This document shows positions 1 through 64,000 of a DNA stretch of 64,000 bases, piece by piece. Source of the DNA: Candidatus Uhrbacteria bacterium (GTDB lineage Bacteria > Patescibacteriota > Patescibacteriia > JACRJV01); assembly GCA_016215325.1 (NCBI GenBank), contig JACRJV010000003.1:36191-100190 (forward strand), given 5' to 3'. Positions within the stretch are counted from its first letter, which is position 1; every line of letters begins with the position of its first letter. The position numbers and the translations under genes were made by a program. Below the pieces are notes generated by a model. It saw only the letters and a list, made by a program, of their open reading frames with translations, was not told the DNA's origin and searched no databases.

Positions 1-84
1 TTGAACACGAGAGAACCAAAAAAAGTGTTCAAAAATAAAAATGGGAGAATCCATACGGCCTCTGCCAATGCAAAACGACCCATT

Positions 85-858
85 CTAGATCATGAGTTGC
101 CCGCCATTGATCACTATGTTGATTCCATTGAGATACGAAGTGTCTTCTGAACACAGAAACGCCGCAGCTGCGGCAACGTCGTTTGGTTCTGCGATCCGAT
201 GTAACGGGTTCTGTTGTGAAGAGAGTTCGATCAATTTCGATGGCACTTCTGAAAGTAAATCAGTCTTTACCATGCCCGGAGATATCATATTGACCGTGCA
301 CCGATATCGAGAAAGCTCAACGGACATTATCTTGGCAAATCCCATCAGGGCGTACTTTGCCGTGATGTAAGCCGCAAGGCCCCTGGGCGGCTTGCCGATG
401 CAATATTCGGTAAGAATAATAACAAAACGCGTTGGATTGCCCGCCACAAATTGCGACTGTAACGCCTGTACGATCTGCCAAATGCCCTGGACCTGTACTG
501 CGATATGAGATTCAAAATCTCGCCAAGCCGACTCAAGCAGCGGGGTATGCACGATGGGGAGGGTTGGCCCATACACCACCGCATCCAACTGAGGATGCTC
601 CACGCGAATCAACCTCATTGCTGCCTTAACACCTGATCCATCCAATAAATCTAGCGGGTAGAAAGCGACAGCCTTCCCACGGAGTTCGTCCCGTAGCGCT
701 TCCATTCGATCACTAGCATGTGCATATGTTGCACACACATAAAAACCTTCATCAAGCAGGCGCTTCACGATCGCACTCCCAATACCCCCACTTCCACCAA
801 TAATAAGTGCTGTTTTTTGTGGCACAAAATTACTCCGATACTCTTGCATTAGCCTCAC
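85..858 (-). CDS. Short-chain dehydrogenase/reductase (3-oxoacyl-ACP reductase-like)
   Basis: Rossmann motif IIGGSGGIGSAI and catalytic YxxxK (YITAK); length 257 aa typical of the SDR/FabG family. Confidence 0.8.
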   Translation of the reverse strand: MRLMQEYRSNFVPQKTALIIGGSGGIGSAIVKRLLDEGFYVCATYAHASDRMEALRDELRGKAVAFYPLDLLDGSGVKAAMRLIRVEHPQLDAVVYGPTLPIVHTPLLESAWRDFESHIAVQVQGIWQIVQALQSQFVAGNPTRFVIILTEYCIGKPPRGLAAYITAKYALMGFAKIMSVELSRYRCTVNMISPGMVKTDLLSEVPSKLIELSSQQNPLHRIAEPNDVAAAAAFLCSEDTSYLNGINIVINGGQLMI

Positions 859-1252
859 CGTCCACCATCACCTCATCCCCTTTTACTATTTCGGTCTTCA
901 TCGTGATGAGATGGACACTATCATGTTTTGCAATCACGGACCCGCGTACGATCACCGTATCATCGCAAAACATCGGCTTTCGAAATTCCAGGGTTTGACG
1001 CATGTATACCGCATTCCTTCCTGGACAATGCATCCCAATCAATGTTGAAAAAAGACTCGCCGCGAGCATGCCATGGACAATAGTATTACCAAACTGGCTT
1101 TTTGCGCCAAAGAAAGGATCTGTGTGGAGTGGATTGAAATCACCGGTGAACTTTGCAAATTGCATCACCATTTCGTTGGTAATGGTGCGCTCAAATTCAT
1201 ACACTGCACCAACCACAATATCCTCGTATCGCAATTGCGCTGCAGAATGCAT
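830..1252 (-). CDS. MaoC-like (R)-specific enoyl/hydroxyacyl dehydratase (hot-dog fold)
   Basis: 140 aa; FTGDFNPLHTD and HGML motifs characteristic of the MaoC/PhaJ hot-dog family. Confidence 0.7.
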   Translation of the reverse strand: MHSAAQLRYEDIVVGAVYEFERTITNEMVMQFAKFTGDFNPLHTDPFFGAKSQFGNTIVHGMLAASLFSTLIGMHCPGRNAVYMRQTLEFRKPMFCDDTVIVRGSVIAKHDSVHLITMKTEIVKGDEVMVDGEANARVSE

Positions 1253-1264
1253 AAGCCATGTGAT

Positions 1265-1513
1265 TCAAAGGTCGATCCCATGCTTGCGCAATGATGCTTT
1301 AATATCTCCCACATTTTTTACCGCGACAACCTCATCCATCGTAAAATTAACGTTGAACTGCGTTTCGAGCTCGGAGACGAGCATCAGTCCGTTATAGGAA
1401 TCCCAACGAGGTACGGTATCCGGACTTGTCTGATCTGTAACCTCCTGAGCTGAGATGCCGAGTATTTTTGAAAGAATAGAGTGCAATGTATTTATGTTGT
1501 CGTTTGCGCCCAT
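1265..1513 (-). CDS. Acyl carrier protein (stand-alone ACP)
   Basis: ~80 aa; phosphopantetheine-attachment-like WDSYNGLML segment (DS motif); sits between FkbH-like gene and MaoC dehydratase. Start trimmed to internal M. Confidence 0.6.
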   Translation of the reverse strand: MGANDNINTLHSILSKILGISAQEVTDQTSPDTVPRWDSYNGLMLVSELETQFNVNFTMDEVVAVKNVGDIKASLRKHGIDL

Positions 1514-3240
1514 ACTGTTGGGGTCTCTCCAGTGAGAACAGTAATACAATCAGGATACGGATACGATTGAACCCTCACATCGTACTCCCAACGCTGACCA
1601 CTGTCAACGCTTTCAGTACAGACGAAACCATTCTTTTTGTAAAAATCTTTCGCGGGGGAATTCTTCTTGGTGGGAATAAATTCGCCCACGATGGTTCGTA
1701 CGCCACTCGTCCGCGCCTGCTCTATGATATAGACGAGGAGCGCCTCTTCAATACGCCGACCAATGACACGGCAACTGAGCAGGAAGGTATCAATACGCCA
1801 CGACTTTCGCCCTGTTTCCACAATCGCCGCACCAATCGTCCCATGCTCCCCAAACTTATCACTTGCTTTAATAGAAACAATAAGGTGTGCCCCATCTTGG
1901 CTAAACCGCCGTATTTCGTCTTCGCTATAGCGCCGCGTCGTCATGTTGAATTGATTCGTTTTTTGTGTCAGCTGGGCAATCCGAGGGATTGTCATAGTGG
2001 TTGCCAGTTCAATGACGACCGTTATCTGGAGTCCGAGTAAATATTCCGTTATATCCGTCGCCGAGACCTCGAACGCTTTTCGCTGTCGCTGCTGCACATA
2101 CATTAGCCCCCGCTCCCAATCTTCTTCCGTCAACTGCAGGACGTTAAACACGTCGAGCTCTTGGAGCGTCTTGACATACAATGAGGGGTCGTTGGGGAGG
2201 TCGACCACCATTACTTCTGGTAAATATTCTTTCATCATCGTGCGATTGACCGGGTCATCATCAATAAACACCATACTATCAAGACCAATCCCGATCTCTT
2301 TGGCAAGCGAGCGCATATTCGCGACCTTATCCTCCCAATTGATCCGCATTGCCGCGAAATGTTGTTCCCGAAGTACCATATACGAGTGCTGCGAAAAAAC
2401 TTTTGCAACCTCATCAAAATTATTTTTACTATTCACTGCAAGGATCACGCCACGATGGTACAAGGCGAGTAGTGATTTTTGGAACTCCCAAAATGGGCGA
2501 CCCCCCGGAGTAGGCCCTACGGTAATCCCTTCTATCCCATCTTCGCCAAGGATCCCGCCCCATACCGTGTTGTCAAGATCAAGCACAACACATTTTTTAG
2601 TCTGACGGAGCATTGGTTTTATATAAGCCGTGTAGGCTCGCGCAAGCTCTGGCAGGTGGCGAGTATGAAGTTTGATATCTCCAAGATAATACATCTTAGA
2701 GTCAAGGATATGCCGTTTGCCAATGTTCGCACAAAATGCATCATAATCAAACAAGAACACCCGAAAATCGTCCTTGAACGACTCGCGCAGTTTCGCATTC
2801 AGCAGCTCTATCGATTCCTTAAAGCCAAATGGTTGTTTATGCTCCAGGATCCCCAACGGTGAATACACAGGGACTTCAAAATTATGTAACAACACTGTTG
2901 CAGAAGAATATCGCTTTATCGCTTCCACTAGCGAACTAATTTCTTGTATCTTATTCTCGGCCCATTGCCGCCGATCGCTATCTGACATGACATATGGGTG
3001 AAAATAGTAATCACCGAGAATCGACCGCGTATCAAGAAAAAGAATGACGAGTAGTGGCTCGAAGGCGTATAGACGGCTCTGTGGATCAAGGATTTCTTGT
3101 CCATACTGATTGTAACCACCCAAGTAGGTACGGTACGGAAGTCCACTCTCCTGGCATGCAAGACGGACCGCCTCTTCAACGCCACGGGCAGTAAAGCTCG
3201 AAAGAATCGCGATCGTGAACGCTTGTTCATGTTCGGTCAT
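1492..3240 (-). CDS. FkbH-like HAD-IIIC protein (glyceryl-ACP loading type) with N-terminal extension
   Basis: HAD motif VVLDLDNTVWGG, FkbH hallmark TQKTNQFNMTTRRY, GNAT-like C-terminal subdomain; 582 aa. Confidence 0.7.
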   Translation of the reverse strand: MTEHEQAFTIAILSSFTARGVEEAVRLACQESGLPYRTYLGGYNQYGQEILDPQSRLYAFEPLLVILFLDTRSILGDYYFHPYVMSDSDRRQWAENKIQEISSLVEAIKRYSSATVLLHNFEVPVYSPLGILEHKQPFGFKESIELLNAKLRESFKDDFRVFLFDYDAFCANIGKRHILDSKMYYLGDIKLHTRHLPELARAYTAYIKPMLRQTKKCVVLDLDNTVWGGILGEDGIEGITVGPTPGGRPFWEFQKSLLALYHRGVILAVNSKNNFDEVAKVFSQHSYMVLREQHFAAMRINWEDKVANMRSLAKEIGIGLDSMVFIDDDPVNRTMMKEYLPEVMVVDLPNDPSLYVKTLQELDVFNVLQLTEEDWERGLMYVQQRQRKAFEVSATDITEYLLGLQITVVIELATTMTIPRIAQLTQKTNQFNMTTRRYSEDEIRRFSQDGAHLIVSIKASDKFGEHGTIGAAIVETGRKSWRIDTFLLSCRVIGRRIEEALLVYIIEQARTSGVRTIVGEFIPTKKNSPAKDFYKKNGFVCTESVDSGQRWEYDVRVQSYPYPDCITVLTGETPTVWAQTTT

Positions 3241-3595
3241 ACAGAATCGTTACAAATGCAATCGCATATTCTTTGCTATGCGAAAGACTCACTGAAATCT
3301 GAAGGCTCTTTTGTTTTTTTGGCAATCGCATAAACGGTACCCCCTTCTCGTTGTTGCAAATCTCGATCGTGCAATACCCAACGGCATGGATTCCTATACT
3401 AGCAAGCGCTTTTACAGCGGCCTCTTTCCCACAAAACCGTACGGCTAAATGTTGGGCGGGATCTTTTTTCGAAAAACAATAATTGAGCTCTCGGATCGTA
3501 AAAATCCGTTCCAAAAAATGACGATCGTGCGTCCGACGGAGATGGCGAAACCGCGATATGGCTTCAATGTCAACCCCTATGCCAATACATTCCAT
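3227..3595 (-). CDS. acpS: Holo-ACP synthase (4'-phosphopantetheinyl transferase, AcpS type)
   Basis: IGIGVDIEAISRF and KEAAVKALA motifs; ~120 aa from internal start MECIGIG. Confidence 0.75.
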   Translation of the reverse strand: MECIGIGVDIEAISRFRHLRRTHDRHFLERIFTIRELNYCFSKKDPAQHLAVRFCGKEAAVKALASIGIHAVGYCTIEICNNEKGVPFMRLPKKQKSLQISVSLSHSKEYAIAFVTILYDRT

Positions 3596-3737
3596 GCGAA
3601 TAAATGAGAATCTAGACAGTTTGTTGTAGACACCGATACATAGAGAATATCGTACCACCCCCTGCTACTCGAGTCAAAAGCCAACTTGCACTCAATATAC
3701 CGCCCGAACACGCTCTCAAATTTCGATTCGCCATCGC

Positions 3738-3768
3738 TTGACAGTACACACCTCTGCTTTCATACTAT
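3738..3768 (+). promoter_or_regulatory. Candidate sigma70-like promoter for the plus-strand methyltransferase gene
   Basis: TTGACA (3738-3743), 19-nt spacer, TACTAT (3763-3768) in the divergent intergenic region; GGGGGG SD-like run ~10 nt before the GTG start. Confidence 0.3.
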
Positions 3769-3822
3769 GGAATACACGCGCTAGTCCGTTCCCGACCAGA
3801 CACTAGGGGGGTAGCGCCACCC

Positions 3823-4623
3823 GTGAACCATCCAAGAATCTTAATTAATCCATCGACTTTCCCTATGGAAATCCTCGATAGTCGGTATATAAAAAATACT
3901 CCGCAAGAAGAGCTTCAACGGAGAAAAGACTTCTTTACGTTATATAAAGATTGTCCGATACCAGACAATGAAATCCTCTATAACCTCGGGTTGTTTACTA
4001 ACCGGCAGACGCTCTCACGAATCTTATACATGAACGAATTGTACAAAAAAATTATCGAGGTGCATGGCGTTGTTATGGAATTTGGAGTGCGGTGGGGACA
4101 AAATCTTGCGTTGTTCGAATCGTTTCGCGGAATGTATGAGCCATACAACTTCAACCGTACACTCGTCGGGTTCGATACCTGGGAGGGATTCTCCTCGGTA
4201 GACCCAAAAGATGGAACTTCTGACATTGTCGCGACCGGTTCATTTTCTGTCACAAAGGGATATGAAGAATATCTAAACAAAGTTCTGGATTATCATGAAC
4301 ATGAAAGTCCTCTTTCCCATATCAAAAAATATCGTCTCGTCAAAGGGGATGCATCGGTGACGATCGACGAATATTTAAATGAGCACCCGGAGACAATTGT
4401 CGCGCTTGCCTATTTCGACTTTGATATTTATGCGCCGACGAAAAAATGTCTCGCGGCGATACGGGAGCGCCTCACAAAAGGAAGTATTGTTGCTTTTGAC
4501 GAACTGAATTGGCCAGGATTCCCGGGGGAGACGACGGCCCTGAAAGAAGTGTTCGCGCTCAATCGATACCATATTCGGCGCACTCCCTACAATCCCCATT
4601 ATGCGTACATCGTAATCGATTGA
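3823..4623 (+). CDS. TylF/MycF-like class I SAM-dependent O-methyltransferase
   Basis: VMEFGVRWGQN and D.D.Y..T...L......GSIVAFDE pattern resembling macrocin O-methyltransferase family; only plus-strand gene in the island. Confidence 0.5.
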   Translation: MNHPRILINPSTFPMEILDSRYIKNTPQEELQRRKDFFTLYKDCPIPDNEILYNLGLFTNRQTLSRILYMNELYKKIIEVHGVVMEFGVRWGQNLALFESFRGMYEPYNFNRTLVGFDTWEGFSSVDPKDGTSDIVATGSFSVTKGYEEYLNKVLDYHEHESPLSHIKKYRLVKGDASVTIDEYLNEHPETIVALAYFDFDIYAPTKKCLAAIRERLTKGSIVAFDELNWPGFPGETTALKEVFALNRYHIRRTPYNPHYAYIVID

Positions 4624-4640
4624 TCACACAACGAGAGATG

Positions 4641-5774
4641 TCAGAAATCATCGAGTGCAGAAAACAAAACGTCGACAGGGATCATGCGTTCCCACGGCGA
4701 ATCCTCCGGGATTTCTAATACCATTCTGGTCTCCTGAACCTCATATCCAAAAAGTGCAGCAGTGAGTACCCTTGAAACGCTCTGTGGGGTTACCCCCCGT
4801 AAAAGGCGTTCGTTAATAATCACCCCACGTTGCGCTAATTGCCGTCTCACGCATTCCATCAGGGGAGAATCATGATCAGTCGGATTAAGAATTTTTAAAA
4901 GATTCCCTCCATAGTGGGGGTGGCGGGTGAACGAAGAATAGGCGTGCCCCCGTAACATTCGAAGAGCAGGGTGTTCCTGTGGGAGACTCAGTCCGCGTAA
5001 TGCCGCCTCGAACACCGGAGAGGATTGTGAAAAAAAGACCGATGGATACCAGAGCTTGTAGTCAGGCAAAAGTGCAGCTTCGATAATTGTCCCAGCGGGT
5101 TCCGCTACGACATATCCAACAGGCAGAGAAGTAAAAGTATCAATACAAAGATATGCATCGAACCGTGCGGTGAATGAAGAATTCTTTATTTTTGACATCC
5201 AAAGTTCTTTTGGCCGTTCGAGGAATACCGAGAAGTATTGATTGATACTTCGATGCATCCGCTCAAGAAACGGGACATCACTATCCTTAATGCATCGAAA
5301 CTGAATTGACGTTGCTTGAGGATGGGGTGGATTAAGAAGACGAATGTTCTTCTCAACAGGGGTCCCCCAGAATCCATGCCGAACAAAGAAATGATCAACT
5401 GCTCGACGAGCAAAAATCAAACAAAAATCCAGTCCTCTGTTGCTCATCTCACTTAAAACAGATTGCGTCATAGAGTGGAAGACGGCCCCGCCCCTACGAT
5501 ACCGAGGTTCAACCACAATGGCTGCTATCCCCCCGACACTAAATTCTTGCCCAAAGACCATGAGGCGACGAGTCACGGTTCTTACTGCGCCGACGAGAGA
5601 ATCTCCTTCTTTGAGTATAAATAAATTTTTTTTATTCAGCGTCGAATCGTAAATGCGTGTCACATCAAAGACTTCCTTCGCGTGAAAATAAGAAGGTCCA
5701 TACGCTTTGTATAGGAGCTCATACGCCTCCTGCTCATCTTTCTTGCTACGCACCACACGCACCAGACCGACCAT
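4641..5774 (-). CDS. GNAT-family N-acetyltransferase, two-domain (Eis-like length)
   Basis: GNAT motif A region VVEPRYRRGGAVFHSM...GLDFCLIF; 377 aa. Confidence 0.5.
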   Translation of the reverse strand: MVGLVRVVRSKKDEQEAYELLYKAYGPSYFHAKEVFDVTRIYDSTLNKKNLFILKEGDSLVGAVRTVTRRLMVFGQEFSVGGIAAIVVEPRYRRGGAVFHSMTQSVLSEMSNRGLDFCLIFARRAVDHFFVRHGFWGTPVEKNIRLLNPPHPQATSIQFRCIKDSDVPFLERMHRSINQYFSVFLERPKELWMSKIKNSSFTARFDAYLCIDTFTSLPVGYVVAEPAGTIIEAALLPDYKLWYPSVFFSQSSPVFEAALRGLSLPQEHPALRMLRGHAYSSFTRHPHYGGNLLKILNPTDHDSPLMECVRRQLAQRGVIINERLLRGVTPQSVSRVLTAALFGYEVQETRMVLEIPEDSPWERMIPVDVLFSALDDF

Positions 5775-5813
5775 AGTATTACAAAGATGTTATTTCAAAC
5801 AACATTTATCCAT

Positions 5814-6884
5814 TTAGTGTGCACGGGATCGAATGATCGCACAGATCCGTCGGACGATCGTCTCCGTCCATTGTGCATGGCAACCAACCGCAAGCGAGAG
5901 ACGATAGTCGGGCTCAACCATATTACGGTTCCAGTCAAAATGCAACAGTGGAACTACAACGCGACAATCCTCCCAAATACTGCGTGACCACTCTTTAAGT
6001 TCGTTTTGACTCCCCTGGATAGGGATTGCGAAGGGGACGATATCTGAATCATCACAATGTGGAACGCGGTGGGGCAACATTTCTTGCGCAATCCACCAAA
6101 GGGTTCTTCGTCGCTGTCCTTCGCAAAGAAGTTCTTTCGTTGTTTGCGGAAGCGATCCCGCAGAACAATCTGGGAAGGGTATAAGTTCTGGAAGATATCC
6201 ATAAACCCCCTCGATATCATAACTCACATCCCCTATACTGTCCTCTTTTTTGTGCTTTCGATGGTATTGCCTGAGAATACGATGCGCTTTTTCGACCCAT
6301 ACACGTTGAACACCCTGATCCTGCCTTGAGGCGGTTGTCCAGGACTTCCATATCGCAGAGTTCCTGCTCACAATACCACCCCCCATCGCACAAGGAAACA
6401 ATTTAGAGAGGCTCACCACAGAAAGATCACCCCAACCCATAAGATACTCCCCTCTATATTGAGAAAAGAGAGTATTCGCCATGTTATTGATAATAATCCA
6501 TTTTTTTTTCTTTGCCAGTGCTTCGATACGATCAATGCGTTGTGGGAATCCAAATTGATGGTACACGAGAATGGCTCTTGTGCGTTTGGATGGGATGCGT
6601 GCCGGAAATGCAGTGCGTGCAAGGGCAGAAAGCACACAGTGCCCTAAAAATGGCGGGACGTAGGTCTCGTCATTCCGCTGGAACCCCAGTGCGCGTAAAC
6701 CAAAAACCATGGCAGCGCGAGCGCAAGAAAATGGATACAGGTCAACTCCCGTAGCGCTACGATATCCAGAAAGAAAAGACTGGAGAGTGCCAAATCCGCG
6801 TTTATATCCCGGATAGAGTGTAATCATACATCCACTATGCAAGTAGTTTCTCCCCAGCGAAGACGATAACAATCTTCCCTCCAA
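5814..6884 (-). CDS. DegT/DnrJ/EryC1-like (fold-type I PLP) protein, possibly degenerate
   Basis: Collinear with DegT core: KTRAILVYHQFGFP...SLSKLFPCAMGGGIV (Lys present, PLP Asp replaced by Asn). Confidence 0.4.
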   Translation of the reverse strand: MEGRLLSSSLGRNYLHSGCMITLYPGYKRGFGTLQSFLSGYRSATGVDLYPFSCARAAMVFGLRALGFQRNDETYVPPFLGHCVLSALARTAFPARIPSKRTRAILVYHQFGFPQRIDRIEALAKKKKWIIINNMANTLFSQYRGEYLMGWGDLSVVSLSKLFPCAMGGGIVSRNSAIWKSWTTASRQDQGVQRVWVEKAHRILRQYHRKHKKEDSIGDVSYDIEGVYGYLPELIPFPDCSAGSLPQTTKELLCEGQRRRTLWWIAQEMLPHRVPHCDDSDIVPFAIPIQGSQNELKEWSRSIWEDCRVVVPLLHFDWNRNMVEPDYRLSLAVGCHAQWTETIVRRICAIIRSRAH

Positions 6885-7848
6885 AACCTAATTTGAAAAA
6901 CTCGATGTTCCGCTCCTTATCGCTTCCCCCGTTCACCAATCCAAACTCAAAGTAGGAGCATCCTCGCCGTCGTGCCTCTTGAATTCCCGTCCAAAGACCA
7001 AGATGCCCAATACCGGAGCGAGAAGGATAGTCCGGATGCGTCGCCGCTGAGGCATAAAAGGCATGCTTGTTAAAATAATAAAACAGATATGCCCCGACGG
7101 TCTTTCCGGCATCTCGTACCAACACGAGATACGCCTGGCCGTGCTCAATCATCCGATACATGACATAAAAAGTCTCTTTTGGACGCGTCTCTCTCCCTGC
7201 GGCTAACGCATGGAGTATGTGATATTCTTCACATTGATCAATGGTATAATTTGTTGCGTCTATCACAACGGTCTCATACGTCCGTTGAGCTCGGTTGATG
7301 AGAGGCTTATACGATGAGCGCATATGCGCCCATATTCTCTGTTCTTCCCCGTCACATCGAAGCACGAGACCGTGAAGCGTCTTCGGACGATACCCAAACT
7401 CTTCAAGATTATTGTAAAAAAGATTGCCCTGCATTATTGTAGAGCAATCCATCAGAATACGGTGATGCTGTGCGCTGTGCGCTCGCGCAAGTACTGCGAT
7501 CCGATCAAATACTACTTGCCGCACCAAACGTCCCCGTTTCGTCTCCGGTTCATCTACAAAAACCGGGGCACGTAAATGCCAACTCTCTAAAAAGCTGTAA
7601 CTTCGAATCTCTTCCTCAGCAGTCAACCAAAGTGGGACAATCGCAACGGCATCCTTTTCGGCAACATCGACCACAACAAACGAGTCTTCTCTCAAAAGAC
7701 GTGCTCCAAGCACAAGCCGTTCGTATGCCCTCACCAAAGGGGTATAGAATGGCGATACACTTGAACGCTCCAATACTTCATTCCAATATGCTTCAAATTT
7801 CGTGTCAGAAGAATCGATACAGTTTAACATATCTGCCCGTGCACGCAC
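6835..7848 (-). CDS. FemAB-like / BioF2-like (Acetyltransf_6) acyl- or aminoacyl-transferase
   Basis: C-terminal YFEFGLVNGG...FFKLGFGG matches the FemAB-like GNAT-fold family terminal signature FKxxFGG. Confidence 0.55.
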   Translation of the reverse strand: MRARADMLNCIDSSDTKFEAYWNEVLERSSVSPFYTPLVRAYERLVLGARLLREDSFVVVDVAEKDAVAIVPLWLTAEEEIRSYSFLESWHLRAPVFVDEPETKRGRLVRQVVFDRIAVLARAHSAQHHRILMDCSTIMQGNLFYNNLEEFGYRPKTLHGLVLRCDGEEQRIWAHMRSSYKPLINRAQRTYETVVIDATNYTIDQCEEYHILHALAAGRETRPKETFYVMYRMIEHGQAYLVLVRDAGKTVGAYLFYYFNKHAFYASAATHPDYPSRSGIGHLGLWTGIQEARRRGCSYFEFGLVNGGSDKERNIEFFKLGFGGKIVIVFAGEKLLA

Positions 7849-7864
7849 CGTAGTATCTTACTGA

Positions 7865-9907
7865 TCATACAAATCTCATTTTTGCAATTCCTCCACTCAC
7901 CCGCTGGAGCGTCGCGATGTACGAGCTCAATTCATTTTCGGCAATAAGATGCCCCTGACCATCAGCAACCCCAATAACTTTGGTGGGGTGACTGATTGAA
8001 TCAACAACAATATCGCCCTTTTTCCCGAGCACCCCACCGGCGATAACATCCACCCCCTCTATAACTCCTCTGCCCATAATCCTCTGGACAAGTTCCTCTG
8101 TCTCTAGTGCATTAATAATTTCACCGGATAGGCCCGCGCGCATATCAACTCGGTAAACCGGGGTCCCTTTCTCATGACATTTCTCGATGGTATCGGAGTG
8201 AAGACTTCCCGGGCCGGCATCAATAACCATTCCACCCACCGCGAGATGATCAAGTATCGTGACATCGACGGTGGCCTCGAAATGCGTCAGCCCGACCAGG
8301 AGGTCCGTCGGTTCCCTGAGTTCTGAAGAAGTCGTAACACAGCGTACTCGAAACCCGCGATCCTCCAATTTCGATTGAAGTTTTGTCGCCGCTCGAAGAT
8401 TCCCCACAATCGCAATATTGATCCCCTCCGCCTCTGGGCAAAGTTGGCTTATCAAGGAGTCCACCGCACTGACCAACGCATCATAATCCTTGTAGGTGAG
8501 TATCTTACTTTTCGTAACTACTGTCTTGACACTGCGCACCATACCCATCAATGGCCCGTGAGAATGATCAACATCGACCATGATGTAATCCACAAGACCA
8601 TCAATACTCTTGGCGATCTCTACAGCTTGCGCTACGCTCGCAACTTCCGCATTCCCAATCACGTACACCGCATTCTGACGAATGAACGGAAAGCTGGCAC
8701 TCTGTTTCTTTTGATCTAATGTTCCCGCAATAGTAAAGACACCCAACTTCCCAGTTTTCTTTGCAAGCGATAAAATTTCTAGAGCAATACTTTTTGCAAG
8801 ACCGGCAATTCCCTCCCCCGCATGGGCGTTCACAAGTTCTTTAAAATCAAAATTAACATTCCAAGCCACTGACGTGGACGATGCTTCCTGCTTCATATGT
8901 TCAAGTTCCTGAGCAACCTTTTCTGCTAATTCATCGGTGACACTTACACGGTTGACTTCACTAATCTTTACGACCAGCTCTCGCGGGTCTAGGTGATATT
9001 TTTGAGCTACTCGATAAACAATCATTAAAAAACTCGAATGAAACTGAGCATACCCTAACGTCGCGCTTAAGGAATCAATACCTTTTTCGCCACTGCCCAT
9101 CATTGGTCGAATAATCTTATCTCCTAAATCCATGATATTGAAAAGATTAACCCCCGTGACGTACCCCATTTTCTCTAGGAGGACAACCAAGATCTCCGTT
9201 TGGGCATTGCCAACACTGCGACCCATTCCTTGGAGTGTCCCATCCACAAATGTTGCGCCCGCTCTCACTGCGCTGATCGTATTTGCAACAGCGAGCAGTA
9301 AATTATTGTGGCCATGAAATCCTACAGCAACGCCGATCTCATTTCGGATACGCGAAACGTAGGTCATAACTTCATCCGGCATCATACCTCCTGCGGAATC
9401 AACCACACTCACCACATCCGCTCCGAAATGCGCCGCTAACCCAGCCTTCTCCAGAAAAGCATCAATGGGGAGTGCATACGATTTCATGAGATTGGAGGAA
9501 ACCAACATCCCGAGCTCTTTTGCTCGTTTGATAAATGGCTCCGCCTGTTCCACTTCTGTCACGTTCGTGCCGATCCTCACAAACCCCATACCGTACTTGG
9601 CCCCGAGTTCGAGATCCTCAATGCGTCCAATGCCAGGGATACAAAACATCCCAAACTTTGCTTTCCGTAAGACCGCAGCGGCGGCCATCAAATATTGTTC
9701 ATCCGTCGCTGCCGCTACCCCATACCGTGGGGAACCGTTGAATCCTACCCCGTGTCCGATTTCGATAAATTCTACCCCGCAGCGCTCCAAACTACTTGCG
9801 ACCAGCGCCGTATCTTCTGGAGTAAATTGGTAGTCAATAGCGTAACTTCCATCCCGAAGAGTACACTCGAGAATATTGATTTTCTTGCTCGGCATGACCT
9901 CGCTCAT
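7865..9907 (-). CDS. HMGL-like (DRE-TIM) aldolase, 4-hydroxy-2-oxovalerate aldolase-like, fused to C-terminal Rossmann-like domain
   Basis: N-terminus ILECTLRDGSYAIDYQFT (DmpG/HMGL signature) and metal-binding HGHNN; C-terminal 300 aa has NIAIVGNLRA...VIDAGPG nucleotide-binding-like segments. Confidence 0.6.
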   Translation of the reverse strand: MSEVMPSKKINILECTLRDGSYAIDYQFTPEDTALVASSLERCGVEFIEIGHGVGFNGSPRYGVAAATDEQYLMAAAAVLRKAKFGMFCIPGIGRIEDLELGAKYGMGFVRIGTNVTEVEQAEPFIKRAKELGMLVSSNLMKSYALPIDAFLEKAGLAAHFGADVVSVVDSAGGMMPDEVMTYVSRIRNEIGVAVGFHGHNNLLLAVANTISAVRAGATFVDGTLQGMGRSVGNAQTEILVVLLEKMGYVTGVNLFNIMDLGDKIIRPMMGSGEKGIDSLSATLGYAQFHSSFLMIVYRVAQKYHLDPRELVVKISEVNRVSVTDELAEKVAQELEHMKQEASSTSVAWNVNFDFKELVNAHAGEGIAGLAKSIALEILSLAKKTGKLGVFTIAGTLDQKKQSASFPFIRQNAVYVIGNAEVASVAQAVEIAKSIDGLVDYIMVDVDHSHGPLMGMVRSVKTVVTKSKILTYKDYDALVSAVDSLISQLCPEAEGINIAIVGNLRAATKLQSKLEDRGFRVRCVTTSSELREPTDLLVGLTHFEATVDVTILDHLAVGGMVIDAGPGSLHSDTIEKCHEKGTPVYRVDMRAGLSGEIINALETEELVQRIMGRGVIEGVDVIAGGVLGKKGDIVVDSISHPTKVIGVADGQGHLIAENELSSYIATLQRVSGGIAKMRFV

Positions 9908-9914
9908 ACAATGT

Positions 9915-11009
9915 TTAAGTTACGGAACGTAACACTGCTTGTACGGTCCTGTTGATATCCTTCCGTGTGTAACGAGGATCAACCCATATGTTAAACATAT
10001 GATCCCCAACATACTCCGAATGCTTGAGTTTCTCGGGATGGACTTGGTAGAAACGATGGACGGGCGGATACCAATTGCTCACCTCTACGCCGCGCTTTCG
10101 TATCGCTTGCGCAATCTCATATTGTCGGTTTCCTCGCACGAGAAAACTGTATCGCCAATACACGCCTTGACCAACATACAGAGGATGGGTAATCGCCTCG
10201 TGATTGAGATGCGCTCGATAATGCGCAGCATATTCGTTTCGTTTTTTCACAATTGCGGGAAGGAGGGGGAGACAGCTATAGATCCGCTCAACCAACGTTG
10301 GACTCACATCACGAAACAAGAAAAGGTTTCGGAAAATCCAAGGAAACGAAGAATACAGAAAAGACAATTCGTTCCTTTCCCGTATCAGGGGAGCAAGGGT
10401 ATAGTACACCCGGCGATAGATGGTTTCAAGCTGATGATAATCATTTGCCTTCTGTGGAAGACGGCGCGCCAACGCGCGTATACGATCGAAGGACTCCTCG
10501 CTATCAAATAGGACGGCGCCCCCCCCGCCCGCGTCAAGAATCTTCGTGTGGCCAAAACTCAAAATAGAAAAATCGCCAAACGAACCCAATGGACTTCCGT
10601 TATAACTCCCCCCGAGTGCTTGTGCGACATCTTCGATGAGTGGCACGCGATACGAACGTGTCAACTCTCGTATACGATCGATATCCGTTGGATGTCCATA
10701 CAGATGCGGTAGCAGCACTGCTCGAACGGCTTTTTGTGTTTTTAACGCTCTTTCAAGAGCGACGGGGTCAAGATTAAAGTCGCGAAGTCGGACATCGCAA
10801 AATTCTGGCGTGAATCCTGCATACACAATAGCATTGACAACACTCGGACAAATAATCGCAGGGATTATGACGCATCCTTGTTCCGAGCCAAGAGATTGGA
10901 GTGCTAAAAAAATCGCCACAGTCCCGCGGCTTGTCACGATACAGTATCTCCGCCGGTGCATTTCTGCCAATCGCAGTTCAAGAGCGCGTTTGTGGAACAT
11001 TGGGGGCAT
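9915..11009 (-). CDS. DegT/DnrJ/EryC1/StrS family sugar aminotransferase
   Basis: IEDVAQALGGSY...SFGHTKILDAGGGGAV (PLP-Lys motif); start trimmed to internal Met to remove overlap with upstream gene. Confidence 0.8.
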   Translation of the reverse strand: MPPMFHKRALELRLAEMHRRRYCIVTSRGTVAIFLALQSLGSEQGCVIIPAIICPSVVNAIVYAGFTPEFCDVRLRDFNLDPVALERALKTQKAVRAVLLPHLYGHPTDIDRIRELTRSYRVPLIEDVAQALGGSYNGSPLGSFGDFSILSFGHTKILDAGGGGAVLFDSEESFDRIRALARRLPQKANDYHQLETIYRRVYYTLAPLIRERNELSFLYSSFPWIFRNLFLFRDVSPTLVERIYSCLPLLPAIVKKRNEYAAHYRAHLNHEAITHPLYVGQGVYWRYSFLVRGNRQYEIAQAIRKRGVEVSNWYPPVHRFYQVHPEKLKHSEYVGDHMFNIWVDPRYTRKDINRTVQAVLRSVT

Positions 11010-11919
11010 ATGAAATGTTCTTTTCTTGCACAAGCCGAGCGATATCGGCAATAGTGATGTATTGGAGCTCCCTCCCCTGTACTCGGGCTTCTTGTGAAAT
11101 AAAAACAATATTGGCTATTGCCTCCTTACAATCGAACGAAATGAGAGGATGTTTTGTACCTCGCTCCAACAACTCGGAGGGATGGACGATCGCGACCAAC
11201 AACTCTTCCTGTTGAATGCTCTGGACAATTGATTCTTTTACAATTGCATTGCGATAAGACAAATTGAGGTATCGAAACAAACCGCTGCGGTCATAACTCG
11301 CCTTCGTATAAATCATCGACATCGGTACCTCGAGAATCGGATGTGCGGGAGCGCTAGGGATTCTGTAATCGTGAAGTGACGGGAAATACGGTTCGCTTGG
11401 CGTTCCGGTCCAGTCTAATGTTCTTTCTCGATCATGACGAACTCTGCCCGGCAAGGCGGTAGAATCGACCCGGAGTCCCCACCCCGCGAGTGCGGCCATT
11501 AAAGAATTGCTGTGGAACGCATTGCCGACTCGCACAGAAGCGCAATGAACTTCTTGCTCTTGGAGCGCTTGGAATGATGCCTGAAGTTCATCCAACTCAG
11601 TGACATGAGGGTGCCAACCAATCTCATCACCGCACTGCGCGCGACCACGAAGAAACGTCTTGAATCGCTCAAATAGATAGAGCGATGTGCCATAGATCCG
11701 GTAGAGCCCCGTATCAGAACGCACAAACCAAGTAAATCTCGGCCGCCGACCTCTGGAATCTTCAAGACGCGCAGTATCCACTGCGGTAAGTAACGATGGA
11801 ATCCCCTGCTCAACCCCACGCCACGAAATATTCAGCGCGGGTCCAAATATTGAAGTGTCAAAATTATCGGGATCGAGATCAATGGTGATGGCAACATAGA
11901 GAGGTGATTCAGCCATATC
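10978..11919 (-). CDS. Polysaccharide deacetylase (CE4/NodB-like) family protein
   Basis: VAITIDLDPDNF N-terminal motif and His-rich segments (GWHPHV) typical of CE4 deacetylases; start trimmed to MAESPLY. Confidence 0.5.
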   Translation of the reverse strand, partial: DMAESPLYVAITIDLDPDNFDTSIFGPALNISWRGVEQGIPSLLTAVDTARLEDSRGRRPRFTWFVRSDTGLYRIYGTSLYLFERFKTFLRGRAQCGDEIGWHPHVTELDELQASFQALQEQEVHCASVRVGNAFHSNSLMAALAGWGLRVDSTALPGRVRHDRERTLDWTGTPSEPYFPSLHDYRIPSAPAHPILEVPMSMIYTKASYDRSGLFRYLNLSYRNAIVKESIVQSIQQEELLVAIVHPSELLERGTKHPLISFDCKEAIANIVFISQEARVQGRELQYITIADIARLVQEKNISYAPNVPQTRS

Positions 11920-12547
11920 ATTTTTTCCCCCAGCCTTGAAAATCTTTGTACAAATAAACGGCAAATTCAAAAAGGGGGTAATCGTGTCGGAGTGCCACCC
12001 TTTTTGTCAAGCTCTTACAAAAAGAAAAAATCTCTTCAGGACTATAATAATGCAAATGTGGTTCCTTAAAATCAACATACTTCGTCAGCATATCGATGAC
12101 GACCCCTTTCCGGCAAAGCGCATAACTGCGAGTGAGCACATCTCGCAGAACCTTCTCATTATCATTATACGCGAGCGCATTATTAAACGTTTGTGAAGAA
12201 ACGATGTAATCAAACGTACCAGGGACAGTGTCAGTCTGAATATCTGCAACAAGAAATGTCAGGTCAGGGAATTGTTCCTGGCAGATGTTTATAAATTGCG
12301 GACAAATGTCAATACCGGTGTATTGAACGTGAAGGCCCTGATCTTTGAGGTACGTATAGAAATCCGCGAATCCACACCCAATATCCAAGATCGATTGATC
12401 CTCAAGGTTGCCAACGTCGGCGAGCACCTTGAATCGCATTTGTTGGCGTTCGCGATTACCAGATGCTAAGGCCCTGACATCAACTCCATACGCCTCTAAG
12501 CGAACCTTATACCGTTCGATGATCCGCTGTTTATCTCTTGCATCCAT
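11918..12547 (-). CDS. Class I SAM-dependent methyltransferase
   Basis: SAM-binding motif ILDIGCGFADF followed by acidic loop YTGIDI; 209 aa. Confidence 0.7.
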   Translation of the reverse strand: MDARDKQRIIERYKVRLEAYGVDVRALASGNRERQQMRFKVLADVGNLEDQSILDIGCGFADFYTYLKDQGLHVQYTGIDICPQFINICQEQFPDLTFLVADIQTDTVPGTFDYIVSSQTFNNALAYNDNEKVLRDVLTRSYALCRKGVVIDMLTKYVDFKEPHLHYYSPEEIFSFCKSLTKRVALRHDYPLFEFAVYLYKDFQGWGKK

Positions 12548-12559
12548 ACTCCACTCACG

Positions 12560-13750
12560 CTATCCAAGTTCGATAACGACTGCTTGTTCGGCTTGGGCCA
12601 AACGAGCCTCGGCCTCTTCTGCGTTTTCGGCCATCGAAATGATGTGCCCGATGCGATCGGCACCAGAAGTTAATGTTCGCACGGGATCTCCGGGTTTCAC
12701 ATAGATCTCCATTTCATAGATTCCCTCCATCGCTCGTGCTGTTTCAACACCAGTGATGGCATGGATGCGCCCGCTAGACGGGGAGGCAAAGAATTTTATC
12801 GATGAAGCCAGTTGCTTCGTGGGGATGAGATCGGGCGGTAGGCCCAACGAAGCTTTAATCGTCGCTTGGATGAGATCAATACCAGAAATCATTGGGAGTA
12901 TGTCAGTAAAAACCTTGAACCCGGGGCCTCGCGCCGCTAGTTCAACTGGAACGGGTCCGTCTTTTGTCATCATGAGCTCCATATGCACTGGCCCAGTAGT
13001 AATTCCCACTGCAGTAATCGCATGCTTTGCCACAGCGATAATACGCTGTTGAACGAGAGAAGGATACCGCGATGGGAAGGTTACTTGAATATCTAAAAGG
13101 TAGGGTGGAGGTGTTCTTTTTTTATCAGAAAGACCAATGATACGAATCGTTCCCCGATCGACGAATGCCTCCACGCTCACTTCTATACCCTCCATAAAAT
13201 CTTCCACAACGACTTTCTTTTTCTGAGAATACCCAATGGCACATTCGTATGCTTCTTTCAACTCCATTTCATGGGTCACTTTTCGTACGCCCCGGCTGCC
13301 TGCACTATCCGCAGGCTTAACAACCACCGGCAGTCCGATTTTATCAACAACAGCAAGTAAGGTGGAAAAGTCTAAAACAGGGTATGATGTCGGGGAAGGT
13401 ACCCCGTGGGCCACAAATGCCTGACGCATGAGTGCTTTATCGGTACACCGCTCAGCGACTGACACCGGAATCCCGGGTAATTGGAGTGCTTCGGCAATCG
13501 CCGCAACCGTTTTTACCGTAACGTCGGAGGCAACTGTAACCACCCCGTCAATGGAACAGGAACGCGCTATCTCCAGATTTTGTTCAATATCCTTTACATC
13601 CACAACAAATGCTCTATCCGCATATCGTAACCCCGGCGCCTCTGCGCTCCCATCTGTTGCCACGACCGCGAGTCCCATCTTTTTTGCGGTCTGAATCCCC
13701 TTCAACTGGAAAGGGCCGGCGCCGATGCACAGAAGTGTTTTGGTGTTCAT
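12560..13750 (-). CDS. ATP-grasp domain ligase (carboxylate-amine ligase type)
   Basis: PVVVKPADSAGSRGV and EEFMEGIEVSVEAF-like ATP-grasp core; 396 aa; embedded between pseG-like and methyltransferase. Confidence 0.7.
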   Translation of the reverse strand: MNTKTLLCIGAGPFQLKGIQTAKKMGLAVVATDGSAEAPGLRYADRAFVVDVKDIEQNLEIARSCSIDGVVTVASDVTVKTVAAIAEALQLPGIPVSVAERCTDKALMRQAFVAHGVPSPTSYPVLDFSTLLAVVDKIGLPVVVKPADSAGSRGVRKVTHEMELKEAYECAIGYSQKKKVVVEDFMEGIEVSVEAFVDRGTIRIIGLSDKKRTPPPYLLDIQVTFPSRYPSLVQQRIIAVAKHAITAVGITTGPVHMELMMTKDGPVPVELAARGPGFKVFTDILPMISGIDLIQATIKASLGLPPDLIPTKQLASSIKFFASPSSGRIHAITGVETARAMEGIYEMEIYVKPGDPVRTLTSGADRIGHIISMAENAEEAEARLAQAEQAVVIELG

Positions 13751-14763
13751 ACTAATGATGCATGGCGTATGAGTTCCTTTCGGATAATCTCAAGCACGCG
13801 CTCTCTCCCGTGACCATCGACAAGTTGCTGTGCTCGATGACCCATGGCTTCGCGATCGTGCCAATGCTTAATAAGCCTCTGGACGCGTTGTACATGATTC
13901 CCCTGCGTTGTCTGCCGCGATTCTAGCAGAAGTACCCCTCCCTTCTTCGCAATGCTTCTGGCAAGCAGGAGTTCCGCATTATTTTGAGGAATAATCACAC
14001 ATGGACAACCGAGGGCCATTAATTCCGCCAAAGTGACTCCAGCTCCACAAAATGCGATATCGATGGAACCCATGAGCGCGCCCATCTCTTGAACATTCGT
14101 CTCGATTCTGTATCGATGGTTCTTCCCAAGCCGATATTCCACTCCTTTGCGAAATTTGGGTCCCACAATAACATACACGCTTACCGGAGGGTGTGCAAGA
14201 CGCTCAAGAATAGCAATGGATTTCTGCGTGTTATTGCGAGGGTCTGCACCGCCAAATGTCAATAACACCCGCCTGGCCATACCCTGAGAAAATGATTTTT
14301 GCTTCCGATACGACAGCACCTCGTCCCGCACAATAGAATACTCGAGCCCTTCATAAATTCTCCTAAACAAAACGCTTTGGCCCTTCTTTAGATTATGATT
14401 GTAAATGTTGATTGCCGCGCAGATGCGTGGATCTTGGTAGTAAAAATAATCAAGTGCGACTACCGGTGGGTGAGGAACGCCGTAGAATGACTCCATCATC
14501 CCCAGCGCATACGGCTTGTCATAGATAATCAGATTTGGGTAATAAGAAAGAATGGTCTGTCGGAGAGTACCCTGAACAATATTCCGCACACCCTCTTGCT
14601 GCAGTTTCCGATACACCTGCCTCGTTACCCCTGCTGCGTGAAAAATCACCTCATGGTTGAGTGCCAACGCACGATACAGACTGATATCGCGCACAATATG
14701 CCCCAAGCCTTGGAGGTGACTTCCGTAACTACTTATTAGAATAGTATAGTGTTGGTGTTTCAT
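13747..14763 (-). CDS. pseG: PseG-like UDP-sugar hydrolase (GT-B fold, MurG-like)
   Basis: ILISSYGSHLQGLGHIVRDISL matches the PseG N-terminal G-GH--RD motif; LLTFGGAD and C-terminal GAGVTLAEL collinear with C. jejuni PseG. Confidence 0.65.
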   Translation of the reverse strand: MKHQHYTILISSYGSHLQGLGHIVRDISLYRALALNHEVIFHAAGVTRQVYRKLQQEGVRNIVQGTLRQTILSYYPNLIIYDKPYALGMMESFYGVPHPPVVALDYFYYQDPRICAAINIYNHNLKKGQSVLFRRIYEGLEYSIVRDEVLSYRKQKSFSQGMARRVLLTFGGADPRNNTQKSIAILERLAHPPVSVYVIVGPKFRKGVEYRLGKNHRYRIETNVQEMGALMGSIDIAFCGAGVTLAELMALGCPCVIIPQNNAELLLARSIAKKGGVLLLESRQTTQGNHVQRVQRLIKHWHDREAMGHRAQQLVDGHGRERVLEIIRKELIRHASLV

Positions 14764-15818
14764 GCATCGAACGTATCCGTTGTCACCGGATCAAATGCTT
14801 CCATATTAACACGCGCCCGCTTCCCAATCACCCGATCGAGATCCTTCGGCAAAAGTCCAAGGGCAGGCCGCACGATGGAGAGCATTTCTCGCTTGATGAT
14901 GTCTCCTTTTTTAATGGCTCGATTAGTAAAGATACTCCTCCGCCCTCTCCTGTAATAGGTGAGTTCGCTTTCGGCAACGCATTTTTGTGGTCGACCAATT
15001 GCCTGTTCGACGTCCCGAATTCCGCGCACCATTGCCGCGAGCTCTGCCGGTTCAAGGGCGAACTTATGATCCGGTCCCGGAAGATTCCTATCCAGTGTAA
15101 AATGCTTTTCGTAAATACTCGCTCCTCGCGCAACCGCAGCGATAGGAATGGTGAGACCTATGGTGTGATCAGAATATCCGATCGGACACATGAACTGTTC
15201 ACGCATGACGTCCATGGCAGCCAGATGGAGATCATTCATCGGGGGAGGATATCCAACACCACAATGCAGGAGCGCATACTGTGTGTTGCCGGTTTGTTCC
15301 ACTGCTTCAACGGCATCCCGTATTTCTTCAATCGTCGCCATTCCTGTTGAAAGGATCAGCGGTTTTCCGGTCTGCGCCGTGTAGCGAATCAAGGGGAGGT
15401 GGGTAATCTCATACGACGCAATCTTATAAAATGGGGCGTCAATTGCCTCAAGTGCATCCACCGCGTCCTCATCGAAAGGAGTCGCCGCAAACATAATATC
15501 TCGCTGCTTCGCATACTCAGTAAGACGCGGTAACCATTCTCTCGGTAATTCGACCTTTCGATAGAGTTCATGGAGCGTTTTTCCATATCGTCCAAATGTG
15601 TCACTCCCAAGGTCGACGGTAGGATCCTGTGTAGCAGCGGCCATAGTGTCGGCAGAAAATACTTGAAATTTTACCACATCCGCTCCCGACTCTTTTGCCG
15701 CATCAATGAGTTGTAATGCTTGTTCAAAATTACGGTCATGGTTACTACCCGCTTCAGCAATTATAAAGCAGGGTGCGTTATCGCCAATGCGTCGCCCTTG
15801 TATTGTGAGTGCGTGCAT
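14760..15818 (-). CDS. pseI: Nonulosonic acid synthase (NeuB/PseI/LegI family) with SAF domain
   Basis: PCFIIAEAGSNHDRN signature, SAF C-terminal domain; 4-nt ATGA overlap with pseG-like gene. Confidence 0.85.
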   Translation of the reverse strand: MHALTIQGRRIGDNAPCFIIAEAGSNHDRNFEQALQLIDAAKESGADVVKFQVFSADTMAAATQDPTVDLGSDTFGRYGKTLHELYRKVELPREWLPRLTEYAKQRDIMFAATPFDEDAVDALEAIDAPFYKIASYEITHLPLIRYTAQTGKPLILSTGMATIEEIRDAVEAVEQTGNTQYALLHCGVGYPPPMNDLHLAAMDVMREQFMCPIGYSDHTIGLTIPIAAVARGASIYEKHFTLDRNLPGPDHKFALEPAELAAMVRGIRDVEQAIGRPQKCVAESELTYYRRGRRSIFTNRAIKKGDIIKREMLSIVRPALGLLPKDLDRVIGKRARVNMEAFDPVTTDTFDA

Positions 15819-15824
15819 AAGGTT

Positions 15825-16583
15825 TTACGATGAACCCTTCTCTGCGCTCAGTGACTTCAGGAGACCTTCATTACGAACAATATGACTGTTGGTTGCCATC
15901 ATCTCAGGATGTGCCGAAAGGTATTGCAGAACGTCTTCTCCTGTAAACTCCGGATGCCGCGGGTACAGGGCCTCAATAATTATTTTTACTACCTCAAAAT
16001 CCTCGGGCTCATCCACGGTAATCCGAAATCTGCTGTCATCGCTTCCATTGTCAAGGGTATGCTTACGAAAGAACTCAGAATGACGATGCAAATACAGTGT
16101 AGCATGCTCGCGCTCAGAAGGTTTTATCGCCTCTTTCCAAGCGCGCTCGAGTGCCGCCAATGTAAATATTTCACAATCAAGTCCTTCGGCAAATGTTGGA
16201 CCGCTATGAACAAAATCATACGCCCCATTCTGGAATGTCGTAACAAGCCGATCGACGATTTGAGGATCGATCAGTGGACAATCACCAGTAATCCGGACAA
16301 TTGGGTCAATCGAAAACCGCAAGGCAGTTTGATAATAGCGATCCAGCACATCCTGCTCTAATCCACGAAATACCGGAACGCGTTGCTGCGCGCAGAAATC
16401 CACAATTTGGTCATCCTCAACATTCGTCGTTGTCGCTACAATAATGCGATTAATTCCAGTTGCACGCCGGAGACGCTCAAGCTGATACTCAAGGAGGGGC
16501 CGACCAAGTACTGTTTTGAGTACTTTACCCGGAAGCCTTGTCGAAGTCATCCTCGCTTGGATAATTGCGCCGGTCGTGGCCAT
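15825..16583 (-). CDS. pseF: CMP-nonulosonic acid cytidylyltransferase (PseF/NeuA/SpsF family)
   Basis: N-terminal AIIQARMTSTRLPGKVL cytidylyltransferase motif; 252 aa. Confidence 0.8.
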   Translation of the reverse strand: MATTGAIIQARMTSTRLPGKVLKTVLGRPLLEYQLERLRRATGINRIIVATTTNVEDDQIVDFCAQQRVPVFRGLEQDVLDRYYQTALRFSIDPIVRITGDCPLIDPQIVDRLVTTFQNGAYDFVHSGPTFAEGLDCEIFTLAALERAWKEAIKPSEREHATLYLHRHSEFFRKHTLDNGSDDSRFRITVDEPEDFEVVKIIIEALYPRHPEFTGEDVLQYLSAHPEMMATNSHIVRNEGLLKSLSAEKGSS

Positions 16584-17512
16584 ACTAATGGATTTACTAT
16601 ACGTTCATTAATGTCCCGAAAGTGCTCACGTACATATCCGACAAGAGCCGGAGGGTATTCACGTTGCCAAGCCCGACAATTTGTCTCTACCTGGTCAAGG
16701 GTCTCAGCCCCAAACAAAATCTTTGCCTGTGGAAATGCCAGCTTCAAATAGCCAAACGCAAATTCCTGCCGCGTGAGCTCAAATATTCCTGCCGCCTCTT
16801 CAACAAGTTCGAGTGAAGGGCGAGCGAACGTCATTGTCTCAGGAAGTTGGCGCGAATCGATAAAGAGTAATCCTTGAAGAAATGCGCTTCGAATATAGAC
16901 CGTCGCGCTCTTTTTTTTCGCGAGCTCAAAAACCCCTGCACTCTCAAATCTCCTGTCTAAAATGTTGGTTGGAAGTTGAATTATGGTAAGCCCATCCAAC
17001 TCAAGTGCTCGGAGCGCTATGGAAGGAGTGTACACAGAAACCCCCACATAATCAACATAACCTTGAGAGACTAAATCCTTGAGTATTCTCCCCAACCCCT
17101 TCCCCCATAATCCAAGCAGTTCTTCGCGATGCAAAAGTACACCGTGGAGTTTCTTCACTCCAAGACGTACACACGACGCTTGGATCGCATCAGTAATTGC
17201 CCTCGCATCTAAGTAATCAAGGTTTGGATCGAGCTTTGTAATGAGCTTCGCCGTGCCCCCCGCGTTCAATACTCTAAGAGCTTCCCCTAAAACAGCTTCA
17301 CTCTCTCCATACCCCGGGGCAGTATCAAACTCGTCGATTCCGTGCTCCAAAGCAGTACGGACAATTTCTTCCGCTATCTCATGATTCGGCTGCCCATTTT
17401 TATTAGCGATGCCATAGGGCATACCAAGCTGCACTGTCCCAAGTACGAGTGCTGGAAGACTCTTTCTCGCGTTACTAGTCATATCATTATGCAAGACGCC
17501 GAAATCCTGCAT
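16547..17512 (-). CDS. Aldo/keto reductase
   Basis: LGTVQLGMPYG and DTAPGYGESE AKR motifs. Confidence 0.75.
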   Translation of the reverse strand: MQDFGVLHNDMTSNARKSLPALVLGTVQLGMPYGIANKNGQPNHEIAEEIVRTALEHGIDEFDTAPGYGESEAVLGEALRVLNAGGTAKLITKLDPNLDYLDARAITDAIQASCVRLGVKKLHGVLLHREELLGLWGKGLGRILKDLVSQGYVDYVGVSVYTPSIALRALELDGLTIIQLPTNILDRRFESAGVFELAKKKSATVYIRSAFLQGLLFIDSRQLPETMTFARPSLELVEEAAGIFELTRQEFAFGYLKLAFPQAKILFGAETLDQVETNCRAWQREYPPALVGYVREHFRDINERIVNPLVWPRPAQLSKRG

Positions 17513-18812
17513 TCGCAGGTTTACCGTTTAGCCTTTTTTCCACGTCTCCAGCACGAATTGCAACAGCGATTTCCCCAAACGCACGGTCCGTTGCCTCCAA
17601 ATACTTTACAACATGATCACTCGTATGTGCGTACATTGCATAGCAAAGATTGGATGCTAAAAATCCTTGCTCCAACATAAGCTGTACATATAATGCTTTG
17701 ATCGCCAGAGGATGTTCATGCTCAAAGTTGAAGTGACTTGCGGGATAAATACCGCCGACGTTGATTGTAAGGGCGTGACGCTGCGCAATCTGCTTCCAGC
17801 CCTCTTGTACCTGTTTCCCAATCTTAACCAAATGTTTACCTACATTCAACGTACGATGCTTCTGTATTGTGGCAAGCGCCGCCGTTGGCCCAACCCTCTC
17901 CGACCACATCGTGCTGCTCATAAACGTAAGTTCTGCAGCATCCATAAATTGCCCTTTCCCAATAACCGCAGCAATCGGATACCCATTCCCCATCGCCTTC
18001 GAGAACACCGCGATATCAGGAGTAAGTCCATACAAAAGATGGGCACCTCCGGAATTTAACCGGAACGCCGCGGACACTTCATCCACAACAAGGACAGCTC
18101 CTGCTTCATCCGCAAGCGCACGAACCCCCGGGAGAAATTCTGGCGTTGGGTCACTTCCTCGAATCGGTTCAATTACAATTGCCGCCAAATCCTTGCCGTG
18201 CTCTTTAATAATCGTTTTTAATATGTCAAGGCGGTTATAGGGGAACGGTACGACGGTGCCGCGAAGCCCTCGCGGCACTCCTCTTGGCTCTAACCCCGGA
18301 AGAAGAAGATCATTGAGTCCATCGGGTCGCTCAAGATTCACAGCAAGATACCAATCATTCCAACCATGGTACCCACAAACTGCCACAATATCACGACCAG
18401 TGAAGGCTCGTGCAATCCGAACCGCAATGGCCATCCCCTCCCCTCCTCCTCGCGCGAAACGCACCTTTTCTGCCCACGGATGAATCTCACAAAGCAAATC
18501 CGCGAGCTCGACTTCTTCAGGGCAATTCAGCGAGCTACTGGAGCCATTGTCTATAGCTGCTGTAACCGCGGCATTCACATCAGGATCGGCATACCCCAGC
18601 ACATTTGCACCAATCCCACCAATACTCATGTCAATGTACCGGTTGCCATCTAAGTCCCACACTTCCACCCCCTTCGCTCGCTGATAATACCCCGGCCATA
18701 CTCCAAGCGAAAACATGTCAGGACGCTTAGATAACAGCTGATTCATTCCTGGGATTCTACGTTTCGACGCTTCTTGCATTGCTAGACTTTTGGTGAGATT
18801 CATAAGCTTCAT
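17487..18812 (-). CDS. Class III aminotransferase, glutamate-1-semialdehyde aminomutase-like
   Basis: DLDGNRYIDMSIG, GGGEGMAIAVRIAR and VVDEV...FSKAMGNG (PLP-Lys) motifs; 441 aa. Confidence 0.75.
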   Translation of the reverse strand: MKLMNLTKSLAMQEASKRRIPGMNQLLSKRPDMFSLGVWPGYYQRAKGVEVWDLDGNRYIDMSIGGIGANVLGYADPDVNAAVTAAIDNGSSSSLNCPEEVELADLLCEIHPWAEKVRFARGGGEGMAIAVRIARAFTGRDIVAVCGYHGWNDWYLAVNLERPDGLNDLLLPGLEPRGVPRGLRGTVVPFPYNRLDILKTIIKEHGKDLAAIVIEPIRGSDPTPEFLPGVRALADEAGAVLVVDEVSAAFRLNSGGAHLLYGLTPDIAVFSKAMGNGYPIAAVIGKGQFMDAAELTFMSSTMWSERVGPTAALATIQKHRTLNVGKHLVKIGKQVQEGWKQIAQRHALTINVGGIYPASHFNFEHEHPLAIKALYVQLMLEQGFLASNLCYAMYAHTSDHVVKYLEATDRAFGEIAVAIRAGDVEKRLNGKPANAGFRRLA

Positions 18813-20941
18813 ATATGAGACCTAACGAGGGCGGTAATTTCGTCGATAACCCTGCCAACATCGCGATCTGTCATCAGCGGACTCAGCGGTATAGAGAGAC
18901 ACCGCCGATAATACTCTTCGGCACGAGGACAATCCCCCCAATGCGTCCCAAACTGCTGCTGATAAAAAGGTTGTGTATGGACAGGTATGTAGTGAACTTG
19001 GGTTTGGATTCCACGATTGTTTAGATGCACCATGCATTCCGCACGACTTCTTCCAATTTTTTCAAAATCGATTCCGAGGACATAGAGATGAAAAATACTT
19101 TCACAATCCGGTGACTCGAACGGTCTCTGAATGCATGGAAGGTCTTGAAAAGCGCTCTGGTATTGTCGGACAATGGCTCGTCTCCTTGTCTGAAATAATT
19201 CTAATTTAGCAATTTGCGAAATCCCCAACGCGCATTGGATATCGGTAAGACGGTAATTATAGCCAAGTTCTTGCTGTTCATAGTACCAAGGATTAACCAT
19301 ACCCTCCCCTGAGCCACTGAATCCCTGTTGAAGATACACAAACTCCTTGGGGTCATTGGTGATCCCATGGGACCGTAACTTCCGCACCATCCTATCCAAG
19401 ACCGGATCATTGGTAAGCACCGCTCCACCTTCTCCGGTTGTGATGTGTTTTACTGGATGAAAGCTCATCACTACCATATCAGAAAATCGACAGGAACCCA
19501 CCGGCGTACCCTTATACCGAGAACCGAACACATGGCAGGCATCTTCGATAATAACGATACGGTGCCGATACTTCGCCTCCGCTTCTTTCACAATCTGGGC
19601 AATTGATTCCATATCACAACTCTGCCCGGCAAAGTGGACTGGAATAACGGCCTTGGTGCGTTGCGTAATTTTGCGCGCAATCTCAGCTGGAGCGATATTA
19701 TACGTATGCGGATCGATATCCGCAAAGATAGGCCTCCCACCACAATACACAACACAGTTTGCCGAGGCGACAAAGGTGTTCGGAGAGGTGATCACTTCAT
19801 CTCCAGGTCCTATGCCCGCAGCACGACAAGCAAGATGTAACGCTGAGGTGCCGGAATTCACCGCCACTGCGTAGCGTGACTCTGTAACGTTAGATATCGC
19901 CTCTTCAAAATGCTTCACGCGAGGTCCTTGAGTAAGGTGAGTCGACTTCAATGCCACTGTCACCGCTTCAATGTCATCCCCATCGATAGTGTGTCTCCCA
20001 TACGAAAGATATTTAGAGGGCTGCCGTATCGTTCCCGAGTTACGAAGAATATCTGTTCTTTGGTAATCTTTATAAAAACGTTCAATGGAATCCTTGATTG
20101 TGGGCATCGGCGTTGCCAACGCGTGTTCTAACTTATCGACACATAGTGATAGATTATGGCCCCTTGTTGCCAAAAAAGTATGCTCACTTAAAGAGTGTTT
20201 GATCACTTGTGAGGGATCAAAGCCGAATGTTGTTGCAACGAGGCGGGCGAACTCATACTTCGAACATGAATCGTGTGTGCCAATATTGTAGATCCCTTGC
20301 AAATCAGCACGCAGGGCCCATTCAATCACTCGTGCAACGTCAACGGCATAGAGCGAAGAAAAAACCGCATCATAAAATCCAGAAACAATCTCTCCCCGTT
20401 GAAGACGATGGAGGATCCATTCCGCCAAACTCTCTTTACTGAGAATATTCCAGCCAAAAAAATTTGCCCTAAGAATCAAAGCTGCGCTGACTCGCTCACA
20501 TTCGCGCTCGCCAAAATACTTGGTGAGGCCATAATAATTCTGAGGCGCGACAGGATCCAATTCGGAGTAATCCCCCTTGGTGCCTTGATAGACAGCATCG
20601 GTTGATATGTACACGAGTTTCGTTGGGGTTCCTCTGATGGCCTCGACAACATGTTTCGTTGTGAGATGGTTCATCTGCTGGCAAAGAGCCGTCTCCCGTT
20701 CGCATTGATCGACATTGGTAAGGGACGCGCAGTGTATTACAACATCCGGTTGAATTTCACTCACGATTCGTCTCGCCTCTTGCTGCTCACTCAAGTCACA
20801 TTGAACTGTAGAGGCCCCCTCAATAATAAGAGGATGCTGCCAATACAACCCAATGATTTCAAACGTATCCTTTAAAAAAAGAGCGAGATTACTCCCGAGA
20901 AGTCCACTCACGCCGGTAATAAGGATGCGCTGACGGGCCAT
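18809..20941 (-). CDS. Bifunctional fusion: N-terminal RmlD-like NAD(P)-dependent sugar reductase + C-terminal PseC/DegT-like aminotransferase
   Basis: N-term ILITGVSGLLGSNL...YISTDAVY...YGLTKY (SDR extended YxxxK); C-term VIPVHFAGQSCDM...SFHPVKHITTGEGGAV (DegT PLP-Lys). Confidence 0.75.
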   Translation of the reverse strand: MARQRILITGVSGLLGSNLALFLKDTFEIIGLYWQHPLIIEGASTVQCDLSEQQEARRIVSEIQPDVVIHCASLTNVDQCERETALCQQMNHLTTKHVVEAIRGTPTKLVYISTDAVYQGTKGDYSELDPVAPQNYYGLTKYFGERECERVSAALILRANFFGWNILSKESLAEWILHRLQRGEIVSGFYDAVFSSLYAVDVARVIEWALRADLQGIYNIGTHDSCSKYEFARLVATTFGFDPSQVIKHSLSEHTFLATRGHNLSLCVDKLEHALATPMPTIKDSIERFYKDYQRTDILRNSGTIRQPSKYLSYGRHTIDGDDIEAVTVALKSTHLTQGPRVKHFEEAISNVTESRYAVAVNSGTSALHLACRAAGIGPGDEVITSPNTFVASANCVVYCGGRPIFADIDPHTYNIAPAEIARKITQRTKAVIPVHFAGQSCDMESIAQIVKEAEAKYRHRIVIIEDACHVFGSRYKGTPVGSCRFSDMVVMSFHPVKHITTGEGGAVLTNDPVLDRMVRKLRSHGITNDPKEFVYLQQGFSGSGEGMVNPWYYEQQELGYNYRLTDIQCALGISQIAKLELFQTRRRAIVRQYQSAFQDLPCIQRPFESPDCESIFHLYVLGIDFEKIGRSRAECMVHLNNRGIQTQVHYIPVHTQPFYQQQFGTHWGDCPRAEEYYRRCLSIPLSPLMTDRDVGRVIDEITALVRSHI

Positions 20942-20956
20942 ACCCCAGAGTGTTTA

Positions 20957-21991
20957 TCACTTTGGAACCTCATCCATCGACCATCGGATCTGCCCTTCTG
21001 CAATATCATGGGCAACCTGCGCGACGATCGAACGTAACTCTACAACACTCATCATCCAGGGGTTCGTTCCAGAATTATACTCAAAGTCCTCAGCACATTT
21101 TTGCACGTTTGGGTAGGAAAGGGCAGGGCTGGCGGCTGCATGCGGCTGGGCGATCACGTAGGAATGATCGAATTCCCAGGTGTGTCGAGCATCGTCCCGA
21201 CTAATGAGCAGCTCATGAATCTTTTCACCCGGACGAATGCCAACCACTTCTTGTCGACATTCCGGCGCCACCGCAGAAGCCAAATCGGTAATCTTCATTG
21301 ATGGAATTTTCGGTACAAAAATTTCTCCACCACGAGCGATCTCGAATACATTAAGAACAAAACGTACCCCTTGCTCAATAGTAATCCAAAAACGTGTCAT
21401 CTGCGGATCTGTGATGGGGAGCACACCTGTTTTGGATCGCTCTAAGAAAAATGGAATGACCGAACCACGGCTCCCGACCACATTACCGTATCGAACCACC
21501 GCGAAAATAGTTTCTTTCGACCCCCGATAAACATTCGCAGCAGTGAAGAGTTTATCTGAACAAAGTTTCGTTGCTCCATAGAGGTTGATAGGGTTACAGG
21601 CCTTATCAGTCGATAAAGCAACCACTTTTTTTACATTGGCAGTAAGCGCCGCCTCGATAATATTCATCGCTCCCAACACATTGGTTTTGATCGCTTCGGA
21701 GGGATTATATTCTGCCGCAGGTACCTGTTTGAGTGCCGCGGCATGAATAACATAATCAACCCCATCAAAGGCACGCAGGAGCCGTTCTTTGTCTCGGACA
21801 TCACCGATGAAATAACGAATACAGGGGTATTTCGATGTACTCCAACGTTGCGACATCTCGAATTGCTTTAACTCATCACGACTGAATACTATCAATCGCC
21901 TTGGTTTGTACTCTTGGAGTATCGCTTCGACCATCTTTTTCCCAAACGATCCTGTCCCCCCAGTAATGAGTACTGTTTTATCATTGAACAT
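20957..21991 (-). CDS. pseB: UDP-N-acetylglucosamine 4,6-dehydratase (inverting), PseB/FlaA1
   Basis: MFNDKTVLITGGTGSFGK N-terminus and overall collinearity with PseB/CapD short form. Confidence 0.9.
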   Translation of the reverse strand: MFNDKTVLITGGTGSFGKKMVEAILQEYKPRRLIVFSRDELKQFEMSQRWSTSKYPCIRYFIGDVRDKERLLRAFDGVDYVIHAAALKQVPAAEYNPSEAIKTNVLGAMNIIEAALTANVKKVVALSTDKACNPINLYGATKLCSDKLFTAANVYRGSKETIFAVVRYGNVVGSRGSVIPFFLERSKTGVLPITDPQMTRFWITIEQGVRFVLNVFEIARGGEIFVPKIPSMKITDLASAVAPECRQEVVGIRPGEKIHELLISRDDARHTWEFDHSYVIAQPHAAASPALSYPNVQKCAEDFEYNSGTNPWMMSVVELRSIVAQVAHDIAEGQIRWSMDEVPK

Positions 21992-22508
21992 AAGACGAAA
22001 TCGTTACTGTGGAACGAGGCGCATTGTCATGACCTCGAAACGCCCACCAACGATACATAAAAAAATTCCAACTAACCACGAATGGACCCGCAATAAGCTT
22101 TGCGATTATGTCATGGAAGCCCAAGAATTCAACACCGCTGTACAGAATCCCTTGAGCAATCGCAATACCACCAATGGTACTCATCACAAACTTCAGATAT
22201 TGAGCAGCACATCCACTCTGTTGTTGTTGGAACGCCCAATGTTTATTCCAAAAAAAACTCCACGTCACAACAATAGAAAATGAAATTCCGTTTGCTATCA
22301 AATAGTGCTCCTTCCAAAACATCCATCCACGAGTAAGCATCGAGTATATTGTAAAATCAATCAACGTATTCCCAACCCCGATAATGCCATACCGAATAAA
22401 GGAGTGAAACAAGGCAAGCACACGAACGTTGGTTTTAATTACGATAACAGATCGGCACCAAACGAACAACAACTCACAGTCGAAGGTACGAGACGTCCCG
22501 ACCCTCAA
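21981..22508 (-). CDS. GtrA-family membrane protein (polysaccharide synthesis/translocation associated)
   Basis: ~125-aa core with four predicted TM helices and RYGIIGVGNTLIDFTIY N-terminal GtrA pattern; true start probably a GTG/TTG downstream of the listed start (overlap with upstream gene). Confidence 0.5.
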   Translation of the reverse strand: MRVGTSRTFDCELLFVWCRSVIVIKTNVRVLALFHSFIRYGIIGVGNTLIDFTIYSMLTRGWMFWKEHYLIANGISFSIVVTWSFFWNKHWAFQQQQSGCAAQYLKFVMSTIGGIAIAQGILYSGVEFLGFHDIIAKLIAGPFVVSWNFFMYRWWAFRGHDNAPRSTVTISSYVQ

Positions 22509-23814
22509 ACAGTTGACCGCGAGAAAACACTCCCTTCACATCCATAAATACGCCGGGGTTATGCAGCAGGTATTCAAATTGCTGCGCATTCATTGAACGG
22601 AATACGCTGTGGGGCGAACACACCACCACGGCATCTGCTCGAGGGATATCGCGCAATTCCTGATAATACGAAATGGCACACGTCTCTCGGAGATCCTCGA
22701 TGGCAACAAGCGGATCGTAGCCACTGACCTTGACGCCGTACTCCTGCAATGCTCTTACGACGTCAAACGCTTTCGAGTTGCGAATATCGCGCACATCCTC
22801 TTTAAATGTAAGCCCCATGACCAGCACATGCGCATTTTGAATGGGTTTTCCCTGCTTAATAATCGCCTTCACTGTACGATCGGCCAAATGCTGCGCCATT
22901 GAATCATTAATATGCCGCCCGGCCAAAATCACCTGCGGGTCATAGCCTAGTTCTTGCGCTTTATGCGTTAAATAATACGGGTCAACCCCAATGCAATGCC
23001 CACCGACCAATCCGGGGGAATATTTATGGAAATTCCATTTGGTTCCGGCTGCATCAAGAACCTCACGCGTATCGATCCCAAGTTTCTCAAAAATCAACGA
23101 GCACTCATTGACGAGAGCAATGTTGAGGTCGCGTTGAATATTTTCAATCACTTTCGCCGCTTCCGCAGTTTTAATGTTGGATGCCCGGTGAACGCCATTG
23201 ACGCAAATGCGCCCATACACCATGGCAATTTTTTCAAGTGTTAGCGCATCCATCCCGGAAACAATTTTTACGATTTTATCAACGGTGTGTTCGTGATCAC
23301 CCGGATTGATGCGCTCCGGAGAGTACCCGATAAACCAATCCTTTCCGCACACCAACCCAGAACCCTTCTCAATAATCGGTACGCAGATATCTTCCGTGAC
23401 ACCCGGGTACACTGTCGATTCAAACACAACGATAGTCCCTGAACGGATATGGGCACCGATGGTTGTGGATACTTCAATCACCGGAGTTAAATCTGGTTGC
23501 TTTGCCTTTGTGATGGGTGTCGGCGGAGTCGCAATAATAAAATTCGCCCGCTCAAGTACTGCCGGGTCAGTGCTCAACTCAAGCATGCTCTCCGATAGCT
23601 GCTGCCGCGTTATCTCTCCGCCAGGATCATTACCGTCCTGAAGCGCCTTTACCCTTTTTTCGGAACGATTATACCCTATGACGGGCGCCCATTCGGTTCT
23701 GCCAAACGCCACTGCTAATGGCAAACCCACGTAACCCAAACCAACCACGGCTATCCGAGGTGTCCATGCAGGTTTTTCGATTTCGCTCTCAAGCCCGAGA
23801 GGAAGCATAGACAT
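22474..23814 (-). CDS. UDP-N-acetyl-D-hexosamine 6-dehydrogenase (WecC/WbpA/TviB nucleotide-sugar dehydrogenase family)
   Basis: IAVVGLGYVGLPLA NAD motif, catalytic GGHCIGVDP; 446 aa. Confidence 0.85.
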   Translation of the reverse strand: MSMLPLGLESEIEKPAWTPRIAVVGLGYVGLPLAVAFGRTEWAPVIGYNRSEKRVKALQDGNDPGGEITRQQLSESMLELSTDPAVLERANFIIATPPTPITKAKQPDLTPVIEVSTTIGAHIRSGTIVVFESTVYPGVTEDICVPIIEKGSGLVCGKDWFIGYSPERINPGDHEHTVDKIVKIVSGMDALTLEKIAMVYGRICVNGVHRASNIKTAEAAKVIENIQRDLNIALVNECSLIFEKLGIDTREVLDAAGTKWNFHKYSPGLVGGHCIGVDPYYLTHKAQELGYDPQVILAGRHINDSMAQHLADRTVKAIIKQGKPIQNAHVLVMGLTFKEDVRDIRNSKAFDVVRALQEYGVKVSGYDPLVAIEDLRETCAISYYQELRDIPRADAVVVCSPHSVFRSMNAQQFEYLLHNPGVFMDVKGVFSRGQLFEGRDVSYLRL

Positions 23815-23865
23815 CGTAGCAAGAGTAAAAGTAGTATAAACGAAGGCGTGACGACAAGCAAGGCC

Positions 23866-24834
23866 TCAATTCGACAATGCCGCTTGATAAGAGGATTGAT
23901 ACCATTCGATGAATCGGGGAATGCCTTCTTGGATTCTTGTCTTCGGCCCAAATCCTAAAAGCTCACGAGCCTTTGTAATATCTGCAGAGGTCGCTGGAAC
24001 GTCTCCTGGCTGGATGTCTTTATATATTTTTTTTGCCGTTTTTCCGACTTCGTTCTCGATGATGGTGATAAACTCCGTGAGTTGCTCGGTATGATTATTC
24101 CCAAGGTTGAGCACGTGGTATTCTCGGTCAGAGAGTTCTGTCGCGGCAACCGTGCCAAGGACAATATCATCGATATAGGTGAAATCTCGGCGCATGTCTC
24201 CCTTATTGTATACTTCAATAGGAGTGCCTTCGACAATCGCGCGTGTAAATTTGAATAACGCCATGTCTGGCCGACCCCATGGGCCATACACCGTAAAATA
24301 TCGCAAGCCAACGACAGGGAGGTGATAGAGATGGTGGTAGCTGTACGCCATGAGCTCGCACGCTTTTTTGGTTGCCGCATACGGCGAAATGGGGTGATCC
24401 ACTGGATCGTCTTCGGAGAACGGAAGCTTTTTATTATTCCCATACACCGAGGAACTGGACGCAAACACAAACCGTCCTACTCCACTGCGGACCGATAATT
24501 CAAGCATATTGGTCGTTCCACCGACATTCACTTCTTGGTATAACCGCGGATGTTCGAGTGACGCGCGCACCCCTGCGCGGGCCGCCAAGTGACACACCGC
24601 ATCAAAATGATACTGCCCAAAGACGCGCTCCAGCGCAGAGTAATCTCGAATATCTATACGATGGACTGGGATATCCAGCCCTTTGAGCAACACCTGAACC
24701 CGATCCTCTTTTAATTGCGGATCATAGTAATCGTTAAAGTCATCAACGATAACCACATGGTGCCCTCGCCGGCACAATTCCTTTGCCGTGTGGGAACCAA
24801 TAAACCCTGCTCCGCCGGTCACGAGGATGTTCAT
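23866..24834 (-). CDS. NAD-dependent epimerase, UDP-glucuronate 4-epimerase-like
   Basis: MNILVTGGAGFIGSH, YAATKKACE (YxxxK), collinear with Cap1J/UGA4E enzymes. Confidence 0.8.
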   Translation of the reverse strand: MNILVTGGAGFIGSHTAKELCRRGHHVVIVDDFNDYYDPQLKEDRVQVLLKGLDIPVHRIDIRDYSALERVFGQYHFDAVCHLAARAGVRASLEHPRLYQEVNVGGTTNMLELSVRSGVGRFVFASSSSVYGNNKKLPFSEDDPVDHPISPYAATKKACELMAYSYHHLYHLPVVGLRYFTVYGPWGRPDMALFKFTRAIVEGTPIEVYNKGDMRRDFTYIDDIVLGTVAATELSDREYHVLNLGNNHTEQLTEFITIIENEVGKTAKKIYKDIQPGDVPATSADITKARELLGFGPKTRIQEGIPRFIEWYQSSYQAALSN

Positions 24835-24836
24835 AG

Positions 24837-25625
24837 CTACTTAATCCTACCGCTCACTCTGTACCACACCATCCCCAACCTCTCATGGAGCCCTTGAGTT
24901 GATTGAGAAAAATATTCTATCTGCGGGAATAATGCCATGGGGGTTTGTCGTTTTCCTCGAGTGTAATAGTCAGTCGGTTCTGGGACGACATCAAGCTCTT
25001 GCGATTCCATGACGCGAACCGAACGAGGCATGTGGAATGCCGAGGTCACCAGAATAATCGAATACCCCTTTTTTGCTGGGATCCTCTTGCGCAGCCACTC
25101 TACAACGGCCTCGCCGCTTTCGGCGGTCGTCCGGGACCCGTCTTCAATAAAACACGAATCCCCAACCCCCGCAACAGCCGCGATTTCACAAGCGCGTCTT
25201 GCTTCGTACGAAGTTGTTTGGAAGGGGTCACCTGATCCCCCCGAATAGAGCATGGGAACGTTCCCGTTATACGATCGTGTAATCTCAATCCCCTTCCAGA
25301 GCCGGCGCCAACTGCTGCCGGAAAGCTCAACGATCTCATTGTTGCGGGGTACCGCCGCCCCGCCGGCCAACACCACAATCGCATCCACCGAATCCGCTGC
25401 CGGCAACGTTGAGGGAGCGGTATATTCATGTTCAAGACTTCCTAACAAAAGTTGTGCAGTGGGGCCGATGGACAAAAGATAATACACAAGAGCGGTGCAG
25501 AGCAAGAGGCGACTGCCCCATCGTCGGCCCTTGTGCACCCCCCACCATGCGGCCAGCATCCCCACCAACAGGAGTGTCGGGGGCAGGAAAAACGGCTTCA
25601 CGAGCTTCATGAGGAGGAATGCCAT
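24837..25625 (-). CDS. YdcF/ElyC/SanA-family (DUF218) membrane-anchored protein
   Basis: N-terminal TM helix then DAIVVLAGG...SAFHMPRS signature of DUF218. Confidence 0.6.
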   Translation of the reverse strand: MAFLLMKLVKPFFLPPTLLLVGMLAAWWGVHKGRRWGSRLLLCTALVYYLLSIGPTAQLLLGSLEHEYTAPSTLPAADSVDAIVVLAGGAAVPRNNEIVELSGSSWRRLWKGIEITRSYNGNVPMLYSGGSGDPFQTTSYEARRACEIAAVAGVGDSCFIEDGSRTTAESGEAVVEWLRKRIPAKKGYSIILVTSAFHMPRSVRVMESQELDVVPEPTDYYTRGKRQTPMALFPQIEYFSQSTQGLHERLGMVWYRVSGRIK

Positions 25626-25646
25626 ACCCAGTGGTCAACCACGATG

Positions 25647-26957
<1,311 letters not shown>

Positions 26958-26974
26958 CTACCATGCTATTAAGC

Positions 26975-27004
26975 AAAAAGAAAAGCGCTGCCCTCGGGTG
27001 ACCC
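26975..27004 (-). terminator. Rho-independent terminator-like hairpin downstream of ugd
   Basis: On minus strand GCTGCCC-(14 nt)-GGGCAGC followed by TTTTCTTTTTGC. Confidence 0.45.
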
Positions 27005-27184
27005 CCTGGGCAGCACGCGATTGAGATGAGTGTGATTAGTTCTCCTTCAGAGCCTGTCGTACATCCCCTTGGCCAGGATCTCCTCCTCGCGTAATCGGGT
27101 GCGTTGCTAAACAGGCGTACAAAAGATCGTCCTGATAAATCATGGCATTGCGTAGCGGCTGGGGAAGATGCGAACGCATAGGGC

Positions 27185-28477
27185 TCATGGCCGTCCGACG
27201 GAGTAATACTGGAACCCCATCTCCCGCATGTGCTGGGCGTCCAACATATTTCGGCCGTCAAAGACGATGGGGCTGATCATCCCCTGCTTGCACGCGGCCC
27301 ATGGCAAGCAGCGAAACTGCGGCCATTCGGTGAGCACCAGCACCGCGTGTGCTCCAGTAAAAACCTCCTCCGCTACCGGACAAACTTGTAACCGTGGAAT
27401 CTCCTGCATCGCTTTGTGCTCTGCCTGCGGATCATAGGCTACCACCCGCGCTCCTTGGTCATGGAGCCACCGGACAATATCAATCGAGGCGGATTGTCGA
27501 ATATCGTCGGTAAAGGGTTTGAAGGAAAGCCCCAGCACGCCGATGGTCTTGTCGCGTACTTCGCCCAAGGTTTTTTTAATCTTGCGGATAAATTGCCGGC
27601 GCTGCGCTTGATTGACTTCGATCACGGCTTTGAGGAGTTTAAATTCGTAATCATGCTCCAGAGCGATCGAATGGAGCGCCTGTGTGTCTTTGGGGAAACA
27701 CGACCCGCCATAACCAATGCCAGAGTGCAAAAATGCGCTGCCGATGCGAGGATCTAACCCCATCCCATACGCTACATCATCGACATTGGCGCCTACCTCA
27801 TCGCAAAGATTGGCGATTTCGTTGATAAACGAAATTTTGGTTGCCAAAAATGCATTCGAAGAATATTTAATAAGCTCGGCGCTGCGACGGTCTGTGACCA
27901 CGCGTTTGCCCGGCAACGGTCTGTGGAGCTCGAGTAGGGCCGAGCGCGCGCGAATGCTCTCGGTCCCAATGACAATACGATCGGGGTTGCGCAGATCGGC
28001 AAGCGCCGTCCCCTCCCGCAAAAACTCTGGGCAGGAAGCAACACTCATTGTTGATTGTTTGGACAGTCTTTTTTGAATAATCGCTTCGACTTTCTCCCCA
28101 GTGCCCACAGGCACTGTGCTCTTATTGACCACCACAGTATGATCTGCAAGCAATGGGGCAATCGTTTCGGCGACGGCAAACACTTGTGACAAATCCGCGC
28201 TGCCATCCTCTCGCGGAGGCGTGCCCACGCAGATCATCACAACAGAAGAGTCAGAGACCGCTCCCGCAAGGTCGGTCGTGGGCCGAAGAGTTCCCCGGTT
28301 AATCGTGTCTCGGACCGCTTCGGAAAGCCCCGGCTCATAGAAATCAACCTCTCCACGCTTGAGGGCTTCGAGCTTTTCGATGCTCCGACGCGCCAAATAC
28401 ACGGTGTGTCCGAGCTCGGCATACACCACTGCACTCGTGAGCCCCACGTATCCGGCGCCGATGATGGTAAGAGTCAT
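27185..28477 (-). CDS. ugd: UDP-glucose 6-dehydrogenase
   Basis: MTLTIIGAGYVGL NAD motif, catalytic GGSCFPKD, 430 aa. Confidence 0.9.
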   Translation of the reverse strand: MTLTIIGAGYVGLTSAVVYAELGHTVYLARRSIEKLEALKRGEVDFYEPGLSEAVRDTINRGTLRPTTDLAGAVSDSSVVMICVGTPPREDGSADLSQVFAVAETIAPLLADHTVVVNKSTVPVGTGEKVEAIIQKRLSKQSTMSVASCPEFLREGTALADLRNPDRIVIGTESIRARSALLELHRPLPGKRVVTDRRSAELIKYSSNAFLATKISFINEIANLCDEVGANVDDVAYGMGLDPRIGSAFLHSGIGYGGSCFPKDTQALHSIALEHDYEFKLLKAVIEVNQAQRRQFIRKIKKTLGEVRDKTIGVLGLSFKPFTDDIRQSASIDIVRWLHDQGARVVAYDPQAEHKAMQEIPRLQVCPVAEEVFTGAHAVLVLTEWPQFRCLPWAACKQGMISPIVFDGRNMLDAQHMREMGFQYYSVGRP

Positions 28478-28574
28478 ACTTAACGCAGCAAGATAAGTAA
28501 ATTAAGTAAAATAAGCCCCGTTTCGGTCGATGCTTGTCTCGCTTATCTTGATTAATTAACTCATCTTGCTAGAT
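28478..28574. repeat. Intergenic hairpin repeat, copy A (inverted orientation relative to B and C)
   Basis: AGCAAGATAAGTAAATTAAGTAAAATAAGC arms around loop CCCGTTTCGGTCGATGCTTGTCTC; core reverse-complementary to copies B and C. Confidence 0.6.
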
Positions 28575-29534
28575 TCAACGAATGAATACCCTGGCAATAA
28601 TCGGAATATACACCAACGCAAAGAGCGTACTTAAAAACACCGCAATCGCCGTCTTCTCCGGGTGGACTTTGAGCTCTGTGGCAAACGCCACCGCATTGGC
28701 CGCAAGGGGCACCACAGAGAGCAACATCATCACATTGAAGATCTCTTGAGTATAGGCATGAATAACAAGTTTGTCCAGAAGAATGACCAGTGTAATTAAC
28801 AGCGGCCAAGCCACAAATTTTGCCAAAAACGCGAGGGTGATAAACCTCATATCCACCGATGCCCAGCGGACAGTCGCAAGCCCCATCCCGACAATCATCA
28901 TCCCTAACAACGTATAAGCTCCCTTAAAATACCCGATAGCCGCCACAATATCCGGTCCCAACGGAATACGGAAAAAATTGAATAGCGCCCCCAACAAAAA
29001 CGCATACACGGTCGGCAGCCGCACCACGCGCCCGATACTCTGGGCGACCGTATGATGTCCGCGCGCGGTCACATAGAAACCCACTGTGTTTTCATAGAGG
29101 ATAATGCCGGTAATGCACAACACCGCAATGCTCAACGCTCCATTGCCAAACAGCACCAACACCATCGGCAACCCAAAGTAGCCGACATTGGCGGCTCCAG
29201 CAGAAAAGGCGAGAATATTTTTCGTGGGGTCATCCTGATAGAACGTCTTACCCAAAACAAAAAAAATTCCACAGAGTATGGAGGCAATCGCAAAAAAAAT
29301 CAGCGGCAAGCTAAAATAGGCGAGCGTCAAGGGCGCCGTCAGGACCCCGTAGAACACCACAACCGGAGCAATCGTATAAATGAGCAGCGACGCCAGAGTT
29401 TCTTTTTGCGCCCCAAGCTTGCGCGCCGCAACAAACCCCAGCACGATGATGGCATAGAGTGGCAGAATCTTGGAAATCAGCGTAAAAAAAACGATCATAC
29501 CGTCTCGAGGTATTCTGAAAGCGCTTCTTGCCAA
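28575..29534 (-). CDS. AEC-family (auxin efflux carrier-like) membrane transporter
   Basis: 319 aa, ~10 TM helices, overall resemblance to the PF03547 membrane transport family. Confidence 0.5.
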   Translation of the reverse strand: MARSAFRIPRDGMIVFFTLISKILPLYAIIVLGFVAARKLGAQKETLASLLIYTIAPVVVFYGVLTAPLTLAYFSLPLIFFAIASILCGIFFVLGKTFYQDDPTKNILAFSAGAANVGYFGLPMVLVLFGNGALSIAVLCITGIILYENTVGFYVTARGHHTVAQSIGRVVRLPTVYAFLLGALFNFFRIPLGPDIVAAIGYFKGAYTLLGMMIVGMGLATVRWASVDMRFITLAFLAKFVAWPLLITLVILLDKLVIHAYTQEIFNVMMLLSVVPLAANAVAFATELKVHPEKTAIAVFLSTLFALVYIPIIARVFIR

Positions 29535-30355
29535 CTGCGCAAGGGGGGCAATTTGGTTGTGCGCAGGATCGAAACCGCCGGGCGGCGGGCTTCGCGCTTG
29601 AGTGAATCAACGAGAGCACGTTCAATCATCGGCACAGCCTTGCCGCGCGCTTTAAGCCCTTCCGCAACCGTACAACCAAACTCATACCAATTGCACGATC
29701 CGTCGTTGGTGCGATGATAGATGCCGCCGGGGTATTTTTTTTCGATCATGTCCAACGATGCGCTCGCAAGGTCATCACTATACGTGGGGGAACTCACCTC
29801 TGCATCAATCAAACGGACTGTCTCGCCCTTCAACAGCCGCTCCACCACGATCTGAGGGAAACTGGGTTTTGAGCCTATCGAACTCCCGCGCGGCCCGAAC
29901 AGCCGGCTGGTGCGGATGCAATAATACCGGAGTCCCGCCTCGCCCATGAGCGCTTGCTCCCCTTCCCGTTTGGATTGACCGTAGGAGCTCAACGGATTGG
30001 GCTCGTCTTCTTCCGAATACCCATTCGGATTGTCACCATCAAAAACGTAGTCTGTGCTGTAGTGGACGAGGAGGATGTCGCGCACCTGGCAGGCGCGGGC
30101 AAGCAACGCCACCGCCCGGGCATTCAATCGCATTGCCGCGTCGCTCTCCTGTTCGGCCCGGTCCACCGCATTGTAGGCAGCGGTGTTGATCAAGACATCG
30201 GGCTTTGCGTGCTCGAGCGCCGACTCGATCGATTCGAGTATGGTAATGTCGCATTCGGCTTTCGAAAAAAACACCGCCGTATGATGCGGTGAGGATGCCA
30301 GTATTCGCTCAAAGGCGTTAGCAAGCGTTCCGCCAGCGCCGGTCAGCAATATCTT
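29495..30355 (-). CDS. rmlD: dTDP-4-dehydrorhamnose reductase
   Basis: MKILLTGAGG, YSTDYVFDG, YGQSK (YxxxK) RmlD signatures; start trimmed to MKILLTG. Confidence 0.85.
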   Translation of the reverse strand, partial: KILLTGAGGTLANAFERILASSPHHTAVFFSKAECDITILESIESALEHAKPDVLINTAAYNAVDRAEQESDAAMRLNARAVALLARACQVRDILLVHYSTDYVFDGDNPNGYSEEDEPNPLSSYGQSKREGEQALMGEAGLRYYCIRTSRLFGPRGSSIGSKPSFPQIVVERLLKGETVRLIDAEVSSPTYSDDLASASLDMIEKKYPGGIYHRTNDGSCNWYEFGCTVAEGLKARGKAVPMIERALVDSLKREARRPAVSILRTTKLPPLRSWQEALSEYLETV

Positions 30356-30458
30356 CATAGCTCGTAAGCAAGATAAGTAGATTAAGCGAGATAAGCTAGA
30401 CAAGCATCAACCCGAACGGGGCTTACTTTACTTAATTTACTTATCTCGCTTATCTTGC
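30356..30458. repeat. Intergenic hairpin repeat, copy B
   Basis: AAGCAAGATAAGTAGATTAAGCGAGATAAGC ... ACAAGCATCAACCCGAACGGGGCTTACTTTACTTAATTTACTTATCTCGCTTATCTTGCTT; nearly identical to copy C. Confidence 0.6.
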
Positions 30459-30914
30459 TTATCGATTCTGGATACTCCAATCAAACCCGATCTTCGGGTC
30501 GTCCCAGGCGATCCGGCCTTCATCAGGGTCCTTCGTGTTATAGGCCTCGGTGGTGTGGTAGAGCAACAACACCGGCTTGGTGCCGAGTACCTGGTAGCCA
30601 TGTGCAACGCCCTTGGGAATGCGGATCGCCAAGGGGTTTTCTTCGCCCGTCACGACGGTGTCGATTTGGCCGCTGGTGGGTGAATCCGACCGAGTATCGT
30701 ATAAGACAACGCGCGCCATGCCTTGCGCAATGTACCAAATATCGTCTTGCTTTTTGTGGAAATGGAACGCCTTAATCACGCCCGGATTAGTGATCGACGC
30801 CGAAGTCTGCTTAACATCCGCAAACACCGGTTCACCGGCCTTGATAATTTCGCGGAAATATCCGCGATCATCCACGTGGGTTTCGAGTTTTTTGATGACG
30901 ACTCCGTTGAGCAT
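30459..30914 (-). CDS. rmlC: dTDP-4-dehydrorhamnose 3,5-epimerase (short cupin form)
   Basis: 151 aa; RGYFREI, HFHKKQDD and VAHGYQVL motifs of RmlC. Confidence 0.85.
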   Translation of the reverse strand: MLNGVVIKKLETHVDDRGYFREIIKAGEPVFADVKQTSASITNPGVIKAFHFHKKQDDIWYIAQGMARVVLYDTRSDSPTSGQIDTVVTGEENPLAIRIPKGVAHGYQVLGTKPVLLLYHTTEAYNTKDPDEGRIAWDDPKIGFDWSIQNR

Positions 30915-31008
30915 AACGTGGTAAGATGAGTAAAATAAGCGAGATAAGCAAGATAAGCTACAAGCATCGACGGAATGGGGCTTACTTTACTTAATTTACT
31001 TATCTCGC
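30915..31008. repeat. Intergenic hairpin repeat, copy C
   Basis: AAGCGAGATAAGCAAGATAAGCTACAAGCATCGACGGAATGGGGCTTACTTTACTTAATTTACTTATCTCGCTTATCTTGCTT. Confidence 0.6.
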
Positions 31009-31935
31009 TTATCTTGCTTTTCGTTGTCGAAACCAAGCTACAGTTTTTTCGATCCCCTCTTCCAGGGCGACCTCTGGATTCCACCGCAATTGCTCCTTGG
31101 CTTTATGGGAATCAATCGCGCTCTTGCGCTGTTCGCCCTCTTTGGCCGGACCATGAGCAATGGAGGGTTTATACCCTGCCGCGCGAGCGACGAGTCGAGC
31201 AACAGTGTTGATAGAGCACTGTCGTCCGGTCCCAATGTTATAGATTCCATTTTTTTTACTCTTTACTGCTGCAATGTTTGCTCGCACGATATCATCCACA
31301 AACACAAAGTCGCGTGTTTGCCGCCCATCACCGTTAATAACGGGCCCACTACCCGTCAGCATCTTCTGCGCAAAGATAGCGATAACGCCTGCTTCACCGC
31401 TGCTATTCTGCCGCGGGCCATACACATTGGCATACCGCAAGGCAACCCATCGGCACCTGCTGCGAGCCCCAGTATAACGGAGATAATGCTCTCCGGCAAG
31501 CTTGCCGATCCCATAGGGTGATGCGGGGGATGGGGCAGCAGATTCTAATGTCGGAAGAGGAGTTCCGTCTCCATACACTGCGCCACCGCTGGACGCAAAC
31601 ACAATGTTCGTTACCCCGGCATGCTCACACGCTGCCAACAGCCGGATGGTCCCCAAAATATTCGTTTGCGCATCAAATACGGGATCCTGGACCGAACGCC
31701 GCACATCCATTTGTGCAGCATGATGGAATACTGCTTGGGGTTTAACGTCACGGACAATTTTTTCCAGTCGAGACGAACGGATGTCGAGCTTGTAGAACAT
31801 TGCCTGTGCATTAATGTTCCGCCGGGATCCCGTTGATAAATCGTCAACGATAACCACGCGATGCTCCTGTGCGATCAGCGCATCAACAATATGGGATCCG
31901 ATAAACCCGGCGCCGCCGGTGACTAATATATTCAT
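31009..31935 (-). CDS. NAD-dependent epimerase/dehydratase, UDP-glucose 4-epimerase-like
   Basis: MNILVTGGAGFIGSH, SGGAVYG, YGIGKLAGE (YxxxK); start trimmed to MNILVTGG. Confidence 0.8.
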   Translation of the reverse strand: MNILVTGGAGFIGSHIVDALIAQEHRVVIVDDLSTGSRRNINAQAMFYKLDIRSSRLEKIVRDVKPQAVFHHAAQMDVRRSVQDPVFDAQTNILGTIRLLAACEHAGVTNIVFASSGGAVYGDGTPLPTLESAAPSPASPYGIGKLAGEHYLRYTGARSRCRWVALRYANVYGPRQNSSGEAGVIAIFAQKMLTGSGPVINGDGRQTRDFVFVDDIVRANIAAVKSKKNGIYNIGTGRQCSINTVARLVARAAGYKPSIAHGPAKEGEQRKSAIDSHKAKEQLRWNPEVALEEGIEKTVAWFRQRKAR

Positions 31936-31940
31936 AATAT

Positions 31941-33045
31941 TTACAATTTTTCCGACTTCCGCCATCTCAGATACGCCTCCTCAAACGCCATCAAATCTCC
32001 GTCCAACACTTCATCTGGTTGCCGGCTTTCATATTCTGTCCGATGGTCCTTCACCAGTTTATACGGCTGCAGAACATACGACCGAATTTGGTTGCCCCAC
32101 TCCGCACTCACCAACTCACCGCGAATGGCATTGCGCTGCTTCAATTCTTCCTGCCGCTTTCGCTGAAGCAGCCGAGCCTTTAAAATACTCATGGCCGTTT
32201 CTTTATTTTGCAGCTGGCTGCGTTCATTCTGGCAGCTCACAGTGATCCCGGTGGGAAGATGCACAACGCGAACGGCGGAATATGTTGTTTGCACCGATTG
32301 CCCTCCATGACCGCCGGACAAAAACGTATCAATGCGCAAATCCTTGGGATCAATCTCAATGTTATCGACAGCTTCCAGTTCGGGCATTACTTCGACCATG
32401 GCAAATGAGGTATGCCGCATTTGTTCTGCGTCGAACGGGGAAATTCGGACCAAGCGATGAACGCCATGCTCGCCTTTGAGCCACCCGTACGCCGTCTGAC
32501 CGGTCACCGCAATCGTCACATTTTTAATCCCAGCAATGTCGCCGGGCGTTCGGTCGATTGTCCGCGCCGAATACTCTAACCTCCCGATAAATTTGGTCAT
32601 CATGCGCTCAAGCATTTGCGCCCAGTCCATGGCTTCGGTCCCCCCCGAGCCGGCATAAATCGTGACAATGGCGTTGCGATGATCATATTGCTCATCAAAG
32701 AAGAGGGCAAATTCCATGGTACCCAAATCTCCTTCTAGGCGGGCCGCATCGCTTTTGAGCTCGTCCAAGAGCGTGACATCGCGCTCTTTAGCATCCTCTT
32801 GGGCGATTTCCAGCGCGCCCAGAATGTCCCCATGGAGTCGTTCCCATCGCTCAATTTCTTTTGCAATTGCACTCGCGGTCTTTGAGATATTGCCAGCACG
32901 GGATGAATTAGCCCAAAAATCGGGTTCATTCATTTGCGTTTGCAGTCCGATTAATTGTTCCTTTTTCCCAGCAATGTCAAAGAAACCCCCCCAGGTCTTC
33001 TGCCCTGTGGAGGAGGAGAGTTAATTGTTTGATGATTTCATCCAT
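31941..33045 (-). CDS. prfB: Peptide chain release factor 2, with programmed +1 frameshift
   Basis: SPF tripeptide (RISPFDAE) and GGQ motif; upstream short frame MDEIIKQLTLLLHRAEDLGGFL ends at CTT TGA C preceded by GGGGGGG (minus strand; plus coords ~32974-32992), +1 frame continues DIAGKKEQLIGLQTQMNEP. Confidence 0.85.
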
Positions 33046-33059
33046 ACCACGTGTTCGTG

Positions 33060-34391
33060 CTACTGCTTAAACTCACCGAGTTCCACCTTCACTTCCATTA
33101 TGTTGTCACCCCGCATCACCTTGAAGGTTACACGATCGCCCGGCTGGAATTGGGCAATCATAGATCCCAACGGCGATTGCGTCGTGACATCCTTGCCGTT
33201 GACGGAGACGATGACATCCCCTTCTTTGAGTCCTGCTTTATCTGCCGGAGAACCCGGAACCACCGCCAGATCTTGACCCTCCGCACCGCGGCTAATGTAC
33301 GCGCCATGATCCACCGCTAAACGCTTTACCGCTGCAAAATCTTTATCAATCAGGAGATATCGCACGCCAACCCACGGTCGGACGATGCGGCCATACTTTT
33401 GGACGCTCTCCAACACCTGCTTGGCCAGATTGCTGGGGATGGCGAACCCAATAGACTGTCCGCCTTGATTGATCGCCGTGTTGATGCCGATCACTGCCCC
33501 GTCGAGCGTTAAGAGCGGCCCCCCGGAGTTCCCGGGGTTAATCGCGGCATCGGTCTGGAGCGCTTGCTCGATCACTTCACTGCCTCCGCCCAACTGCGAA
33601 CCGGCCACGATCCGCCGACCAAGTCCCGAGATCACCCCTTTCGTGACAGTGTTTTGGTATTGTGAAAGCGTATTGCCAATGGCAATCACGGTTTGACCAA
33701 TGCGGATAACGCCAGAATCCCCTAATGGCAGTGCCGGATACTTCCCCTCTGGCAAACGGGCAACGGCCAAATCGTTGATCGGATCGACCGCGACCACGGT
33801 AAGGTCTTTCGATTCCCCGGAAGAAAGAACCGCAATATATCGAGCGCTCTGGTCACCGATAACGTGTTTATTGGTCAATACCAGCCCATCCTCGGACACA
33901 ATAAACCCGGTGCCTCCGCCGACAATCCGCTCTTGATTAGGTGCATCATTTTCCGAACCAGGCTGTGGTTCTACTTCCTGGAAAAAGAATGGGCTGCCAA
34001 AGGGGCTAGTGAAGAAATCATTAAAGGGGGTAACCACAGTACGTCGTTCTGATCCCTTCTTCCGGATTTGTATGCTAATGACCGATGGACTCGCGCGGCT
34101 CACCACATCCTCTACCACCCGATCCGTGTCGCTGCTGACAATTGCCGGGGGTTTTTCTATTGTCGGGGTGGGAGCCGGAGCGGCACCCGGCGCCGGGGCC
34201 AACAAGGCTGAACCGGCCACCAAGCCACCAAAGACGCCACCGATAAAGCCAATCATGAGCGTGGAAAGTTGTTTTTTTGATTCGAACATACGTTCGAGTA
34301 AATCCAGTAAATCCGGTGAAGTCCGCTGGCCAATCAGCACCCTCCGCAAGACCCGGCCTATGGGCTGATCGGGTTCGCTGAATTTACTCAT
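33060..34391 (-). CDS. htrA: HtrA/DegP-family serine protease with PDZ domain
   Basis: Catalytic TNKHVI (His), D, GNSGGPL (Ser) and C-terminal PDZ; N-terminal TM anchor. Confidence 0.9.
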   Translation of the reverse strand: MSKFSEPDQPIGRVLRRVLIGQRTSPDLLDLLERMFESKKQLSTLMIGFIGGVFGGLVAGSALLAPAPGAAPAPTPTIEKPPAIVSSDTDRVVEDVVSRASPSVISIQIRKKGSERRTVVTPFNDFFTSPFGSPFFFQEVEPQPGSENDAPNQERIVGGGTGFIVSEDGLVLTNKHVIGDQSARYIAVLSSGESKDLTVVAVDPINDLAVARLPEGKYPALPLGDSGVIRIGQTVIAIGNTLSQYQNTVTKGVISGLGRRIVAGSQLGGGSEVIEQALQTDAAINPGNSGGPLLTLDGAVIGINTAINQGGQSIGFAIPSNLAKQVLESVQKYGRIVRPWVGVRYLLIDKDFAAVKRLAVDHGAYISRGAEGQDLAVVPGSPADKAGLKEGDVIVSVNGKDVTTQSPLGSMIAQFQPGDRVTFKVMRGDNIMEVKVELGEFKQ

Positions 34392-34676
34392 CTACGGTAT
34401 TAATCGATCGCACAGCAATCGGCATTCTTTTGCGCTGAATGAAGAAGATGCCGTTGACGAACCCGCGCTCGGCATCAATGATCGAATCGACTCCACAGCA
34501 GGCTTTAATGCCTGTACAATCGGAATGCTGAATACCACCACCAAAGCAATGGGTAATATGTTAAACACGATCACCCGAAACATCGTCCATTGCCGAGACC
34601 GGCGGAGGTCTTTCTGAATTTTGGAGAGCGACCCTTCTATTGCTTGGAGGCGTTGTTCGAGAACGTTGGATTCCAT
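34392..34676 (-). CDS. Hypothetical small membrane protein
   Basis: ORF with coiled-coil-like N-term and one TM helix (FNILPIALVVVFSIPIV); no family recognised. Confidence 0.3.
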   Translation of the reverse strand: MESNVLEQRLQAIEGSLSKIQKDLRRSRQWTMFRVIVFNILPIALVVVFSIPIVQALKPAVESIRSLMPSAGSSTASSSFSAKECRLLCDRLIP

Positions 34677-34782
34677 AACCTGCAAATAACACGAACACAA
34701 CGAATGGTTGATGCGAATACCGCAAATACGTGATATCGCATTCATGGTATTCGTATGGCAAATCGTGGTGTTCGTGTTTTAT

Positions 34783-35991
34783 TCATCGCCCGATTTTTTT
34801 CCGCAAAAAGGCAGGAATATCGAGTTCATCATCCGACGGGTCGATAGAGGGCACTGGGGAGGAAACAGAGGACGTTGGTCGAGAAGACGCGCTTTTCTGG
34901 CTCATCGAGACAGCGCTACTGCCCGCATTATTCGGTTGATGTTGCGACCGCGGGGGAACCGTTTCGGTGCGCAGCAACGAAGAGAAAATCGTTCGTTCCG
35001 CTTTTGGGCTTTCGGCTTTGCTGGCGGTGCTCAATGGCCCAAATCCGGTGGCTACGACGGTAATGCGAATGCGATCCTTATATTCGTCATCAATCACCGT
35101 GCCCCATATAATCTTCGCGTTTTTATCCGCTGCTTCGGTGATGAGTGTGGAGGCCTCATGCACTTCTTGCATGGTGAGATCTTTCCCGCCGGTAATGGTG
35201 AACAATAATCCCTTCGCCCCCTGGATCGAAACATCGAGCAGTGGGCTGGCAATGGCCGCCTGCGCCGCTTTGACGGCCCGCTTCTCCCCGGTACCCTCGC
35301 CAATCCCCATGAGTGCTGATCCCGCCTCCTTCATGATGGTTTTGACATCAGCAAAATCAACATTAATATTGCCTGAAATCGTGATCACTTCGGCAATGCC
35401 CTGAACCCCTTGCCGTAGCACCTCGTTGACGATCCCAAATGCTTCGAGCAAGGTGGTCTTTGCATCCGCCACCTGCAGCACCCGATCGTTGGGGATGGTG
35501 ATAACGGTGTCAACCTTACCAATGAGGTCCTGATGCCCGCGATCCGCGATGTTCGCGCGTTGCGCTCCTTCGAACGAAAATGGTTTGGTGACCACGCCCA
35601 CAGTGAGCGCTCCCAGATCGCGCGCAATATCAGCAACAATGGGTGCTGCCCCGGTACCCGTACCGCCGCCCAAGCCGCACGTCACAAATACCATGTCTGC
35701 GCCTTTCAGCGCATCGCGAATTTCATTTTGGTTTTCTTCGGCCGCCCGTCGGCCCACTTCGGGGTCCATTCCGGCTCCCAATCCCCTTGTCACTGTCTTG
35801 CCAATATGGATCTTACTTCCGGCGTTGGAACTTAACAACGCCTGGGCGTCGGTGTTGATTGCCACGAACTCCACGCCTTTTACCTTCGACTGGATCATCC
35901 AATTGATGGTGGAACCGCCACTTCCCCCGACACCAACAACTTTAATTCGCGCAAATTGTACGCCTTGTGTTTTAGAATCCATAGCAATCAT
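34783..35991 (-). CDS. ftsZ: Cell division GTPase FtsZ
   Basis: GVGGSGGSTIN and tubulin signature GGGTGTGAAP; disordered C-terminal tail ending DIPAFLRKK. Confidence 0.95.
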   Translation of the reverse strand: MIAMDSKTQGVQFARIKVVGVGGSGGSTINWMIQSKVKGVEFVAINTDAQALLSSNAGSKIHIGKTVTRGLGAGMDPEVGRRAAEENQNEIRDALKGADMVFVTCGLGGGTGTGAAPIVADIARDLGALTVGVVTKPFSFEGAQRANIADRGHQDLIGKVDTVITIPNDRVLQVADAKTTLLEAFGIVNEVLRQGVQGIAEVITISGNINVDFADVKTIMKEAGSALMGIGEGTGEKRAVKAAQAAIASPLLDVSIQGAKGLLFTITGGKDLTMQEVHEASTLITEAADKNAKIIWGTVIDDEYKDRIRITVVATGFGPLSTASKAESPKAERTIFSSLLRTETVPPRSQHQPNNAGSSAVSMSQKSASSRPTSSVSSPVPSIDPSDDELDIPAFLRKKIGR

Positions 35992-36012
35992 GTATTGACT
36001 TATTAGTTTACT

Positions 36013-36047
36013 CGTTTATTCGAGTTCGCTAAACGAGTAAATCAATA
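36013..36047. promoter_or_regulatory. Perfect 12-bp inverted repeat upstream of ftsZ
   Basis: TTTACTCGTTTA-(11 nt)-TAAACGAGTAAA, 22-56 nt upstream of the ftsZ start on the minus strand. Confidence 0.3.
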
Positions 36048-36190
36048 CACCAATAATCAGTAAATCAATGGATGCGTTGTCACTGTAACATAATTCACCA
36101 TTACAGGGCAACTCCTGAAAATTGCTTACATCAGAGCCGATTTCACGTTTTTACAGCGTCCGCCGAAACAACGATGTGCGCCCTCTCTCC

Positions 36191-37474
36191 CTACCACGGC
36201 AGCATGTCCCGTAACTTACCAATGAGCTCCATGGGTTTTTTTTGGAATGACCCGACCATCGTTGCAAGCCCCTTCCCCCACCCACCCGTGCTGCCCCCTT
36301 GTGCACGGCTGGACCATAACAACAACCCAAGCACTTGCGCCATTTCCAGTCCGCGCACATCTTCCGCCCCCTCGATCCCCGACGGCGGCATCATCGCGAG
36401 AGCAGCGGGGAGTTTGAGCACTCGTTTTGCAACATCCGCAATCCCATCCAAGAACGCCCCGCCGCCGCAGAGGATGGCGCCCCCTGGCAACATCCCGCTC
36501 CTGTCCATCTTCTTTAATTCCTTGTCGACCATTTCAAAAAGCTCCTCAACGCGGGCTTCAATAATTTCTGCGACAGACCGTTTAGAAAATGTCCCCGTGT
36601 TCTGCATGTCCCCAACGTCTTCCCAACTGACCTCGTCGCGTTTGGATGTCCGATCCACCAGTGCCGTCCCATGTTCTCGCTTAATCCGCTCTGCCACGTC
36701 CAACGATGTCCGCAAGCCAATCGCAATATCGCCGGTCACGTGGTTACTGCCCACCGGCAACACGGCGGCATGGAGGACGTTGCCATCTTCAAAAACGATC
36801 AATGAGGTGGTAGAAAATCCAATGTTGATCAGCACCGAACCCACATCCCGCGCTCGTTTGTCCAGCATTGCTTCTGCGCCAGCAAGCGCGCTAAATACCA
36901 CATCATCAATCTCGCACCCTGTCCGATACAGCGCCTTCGTCAAATTGCGCATATGGCTCGTGGGCGCATAAATGATTTCCGCATCCACCTCAAGACGGGT
37001 GCCCACCATCCCCACAGGGTCGATGACGCCCGCTTGCCCATCGACCGCAAACGTGCGTGGCAACACATGCAACATTTCATAATTCGGCGGAGTCGTAATT
37101 GTTTGTGCCGCCTCTACCACTCGGTCGACATCTTCTGATTTTATCTCTCCGTTGACTTTGGATACAGCAACAAGACCCCGCGAGCTTTGCATGAATAATT
37201 GTGGGAATCCAATGGTGATGTTCGCCCGAGTGAGGGGGACGCCAATTAATCGCTCCGCTTTCTCCAGAGCGCTGGATAATGTCGCAACCACATCATCGAC
37301 ATTCGAAACAACCCCTTTTTGCATCCCCTCGGTCGGATGCACAAGGCTGCCCAGAAGATGCAATCCTGCACTCTTCTGGTCGGATCCTTCAATCAGTTCG
37401 GCGATTGCAATTTTGATGGTAGAGGACCCGATATCGATCCCCGCGATGGTAAGCTGTGCCATAGATTTCCTCAA
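36191..37474 (-). CDS. ftsA: Cell division protein FtsA
   Basis: Actin-fold motifs GIDIGSSTIKIAI and LCGGGAFLDGI; 4-nt overlap with dgkA. Confidence 0.9.
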   Translation of the reverse strand: MRKSMAQLTIAGIDIGSSTIKIAIAELIEGSDQKSAGLHLLGSLVHPTEGMQKGVVSNVDDVVATLSSALEKAERLIGVPLTRANITIGFPQLFMQSSRGLVAVSKVNGEIKSEDVDRVVEAAQTITTPPNYEMLHVLPRTFAVDGQAGVIDPVGMVGTRLEVDAEIIYAPTSHMRNLTKALYRTGCEIDDVVFSALAGAEAMLDKRARDVGSVLINIGFSTTSLIVFEDGNVLHAAVLPVGSNHVTGDIAIGLRTSLDVAERIKREHGTALVDRTSKRDEVSWEDVGDMQNTGTFSKRSVAEIIEARVEELFEMVDKELKKMDRSGMLPGGAILCGGGAFLDGIADVAKRVLKLPAALAMMPPSGIEGAEDVRGLEMAQVLGLLLWSSRAQGGSTGGWGKGLATMVGSFQKKPMELIGKLRDMLPW

Positions 37475-37827
37475 TTATACCCTAGCACGGGATAAAACAA
37501 CAACATGCCAATGATCACAGCGGCAATGCTGCAAACCAGCACAGCAGCAGCGCTCACGTCTTTCAAAATCTGGACGGATTTTGAAAGACGCGGGTGCATG
37601 ACATCCGCCAACATCTCAATAGCTGTATTAATGAGCTCCGCAACAATCACCATTGCGATCGTGACGACTAAAAGCCCAATTTCCAACGCGCTCTTGCCTG
37701 CCAACAGAGCAACGATAAGGATGAGCCCAGCGACAATCGTGTGGATGCGAACGTTTGGCTGATTATGATACGCGGCAACTAAACCAGCAAGAGCATGCTT
37801 CAAGCTGTCACGAAAGGGACGAGGCAT
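37471..37827 (-). CDS. dgkA: Diacylglycerol/undecaprenol kinase DgkA family
   Basis: ~118 aa, three TM helices, NTAIEMLAD-type DgkA motif; ATG start at 37827 preferred over the listed TTG at 37839. Confidence 0.75.
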   Translation of the reverse strand: MPRPFRDSLKHALAGLVAAYHNQPNVRIHTIVAGLILIVALLAGKSALEIGLLVVTIAMVIVAELINTAIEMLADVMHPRLSKSVQILKDVSAAAVLVCSIAAVIIGMLLFYPVLGYN

Positions 37828-37905
37828 AATCAATTTCAAATTTTAGATTTGAGATTTTAGATTGTCTGTTGCAGTAATCCGCAATCGTCAACCTAAAATC
37901 TGCAA
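37828..37905. promoter_or_regulatory. Conserved intergenic motif copy 1 (upstream of dgkA)
   Basis: ATTTTAGATTTGAGATTTTAGATT...AATCCGCAATCGTCAACCTAAAATCTGCAAT; ~90% identical to a second copy at 51784-51866. Confidence 0.4.
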
Positions 37906-38301
37906 TTACTGGTACGGATTCCATCCCAATACCTTCTGCTCAAGCCTCTCCATCGTTCTCGCCTGCTGGCCACCGTGTTCATGATCATATCCAAGGATAT
38001 GCAGTGCGGCATGGACAATAAGGTGTTGCGTGCGCTGGATCATCTTCGGTCGAGGCACTTCTTGGGCGATCACCGCCGGACATACGATAATGTCGCCCAT
38101 CACTGTACGCTTATTCCCCCACCCGATGGACAGAACATTGGTCGGGCGATCAACCCCCCGATATGCGCGATTCAGTGCCCGCATCCGCTGCCGCCCGACT
38201 GCCGTAATGCTCAACCGAGCCGATCGCTTAAGCACGCGGTTTAAACCCGCCATAAGCTCCGCGACATCGAGCCCAGGACGTATACTCGTTAAAACGATCA
38301 C
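37906..38301 (-). CDS. ybeY: rRNA maturation endoribonuclease YbeY
   Basis: HLIVHAALHILGYDHEH zinc-binding motif. Confidence 0.85.
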   Translation of the reverse strand: MIVLTSIRPGLDVAELMAGLNRVLKRSARLSITAVGRQRMRALNRAYRGVDRPTNVLSIGWGNKRTVMGDIIVCPAVIAQEVPRPKMIQRTQHLIVHAALHILGYDHEHGGQQARTMERLEQKVLGWNPYQ

Positions 38302-38302
38302 A

Positions 38303-39520
38303 TTAAAAGTTCCAAAATGCTTTTATCGTCGGGATCTGGAAACTGGCAACCATCATGGCATACAGCTGTTTATACGAGGCAACGGTTTCGCCCGCGGCAT
38401 GGTATTGAATCGAAATAAACCACCGAGACCCACCGGAGGTCACGTCGAAGACAGTCAGCAGACCAGTAGGGCTCGTGATACCGGTAAGCCCTGACTTTGT
38501 GGAAACAGATTTGATTTGCGATGCCGACACGTCCGTGTGTTGCGAAAGATACCATTGCTGCGCAGTAACCGATTGGGTATTGACAACGGCGCTGACCGTC
38601 ACCGACGGACCCGTGGGAGACGTGAATACAATTTCATCGCCCGTGCTGGATGTAGACCGTGCCACCCAGGCCGATGGGTACAACAATTCATAGCCCACAC
38701 TCGGATGATGATATTTGTTGACAATGGTCGTCTCCCAAATCTTTTTGGATGAATCGGGACTGTTGGGGCTAAACAGATTTAAGACTTCTTTGCCGTCAGA
38801 AAACCCATCTTGATCCGTATCGGGATTACTAGGGTCCGTGCCAAATACGATTTCTTCCGAATCACTGAACGCGTCCGTGTCCGTATCGACGGCGGCGGTA
38901 AGCGGAGAATCCTTTGTGTCGGCTTGCACTGTTGGAGGGGTTGCTGTTGTATCGGTTGTTGTTCCCGTTGGAGTATTGGCGGCGCCTGTTGTCGTCCCAT
39001 TAGTTGCTGAATTCGTTCCTGCTGCAGACGCGCCCCCTGTCGCCGAACCGACTGGAGCAGTCCCCGTTGTCGAAGGATCTTGGCCAGAAGGCTTGACAGC
39101 GGTGGAGTCGGGAGCTGTTGATGGGGGGTTGCTCGCTGAGGTATCGGGAGGTGTTGGTGTCGGCGCCGAGTTAGATGGCGACGTCTTGGCGATCTCGGGC
39201 GTTGGTTCATTCGTTCCCAAACGATTCTGTACAAGCATGCTAATACCCACAATCGCCCCTCCAACGACAATCACGACGAGGGTGACGAGCCCGATTTTTT
39301 TCCATGGGAGACTTGCCTTGGGCGGAATGAAAAACTTGGATGGCATGACGGTGACATGTTCTTCCTGAATAAGCGGTGTGCCACCCGCCGGTTTTACAGA
39401 AGGCGCAGATGCGGGTTGAGCAGCGGGAGTTGCAGTGGGAGCAACCGGAGCAGGCGATGCCGGAGGAGCACCCGTGCCGCTGCCGACAGTGGGCAAGTTG
39501 GGTGGAGCAGAGTCGAACAT
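38303..39520 (-). CDS. Pro/Thr/Ala-rich membrane-anchored protein with C-terminal globular domain (hypothetical)
   Basis: Single TM (LVTLVVIVVGGAIVGISMLV), ~170-aa low-complexity P/T/A/S linker, acidic DxDxD motifs (DPSNPDTDQDGFSDGKE). Confidence 0.5.
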   Translation of the reverse strand: MFDSAPPNLPTVGSGTGAPPASPAPVAPTATPAAQPASAPSVKPAGGTPLIQEEHVTVMPSKFFIPPKASLPWKKIGLVTLVVIVVGGAIVGISMLVQNRLGTNEPTPEIAKTSPSNSAPTPTPPDTSASNPPSTAPDSTAVKPSGQDPSTTGTAPVGSATGGASAAGTNSATNGTTTGAANTPTGTTTDTTATPPTVQADTKDSPLTAAVDTDTDAFSDSEEIVFGTDPSNPDTDQDGFSDGKEVLNLFSPNSPDSSKKIWETTIVNKYHHPSVGYELLYPSAWVARSTSSTGDEIVFTSPTGPSVTVSAVVNTQSVTAQQWYLSQHTDVSASQIKSVSTKSGLTGITSPTGLLTVFDVTSGGSRWFISIQYHAAGETVASYKQLYAMMVASFQIPTIKAFWNF

Positions 39521-39586
39521 ACGCGTTAGGAATGAAGAGATAAGCCTGCCTGCCGGCAGGGAGATAACGAATGTTACGATTGAACA

Positions 39587-42500
39587 TTACGGTTTATTGA
39601 GGCGCAACAAATTGGCATTGCACCCATTTGCTCCAATAGATTTGGCAACATTCGAAGCAACACCGTTGACAAACGGGCCGGGAGTCAGTGCGCTAAACGG
39701 ATCCCCAATCTCCCGGTCGCGGCTAAACCCAGGACGACTGGACGGCCATACCTCAAAGAATGTTCCCAAATACCCATCGGCGATAGATGGTACGTTATTC
39801 GGGCCTTTTGCGCTATAGACATACGCGCGAGCATTGCCGGCACTGGGGCATTGGAAGTTTTTTGCTGCCTCATCCCAGCACGTTTGCGGGTCGTGCGGAC
39901 GATTGCATCCGACAAAGTAATTGAGTGGATCACTTGCGATCCGCGGCCCTCCATCAAGATTCTCTTTCAGGGTCTCCTGCCAGCTCGGCCACGTACTGTA
40001 GCTTAACCCACGAATGAACGTCCCGGCGGTGAGTTCGGGGAATTTGCTGTTTTGCGTGGCATAATTCTTGAGACGCACTTCCAAATCACGCAAGTCAGAA
40101 GCCCGCCGCACATCGCGTTTTAGCGCAGTGCGCACCCCAGGATCGTCAATATTAAGCGCGAACTTCCAACGATTGAGCAGCTGTGGGACAACGGATTGCA
40201 TTTCTTTGCGGGCATCCTTTGTGATCGAGAGCAGATACACGTTCGTAAAGAGCTGCTTATATCGTGAACGGGCAGTCATACCATCAGAACCGACAACTGT
40301 ATTATCAAGCACGTCATCATCGCGCAAGCGGGCCATTGTATAATACCACGTATCCCCTTCCTGGATACCATCCACGCAGTCTTCGCCCTCGGGCAATGTC
40401 GGTGCGTAGGTCCGTCGATTCTGGCAATCAATACTGCTGACGCTCGCGCGGTCGGCGCGAGGATTTACAACCGCGTTCGACTCCAAATACCAGCGAGCCG
40501 CGGAGAATTGTTGGCCATTTTGCATCACCGTGAGAGCAATCAAATCAGGCGCACCTGGTTCTCGGAAGTAGAATTGCTTCAATCGCTGGCTGGCAGGGGT
40601 TCGAAGCCGCGGCAATTCGACGCTTTGCAACCGAAGATCTGGCAACAACTTGGGCATTGCGTAGACTTTAATCGAGCTCAATATTCCGGATGCACCCTCA
40701 TTGTCTGCAATGCGATACCGCGGTTCGATGGATTGCGAAATGGGCGCCACCGGCACATTCAAGCCGCTCCCCTGCCGAAGCCATGTTACACTCACCGGCA
40801 TGACCATCGTCCTGGAGAGGGTCCCTTGGCCTACCGTCACCGTGATGTTGGCCGTACCGTTGCCAACAGAACTGATGGCGAGTTGCTCGCTCCCGAGCCC
40901 CGGCTCATCCTGTCCGGAGTGGATTCTGACAATGTTGTTGTTGCCGTCAGATGATGCCCAGGTATAGGTCAGTCCGGTCTTAATTTGTGTGCCATTTTGA
41001 TCGTAGCCCTCTACCTTAAATAAGTGTTGATTTCCCGCTGTCGCCGGATCATCGTCGTCGCTACAGCGATCGCCCACACACGAAAATGCATCACTGCGCA
41101 CTTCTTCCAACGGCACTCCATCGCGGCAGTACCCAATCGAGAACGATTGATATTGACCATTGATGCTCTGTTCCCCCGGAATCCGGCTGAAGTTACCGCT
41201 GCGCAAATGCATGGTCGCGTCATACTGATTAAAGAGGAAGCGATTGGCATAATCTCGAGTGTCGTCAAAGGGGAATGCCCCCACTTGCGATGGCCAGGGA
41301 TGCTCACAGGGGAAGACCTCAACATTAAGTGAGCGCGTTGCCGATGTCCCACCTTGCGCATAAACGCCATCGCCCTCCGCGGTAAATCGAATCGTCGATG
41401 TCCCAGCATCCCCATTTGCGGTGACATACACGCCGCTTAATCGATTGCTTGCATGGATCGAATTGGGCAAAACAGTCCATTGCGCAGATGTGCTTGGCTT
41501 TGGCTCGAGACGCTGATAGAAGCCCAATTGTTTGTTGAGCATATTGGCGGGCGTACCGCTCAAATCCGACAATGTGAGGAGGGTATCGAGCCGCGGATTT
41601 GAAGGGATCACCTCTGCGCGCACATCCAGCCATAACGGTTGTGTGCCTTCTTGATCGGCATAGGCTTGCAAAAGATAACGATGTTGAACACCCGTCCGCC
41701 CTTTGAGCCCATAATAGCAATTCTCCCACTGCGCGAACGGATCGGACGCGCTGTAATTGATGAGCCGGCTCATTGCCTGCCAGTAGTCCGCCGCTGCCGG
41801 GTCCGGACATACGGTATTTGCGGGCCCATCCATGTCATCAGGGCAGGTATCACGACCAGCGCACAAGAAACTGTCGCTATAGATATTAGTAAGTGGTAAC
41901 TCCTCGTCGGCCGTTGTTGCCCGCTGCAACCGCAGCTGGCGCAACATACCAAGGCTTTGCGGCGCGATAAGATCCAATCGCTTCACTTCGCCGCCAAGCC
42001 CTATGGTCAATGAATTATTCGTCTCGTCTGTTTCTTCCACGGATCGCAACCCATCAAGATCAAGGCGAACCGACCGATATGTTGCGAGTGATTGTGTCGG
42101 ATCCTGGAAGACAACATCCACCACCGCATCCGGATCGAGTGGAGAATCCAGCGGCGGGATCACTCCGGAGCCACCCGGAATGGGGGTTGCAAACGTTGAC
42201 TCTTTAAATATTCCATTTTCATACAATAAGGCGGCAAAATTCTGTGTCACCACCCCAGGCCCCAGGTTGATGGCCCGGAACTTCAGCTTCCATATCCCGC
42301 CTTCTTCAAACCGTTCAAAGGGGCTGGCGGTAAATGCCAAATCCGGAAGATTGCGACCCACAATAACCTGACGACCATTGTTTTCTTCGTCGGATTCTTG
42401 GATCATGTTGTCGCGATAGCTTGGATTCCCCCGTATCTGCGTGACAACATATTCAGAACTCGAATCTGGAAAAACTTCCGTATCCTGATCCAACGAATCC

Positions 42501-45500
42501 AGGACCACGCGCAATGCATTCGGTTGGTTCACATTAATATCAGATGGCAAGATAAATTGCAGCGTCAGTGTTGCGCCAGGATCCATCCGCTTCGGCTCTT
42601 GTCTTGGCCATGTATCGAGCCACAAGAGTTTGTTGTTCCAATAGATGCTCACCGGGAAATCCCGCATTGCAGCGATGGACCCTTGATTTTTTATGACCAC
42701 CTGTCCATAGTGCGTCCGCCGTATCATACCGGAACAAACGGGTAAATTTGCACTCGCGCCATCACAAGTCAACGCGCTTAACGATTCGATTGTAAGGTCG
42801 GGGAGCCGCGGCCCTTGATCAATCCCCGCATACGCCAAGGTGATCCAATTATTGACGGACGATCCGGCGCTACTGAATCCTGGCAGGCCCCATGCCGATA
42901 TTCCCAAATACCCTTCGGGATAGTTATGGGCGATGGCAATCTCCGGCAGTGAATTAACGCGGATCTGCGAATCCGCACGGTCGCCGTTTACTTCGAACGC
43001 AAGGTTCGTAAAGGATCCAATCCACCAGTCTAGCGCGGCCTCAATTTCATGGGCATCCCGTTGCTCGTCGCTCGTGGGCGTCGCGATATCGTAGACACGG
43101 ATACGGTACTGATGTTGTGCTTGCCCATCGCGCGCGTACTCGTCTCTGCCGCCAGTGGGGAACGGCCGATTCTGGGAATCGAAGATTTCAACCGACCGAA
43201 CCAATGGCAACGCAACCGTGACCCGCATGGTTTTGCGCGCCGAACGACCATTGATTTGCCGCGCGATCACGGTCACATCAAAGCTGCCGTTGTCTACCGG
43301 CGTTGCGAACAAATCATCCCCTTGATTGGTGCTCTGCCGTTGATGATTGCTTAACTGAACGCCCGCGACACCCGAAGAACCTTGTCCAACAGCCCACTCG
43401 AACGACGCATCGAGCCGACAATCACCATCGGCACTGCAGGCTTGCGCACTCCACCGATGTTGCACTCCCGGATCAGAACCCCGATCATCGGCGCAACGCG
43501 TCCCCCCACAGGCAAACGAGTCGCTCGTTGCCGGGGTATCAGGGCCAGGATCCACAATAATGTTGACATGATCGAGCAGTTTCGGTCCCGGACCAATTTC
43601 CATGGTCGCAGATGCGTTATTGGAAAGCTCGGAATCGCCCACAGCATTATAGGCAAGGATGCGGTAGTGATAGGGGACATCCTGTTGCACGGTCCGATCG
43701 CGGTAGTCTCGCTCCATGGGGTTGACAAATGTCGCCACCAGACAGAAGGCGCCGCTGCCAGAACCGGGAGTTGTCGGACAGGGATTGGTGGGCAGAGGTA
43801 ACTCCGGCTCATCAGCAATAACGGAATCATCCCTGTACAAGCGGAATCCGAGCACCCCCGGACCAGAAGGATGCGGTGACCATTCGAGCGCAATCGTCCC
43901 GTCATCCGCCCATGCGCTTAAATTTGGTCGGTACGGTTCTGTTCCGTCATGTTCGCAATCCGGACAAATTTTACCACTGGCCGGGTCGGATAATGGCGAG
44001 AGTCCCCACTCGTTATAGGCCAAGATGCGATAATGATAGAGGAGATTCGATCGCACAGCGTCATCGCCGTATCGTGTTTGACTGCGGTCAAATACGCCGA
44101 CCAAACAGAGTTGATCGCCAGCGGCCGAGCCTTGAGCGCCGCACGAGGTGGTCGGCAGCGTCGCGAGCTCATCGGGGATCGGCTGGCGGGATCGATACAA
44201 TCGATACTCGTCAAATGGGGCACCCTCGGTATTCGGCAGCCATCGCACTTCAACCGCCTGGCCGTCATCCGTGGCCGAAAGATCGTCCGGTTTAAACGGG
44301 GCCATCCCGATCACTGTGGCGCACTCTTCTATTGTCGCTTCCCCTTCGCCCATCGCATTATAGGCGGCAACCTGATAACACATCACGGACCCCGGGGCGA
44401 GCCCTTCGTCATCGATCACCGTCTCGCTTACTTGTCGTAAGAAAGCAAAACTCCCGCCGTTGCCGTTGCGGCGATAGATGCGGAATCCCAGAATTGCACC
44501 CGTGCCCGATGAGGCCGGAGCTTGCCATCGGATCGTCGCGTGCTCCACGAGTCCTTGGACGGTCAGTGTACGAGGGACTCCTGGCACTTCACCCACCGCC
44601 GTGGGGGTCGCACATTCTTCGCTCGCGGCAACGCCTTCGCCTTGCTGATTATGGGCGCTTACCGCATAGCAATAGACGCGGCCGTTGGCAAGCCCAGAGT
44701 CCTCCAGACGAAGATTCGTGAGCGTCGTCACATCCTTCAAATAGATCAGCGCTCCGTCGTTGCCTTCACGGCGATACACCGTGTACTTGCCAATCGCAGT
44801 CGTGCCGGCGCTTGCAGGCGCTTCCCATGTGAGGACGATGCGGCGATCCAATCCATCCGCAACAACATTCCGTGGCATTCCTGGAACCACCCCCGACGCC
44901 GTTGGAGTTGCGCACCGTTGGTCGGTGACCTCCCCTTCGCCGTGACCGTTCACCGCAGAAACGGCGTAACAATAGACAGTGCCGTTCTCCAGGTTCGCGT
45001 CGTCAAGCAAGAGCGCTGCCGCATTGTCAACATTTCTATAAAAAACCTGCTCTCCGGCATTGCCCACCTTGCGATACACCGTATACTGATCGATGGGAGA
45101 TGAACCGGCGGAAAGCGGTGGCTGCCATGTAATGCGGATGTTCTCATCCGCGGGAGCTGCCGCCAAGTTCCGAGGAATGCCCGGGACGCTATTGCAGGTC
45201 GTACACATGCTCGCGCTAGCGGGATTGGACAACGGCGAATCCCCGACACCATTATACGCCAGGATACGATAATGGTAGACAGTATCCGGCTTTACCGCAC
45301 CATCAACAGCGGTTTCGGCATCTTCCGCAATTGTTGCAGGAACCAAGCAGAACGCATCACTGGCAGTGCTCGCGTTTGCCCCGCAAGAATCGGTCGGCAA
45401 CGAGGTCGGCGCATCCGGGATTGCTTGGCGCGATCGATACAATCGGAACCCTGTCGGCCTCGCTCCCGCAGGACTCACAGACCACGAGAGCGTAAGCGCA

Positions 45501-48500
45501 GCGGCATTGAGCGGACTATTGGTTGCGGTTAAATCCTGGGGCGCAAACGGCGCACCACTGCCGCCGTCCTCGTATTGGCACGTTGCGTCGCATCCATCGC
45601 CATTATTGCGGTTGCCATCATCGCACTGCTCGCCGGGATTAATGGCATTGTTGCCACATAGCTGCGGGTTCTCTAACTCGCATTGTGCGCTGCATCCATC
45701 GCCATTGCTGGTATTGCCATCATCGCACTGCTCGCCGCTATCGATATCCCCGTTGCCGCACGAAGGTCCTGTGCCAATTGTTGCCTTGGCAAATGCATTA
45801 TTCGAGGACGGCGAGTCACCGGCATCGTTGAATGCGAGAATACGGTAGTGATAGATGGTCCCCACAACTACTGCTTGATCAGAGTAATCTTGTGCAGACT
45901 CCTCAAACCGCGACACAAAACAAAATGCAGCGCTTGCGGATGCAGAATCGGTGCCACAGGAAACAGTCGGCAGATTTTCCACTTCGTCCGGTATGGCCTG
46001 GGTGGAACGGTACAGTCGATACCCTTTGGGCGCAGCCCCGTTGGAATTGGATTGCCACACAAGGTGAACACTGCCCGCGCCCTCTGTCGCAGAAAGTACG
46101 GGCGGGAATGGACGCGTTCCATCCTTGCCGCAGGTGGGGCATGCCTTGGCGCTGGCAGGATTTGAGAGCGCCGAATCCCCATCCGCGCCAATCCCAAGAA
46201 TGCGATAATGATACAAAACGTTGGATGTAACGGCGCGGTCGCGATATTCGCGATCCCCTGCCGCAAGGGCACCACTGGCGAGACAGAATGCATCGCTGGC
46301 ATTTTCTTGGCTTGTTCCGCAAGAAACGGTTGGCAACGGCAATGCCGGCTCATCCGGGATTTGGGATCGGGATCGGTACAATCGATATCCGGTCGGCTGT
46401 GGGCCTTGGCTGTTGGGATCCCATTGGATAATGGTGGCGGTTACTCCATCGGTCGCGGTGAGCGTGGGCGGGAATGGTTCGGCGCCCGTGTGGCCACACG
46501 TCGAACAGGTTTTTGCGCTGCCCGCATTGGAAAGCGCGGAATCGCCCGCATCGTTATATCCCAAAATACGGTAGTGGTAGAGCGTATTGGGCTTAATTGC
46601 TCCATCATTGTAATGACGGATATTGCCTTCGAATTGACTCACTCGGCAGAATTCGTTATTAGCATTGCTCGCATTGTTCCCGCAAGAAACGGTCGGCAAC
46701 GATACAGGAGCGTCGAGTATAGGCTGAGTGGATCGATAGAGAGTGAACCCTATTGGCTGGGGCCCATACGGATTCGGGACCCAATCTACGGCGATCCGGC
46801 TGCTTCCATCCGTTGCTGCAAGGTCCGGTGGATATGGTACCGTTTCTTGCCCTTCGGTGCGCTGGCATGTATTCGTACAACCAACACCCGATTTTCCATT
46901 TTGTCCCCCGGCATCGCACTGCTCGCCCGGATCAACTCGATTGTTCCCACACAGCTTAGCGTCTTCTAATTGACACGAACCACTGCACCCATCCCCATCG
47001 CTAGTGTTGCCATCATCGCATTGTTCTCCTCGGGCAGATTGGACCGTCCCATCCCCGCATTCTTCCCCATAACATTGATCTCCAATCAAGACAGGACGCT
47101 CAAGTGGGCAATCAACTACGTTGCACACTTGGCAATCAGCTCCACCGCAATCAATGCCCGTCTCGTCGGCATCTTGGATGCCATTGGCGCAATGCCCTCC
47201 TCCCAGTCCTCCGCAAGAGCGGCAATCTGCCCCTCCGCAATCCACATTGGTCTCATCCGCATCCCTGCGCAAATTAGTACAGTGGCCGCCCACACAGGTG
47301 TTGGTGACTGGATCGCAGGTTTGCCCGTTTTGGCAATCGACATCGGATCGACATTGCGGTGGTCGGCATGACCCGTCGATACATTGCATGCCATACGGGC
47401 AATCCACATCAGTGGAACACAGCGGCACGCAAATGTTGAGCAGCGTGTTGCAGATTTCGCCATCGCGGCAATCATCGTTGCTATCGCAACCCGGGGGCCG
47501 GCATTGTCCAGAACGCAGATCACAAATAAATCCAGGGCGGCAATCGCTGTCTGCCCGACATTCTTGCCCATTATCCGCGCTCTGGCACCGACCGTTGACG
47601 CAGCGGCCGAACGGGCAATCGGCATCCACCGAGCATTGGAGATCTCGACTCGTTAATATATCAAACGGCAACCCATTGGAGGCGACCTCTGCTTGATCGG
47701 ACACTGTCTTCAACCCCCATGGGCACACGCCACGGAAGGTGACCCAACGGCATTCTTGTCGGATGTTGTAGTGGATCACGGTGCGCAATACGACGTCGTC
47801 GCTTTCGGCGGAATCTGGCACTCGCCATCGCACGCTTTCGGGCGTCCAGCTTTGATAGCGCGCATCGAGCCGACCAAGGGTAACCCCCCGAGCATCGGAA
47901 GCCTTACCAAAACGCACACCGCGCGCGACAATAGAATCACCCGTCAATCCATACGATGGGATCAGCCGACAGAGCCCAGGACCAATCGGATCTTGCGTCA
48001 GCGTGAACGCCCCGCTCTGTTGCGGTTTGGTGGTGAGCGCGCCCGCCGGGGTGGTCGGAGCGGTTGTCAACCGAACCAATCCATTTTTTGCGCCCTTGGG
48101 GATTTGGACAATAACCCAGCGATCAGACCACGCAGATCCCGCACACTCTTCCGGCAATATGGCTTGGGCGTCGTCCGTGGGATCTTTGGGGTCTCCTTCA
48201 AAAATCACTTTGCCCGGCACATATCCAAAATTTCCACCGATGATCGTCATCCACCCGCCCTCTGGGCCCCGGTCTGGACTCAAATGATCAATAAACGGGT
48301 CCATGGTAAATGTCACAGGGTTAGATTGGTTCTTGACGACCGTTGCAAGGACATACCCCGTACGCGACCGATTGGGCACCTCCACTTCTGCGCTCGCATC
48401 GGACCACGAACCATATTTCTCCACCGGAATGCCAATAAATTTTACAACGCTGTCTTGGCGCGTATCGCCCAAGTTGTCACCACGCAACGCAACCGGGTCG

Positions 48501-49894
48501 GTGACGGCTCCATGATCTGGATCAAGAGTGCAGACCGCTGGACGAATTGTAGTGTTGGAGGTAAAGGGCCGGACGTTGCTCGTCCCCGCGCTGGTTGTCA
48601 CCGTAACGGGATAGGATCCCAGCTTGAGCGTCGGCGGCGCTTGCGCAATGATTTCGTTATTGGACCATCGCGAACATCCTAAGCCCGCAGGAAGATCGCC
48701 AAACTTGACAATGCTGGTATCCTGCGAACGGCCAAAATTCTTCCCTGTGATCGTAACATAGGTATTTGCATAACTGGCAGCGATCCCGTTATCCGGCGTA
48801 ATGGCGGTGATGATGGGTTTGCCTTCCACGCAAATGCCGCCGACACAATATCGTGAAGCGCAGTCATAATTAAACCGGCATTCGGCCCCTAACGGAAGCC
48901 CGGGTGTTGGTGTAAATGTCCACGCATAGGTGCACGAAAGCGCCTTGGGCGGATCAAACGTGACGGTAATGGGGTCCAACATTGTCCCATTGCCATCCGT
49001 GTCATACAACCGCACCTGCAACTTGGCCGTTTGGCCGACTTTCTTGCCAATCGTACTCCAGGTGATGGTAAGCACGCCGTTGGCCGAAGGGTCGAATGCG
49101 CTCCATGCGACAGGAGAGCCGTCCGACAGCAACACCCCATGCGAAATCGCGCGATCATCCGTAGCGCCCACCAGCACGATCACTTGGTCATTGGCAGACA
49201 CATGGCTGCCGTCCCGCGGCGTTATCCACGAGCCCGTTGGTGCGATCGTATCGATCCCGGTGCCAATACTGATTTCGCGTTCACACGGGTGTTGATTGGA
49301 ACAACTCAAACTCGCCCCCGAACGATTGCGGATATCTGCCCCCTTAAGCGCAATGCCCACACGAGCGTTGTCCGAAAAGCACCCTTGCTTAGGGGAAGCC
49401 GCACAGGAGGCTGCGGGGTGAAACTCCATCCACGAAACCGCCGCATTCGCGTCCGTCGGAGCGAGCGCCCATGCGCCCGGCAGTAACGCATTGTTCACTG
49501 TGACACTGGCCAATGTACCAAAGTCACGCACACTTGCCTCATTCAGTGGCTGTGAAAAGAATAAACGAATTGCTGCATTGGACGGCGCTGCCGTTATGGC
49601 AGGCGTTATCGCCGACAAATAAAATGTTCCAACCGGCGGCAACACTGTTTGGGGCAGGATCGGCGTGACCGTTATCGTTGGTTGCGGTCGCGTGAGCCAC
49701 CAACCGAATGTAAGAGAAATTAACAGCCCCACCACTGTTATGGCTCCAGATACCGTCATTTTCCGTACTGAATTGACACCCGTCGGATCGATTGTTTCGC
49801 TGCTCTTCTCTCTCCACGCAACAACAAATGCGCCGGCGCCGACGAGCGTAGAAATAATCGCAAGAGATTCGATGAACCAAAGGAAGATTCTCAT
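39587..49894 (-). CDS. Giant (3435 aa) cell-surface protein: N-terminal anchor, IPT/TIG domains, Myxococcus-type Cys-rich repeats, Fn3-like repeat array, large beta-rich C-terminal region
   Basis: Uninterrupted 10.3-kb ORF; GEQCDDGNTSDGDGCSGSCQLE-type Cys-rich repeats (x4); >=8 repeats with YHYRIL(A/G)YN..GDS.LSN.ASA; three classical Fn3 units (TVYRK...YCYAVSA.N..GEG). Confidence 0.8.
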   Translation of the reverse strand: MRIFLWFIESLAIISTLVGAGAFVVAWREKSSETIDPTGVNSVRKMTVSGAITVVGLLISLTFGWWLTRPQPTITVTPILPQTVLPPVGTFYLSAITPAITAAPSNAAIRLFFSQPLNEASVRDFGTLASVTVNNALLPGAWALAPTDANAAVSWMEFHPAASCAASPKQGCFSDNARVGIALKGADIRNRSGASLSCSNQHPCEREISIGTGIDTIAPTGSWITPRDGSHVSANDQVIVLVGATDDRAISHGVLLSDGSPVAWSAFDPSANGVLTITWSTIGKKVGQTAKLQVRLYDTDGNGTMLDPITVTFDPPKALSCTYAWTFTPTPGLPLGAECRFNYDCASRYCVGGICVEGKPIITAITPDNGIAASYANTYVTITGKNFGRSQDTSIVKFGDLPAGLGCSRWSNNEIIAQAPPTLKLGSYPVTVTTSAGTSNVRPFTSNTTIRPAVCTLDPDHGAVTDPVALRGDNLGDTRQDSVVKFIGIPVEKYGSWSDASAEVEVPNRSRTGYVLATVVKNQSNPVTFTMDPFIDHLSPDRGPEGGWMTIIGGNFGYVPGKVIFEGDPKDPTDDAQAILPEECAGSAWSDRWVIVQIPKGAKNGLVRLTTAPTTPAGALTTKPQQSGAFTLTQDPIGPGLCRLIPSYGLTGDSIVARGVRFGKASDARGVTLGRLDARYQSWTPESVRWRVPDSAESDDVVLRTVIHYNIRQECRWVTFRGVCPWGLKTVSDQAEVASNGLPFDILTSRDLQCSVDADCPFGRCVNGRCQSADNGQECRADSDCRPGFICDLRSGQCRPPGCDSNDDCRDGEICNTLLNICVPLCSTDVDCPYGMQCIDGSCRPPQCRSDVDCQNGQTCDPVTNTCVGGHCTNLRRDADETNVDCGGADCRSCGGLGGGHCANGIQDADETGIDCGGADCQVCNVVDCPLERPVLIGDQCYGEECGDGTVQSARGEQCDDGNTSDGDGCSGSCQLEDAKLCGNNRVDPGEQCDAGGQNGKSGVGCTNTCQRTEGQETVPYPPDLAATDGSSRIAVDWVPNPYGPQPIGFTLYRSTQPILDAPVSLPTVSCGNNASNANNEFCRVSQFEGNIRHYNDGAIKPNTLYHYRILGYNDAGDSALSNAGSAKTCSTCGHTGAEPFPPTLTATDGVTATIIQWDPNSQGPQPTGYRLYRSRSQIPDEPALPLPTVSCGTSQENASDAFCLASGALAAGDREYRDRAVTSNVLYHYRILGIGADGDSALSNPASAKACPTCGKDGTRPFPPVLSATEGAGSVHLVWQSNSNGAAPKGYRLYRSTQAIPDEVENLPTVSCGTDSASASAAFCFVSRFEESAQDYSDQAVVVGTIYHYRILAFNDAGDSPSSNNAFAKATIGTGPSCGNGDIDSGEQCDDGNTSNGDGCSAQCELENPQLCGNNAINPGEQCDDGNRNNGDGCDATCQYEDGGSGAPFAPQDLTATNSPLNAAALTLSWSVSPAGARPTGFRLYRSRQAIPDAPTSLPTDSCGANASTASDAFCLVPATIAEDAETAVDGAVKPDTVYHYRILAYNGVGDSPLSNPASASMCTTCNSVPGIPRNLAAAPADENIRITWQPPLSAGSSPIDQYTVYRKVGNAGEQVFYRNVDNAAALLLDDANLENGTVYCYAVSAVNGHGEGEVTDQRCATPTASGVVPGMPRNVVADGLDRRIVLTWEAPASAGTTAIGKYTVYRREGNDGALIYLKDVTTLTNLRLEDSGLANGRVYCYAVSAHNQQGEGVAASEECATPTAVGEVPGVPRTLTVQGLVEHATIRWQAPASSGTGAILGFRIYRRNGNGGSFAFLRQVSETVIDDEGLAPGSVMCYQVAAYNAMGEGEATIEECATVIGMAPFKPDDLSATDDGQAVEVRWLPNTEGAPFDEYRLYRSRQPIPDELATLPTTSCGAQGSAAGDQLCLVGVFDRSQTRYGDDAVRSNLLYHYRILAYNEWGLSPLSDPASGKICPDCEHDGTEPYRPNLSAWADDGTIALEWSPHPSGPGVLGFRLYRDDSVIADEPELPLPTNPCPTTPGSGSGAFCLVATFVNPMERDYRDRTVQQDVPYHYRILAYNAVGDSELSNNASATMEIGPGPKLLDHVNIIVDPGPDTPATSDSFACGGTRCADDRGSDPGVQHRWSAQACSADGDCRLDASFEWAVGQGSSGVAGVQLSNHQRQSTNQGDDLFATPVDNGSFDVTVIARQINGRSARKTMRVTVALPLVRSVEIFDSQNRPFPTGGRDEYARDGQAQHQYRIRVYDIATPTSDEQRDAHEIEAALDWWIGSFTNLAFEVNGDRADSQIRVNSLPEIAIAHNYPEGYLGISAWGLPGFSSAGSSVNNWITLAYAGIDQGPRLPDLTIESLSALTCDGASANLPVCSGMIRRTHYGQVVIKNQGSIAAMRDFPVSIYWNNKLLWLDTWPRQEPKRMDPGATLTLQFILPSDINVNQPNALRVVLDSLDQDTEVFPDSSSEYVVTQIRGNPSYRDNMIQESDEENNGRQVIVGRNLPDLAFTASPFERFEEGGIWKLKFRAINLGPGVVTQNFAALLYENGIFKESTFATPIPGGSGVIPPLDSPLDPDAVVDVVFQDPTQSLATYRSVRLDLDGLRSVEETDETNNSLTIGLGGEVKRLDLIAPQSLGMLRQLRLQRATTADEELPLTNIYSDSFLCAGRDTCPDDMDGPANTVCPDPAAADYWQAMSRLINYSASDPFAQWENCYYGLKGRTGVQHRYLLQAYADQEGTQPLWLDVRAEVIPSNPRLDTLLTLSDLSGTPANMLNKQLGFYQRLEPKPSTSAQWTVLPNSIHASNRLSGVYVTANGDAGTSTIRFTAEGDGVYAQGGTSATRSLNVEVFPCEHPWPSQVGAFPFDDTRDYANRFLFNQYDATMHLRSGNFSRIPGEQSINGQYQSFSIGYCRDGVPLEEVRSDAFSCVGDRCSDDDDPATAGNQHLFKVEGYDQNGTQIKTGLTYTWASSDGNNNIVRIHSGQDEPGLGSEQLAISSVGNGTANITVTVGQGTLSRTMVMPVSVTWLRQGSGLNVPVAPISQSIEPRYRIADNEGASGILSSIKVYAMPKLLPDLRLQSVELPRLRTPASQRLKQFYFREPGAPDLIALTVMQNGQQFSAARWYLESNAVVNPRADRASVSSIDCQNRRTYAPTLPEGEDCVDGIQEGDTWYYTMARLRDDDVLDNTVVGSDGMTARSRYKQLFTNVYLLSITKDARKEMQSVVPQLLNRWKFALNIDDPGVRTALKRDVRRASDLRDLEVRLKNYATQNSKFPELTAGTFIRGLSYSTWPSWQETLKENLDGGPRIASDPLNYFVGCNRPHDPQTCWDEAAKNFQCPSAGNARAYVYSAKGPNNVPSIADGYLGTFFEVWPSSRPGFSRDREIGDPFSALTPGPFVNGVASNVAKSIGANGCNANLLRLNKP
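43597..46837 (-). repeat. Intragenic tandem array of ~130-150-aa Fn3-like repeat units inside the giant gene (approximate bounds)
   Basis: Recurrent motif PxGYRLYRS...P.(L)PT.SCG...AFC...YHYRILAYN..GDS.LSNPASA at regular spacing between aa ~1020 and ~2100. Confidence 0.55.
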
Positions 49895-49995
49895 GAATGA
49901 TCTAATAATTTATTCATTTCTTAGTTTATTGTGTCGCGCCCGATCAATACATTAATAAACCAATAAATGAGTAAACAATTAAACCAATAAATATG

Positions 49996-51471
49996 TTATG
50001 GTCCTTCGCATTGCGCAAAACAATTTTGGTAAATATCTTCAACATCGGATGAAATGAGCCCCTGCAGAACCGCTGCTGCCGCAAAAGGCGCATGGGTTAT
50101 CGATATGGTTGATTGCTGTGCGGTGAAGTTTGTCCCCACCCGCGCTCGCCACGCTCCATCGCCTCCGAGACGAACACTGCGGCGATCAACCGATCCCGCG
50201 CGCAGAATGGTCGAAAAACGAGCGTTCACCGGCGTGTTGGGATCAATGCCGCTAGAATCAGGGCTGGGCTGGACTTCCACGATCCGCGGAGTCGATTGGT
50301 TGAGTTGTTGCCCTGTTGAATAGGAGACTAATGCTTTTGATTGCGCTGGCAGGAGGTTGCCCTGAAAATCTCGCACACCAACACGGGGGTAACTATTGGG
50401 GTCGACAGCGCGCACCCACACGCTCACAGCGCCGACAAACGGGAAGCAGCGCACATCCCGCCGGCATTGATTTTGCCCACACCTTCCGGCCGGGAAGAAT
50501 TCCGTCAAGCGCTCACCCTCGGCGACCGTCCATTGGCCCTCTGATGCGGTCTTGCCGACCCGCACCTCCAACCCGCTTTCAAAACTCAAGGGGTCAATCA
50601 TCGTATTCCAGGCCAATTGAATGCCCGCGTTGGCGGCCACATTGGTCGACCCCGATCGAGGGAATGTTTCCCCAAGCATGGGAGGATTACGATTCTCCGA
50701 CTGGCCCACCGTAAACGACCATCGATAGACACCCTCGGCGCCAAACAATGGCTGGCCGTCTGCAGTGCGCAATCCTTTCAACTCAACAAATATCTTGGTC
50801 TCCCGTGCACCGGTACTCAAATTTTTCAGCGGGTCCAAGGCAAACACCGTGGCAGCGCTATTGGACCTGGCGCGCGCAGCGACCAACGGTCCGGGGCTGG
50901 CGATACTCCCCCCTTGCCAGATGCGGACAAAACGATCAGAAGCGAGATCATCTGCGAGATCCGATGTGGTTCGGTCGTCAATAATTGTTTTCCGATCCAT
51001 CGATTGATCAAACCACAAGTAAAGAGAAGAATTGGAAGGAATTGAACTTGCGTCTCGTTCAGGCCAATGCCGATCGATTGTCAATATCTTCACCGCGCCC
51101 ACGGACTGTGATCGTTCAATATTAGCGGGTGCGCTCGTGAGAGGCCGTGATACCCGCCAAAGCGCGGCAATCACTGTTGCCGCGATCATCACGGCGCTTG
51201 CAATAGACCAGATAATGACGGGTTGCATTGATCGCTGCTGTTCGACCCCGCTGCCGTCGACCGGCACCGCACGGTAGTAGCTCCACTCCTGCGCCGCTTT
51301 TATGATGCATCCCACCGCAATAATGCCAAAAACCATTGCCAATATAATAGCAATGGTTGGGCGCACATACACGGCCGTTTGTGCCAATACAGGCAACGGC
51401 ATCAGCAATGCGACAATTGCGATCACTCGAGTTCGAACGTTCACAGACGATCGTTGGTACAAAGGGGACAA
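49996..51471 (-). CDS. Hypothetical polytopic membrane protein with large extracytoplasmic domain
   Basis: 491 aa; three N-terminal TM segments then soluble domain; immediately upstream (same strand) of the giant surface protein gene. Confidence 0.45.
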   Translation of the reverse strand: MSPLYQRSSVNVRTRVIAIVALLMPLPVLAQTAVYVRPTIAIILAMVFGIIAVGCIIKAAQEWSYYRAVPVDGSGVEQQRSMQPVIIWSIASAVMIAATVIAALWRVSRPLTSAPANIERSQSVGAVKILTIDRHWPERDASSIPSNSSLYLWFDQSMDRKTIIDDRTTSDLADDLASDRFVRIWQGGSIASPGPLVAARARSNSAATVFALDPLKNLSTGARETKIFVELKGLRTADGQPLFGAEGVYRWSFTVGQSENRNPPMLGETFPRSGSTNVAANAGIQLAWNTMIDPLSFESGLEVRVGKTASEGQWTVAEGERLTEFFPAGRCGQNQCRRDVRCFPFVGAVSVWVRAVDPNSYPRVGVRDFQGNLLPAQSKALVSYSTGQQLNQSTPRIVEVQPSPDSSGIDPNTPVNARFSTILRAGSVDRRSVRLGGDGAWRARVGTNFTAQQSTISITHAPFAAAAVLQGLISSDVEDIYQNCFAQCEGP

Positions 51472-51525
51472 GCACCGATTGCACCACGCAAATCCGCACC
51501 ATCCGTAGTCGTGGTCGACAGTCGA

Positions 51526-51765
51526 TCAACGCGAAAATTTACGTTTCTTGGGTTCTGGCAATTTTCCAATCCGGGCCAGATATTCATTGTGGCTGACAAC
51601 ATCGTTCCGACGCAACGCTGACTCTCGCTGTTGTGCTTTGCTTTTTGGACTTTTGTAAAAACGGATCTTCCGCGCTTCGATCAACCGTCCGCTTTGGATG
51701 AGAACACGGTTAAACCGTCGCAAGAATCCTTCGAACGCTTCTCCTTTTTTTCGTTTGACGAGCAT
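51526..51765 (-). CDS. rpsU: 30S ribosomal protein S21
   Basis: Basic 79-aa protein LRRFNRVLIQSG...IEARKIRFY; perfect SD AAGGAGGTGA 7 nt upstream of ATG at 51765. Confidence 0.8.
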   Translation of the reverse strand: MLVKRKKGEAFEGFLRRFNRVLIQSGRLIEARKIRFYKSPKSKAQQRESALRRNDVVSHNEYLARIGKLPEPKKRKFSR

Positions 51766-51783
51766 ACTAATCACCTCCTTCAA

Positions 51784-51866
51784 AATTCATTGCAAATTTT
51801 ATATTTGAGATTTCAGATTATCCATTATTAATGAATCTGCAATCGGCAATCTAAAATCTGCAATAA
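51784..51866. promoter_or_regulatory. Conserved intergenic motif copy 2 (upstream of rpsU), contains TAAAAT -10-like box
   Basis: ATTTTATATTTGAGATTTCAGATT...AATCTGCAATCGGCAATCTAAAATCTGCAAT; shares ~75-nt core with copy 1. Confidence 0.4.
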
Positions 51867-52190
51867 TCAAACATTTCCAATGTTCCCGCTTAACAAATGA
51901 ATATGCAAATGATCAACGATTTGACCGGCTCCTCGGCCAGTGTTAATGACCGTTTTATATCCCGCTTCTACTAATCCCAACGTGCGCGCCACCATCTGCA
52001 CCGTCGATAAACCGGACTCTAGCAGTGCTTGATCCATTGCCTGTTCCAAGCTCTCGATGTGTGTTTTACTCACGAGCAACACGTGCGTCTTGGCTTTGGG
52101 ATGAATGTCATCAATGGCGATCCACATCTCATTTTGCCATCGAATCGTCGCCCCTAGGGATCCATCGATAATTCTACAAAAGATGCACAT
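51867..52190 (-). CDS. HIT-family (histidine triad) nucleotide hydrolase
   Basis: CIFCRI N-terminus and HLHIHLL triad motif. Confidence 0.85.
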   Translation of the reverse strand: MCIFCRIIDGSLGATIRWQNEMWIAIDDIHPKAKTHVLLVSKTHIESLEQAMDQALLESGLSTVQMVARTLGLVEAGYKTVINTGRGAGQIVDHLHIHLLSGNIGNV

Positions 52191-52211
52191 ATTGTATAGG
52201 CCGTAGAGATC

Positions 52212-53600
52212 CTATGGGACCGATTGTTGTCCCTCCAATTTCTTCCGCAACACTTCAACGACCTTTTTCCGATCAATAATTTCCTGAACTCCGCCCTCCA
52301 TGTCCCGAATAAGCAGCGTGCCATCTAATACTTCCTTCTGCCCGAGGATGACGGTATAGAGCACGCCCAGGCGATTCGCACGCTCTAACTGCCCTTTGAG
52401 CCCATCCTTCGAAAATTGTTCTGCCACCGCAATGCCATCATTGCGTAGTCGTTCAACGATCCCGAGACCTTGCCGGCGGGCCTGTTCCCCGAGCTGCGCA
52501 AAGAATATTTTAACCCCCTTGCCATTTGCGCTTTGTTCGCCAGCCGATTTCTCTTTGAGCGCATTCACGATGCGATCAACACCCAACGAGAACCCGACTG
52601 CTGGCGTCGGTCGACCACCCAACAATTCCACCAAGCCGTCATATCGCCCGCCTCCACCCAATGCATCTTGCCGACCTTCTTGGTTAGGCAGATACAGTTC
52701 AAATACAGTCTTCGTGTAATAGTCAAGACCGCGCACGAGCGATGGCGTGAGCTCGTAACTTATTTCCAACTCATCGCAATATTCAAGGACGCGAACAAAA
52801 TGTTCTTTGCATTCCGGACAGAGGCTGTCCACAATTTGGGGAGCCTCTTCTTTGAGCGGAGTGCATTGCTCTTCTTTGCAGTCCAACAGTCGCAGCGGGT
52901 TGCGCACAAGGCGACGTTTGCAGTCCTCGCACAAACGGGAACGACGACCGCGGTAGTAGGCAACCAATTGTTCAATATATTTTGGCCGACACACTGGGCA
53001 GCCGGTAGAGTTAATATTCATCGTGGGTATTAACCCGACCCGTCGCAAGATCGCCACGGCCGCCCCAGCCAGTTGAGCATCAATGACCGGATGTTGATCG
53101 CCGAGCGCTTCGCCGCCAATTTGGAAAAACTGTCGGTATCGTCCTGCTTGCGGACGGTCATGCCGGAACATCGGCCCCCAATACCAGACGCGAACCGGTT
53201 GGGGTAATGAGATCATCCCATGACGGATGTATGCACGCGCGACCGATGCGGTTGCTTCGGGCCGCAACGCCACACGCGCTCCACCGGGATCTTCAAATGC
53301 GTACATCTCCTTCTCAATAACATCCGTGACCTTTCCAATAGAGCGCTGGAACAAACTCACCTCTTCCAAAATCGGCGTTTCAATTCGATCGAATTCGCGA
53401 ACATCAAACTCTTGGACACTCGCATCATAGAGCCGTCGCCAAAACGCTTGCTCGGATGGGAGAACATCACGCATCCCGCGCACAAGCTGCGGACCGCCAC
53501 CCGTGGGAGCTGCCACAACAGCAGCATTGGCGGACGCCACCGCTGCAAACGGTGCTGTTGATACACGCTTTTGATGTTTAGGCGCCCGGTTTGAACTCAT
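52212..53600 (-). CDS. hisS: Histidyl-tRNA synthetase
   Basis: Class II aaRS motifs (FRHDRPQAGRYRQF, GGGGRYDGL), C-terminal anticodon-binding domain; Cys-rich insertion (CPVC...CEDCK...CPEC). Confidence 0.9.
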   Translation of the reverse strand: MSSNRAPKHQKRVSTAPFAAVASANAAVVAAPTGGGPQLVRGMRDVLPSEQAFWRRLYDASVQEFDVREFDRIETPILEEVSLFQRSIGKVTDVIEKEMYAFEDPGGARVALRPEATASVARAYIRHGMISLPQPVRVWYWGPMFRHDRPQAGRYRQFFQIGGEALGDQHPVIDAQLAGAAVAILRRVGLIPTMNINSTGCPVCRPKYIEQLVAYYRGRRSRLCEDCKRRLVRNPLRLLDCKEEQCTPLKEEAPQIVDSLCPECKEHFVRVLEYCDELEISYELTPSLVRGLDYYTKTVFELYLPNQEGRQDALGGGGRYDGLVELLGGRPTPAVGFSLGVDRIVNALKEKSAGEQSANGKGVKIFFAQLGEQARRQGLGIVERLRNDGIAVAEQFSKDGLKGQLERANRLGVLYTVILGQKEVLDGTLLIRDMEGGVQEIIDRKKVVEVLRKKLEGQQSVP

Positions 53601-54268
53601 AACGGATAGGACGGTGTAGTTACAATAGTAACGCGAGTAAACGGCCAGCCGCGGAAAAAGACCTTGCCCACGATCGCGGTGAATGGAATGGGGCCGAAGT
53701 CTTCCGAATCAAAACTAACATCGCGATTATCTCCCAAAACAAAAAATTGGTTTGACGAAAGCATGTAATCGGATTCATCTTGCGCAAAATATCCACGACC
53801 CGGTGCGATGTAGGGCTCTTGGAGGCGAACGCCCTGCGGGTACTCTTTGTTCTTGATAGTGACGCCATTATCGCTCAACACGACCGTTTCGCCGGGCAAC
53901 CCAATAACCCGCTTAATCAAATAATCGCCTCGGCTGTTGCCACACTGCGCGATCTCACATCGGAACACAATCGTCTCCCCTCGCAGCGGCATCCGACCAC
54001 CGGCCAGCGCCTTGTGACTAACAGGAGATCGCAATCCGTACGTGATTTCATCAATGAGCAAATAATCATTTTCAATATAGTTCGGGTACATTGATGCCCC
54101 TTGAACATAAAATGGCTGAACCAAGAACAACCGAATCGGGACAATCAGGGCGATGGAAATCAAAATAATTTTGACCAACTCCCAGATAAAATTCAATCCT
54201 TCCCGCATTGCGCCCTTTTGTCCGTCCATACCATGTCGATTATGTTCGTTTACGTCAATTGATTCCAC
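53597..54268 (-). CDS. lepB: Signal peptidase I
   Basis: GASMYP (Ser box), KRVIGLPGE (Lys box), GDNRDVSFDS box E. Confidence 0.85.
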   Translation of the reverse strand: MESIDVNEHNRHGMDGQKGAMREGLNFIWELVKIILISIALIVPIRLFLVQPFYVQGASMYPNYIENDYLLIDEITYGLRSPVSHKALAGGRMPLRGETIVFRCEIAQCGNSRGDYLIKRVIGLPGETVVLSDNGVTIKNKEYPQGVRLQEPYIAPGRGYFAQDESDYMLSSNQFFVLGDNRDVSFDSEDFGPIPFTAIVGKVFFRGWPFTRVTIVTTPSYPL

Positions 54269-54272
54269 CCAA

Positions 54273-54346
54273 TGGGTGCATCTGGACTCGAACCAGAGAC
54301 CTCTGTCGTGTGAGGACAGCGCTCTAACCAGCTGAGCTATGCACCC
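54273..54346 (-). tRNA. tRNA-Val (anticodon CAC)
   Basis: 74-nt cloverleaf: GGGTGCA acceptor, D-arm GCTC/GAGC, anticodon stem CTGTC/GACAG with loop CTCACAC, T-arm TCTGG-TTCGAGT-CCAGA; no encoded CCA. Confidence 0.8.
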
Positions 54347-54477
54347 GTACCAATCCTATCTTTAGTGGCACCGTCAATATCAAAAAGTCTCGTCGAGCAC
54401 TGGTTATCCACTCAACAGATCATCTAAAATATAACAGAACTCACCCCAAATAGCAAATCGATTTATCCCTTCTCATT

Positions 54478-54630
54478 GGACGCTCTGGTGCCCGATGGAA
54501 TTTAGCGAGGACTGTCTGATGCGAACCACGACTGGCGGCCGTTGATTGCGGTCGGTGCCGGTCGTGGTGGTACCGATCAACGATCGGGACGCAAGTTCCG
54601 CAGCAAATCCCATCGGGCACCAGAGCGTCC
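54478..54630 (+). other. 151-nt GC-rich structured element bounded by perfect 21-bp inverted repeats (candidate ncRNA or MITE-like element)
   Basis: GGACGCTCTGGTGCCCGATGG at 54478-54498 and its exact reverse complement at 54610-54630; internal nested stems (CGTTGAT/ATCAACG, ACCACGAC/GTCGTGGT, GGGAC-GCAA-GUUCC hairpin); G-U pairs favour plus-strand RNA. Confidence 0.35.
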
Positions 54631-54640
54631 CCATTTTCAC

Positions 54641-54669
54641 TTGAATCGTCACGTCAAACACCGTATAAT
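54641..54669 (+). promoter_or_regulatory. Near-consensus sigma70 promoter for the LCP gene
   Basis: TTGAAT (54641-54646), 17-nt spacer, TATAAT (54664-54669), ~50 nt upstream of the ATG at 54719. Confidence 0.5.
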
Positions 54670-54718
54670 AGCTCACAATGCCACACTGGAACAGTGATTG
54701 CCGTGTGGTTCATAAATT

Positions 54719-56152
54719 ATGCAACCAATTTCTCCGATAAATTTTCTCCATGAGCACCAGAATACGCAACGCAGCAGGACGCGGCGCCGCGCGGGCGTGT
54801 TGGCCGCTGTGGGCATCATTGCCGCGATCCTCTCTTCACCAACGCTGCGTCGCCCACTACTGCCCCCATCTGTCGAACGTGTTGTGGGATCGGTGGAGCA
54901 ATTTTCTATTTTCCACCTTGCTTCTAGCGCGGATCGGTTGCTGCAGGGCGAGCAAGAAGATCGCATTAATATTCTCTTATTGGGTGTCGGCGGCGAAAAT
55001 CATGACGGTGCGTGGCTGACCGACACGATTATGTTGGCTAGTTTGAAACCCAGCACAAAACAAGTCGCGCTTCTTTCACTGCCACGAGATATGGTGGTAC
55101 CCACGCAAAACGGACAATGGCGCAAAATCAACTCTGTCCACGCTGATGCGGAGCTGACCAGTCTGGGTGCGGGCCTTGGAGCGATCCAATCGACCACTGA
55201 GTCCATCACTGGACTCACCGTACCGTATGTTGTTCGCATTGACTTCCAAGGATTCACAAAGTTGATCGATGAGCTGGGTGGAATCGATATCAATGTAGAA
55301 CGGACAGTAGAGGACTACCATTACCCCATCCTGGGGGCAGAAGAAGATCCGATCTATGCCAACCGTTACGAACATCTTGTCATTCCCAAAGGATTTCAAC
55401 ACATGGATGGGGAACTCGCGCTCAAGTTTGTACGCAGCCGATATGCGCTGGGGGCCGAAGGATCGGATTTTTCGCGCTCCCGACGGCAACAGCAAGCACT
55501 CTCGGCAGTCAAGGAGAAGGTGTTGAGTGCCTCCACGCTCCTCTCGCCCCGCAAAGTGACGGCGATTTTAAATCTTTTGCAACAACATACTGCCACCACG
55601 TTCGAAGTATGGGAGATGCTGCGACTTCGACAATTAATCGACGGTGTGGATACGGGCAACATCGCGCTGACCGTATTGGACGACAGCCCATCTTCTCCCC
55701 TGGCCTCCAGCCGCGGCATCGATGGCGCCTACATCCTTGTCCCCAAAGGGGGGAATTTTGAACGCATCCAGCAAATGGCCCAGGTCATGTTCGAGGGCCG
55801 AGAATTGATCCGACCGGAATTTGGACAACAACCTTCCGCTTCCCCGACACGGCTGACCGGCGTCAAGATGAGCGTTGAGGTCCTCAATGGGACGACGCTG
55901 CCCGGATACGCGACCCGAATTGCCCAACTTCTCGAAACCAATGGCTTGAGCGTTAACTCTGTCGGCAATGCTCCCGTGCGCGATGCGACCGCAACGATAG
56001 TCTATATGAATGGTTCCACTCAAACTCTGGAAACAACGGCCAACCGTATCGCCCGATTGGTGGGGGGCGCTGTCAGTAGTGACATTCCACCATGGTTGCG
56101 GCAATATAAGAGTGCAAGCCCGATCGTCATTGTATTAGGACCGGAGCAGTAA
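54719..56152 (+). CDS. LytR/CpsA/Psr (LCP) family glycopolymer transferase with C-terminal LytR_C domain
   Basis: TM anchor, INILLLGVGGENHDGAWLTDTIMLASL and LSLPRD LCP motifs. Confidence 0.85.
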   Translation: MQPISPINFLHEHQNTQRSRTRRRAGVLAAVGIIAAILSSPTLRRPLLPPSVERVVGSVEQFSIFHLASSADRLLQGEQEDRINILLLGVGGENHDGAWLTDTIMLASLKPSTKQVALLSLPRDMVVPTQNGQWRKINSVHADAELTSLGAGLGAIQSTTESITGLTVPYVVRIDFQGFTKLIDELGGIDINVERTVEDYHYPILGAEEDPIYANRYEHLVIPKGFQHMDGELALKFVRSRYALGAEGSDFSRSRRQQQALSAVKEKVLSASTLLSPRKVTAILNLLQQHTATTFEVWEMLRLRQLIDGVDTGNIALTVLDDSPSSPLASSRGIDGAYILVPKGGNFERIQQMAQVMFEGRELIRPEFGQQPSASPTRLTGVKMSVEVLNGTTLPGYATRIAQLLETNGLSVNSVGNAPVRDATATIVYMNGSTQTLETTANRIARLVGGAVSSDIPPWLRQYKSASPIVIVLGPEQ

Positions 56153-56163
56153 AGTACCCCATT

Positions 56164-57558
56164 ATGTTGATTCGTTCCAAACCATTCGTCCGCCCATTGA
56201 TTGTTCTCGTCGGCAGAACAAATGTTGGCAAATCCACGCTCTATAATCGACTCACACAGCGTGGACAATCTATTGTCTCCGCCATCCCCGCTACAACGCG
56301 GGATATTTTATTCGGGACGTGCCATTGGCAAGGGCGGTTGGCAACAATTGTCGACACGGGCGGACTTTCGTATGCGCCAAATACAACAAGTCACTTCAAA
56401 CGTGCTCGCGAGCGCGAACGGATCGCAGATCCATTCTTGTCCGCTGTACAGACCAAGGTCTTAGACGTGATCGCCATAGCTGATCATGTCTGCTTAGTCG
56501 TCGATGCCATGGAGGGATTGACCGCTGCCGACCAACAATGGGCGCAATACCTCAAGGGACGCACTATACCCCTGACTGCAATTGTAAACAAAGCCGACCG
56601 TTTATCGGCCCGTTATAACGCAGCAGAATTTACCAAATTAGGCATCCCGAATTGTTTTGCTGTTTCCGGCACCAATGGCAGCGGCCTGGGTGATTTGCTC
56701 GATCATTTGCTCAACGCACCAACCGAGTCAATCGACGACCAACAAGCTCCATCGGTCGCGATTGTTGGCAAACCGAATGTCGGGAAATCAACATTATATA
56801 ACGCATTGATTGGACGCGATGAATCAATTGTTTCCCCGCTGCCGCACACCACTCGGGAACCTCACCGTCGGCGAGCATTGTTCGATGAATGGGAGGTCGA
56901 TATTATTGATACTGTTGGATTGAGGAAAAAATCAAAACAAGAATTCCATCTTGAAAAAATTGGCGCGCAAAAAACACTAGCCACCCTTACAACTGCTCAC
57001 GTGGTGCTCCTGGTGATCGATCCCTTTGACGAAGGAATCTCCAACCAGGACCAAGATCTCGGCCGGATGATCCAAGAGCGCAACCTTGCCACCATCATTG
57101 TCGTTAATAAATCGGACCATCGGCACGCAGCGCTTCACCCGTCGACCATAGAGCAAAAAATCCGCCGGCTCTTCCCCCACCTTTCCTTTGCGCCGCTGCT
57201 GCTTATCTCTGCACAGGAAAAGAAAGGTATTGGAGCGCTTGCCAACATGATCAAACGCGTCCACGCCAATTACACGCGAACGGTCGACGATGAAACGCTG
57301 GGCAACATTCTTTCCAGCCTTGTCCTCTTCCCCTCGGCATCAAAACAAAAACGCCCAAGCGGTATCCGCCTGAAGGCCGTGGGTGCCAATCCCCCCGAAT
57401 TCCTGTTGATGCAGCGCAAAAAAACCAAAACCCCCATTGCCATTATTAACATTATTGAAACCCGCTTGCGCCAACAACTAGACCTCTTGGGGACACCCAT
57501 CAAGATCCATGTTCGCCGACCCGTCGGCAGCCACCGTCACGAGAGAGGTCAAGAATAA
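56164..57558 (+). CDS. der: Ribosome-associated GTPase Der (EngA), tandem G domains + KH-like domain
   Basis: Two P-loops (GRTNVGKST, GKPNVGKST) with DTGG/DTVG motifs. Confidence 0.9.
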   Translation: MLIRSKPFVRPLIVLVGRTNVGKSTLYNRLTQRGQSIVSAIPATTRDILFGTCHWQGRLATIVDTGGLSYAPNTTSHFKRARERERIADPFLSAVQTKVLDVIAIADHVCLVVDAMEGLTAADQQWAQYLKGRTIPLTAIVNKADRLSARYNAAEFTKLGIPNCFAVSGTNGSGLGDLLDHLLNAPTESIDDQQAPSVAIVGKPNVGKSTLYNALIGRDESIVSPLPHTTREPHRRRALFDEWEVDIIDTVGLRKKSKQEFHLEKIGAQKTLATLTTAHVVLLVIDPFDEGISNQDQDLGRMIQERNLATIIVVNKSDHRHAALHPSTIEQKIRRLFPHLSFAPLLLISAQEKKGIGALANMIKRVHANYTRTVDDETLGNILSSLVLFPSASKQKRPSGIRLKAVGANPPEFLLMQRKKTKTPIAIINIIETRLRQQLDLLGTPIKIHVRRPVGSHRHERGQE

Positions 57559-57577
57559 CATACAACCTCAATTCTCT

Positions 57578-59143
57578 ATGATGAAACCTTTTTCAGTGCC
57601 TCGCGGCGTTGTCGATATGCTCACCGTTGCCTTTGGGAGCTTCTGTTTGATGGTGATTGAGCTCATTGCCGGGCGCATCATGGCGCCCACGCTGGGGGTT
57701 TCGATTTATACATGGACTAGCATCATCGCCGTCATCCTCGCCGGTATTACCCTTGGCAATGCAGCGGGAGGGATGGTCGCCGACCGTGCGGGATCGCGGT
57801 CAACCCTCGGCAAAATCTTTATTGTTTCGGGCCTCGCCACGCTCATGATTGTCTATACCGGTCGCACCATGGACCGATACTTTGCCGGCAGCATGGAATC
57901 TCTGCTATTTAGCACACTCTATTATTCCATCATGGTATTCCTTCCGCCTGCGTTTTTCTTAAGTTTTGTCACGCCAATGGTGGTTAAGCTCGCGCTCACC
58001 GACCTTGCAAAAACCGGTACAACGGTGGGACGGCTCTATGCGTCCAGTGCAGCAGGTTCGATCTTGGGTACGGTGATGACGGGATATTTTTTTATCGAAT
58101 GGTTCGGGACCACCGCGATTGCCAATGGCATTGCGCTGTCGCTGGTGGTTGTGGGGCTCCTCCACCTTGGCAATGTGCAATTGCTCAAAAGCCGGAGTTT
58201 CCCGCTCGTCCTGCTGTTGTTCCTCGGCTCATGGGCGCTCCCAAGCTCCTGCACCCGAGAAAGTCAGTATTATTGCATTATCATAAAACCATGGGAACTG
58301 CCGGGCGGTAGCACTGGCAGCATTGTTCGACTCGATCATCTTGTCTATAGCTTTCTCCTGCCGGATGATCGAACAGGGGTCGCAATGCTCGGCTATAGCT
58401 ACGAACGAGCATTCGCACAATTGGTGGCAATGGAGCAAACAACTGCGGATCCCTTCCGAGCATTTTATATTGGCGGCGGCGGATATGTCGGGCCACGCTA
58501 CTTTACTGCCGTCTATCCCAACAGCGACAACACTGTTTCAGAGATTGATCCCGTTGTGACCCAAGTGAACAAAGATTTGCTTTCTCTGCCCACAAGCGAG
58601 CGGCTACGCACAGTTAACCAAGATGCCCGAATAGCGTTGAAACAAATGTCCCCAGAAACAAAGTATGACTACATTTTTGGGGATGCGTTTAATGATTTCG
58701 CGGTTCCGTACCACTTGACGACCCGAGAATTTAACCAGTTGGTCAAAGCTCACCTTACCCCCGACGGCTGGTACGCACTGAACGTGATCGACGATCCACG
58801 TTCTGGACGATTTGTTTCTTCCATTGTGAAGACGTTGGAACAAGATTTCAGCAATGTCACTCTCATGCCAGATCCGAGTCAGGCGCCAATCAATCATCGC
58901 ACAACATTTGTGGTGCTTGCGTCGGATGCTGCGTTAGACCGCGAACGTTGGAACAAGGCGAAATTACCGGTCGAAATCCCAGACATGGTGGCCAACACCA
59001 CGACAGGGACGAGTTCAGAAACAATGATGCTTTCCGATCCCAAAGGGCTCAATGCGTGGATCGCTCAAAAAAACGCAATCGTGTTAACAGACAATTTCGT
59101 CCCGGTTGATACCATGGTGGCTCCGCTATTTACAAGGCGGTAA
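57578..59143 (+). CDS. Membrane-fused spermidine synthase-like (polyamine aminopropyltransferase family) protein
   Basis: N-terminal ~7-TM domain then SpeE-like SAM fold with IGGGGY and FDFxD-like motifs; start moved to MMKPFSV to clear der. Confidence 0.6.
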   Translation: MMKPFSVPRGVVDMLTVAFGSFCLMVIELIAGRIMAPTLGVSIYTWTSIIAVILAGITLGNAAGGMVADRAGSRSTLGKIFIVSGLATLMIVYTGRTMDRYFAGSMESLLFSTLYYSIMVFLPPAFFLSFVTPMVVKLALTDLAKTGTTVGRLYASSAAGSILGTVMTGYFFIEWFGTTAIANGIALSLVVVGLLHLGNVQLLKSRSFPLVLLLFLGSWALPSSCTRESQYYCIIIKPWELPGGSTGSIVRLDHLVYSFLLPDDRTGVAMLGYSYERAFAQLVAMEQTTADPFRAFYIGGGGYVGPRYFTAVYPNSDNTVSEIDPVVTQVNKDLLSLPTSERLRTVNQDARIALKQMSPETKYDYIFGDAFNDFAVPYHLTTREFNQLVKAHLTPDGWYALNVIDDPRSGRFVSSIVKTLEQDFSNVTLMPDPSQAPINHRTTFVVLASDAALDRERWNKAKLPVEIPDMVANTTTGTSSETMMLSDPKGLNAWIAQKNAIVLTDNFVPVDTMVAPLFTRR

Positions 59144-59154
59144 ATACTCTTTAT

Positions 59155-59739
59155 ATGCACGTTATCGTCGGTTTGGGCAACCCGGGGAAAGAATATGCAT
59201 TCACGCGCCACAACGTTGGCTGGTTGGCGCTCGACAAAATTTCTCATGACCGATGGAAATTGGATAAACGCGCGAACGCGGAAACGTTAAAAGTTTCGGT
59301 CGGAGATACGCCCGTTCTGTTGGTGAAGCCGCAAACCTTCATGAACAATTCCGGTGTGGCGGCACAATCAATAATAAATACCTACAGGCGACAAACTACA
59401 ATCGACAAGCTCGTCGTCATCCACGACGACATCGACCTCGCGCTCGGAACGATCCGTGTGAGCCACGGGAGTTCCTCGGGGGGGCACAAAGGAGTGCGAT
59501 CGATTATCAATCACTTGGACACAAGGAATTTTTGGAGAGTACGCATTGGAATCCGATCAATGCAAATATCAGATATCAGATATCAAATATCAGATCGGAT
59601 TGATACGCCTGATTTTGTGCTTAATAAATTTTCAAAAGAAGAACAGAGGTTTTTACCCAACATTTTAGAAAATGTCGTTACGATTGTTGAGGAGATGCTC
59701 ACGAAAAAACCTTCGGTAAAGACGGTACATGTCCGATAA
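59155..59739 (+). CDS. pth: Peptidyl-tRNA hydrolase (with in-frame repeat-encoded loop insertion)
   Basis: VIVGLGNPGKEYAFTRHNVGW signature; internal TATCAGA x4 heptamer tandem repeat at 59567-59594. Confidence 0.9.
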   Translation: MHVIVGLGNPGKEYAFTRHNVGWLALDKISHDRWKLDKRANAETLKVSVGDTPVLLVKPQTFMNNSGVAAQSIINTYRRQTTIDKLVVIHDDIDLALGTIRVSHGSSSGGHKGVRSIINHLDTRNFWRVRIGIRSMQISDIRYQISDRIDTPDFVLNKFSKEEQRFLPNILENVVTIVEEMLTKKPSVKTVHVR

Positions 59740-59742
59740 GGG

Positions 59743-59805
59743 TGTATACAAAAAAACTTCCGGCTGGATGGGTAGAAACCATAGCCGGGAGTTCTTTTGT
59801 ATACT
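59743..59805. terminator. Bidirectional terminator-like hairpin between convergent pth and hypothetical gene
   Basis: GTATACAAAAAAACTTCCGGC ... GCCGGGAGTTCTTTTGTATAC, ~21-bp stem (2 mismatches) with A/T runs at both bases. Confidence 0.5.
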
Positions 59806-59821
59806 AACCAAATGCCAGATG

Positions 59822-60460
59822 TTATTCCTTCGGTAAATATCTTCCGCGATTATCCTCCGATCCCGCTATGGCAACCCACTTCGCGATAATACCTAACAGC
59901 TTTTTCTGTCGCTCAATATAGGCGGCAAACTCTTTCTTGCGTTGATCAGAGGTCTTTTTATCTTTTGGTGCCCGGTAATCATCATCGTGATACCCTGCAG
60001 CAAGGGTATTCCGCGCTTTATCAACAGAGTTAATAAATTCCCGGAGTGCGCTCATGAAAAATTGATCACCCCCATGCTTTTTTGCTCCGGCAATGAATTC
60101 TTTGTTCATGTTTTCAATTCGTTCCATCAACTCTTGGGTTCTGGCTTCCCTCTGGTCAATCTCAGAAAAACCGAGACGCGCGCAGGCCTTATCGATATCA
60201 GAGCAGTAGCGATGGAGCCCAATGTCGCGAATATGACCAACTCCTTTTTCGACCGTCTTTAATTCTGCTGCGATAGCGGGCTGACGATCGAATGGGGTTT
60301 CGGGGTTCGATTGCGTCATTACTTCTGCATACGCATTCTGCATCGAAACCAAAGCACTAAATCCAACTATTATTTTGGCACTTTGGACCTTCTCCCGCAG
60401 CGCCTGCATAAAAGATTTTCCTTCATCATTCTCAACGCTGCCCGATTGTTCAAATTTCAT
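59822..60460 (-). CDS. Hypothetical protein (212 aa, charged, no recognised domain)
   Basis: Clean ORF with ATG start; no SD; internal hydrophobic segment AKIIVGFSALVSMQNAYA near N-terminus. Confidence 0.4.
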   Translation of the reverse strand: MKFEQSGSVENDEGKSFMQALREKVQSAKIIVGFSALVSMQNAYAEVMTQSNPETPFDRQPAIAAELKTVEKGVGHIRDIGLHRYCSDIDKACARLGFSEIDQREARTQELMERIENMNKEFIAGAKKHGGDQFFMSALREFINSVDKARNTLAAGYHDDDYRAPKDKKTSDQRKKEFAAYIERQKKLLGIIAKWVAIAGSEDNRGRYLPKE

Positions 60461-60619
60461 AATAAATAAAGATTAATGAAGATGACCTGGGGTTCGCCCC
60501 AGAGAGCTGGCCGACCGGTGGCAGGAACGTACCCAATGCTGGGACACTCCTACACTTGCGGGATAGGGCTAAGGAGGGGTTGCCCGCACCCTACCTTCGG
60601 ACAGCGCACTAAGGCGAAT

Positions 60620-60656
60620 AAGAAAAAAGCAAATTGTGCGCGCCGCTGCGCGCTCC
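60620..60656 (-). terminator. Rho-independent terminator downstream of secF
   Basis: Minus strand GCGCGC-AGCG-GCGCGC followed by ACAATTTGCTTTTTTCTTATT. Confidence 0.5.
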
Positions 60657-60683
60657 GAAATTTTACACTTTGCGCTTTGAGCT

Positions 60684-61616
60684 TTACATTTTTCGTCGTT
60701 GTTCCCACTCCTGCCACGCCACGAGCAATGGGCTGGCGATAAAAATGGAGCTGTAGGTCCCAAAGAATACGCCGATCAATAAGGTCAAAATAAAGTCTCG
60801 AATCGTTTCACCGCCAAAGAACAGTGTTGTCGCAAGAATAATCAATAACGTGACAGAGGTGTTGATGGAGCGAATAAACGTTTCGTTGACACTGCGGTTG
60901 ACCACCTCTGCAAACGCCAGGTTGCGATGCTTTAGTAAATTCTCCCGGGTTCGATCAAATACCACAATGGTATCATGGACCGAAAAGCCTAAGATGGTCA
61001 ACAAGGCAACAACCAGGAGGGCATTGGCCTCGTAGCCATAGAGGCGCCCCATGAGTGCAAACGCGCCCGTCGGAATGATTACGTCGTGCAACAACGCAAC
61101 AATCGTTGCCACGCCGTATTTCCAGCTCTTCACTGGGTACGAGACTTTACGGAATGACCAAGTGATGAGCAACACAATGCCGATGATCGCAAAGATGATC
61201 GCCCAAATCGTTTTGCGCCGGAGTTCGCTGCCAATAATAGGCCCGACCGTTTCAAACTGATCTTCTGTGACACGAGGGTTTTTGGGATCCTGCCCGGGGA
61301 ACGTTTTTTGAAGCGCGGGCAACACTTGATCATGTTCAGTGCTCGTCAGTGGCCGAGTGCGCAACGTAAACGAATTGTCCCCCACCGGGCTTATCGAGAT
61401 CGTATCAAGGTTTAATCCGCCCAGTGCATCATGGGTCGCTTGAACGTTGGGCCGCTCTCCGACGAAGCTCACTTCTATCGCGGTCCCGCCGGTAAAATCA
61501 ATACCAGGCTTCAGCCCCCACAGCAGCAACGCAATAATGCTGGCCACAACTAATGCCCCCGAAATCATGAAATAAATTTTTCGATGGGAAATGATGGGAA
61601 ACGTCATACCATTCAT
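60684..61616 (-). CDS. secF: Protein translocase subunit SecF
   Basis: GIDFTGG and 6-TM topology characteristic of SecF; directly downstream of secD. Confidence 0.9.
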   Translation of the reverse strand: MNGMTFPIISHRKIYFMISGALVVASIIALLLWGLKPGIDFTGGTAIEVSFVGERPNVQATHDALGGLNLDTISISPVGDNSFTLRTRPLTSTEHDQVLPALQKTFPGQDPKNPRVTEDQFETVGPIIGSELRRKTIWAIIFAIIGIVLLITWSFRKVSYPVKSWKYGVATIVALLHDVIIPTGAFALMGRLYGYEANALLVVALLTILGFSVHDTIVVFDRTRENLLKHRNLAFAEVVNRSVNETFIRSINTSVTLLIILATTLFFGGETIRDFILTLLIGVFFGTYSSIFIASPLLVAWQEWEQRRKM

Positions 61617-63761
61617 TTATTGGTTTATTGGTTTATTGACGCGGGCAAACATCCAATGGTGTCTTTGCACCCAGGGTAAAATCCATTTGAGCAGTGTCCG
61701 AGTGACCGTAATAGCGGAAAATAAACTTACGATAATGCCCAACGCCAAGGTAATAGCAAACCCTTTAATATTACTTGAGCTAAACGTATAGAGAATAACA
61801 CAGGTGATCAAACTCGATGCGTTTGAATCTCGGATCGAGGTCCAAGCGCGCCCAAACCCTTCGCGCAAGGCTTCAGTCAACGGTTTACCCCATCGCAATT
61901 CTTCTTTCATGCGCTCGAAAATCAGAATATTTGCATCAACGGCCATTCCGATAGACAGCAGCACACCTGCGATACCCGCAAATGTCAAGGTAATTCCCGC
62001 AATCTTAAATACACTCAACAATACTGCCGTGTAGAGGAGGAGGGCGCCACTGGCGAGCACGCCAGGCAATCGGTAGAGCAGAATCATAAACAGGATGATC
62101 GCGATCACACCGTATATCCCTGCTTTCAAACTCTTTGCGATAGATTCTGCCCCCAAGCTTGCTCCCACAATTTGCTGATTGAGCAAGTTGATTGGCACGG
62201 GCAATGCTCCGGCATTCAACCGTTGCGCCAATAATTTTGCTTCGGGCACAGTGAAGCTGCCCGTGATGACCGCTCGCCCCCCATCGATTTGCGATTGCAC
62301 CCGCGGAACACTAATGGGGCTGCCATCTAAAAAGATGGCGATGGGTTTGCCGATATTGCGCTTCGTGAGCTCGGAGAATAATTTCCCACCCTCATCATCA
62401 AATTGAATGCTCACTGTGGGCTCCCCGGTATTGGGGTCGAACTCTACTGCCGCTTTCTCTAACTGCTTCCCGCCGAGACCGGTATATTGGAAATCATCTT
62501 GTGGCCCTAAGATGTCTTCTTTCAAGGTCTTTCGTGTTGTGATGCGATACAAATGATACTCCGGCGTCTTCGAAGTCACCAAGCGTTCACCAGTTTTATA
62601 AATCAAATGGAACCCGAAGTCTGTTTCTACGGGCCCCACAATAGAGCCCACCGAGGCCTCAAAGGCGGCATCCTCAAACGGTTTGGTCATGGCGCCCACG
62701 CCAAAAAAATCTAAATCTCCACCGTTGGTCTTGGCGGTGGGATCCGTAGAGTTTTCTTTTGCTAAATCTGCAAAGTTGTCTTTAGTTGCCTTGGATTTGA
62801 GTTCTTCGATTTTTTTATCGGCTTCGGCACGGGTTGACTTGCTCTCACAGCGTTGCTTGCCTTCAAAGCAAACCAACAAGTGGCTCGCTCGCACTTCTTT
62901 GACTTTATTATTGACCGATTCGACCCGCACAACATTGTAAGCGTCAGCAGTTTCCACGACCCGCGGGAAGATGTATGGCGGTTTTTGCGGAGATGACTTT
63001 ATCGCTTTGACAAGATCGCCCAGTTGCGGATTGTCTTCTTTCACAAGACCTAAATCCCCCTTGGCGGTGACGACGCCGATCCCTTCGTTTTTGGCTTCAA
63101 ATACTGTTGTAAAATCGGCTCCGGGCTTGAGCGCCTCTTTGAGGATCTCATCGGCTCGCTTCTTGGCCTCTGCGTTTTTCTGTTCAATTTCTTTCTTCTG
63201 CTGCTCGGTAAGTTCTGTGGCGGGGTTCGGGTTCTGTTCTTTGAATTCGAGCAGCGGCGTCTCGCCAATGAGTTTAATAGCTTGATTAATATCTTGGATG
63301 CCAGCGAGCTCCACAATCACCCGCCAATGATCGCCGACTTTCGCCGTTTGGATCAATGGTTCCGCAACGCCAAAGGCATTCACGCGACGTTCGATCACGT
63401 CGCGCACGCCATCGAGTGCCGATGACTGTTCGTTGCCAGGGACCTTGGACACATCGGCCTCATAAACGAGCCGTGTCCCCCCCTTGAGATCCAACCCCAA
63501 ACGATATGGTGTGTCAGGGAACTTCTTCCAAGGCCATGCAATATTGTCGAGGACCCAATTCCCCTGTTGTGGCGCGGCGTAACCGGCAGAAAGAACGAAT
63601 AGCACCGCTAATGCGGCGACGGCCCACCAAATGCGGGCGCGAGGGGTATGGAAAAGGCTTGAAAATCCTTTGGAAGCGGAAGAGAATCGACTTGCCATAT
63701 TCACTTCACTAAGTTGCCAAACAATGGGACTAGTATACGCCGAAAATTGCGGCTGCGTCAA
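61617..63761 (-). CDS. secD: Protein translocase subunit SecD carrying an inserted parvulin-type PPIase domain
   Basis: SecD TM/P1 architecture plus internal segment VRASHLLV...GGDLDFFGVGAMTKPFEDAAFEASVGSIVGPVETDFGFHLI matching the PpiC/parvulin rotamase signature; 714 aa. Confidence 0.8.
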   Translation of the reverse strand: MTQPQFSAYTSPIVWQLSEVNMASRFSSASKGFSSLFHTPRARIWWAVAALAVLFVLSAGYAAPQQGNWVLDNIAWPWKKFPDTPYRLGLDLKGGTRLVYEADVSKVPGNEQSSALDGVRDVIERRVNAFGVAEPLIQTAKVGDHWRVIVELAGIQDINQAIKLIGETPLLEFKEQNPNPATELTEQQKKEIEQKNAEAKKRADEILKEALKPGADFTTVFEAKNEGIGVVTAKGDLGLVKEDNPQLGDLVKAIKSSPQKPPYIFPRVVETADAYNVVRVESVNNKVKEVRASHLLVCFEGKQRCESKSTRAEADKKIEELKSKATKDNFADLAKENSTDPTAKTNGGDLDFFGVGAMTKPFEDAAFEASVGSIVGPVETDFGFHLIYKTGERLVTSKTPEYHLYRITTRKTLKEDILGPQDDFQYTGLGGKQLEKAAVEFDPNTGEPTVSIQFDDEGGKLFSELTKRNIGKPIAIFLDGSPISVPRVQSQIDGGRAVITGSFTVPEAKLLAQRLNAGALPVPINLLNQQIVGASLGAESIAKSLKAGIYGVIAIILFMILLYRLPGVLASGALLLYTAVLLSVFKIAGITLTFAGIAGVLLSIGMAVDANILIFERMKEELRWGKPLTEALREGFGRAWTSIRDSNASSLITCVILYTFSSSNIKGFAITLALGIIVSLFSAITVTRTLLKWILPWVQRHHWMFARVNKPINQ

Positions 63762-63776
63762 CCGCTTATTCGTTGA

Positions 63777-64000
63777 TTAGTTGACAACGGTCTTGTGAGT
63801 ATCGAGGTATCGCTCAATCGTATCCAGCATCTTATGGTACCCGGCATCCGAAAGATTATATATAAAATCATCATGGAACCCTTTTTTTACATTCGTCCCC
63901 GCATCCAGTACTCGATATTTCCCCTTAAACGATTCTAACGAAATTCGCCCTCCTCCATTGACATATGCCGCGTCGTAAAAGCTTTGAAAAGCATCCTTGA
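63777..64000 (-). CDS. Partial CDS (C-terminal 73 codons, 5' end outside window), unassigned
   Basis: Open frame to window edge ending ...DTIERYLDTHKTVVN*, 15 nt upstream of secD start. Confidence 0.3.
   Translation of the reverse strand, partial: KDAFQSFYDAAYVNGGGRISLESFKGKYRVLDAGTNVKKGFHDDFIYNLSDAGYHKMLDTIERYLDTHKTVVN

What the first reader, a model, noticed from the sequence alone, without database searches (positions are those of the whole stretch)
61617..63761. SecD with an embedded parvulin-type peptidyl-prolyl isomerase domain
The SecD periplasmic/extracytoplasmic region contains a ~100-aa segment with the full parvulin signature (ASHLLV...GGDLDFFGVGAMTKPFEDAAFEASVGSIVGPVETDFGFHLI) not present in model SecD proteins. 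It would place a PrsA/PpiC-like foldase directly on the translocon accessory complex. That is attractive for an organism exporting a 3435-aa repeat protein.
Basis: partly seen in the sequence, partly recalled or inferred. Interest (0 to 1): 0.6.

Follow-up and report, generated by a model that had tools for sequence, protein, structure and literature searches.

The report
SecD with built-in twin parvulin foldase
This Candidatus Uhrbacteria (CPR/Patescibacteria) SecD carries two parvulin-type prolyl-isomerase domains spliced into its outward-facing P1 domain, a conserved lineage trait that fixes a protein-folding module onto the secretion machinery and that no paper I could search describes.

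Summary
ORF 61617-63761 (minus strand, 714 aa; likely start ATG 63698, 693 aa) is a bona fide SecD, with secF starting directly after its stop codon. Rotamase HMMs hit aa 275-389 at E=2e-29.

The insert is larger than reported. About 235 aa (aa ~175-409) replace a 25-aa connector between the P1 base and P1 head of T. thermophilus SecDF. It holds two parvulin modules:
- Module A is degenerate and has lost both catalytic His.
- Module B is canonical, with the His/Asp/His set and proline pocket conserved in 118-120 of 120 homologues, plus a co-varying Cys pair that looks like a disulfide.

It is not a mis-assembly. All 120 best homologues and 24 GTDB species genomes share the architecture, with secF downstream. 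These include Uhr-, Magasanik-, Falkow-, Parcu- and Peribacteria.

Best explanation: a translocon-tethered foldase/holdase placed next to the substrate-binding P1 head. This is a covalent version of the SurA-SecDF, PpiD-SecYEG and Mycoplasma PrsA-like dome associations.

The proposed link to the 3435-aa protein has no support. Databases label the protein plain "SecD", and no paper in the searchable library describes the fusion. Verdict: new variant of a known kind, moderate interest.

The parts
61617..63761 (-). secD ORF (714 aa from TTG 63761; probable true start ATG 63698, giving 693 aa)
   Evidence: TIGR01129 scores 384 bits (cutoff 244.4). A 100%-identical 693-aa protein is named SecD [Candidatus Uhrbacteria bacterium].
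63576..63644 (-). TM1 (aa ~40-62), which places everything up to TM2 outside the cytoplasm
   Evidence: AF2 helix 19-41 in 693-aa numbering; hydrophobic stretch WWAVAALAVLFVLSAGYAA.
63231..63503 (-). P1 base, N-terminal part (GG motif plus SecD_1st, aa 87-177)
   Evidence: Pfam Sec_GG 87-103 and SecD_1st 118-177. Aligns to TtSecDF residues 35-116 at 48% identity.
62535..63230 (-). The whole insert (aa ~178-409), replacing a 25-aa base-to-head connector of T. thermophilus SecDF
   Evidence: AF2 pLDDT is 90-97 over this region.
62916..63218 (-). Parvulin-like module A (aa ~182-282). It is degenerate: there is no N-terminal His strand, and Asn276 stands where the second catalytic His should be.
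   Evidence: Pfam Rotamase is sub-threshold on the isolated segment (E=0.0017, 19.7 bits vs 21.7, profile 7-96 of 97). Family-profile hhalign against module B gives probability 99.0%, E=4.4e-18 over 79 columns. The His position is N/S/G/E/D in the family.
62583..62915 (-). Parvulin module B (aa ~283-393), canonical and probably catalytic. Key residues are H294, S338, D340, L350, M358, F362 and H385, plus the Cys pair C298/C305.
   Evidence: Foldseek match to the Pin1 catalytic domain: TM 0.75, rmsd 2.9 A.
62532..62582 (-). Strand following module B (aa ~394-410, ...EYHLYRITTRK). It is predicted as a continuation of module B's last strand, and I infer that it supplies the missing first strand of module A.
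   Evidence: AF2 DSSP shows long strands 253-276 and 362-389 in 693-aa numbering. The pairing itself is an inference, because no coordinates were available.
62196..62477 (-). P1 head subdomain (aa 429-522)
   Evidence: Pfam PF22599, E=6.2e-31. 43% identical to TtSecDF 142-253.
61662..62195 (-). TM2-TM6 (aa 523-700), including the conserved membrane Asp (GMAVDANILIFER) that aligns with TtSecDF D340
60684..61616 (-). secF (310 aa). Its ATG follows the secD TAA stop with no gap.
   Evidence: TIGR00966 scores 276.9 bits against a 160 cutoff. Junction sequence. The same synteny appears in an independent assembly and in 24 genomes.

Best explanation
This is a real, lineage-conserved SecD of a Candidatus Uhrbacteria (CPR/Patescibacteria) bacterium. 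The short connector between its P1 base and its mobile, substrate-binding P1 head has been replaced by a tandem parvulin cassette. SecDF is thought to use the proton-motive force to swing the P1 head, which captures unfolded chains as they leave SecYEG (PMC5974789). I propose the cassette works as a foldase/holdase tethered at that exit. Module A has lost its catalytic His residues and would act as a binding or chaperone surface, like SurA P1 or the PpiD parvulin. Module B keeps the full parvulin active site and would catalyse prolyl cis/trans isomerisation of the emerging chain. The fusion makes permanent an association that other bacteria achieve non-covalently. What is shown here: the architecture, its conservation, the intact active-site residues and the extracytoplasmic location. 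What is inferred: enzymatic activity, action on nascent secreted proteins, and any coupling to P1-head movement.
For: The protein is a genuine SecD with an adjacent secF. The rotamase match is E=2e-29. A second parvulin-like module is detected by profile-profile comparison (probability 99%, E=4.4e-18). NCBIfam SurA aligns across both modules (aa 197-395 to SurA 193-386), and Foldseek hits SurA over about 290 columns and Pin1 at TM 0.75. The residues equivalent to Pin1 H59, S111, C113 (as D/E), L122, M130, F134 and H157 are conserved in 118-120 of 120 homologues, and both His are invariant in 24 more divergent members. The Cys298/Cys305 pair is present together or absent together (119 vs 1; 21 vs 3), as expected for a disulfide outside the cytoplasm. 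The insert lies between TM1 and TM2 at the base-to-head connector, and the AF2 model has pLDDT 89 overall and 90-97 in the insert. The architecture recurs in all 120 top homologues, in 23 of 150 representatives at 50% identity and in 24 GTDB species genomes with secF downstream. The module A-to-B junction aligns colinearly at 40% identity with a parvulin-to-parvulin junction of a stand-alone triple-parvulin protein. Literature analogues exist: AlphaFold models dock SurA's P1 and P2 parvulins onto the SecDF P1 head (PMC9987972); PrsA-like lipoproteins form a dome on the Mycoplasma Sec translocon and cross-link to SecD; PpiD-YfgM associates with SecYEG (PMC9643414).
Against: There is no biochemical or genetic evidence for any member of this family. 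Conserved active-site residues do not prove activity, and several translocon-associated parvulins (PpiD, SurA P1) are inactive yet functional chaperones. pTM is only 0.54, so the position of the cassette relative to the P1-head cavity is not established, and model coordinates could not be inspected. CPR genomes are reported to encode PrsA as well (PMC9166423), so the fusion need not replace a free foldase. Some CPR lineages have only one parvulin at this site (L025, L027), so the tandem arrangement is not obligatory.
Confidence: 0.7

Rival explanations
1. Assembly or annotation artefact: secD was joined to a prsA/ppiC gene by mis-assembly or a frameshift.
For: Metagenome-assembled CPR genomes can contain chimeric contigs, and model SecDs lack the domain.
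Against: The ORF is continuous with no GC or GC3 break. The insert is flanked on both sides by SecD P1 sequence, so it is nested rather than end-joined. An identical protein appears in a separate Logan assembly. The same architecture is found in all 120 top homologues down to 49% identity and in 24 species genomes.
Confidence: 0.01
2. Non-catalytic role: both parvulin modules serve only as a holdase or substrate-binding platform, or as a structural brace that tunes the P1-head swing. On this view, isomerase chemistry is irrelevant.
For: Module A has lost both catalytic His residues. PpiD's parvulin and SurA P1 are known inactive chaperone domains (established knowledge; PMC9643414). AF2 predicts long continuous strands rigidly linking the two modules. 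The insert occupies one of the two connectors on which the head moves.
Against: In module B the whole catalytic and proline-pocket set is essentially invariant over 120+24 sequences, while the surrounding positions vary (module B mean column identity 0.66). That pattern points to selection on the active site itself.
Confidence: 0.2
3. Docking module: the cassette mainly mediates protein-protein contacts, for example with SecYEG, YidC, cell-wall or pilus assembly components, or host-attachment machinery, rather than acting on general secretory substrates.
For: Parvulin domains are used for partner contacts: SurA parvulins are modelled as docking onto the SecDF P1 head (PMC9987972). CPR cells rely heavily on surface appendages.
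Against: No conserved neighbour apart from secF was seen in the loci examined. The conserved active site argues for a peptide substrate. There is no direct evidence for any partner.
Confidence: 0.08

Closest known systems
Canonical SecD/SecDF (T. thermophilus 3AQP/5YHF, D. radiodurans 5XAN, E. coli SecD)
   Same: TM1 - P1 base - P1 head - TM2-6 layout. The GG motif, the membrane Asp equivalent to TtSecDF D340 and an adjacent secF are all present. It is 43-48% identical to TtSecDF in the base and head blocks and gives top Foldseek hits at E=1e-20 to 1e-21.
   Different: About 235 aa containing two parvulin modules replace the 25-aa base-to-head connector. No solved SecD or SecDF carries a PPIase domain.
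SurA (E. coli, 1M5Y) and its proposed docking on the SecDF P1 head
   Same: Tandem parvulins with a degenerate first and a canonical second domain. NCBIfam SurA and Foldseek align across both modules. AlphaFold models place SurA P1 and P2 on the SecDF P1 head (PMC9987972), which is the same pairing that is covalent here.
   Different: There is no SurA N-terminal or C-terminal chaperone core. The SurA family score is 43.8 bits against a 394 cutoff. SurA is soluble and serves outer-membrane proteins, whereas CPR are predicted to be monoderm (PMC9166423).
PrsA lipoprotein foldase (Bacillota) and the M. pneumoniae PrsA-like dome proteins Mpn444/436/489
   Same: An extracytoplasmic parvulin acting at the membrane-wall interface on Sec substrates. 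Module B has Asp/Glu at the Pin1 C113 position, as PrsA does. The Mycoplasma proteins sit on the Sec translocon and cross-link to SecD.
   Different: It is not a lipoprotein, and no PrsA NC chaperone domain was found. PrsA family scores are 51-57 bits against cutoffs of 343-361. Here the foldase is part of the SecD polypeptide rather than a separate subunit.
PpiD-YfgM (E. coli)
   Same: A membrane-anchored parvulin-containing chaperone positioned at the periplasmic exit of SecYEG (PMC9643414).
   Different: PpiD is a separate single-pass protein with one inactive parvulin and a SurA-like chaperone domain, and it binds SecY rather than being part of SecD.

Membership tests
SecD (TIGR01129 / Pfam SecD_1st + SecDF_P1_head + SecD_SecF_C) | Family HMM score above the curated cutoff | tested here: met
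   TIGR01129 scores 384 bits against 244.4. Pfam SecD_1st scores 61.4 against 27, P1_head 107.1 against 27, and SecD_SecF_C 54.6 against 20.5.
SecD (TIGR01129 / Pfam SecD_1st + SecDF_P1_head + SecD_SecF_C) | Topology of TM1, a large extracytoplasmic P1 and five further TM helices; conserved proton-path Asp in TM4 | tested here: met
   AF2 helices at 19-41 and 516-677 in 693-aa numbering. GMAVDANILIFER aligns with TtSecDF ...AAVDGNVLSFER, placing the Asp opposite D340, and the Asp is invariant in 120 sequences.
SecD (TIGR01129 / Pfam SecD_1st + SecDF_P1_head + SecD_SecF_C) | Partner secF adjacent or fused | tested here: met
   secF lies at 60684-61616 and starts directly after the secD stop. 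The same holds in the related loci, and SecD and SecF are fused in L009 and L024.
SecD (TIGR01129 / Pfam SecD_1st + SecDF_P1_head + SecD_SecF_C) | Stimulates Sec-dependent export using the proton-motive force | not testable with these tools
   This needs genetics or biochemistry.
Parvulin PPIase (PF00639 / PF13616), module B | HMM score above the cutoff and a parvulin fold | tested here: met
   Rotamase_3 scores 102.9 against 22.5 and Rotamase 90.2 against 21.7. Foldseek match to the Pin1 catalytic domain has TM 0.75 and rmsd 2.9 A over 113 columns.
Parvulin PPIase (PF00639 / PF13616), module B | Catalytic His pair, Cys/Asp, and the Leu/Met/Phe proline pocket | tested here: met
Conserved in 118-120 of 120 sequences.
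Parvulin PPIase (PF00639 / PF13616), module B | Measured cis/trans isomerase activity | not testable with these tools
   An enzyme assay is required.
Parvulin PPIase, module A | HMM score above the cutoff and catalytic His residues | tested here: not met
   PF00639 scores 19.7 bits against a 21.7 cutoff. Homology is shown only by profile-profile comparison. Both His positions are lost. This is a parvulin-derived fold and probably not an enzyme.
PrsA foldase (NCBIfam NF002827, NF002846, NF002824) | Family score above the cutoff; lipoprotein anchor; N/C-terminal chaperone domain embracing the parvulin | tested here: not met
   Scores are 51-57 bits against cutoffs of 343-361. The anchor is SecD itself. 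The non-B part of the insert is parvulin-like, not PrsA NC-like.
SurA (NCBIfam NF008038) | Family score above the cutoff; N-terminal chaperone core plus two parvulins | tested here: not met
   43.8 bits against 394. Only the two-parvulin part is matched (aa 197-395 to SurA 193-386).

The most novel reading that the evidence does not exclude
The fusion is a 'Rosetta stone' showing that the SecDF P1 head and a tandem-parvulin chaperone form one conserved functional unit across bacteria. In CPR, the proton-driven swing of the P1 head would be mechanically coupled to the foldase, giving a single-polypeptide 'pull-and-fold' machine. The membrane-anchored 'P1-head + parvulin' mini-proteins (P0147, P0149, P0243) would be a second, independent form of the same unit.
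Probability: 0.3. Interest if true: 0.7.

Novelty: new variant of a known kind. Interest (0 to 1): 0.5.

Why it matters
How bacteria hand unfolded chains from the Sec channel to extracytoplasmic folding factors is under active study. Current examples are PpiD/YfgM at SecYEG, SurA at the holotranslocon, and the 2025 Mycoplasma Sec-PrsA-like dome.

A natural fusion of a tandem parvulin next to the SecD P1 head, conserved across CPR lineages, gives independent evolutionary support for the proposed parvulin-to-P1-head partnership. It also offers a simple single-polypeptide system for testing whether folding catalysis is coupled to SecDF's power stroke.

It bears on annotation too. These proteins are labelled plain "SecD", and KEGG-style PrsA calls in CPR may need a second look.

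Tried and rejected
- **Mis-assembly:** rejected.
- **Insert as a complete PrsA (NC domain plus parvulin):** rejected. The region upstream of the canonical domain is itself parvulin-like, and PrsA family scores fall far below the cutoffs.
- **Link to the 3435-aa ORF at 39587-49894:** not supported. The fusion accompanies secD-secF across many genomes; I did not analyse the giant ORF itself.
- **Another parvulin in the window:** none found with the custom HMMs.
- **AFDB50 fold search:** the library was unavailable.
- **phmmer of module A alone against PDB:** gave only designed-repeat noise and a weak PrsA hit at E=0.19.
- **Literature:** seven full-text searches found no description of a SecD-parvulin fusion. 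That is absence only within the held library.

Full report
**1. Observation**

The window contains one uninterrupted ORF at 61617..63761 on the minus strand (714 aa from a TTG). An identical 693-aa protein, starting at the internal ATG (window 63698), is in NCBI as [quoted passage not shown] on a 109-kb contig. It also appears in a separate Logan assembly with the same secD-secF-(195 aa)-pth neighbourhood.

Pfam gives SecD_1st at 118-177, Rotamase_3 at 275-388 (E=2e-29), Rotamase at 294-389 (E=1.7e-25), SecDF_P1_head at 429-522 (E=6e-31) and SecD_SecF_C at 526-694. NCBIfam TIGR01129 (secD) scores 384 bits against a cutoff of 244.4. secF (60684-61616; TIGR00966 at 277 bits against 160) begins at the base after the secD TAA stop. 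GC and GC3 show no discontinuity at the insert.

**2. Anatomy: the insert is larger and more structured than reported**

Two blocks align to T. thermophilus SecDF. Residues 88-174 match Tt 35-116 at 48% identity, and residues 410-523 match Tt 142-253 at 43% identity. Tt has 25 residues between these blocks; this protein has about 235.

In Tt the Pfam SecD_1st and P1_head domains flank the same short connector. The extra material therefore replaces the N-terminal connector between the P1 base and the mobile P1 head. It does not lie inside the head fold.

- **Module B (aa ~283-393)** is the canonical parvulin seen by Pfam.
- **Module A (aa ~182-282)** reads ...ALKPGADF...KGDLGLV...AYNVVRV. On its own it gives a full-length but sub-threshold rotamase match (PF00639, E=0.0017, 19.7 bits vs 21.7, profile 7-96 of 97).
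- A profile-profile comparison of the family sub-alignments of the two segments gives 99.0% probability, E=4.4e-18 over 79 columns. Module A is thus a second, degenerate parvulin.
- NCBIfam SurA aligns across both modules (aa 197-395 to SurA 193-386).
- Foldseek on the AF2 model hits SurA over about 290 columns and the Pin1 catalytic domain at TM 0.75, rmsd 2.9 A.

The AF2 model is confident (mean pLDDT 89.2; 90-97 across the insert), but pTM is 0.54, so the relative domain positions are uncertain. DSSP shows two unusually long strands, 253-276 and 362-389 in 693-aa numbering. The first runs from module A's last strand into module B's first strand. The second extends module B's last strand through ...EYHLYRITTRK.

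Module A has no N-terminal strand of its own. I therefore infer that this trailing strand completes module A's sheet. This is inference only, because no coordinates were available.

The A-to-B junction aligns colinearly at 40% identity with a parvulin-to-parvulin junction of a stand-alone triple-parvulin protein (P0122). That is consistent with the cassette having been excised from a multi-parvulin gene.

**3. Is the enzyme site intact?**

| Module B residue | Pin1 equivalent |
|---|---|
| H294 | H59 |
| S338 | S111 |
| D340 | C113 (Asp, as in PrsA) |
| L350 | L122 |
| M358 | M130 |
| F362 | F134 |
| H385 | H157 |

Across 120 homologues these positions are 98-100% conserved, with D340 being D or E. 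In 24 more divergent members both His are invariant. Module A has N/S/G/E/D at the second-His position and no first His.

A family-specific Cys pair (C298/C305, HILIC..GA..C) is present in 119 of 120 sequences and absent as a pair in the remaining one. In the divergent set it is present in 21 of 24 and absent as a pair in the other 3. It never occurs singly, which is the signature of a disulfide and fits a location outside the cytoplasm.

**4. Distribution**

- All 120 best hits (49-84% identity) carry the same Pfam set, including the rotamase domain. Where named, they are Uhrbacteria, Magasanikbacteria, Parcubacteria or Patescibacteria.
- An exhaustive search of 1.84 billion representatives with the insert alone returned 23,502 hits, because parvulins are ubiquitous. 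Among the best 150, my SecD-specific HMMs found 23 SecD proteins with base-parA-parB-head-TM, one of them a 1015-aa fused SecDF.
All show the same architecture with secF downstream. They come from Uhr-, Magasanik-, Falkow-, Parcu- and Peribacteria, and SecD and SecF are fused in L009 and L024.
- Variants with only one detected parvulin occur in Komeilibacteria (L025), Gracilibacteria (L027) and Peribacteraceae (L026).
- Several records are titled Gammaproteobacteria, Binatia or Baltobacteraceae. These are probably mislabelled MAGs.

Mis-assembly is excluded.

**5. Mechanism**

Established knowledge: SecDF uses the proton-motive force, and its P1 head swings between membrane-facing and upright forms. 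A cavity in the head contacts preproteins leaving SecYEG (PMC5974789).

The cassette sits on one of the two connectors that tie the head to the base. My best explanation (about 0.7) is a translocon-tethered foldase/holdase. Module A would bind unfolded segments, and module B would isomerise prolyl bonds as chains emerge.

Independent support comes from systems where the same partnership is non-covalent:
- AlphaFold models consistently dock SurA's two parvulin domains onto the SecDF P1 head, and SurA binds the holotranslocon (PMC9987972).
- PrsA-like lipoproteins with an active parvulin form a dome on the M. pneumoniae Sec translocon and cross-link to SecD (bioRxiv 10.1101/2025.04.25.650208 and 10.1101/2024.09.05.611430).
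- PpiD-YfgM associates with SecYEG (PMC9643414).

The main rival (about 0.2) is a purely non-catalytic chaperone or brace role. A partner-docking role is less likely (about 0.08).

The trait is lineage-wide.

**6. Comparison and membership**

The protein is a member of SecD; every feature that could be tested here was met. Module B is a member of the parvulin family by HMM score, fold and active-site residues; activity was not testable.

It is not a member of PrsA (51-57 bits against cutoffs of 343-361, no lipoprotein anchor, no NC domain). It is not a member of SurA either (43.8 bits against 394, no chaperone core). It plausibly works like them.

**7. Novelty**

Public databases hold hundreds of these sequences, and their precomputed Pfam hits already show the rotamase domain. 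They are nevertheless named simply "SecD". Seven full-text searches and the most relevant papers contain no description of the fusion. One CPR survey lists SecD and PrsA separately (PMC9166423).

I rate it a new variant of a known kind, with interest 0.5. A Sec specialist would find it useful and moderately surprising, but it extends current models rather than overturning them.

**8. Limits**

- There is no experimental evidence for any member of the family.
- AFDB was unavailable.
- The genome scan was truncated.
- The presence or absence of stand-alone PrsA-like genes in the same genomes was not assessed.

Noticed in passing
L081:2250-3143 (protein P0149); also P0147 and P0243: These are small (281-297 aa) membrane-anchored proteins made of a SecDF P1-head-like domain (Pfam PF22599, E=2.4e-16 for P0147) followed by a parvulin carrying the same HILIC..GA..C motif. 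They have no SecD membrane domain. P0149 is a complete gene just downstream of a Trypsin_2 + PG_binding_1 protease gene. This is a second, stand-alone pairing of a P1 head with a parvulin.
   Followed up: partly
It lies in the higher-GC part of the window. No evidence links it specifically to the SecD fusion, and I did not analyse it.
   Followed up: no
window 1-24000 versus 24000-58000: GC content steps from about 0.46-0.50 to about 0.51-0.58 and then returns to about 0.49 near secDF. The cause was not examined; it could be an island, the composition of the giant gene, or strand effects.
   Followed up: no
L002, L003, L012-L015, L017, L020, L021; L001; P0077, P0088: Genomes carrying the CPR-type SecD-parvulin gene are titled 'uncultured Gammaproteobacteria bacterium', 'Candidatus Binatia' or 'Baltobacteraceae'. 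These are probably mislabelled or mis-binned Patescibacteria MAGs.
   Followed up: no
L009:3434-6523, L024:1517-4654, P0164: In some Magasanikbacteria and Peribacteria, the parvulin-bearing SecD is fused with SecF into a single polypeptide of about 1015-1046 aa.
   Followed up: partly
L025:3671-5371 (Komeilibacteria), L027:3101-5362 (Gracilibacteria), L026:2-1927 (Peribacteraceae): In these SecD variants only one parvulin module is detected at the same site. L027 has an unassigned gap of about 120 aa where module A would be. This suggests stepwise gain or loss of modules.
   Followed up: partly
window 59822-60460 (-): This 212-aa ORF lies immediately downstream of secF. It is conserved in the independent assembly, where it is called as 195 aa, and has no Pfam hit on record. 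Its function is unknown.
   Followed up: no
P0155, P0161 and about 60 similar proteins of 620-770 aa; P0122-like proteins of 360-415 aa: The closest non-SecD relatives of the insert are stand-alone proteins with two or three tandem parvulin domains. They are plausible sources of the cassette. Their taxonomy and anchoring were not examined.
   Followed up: partly
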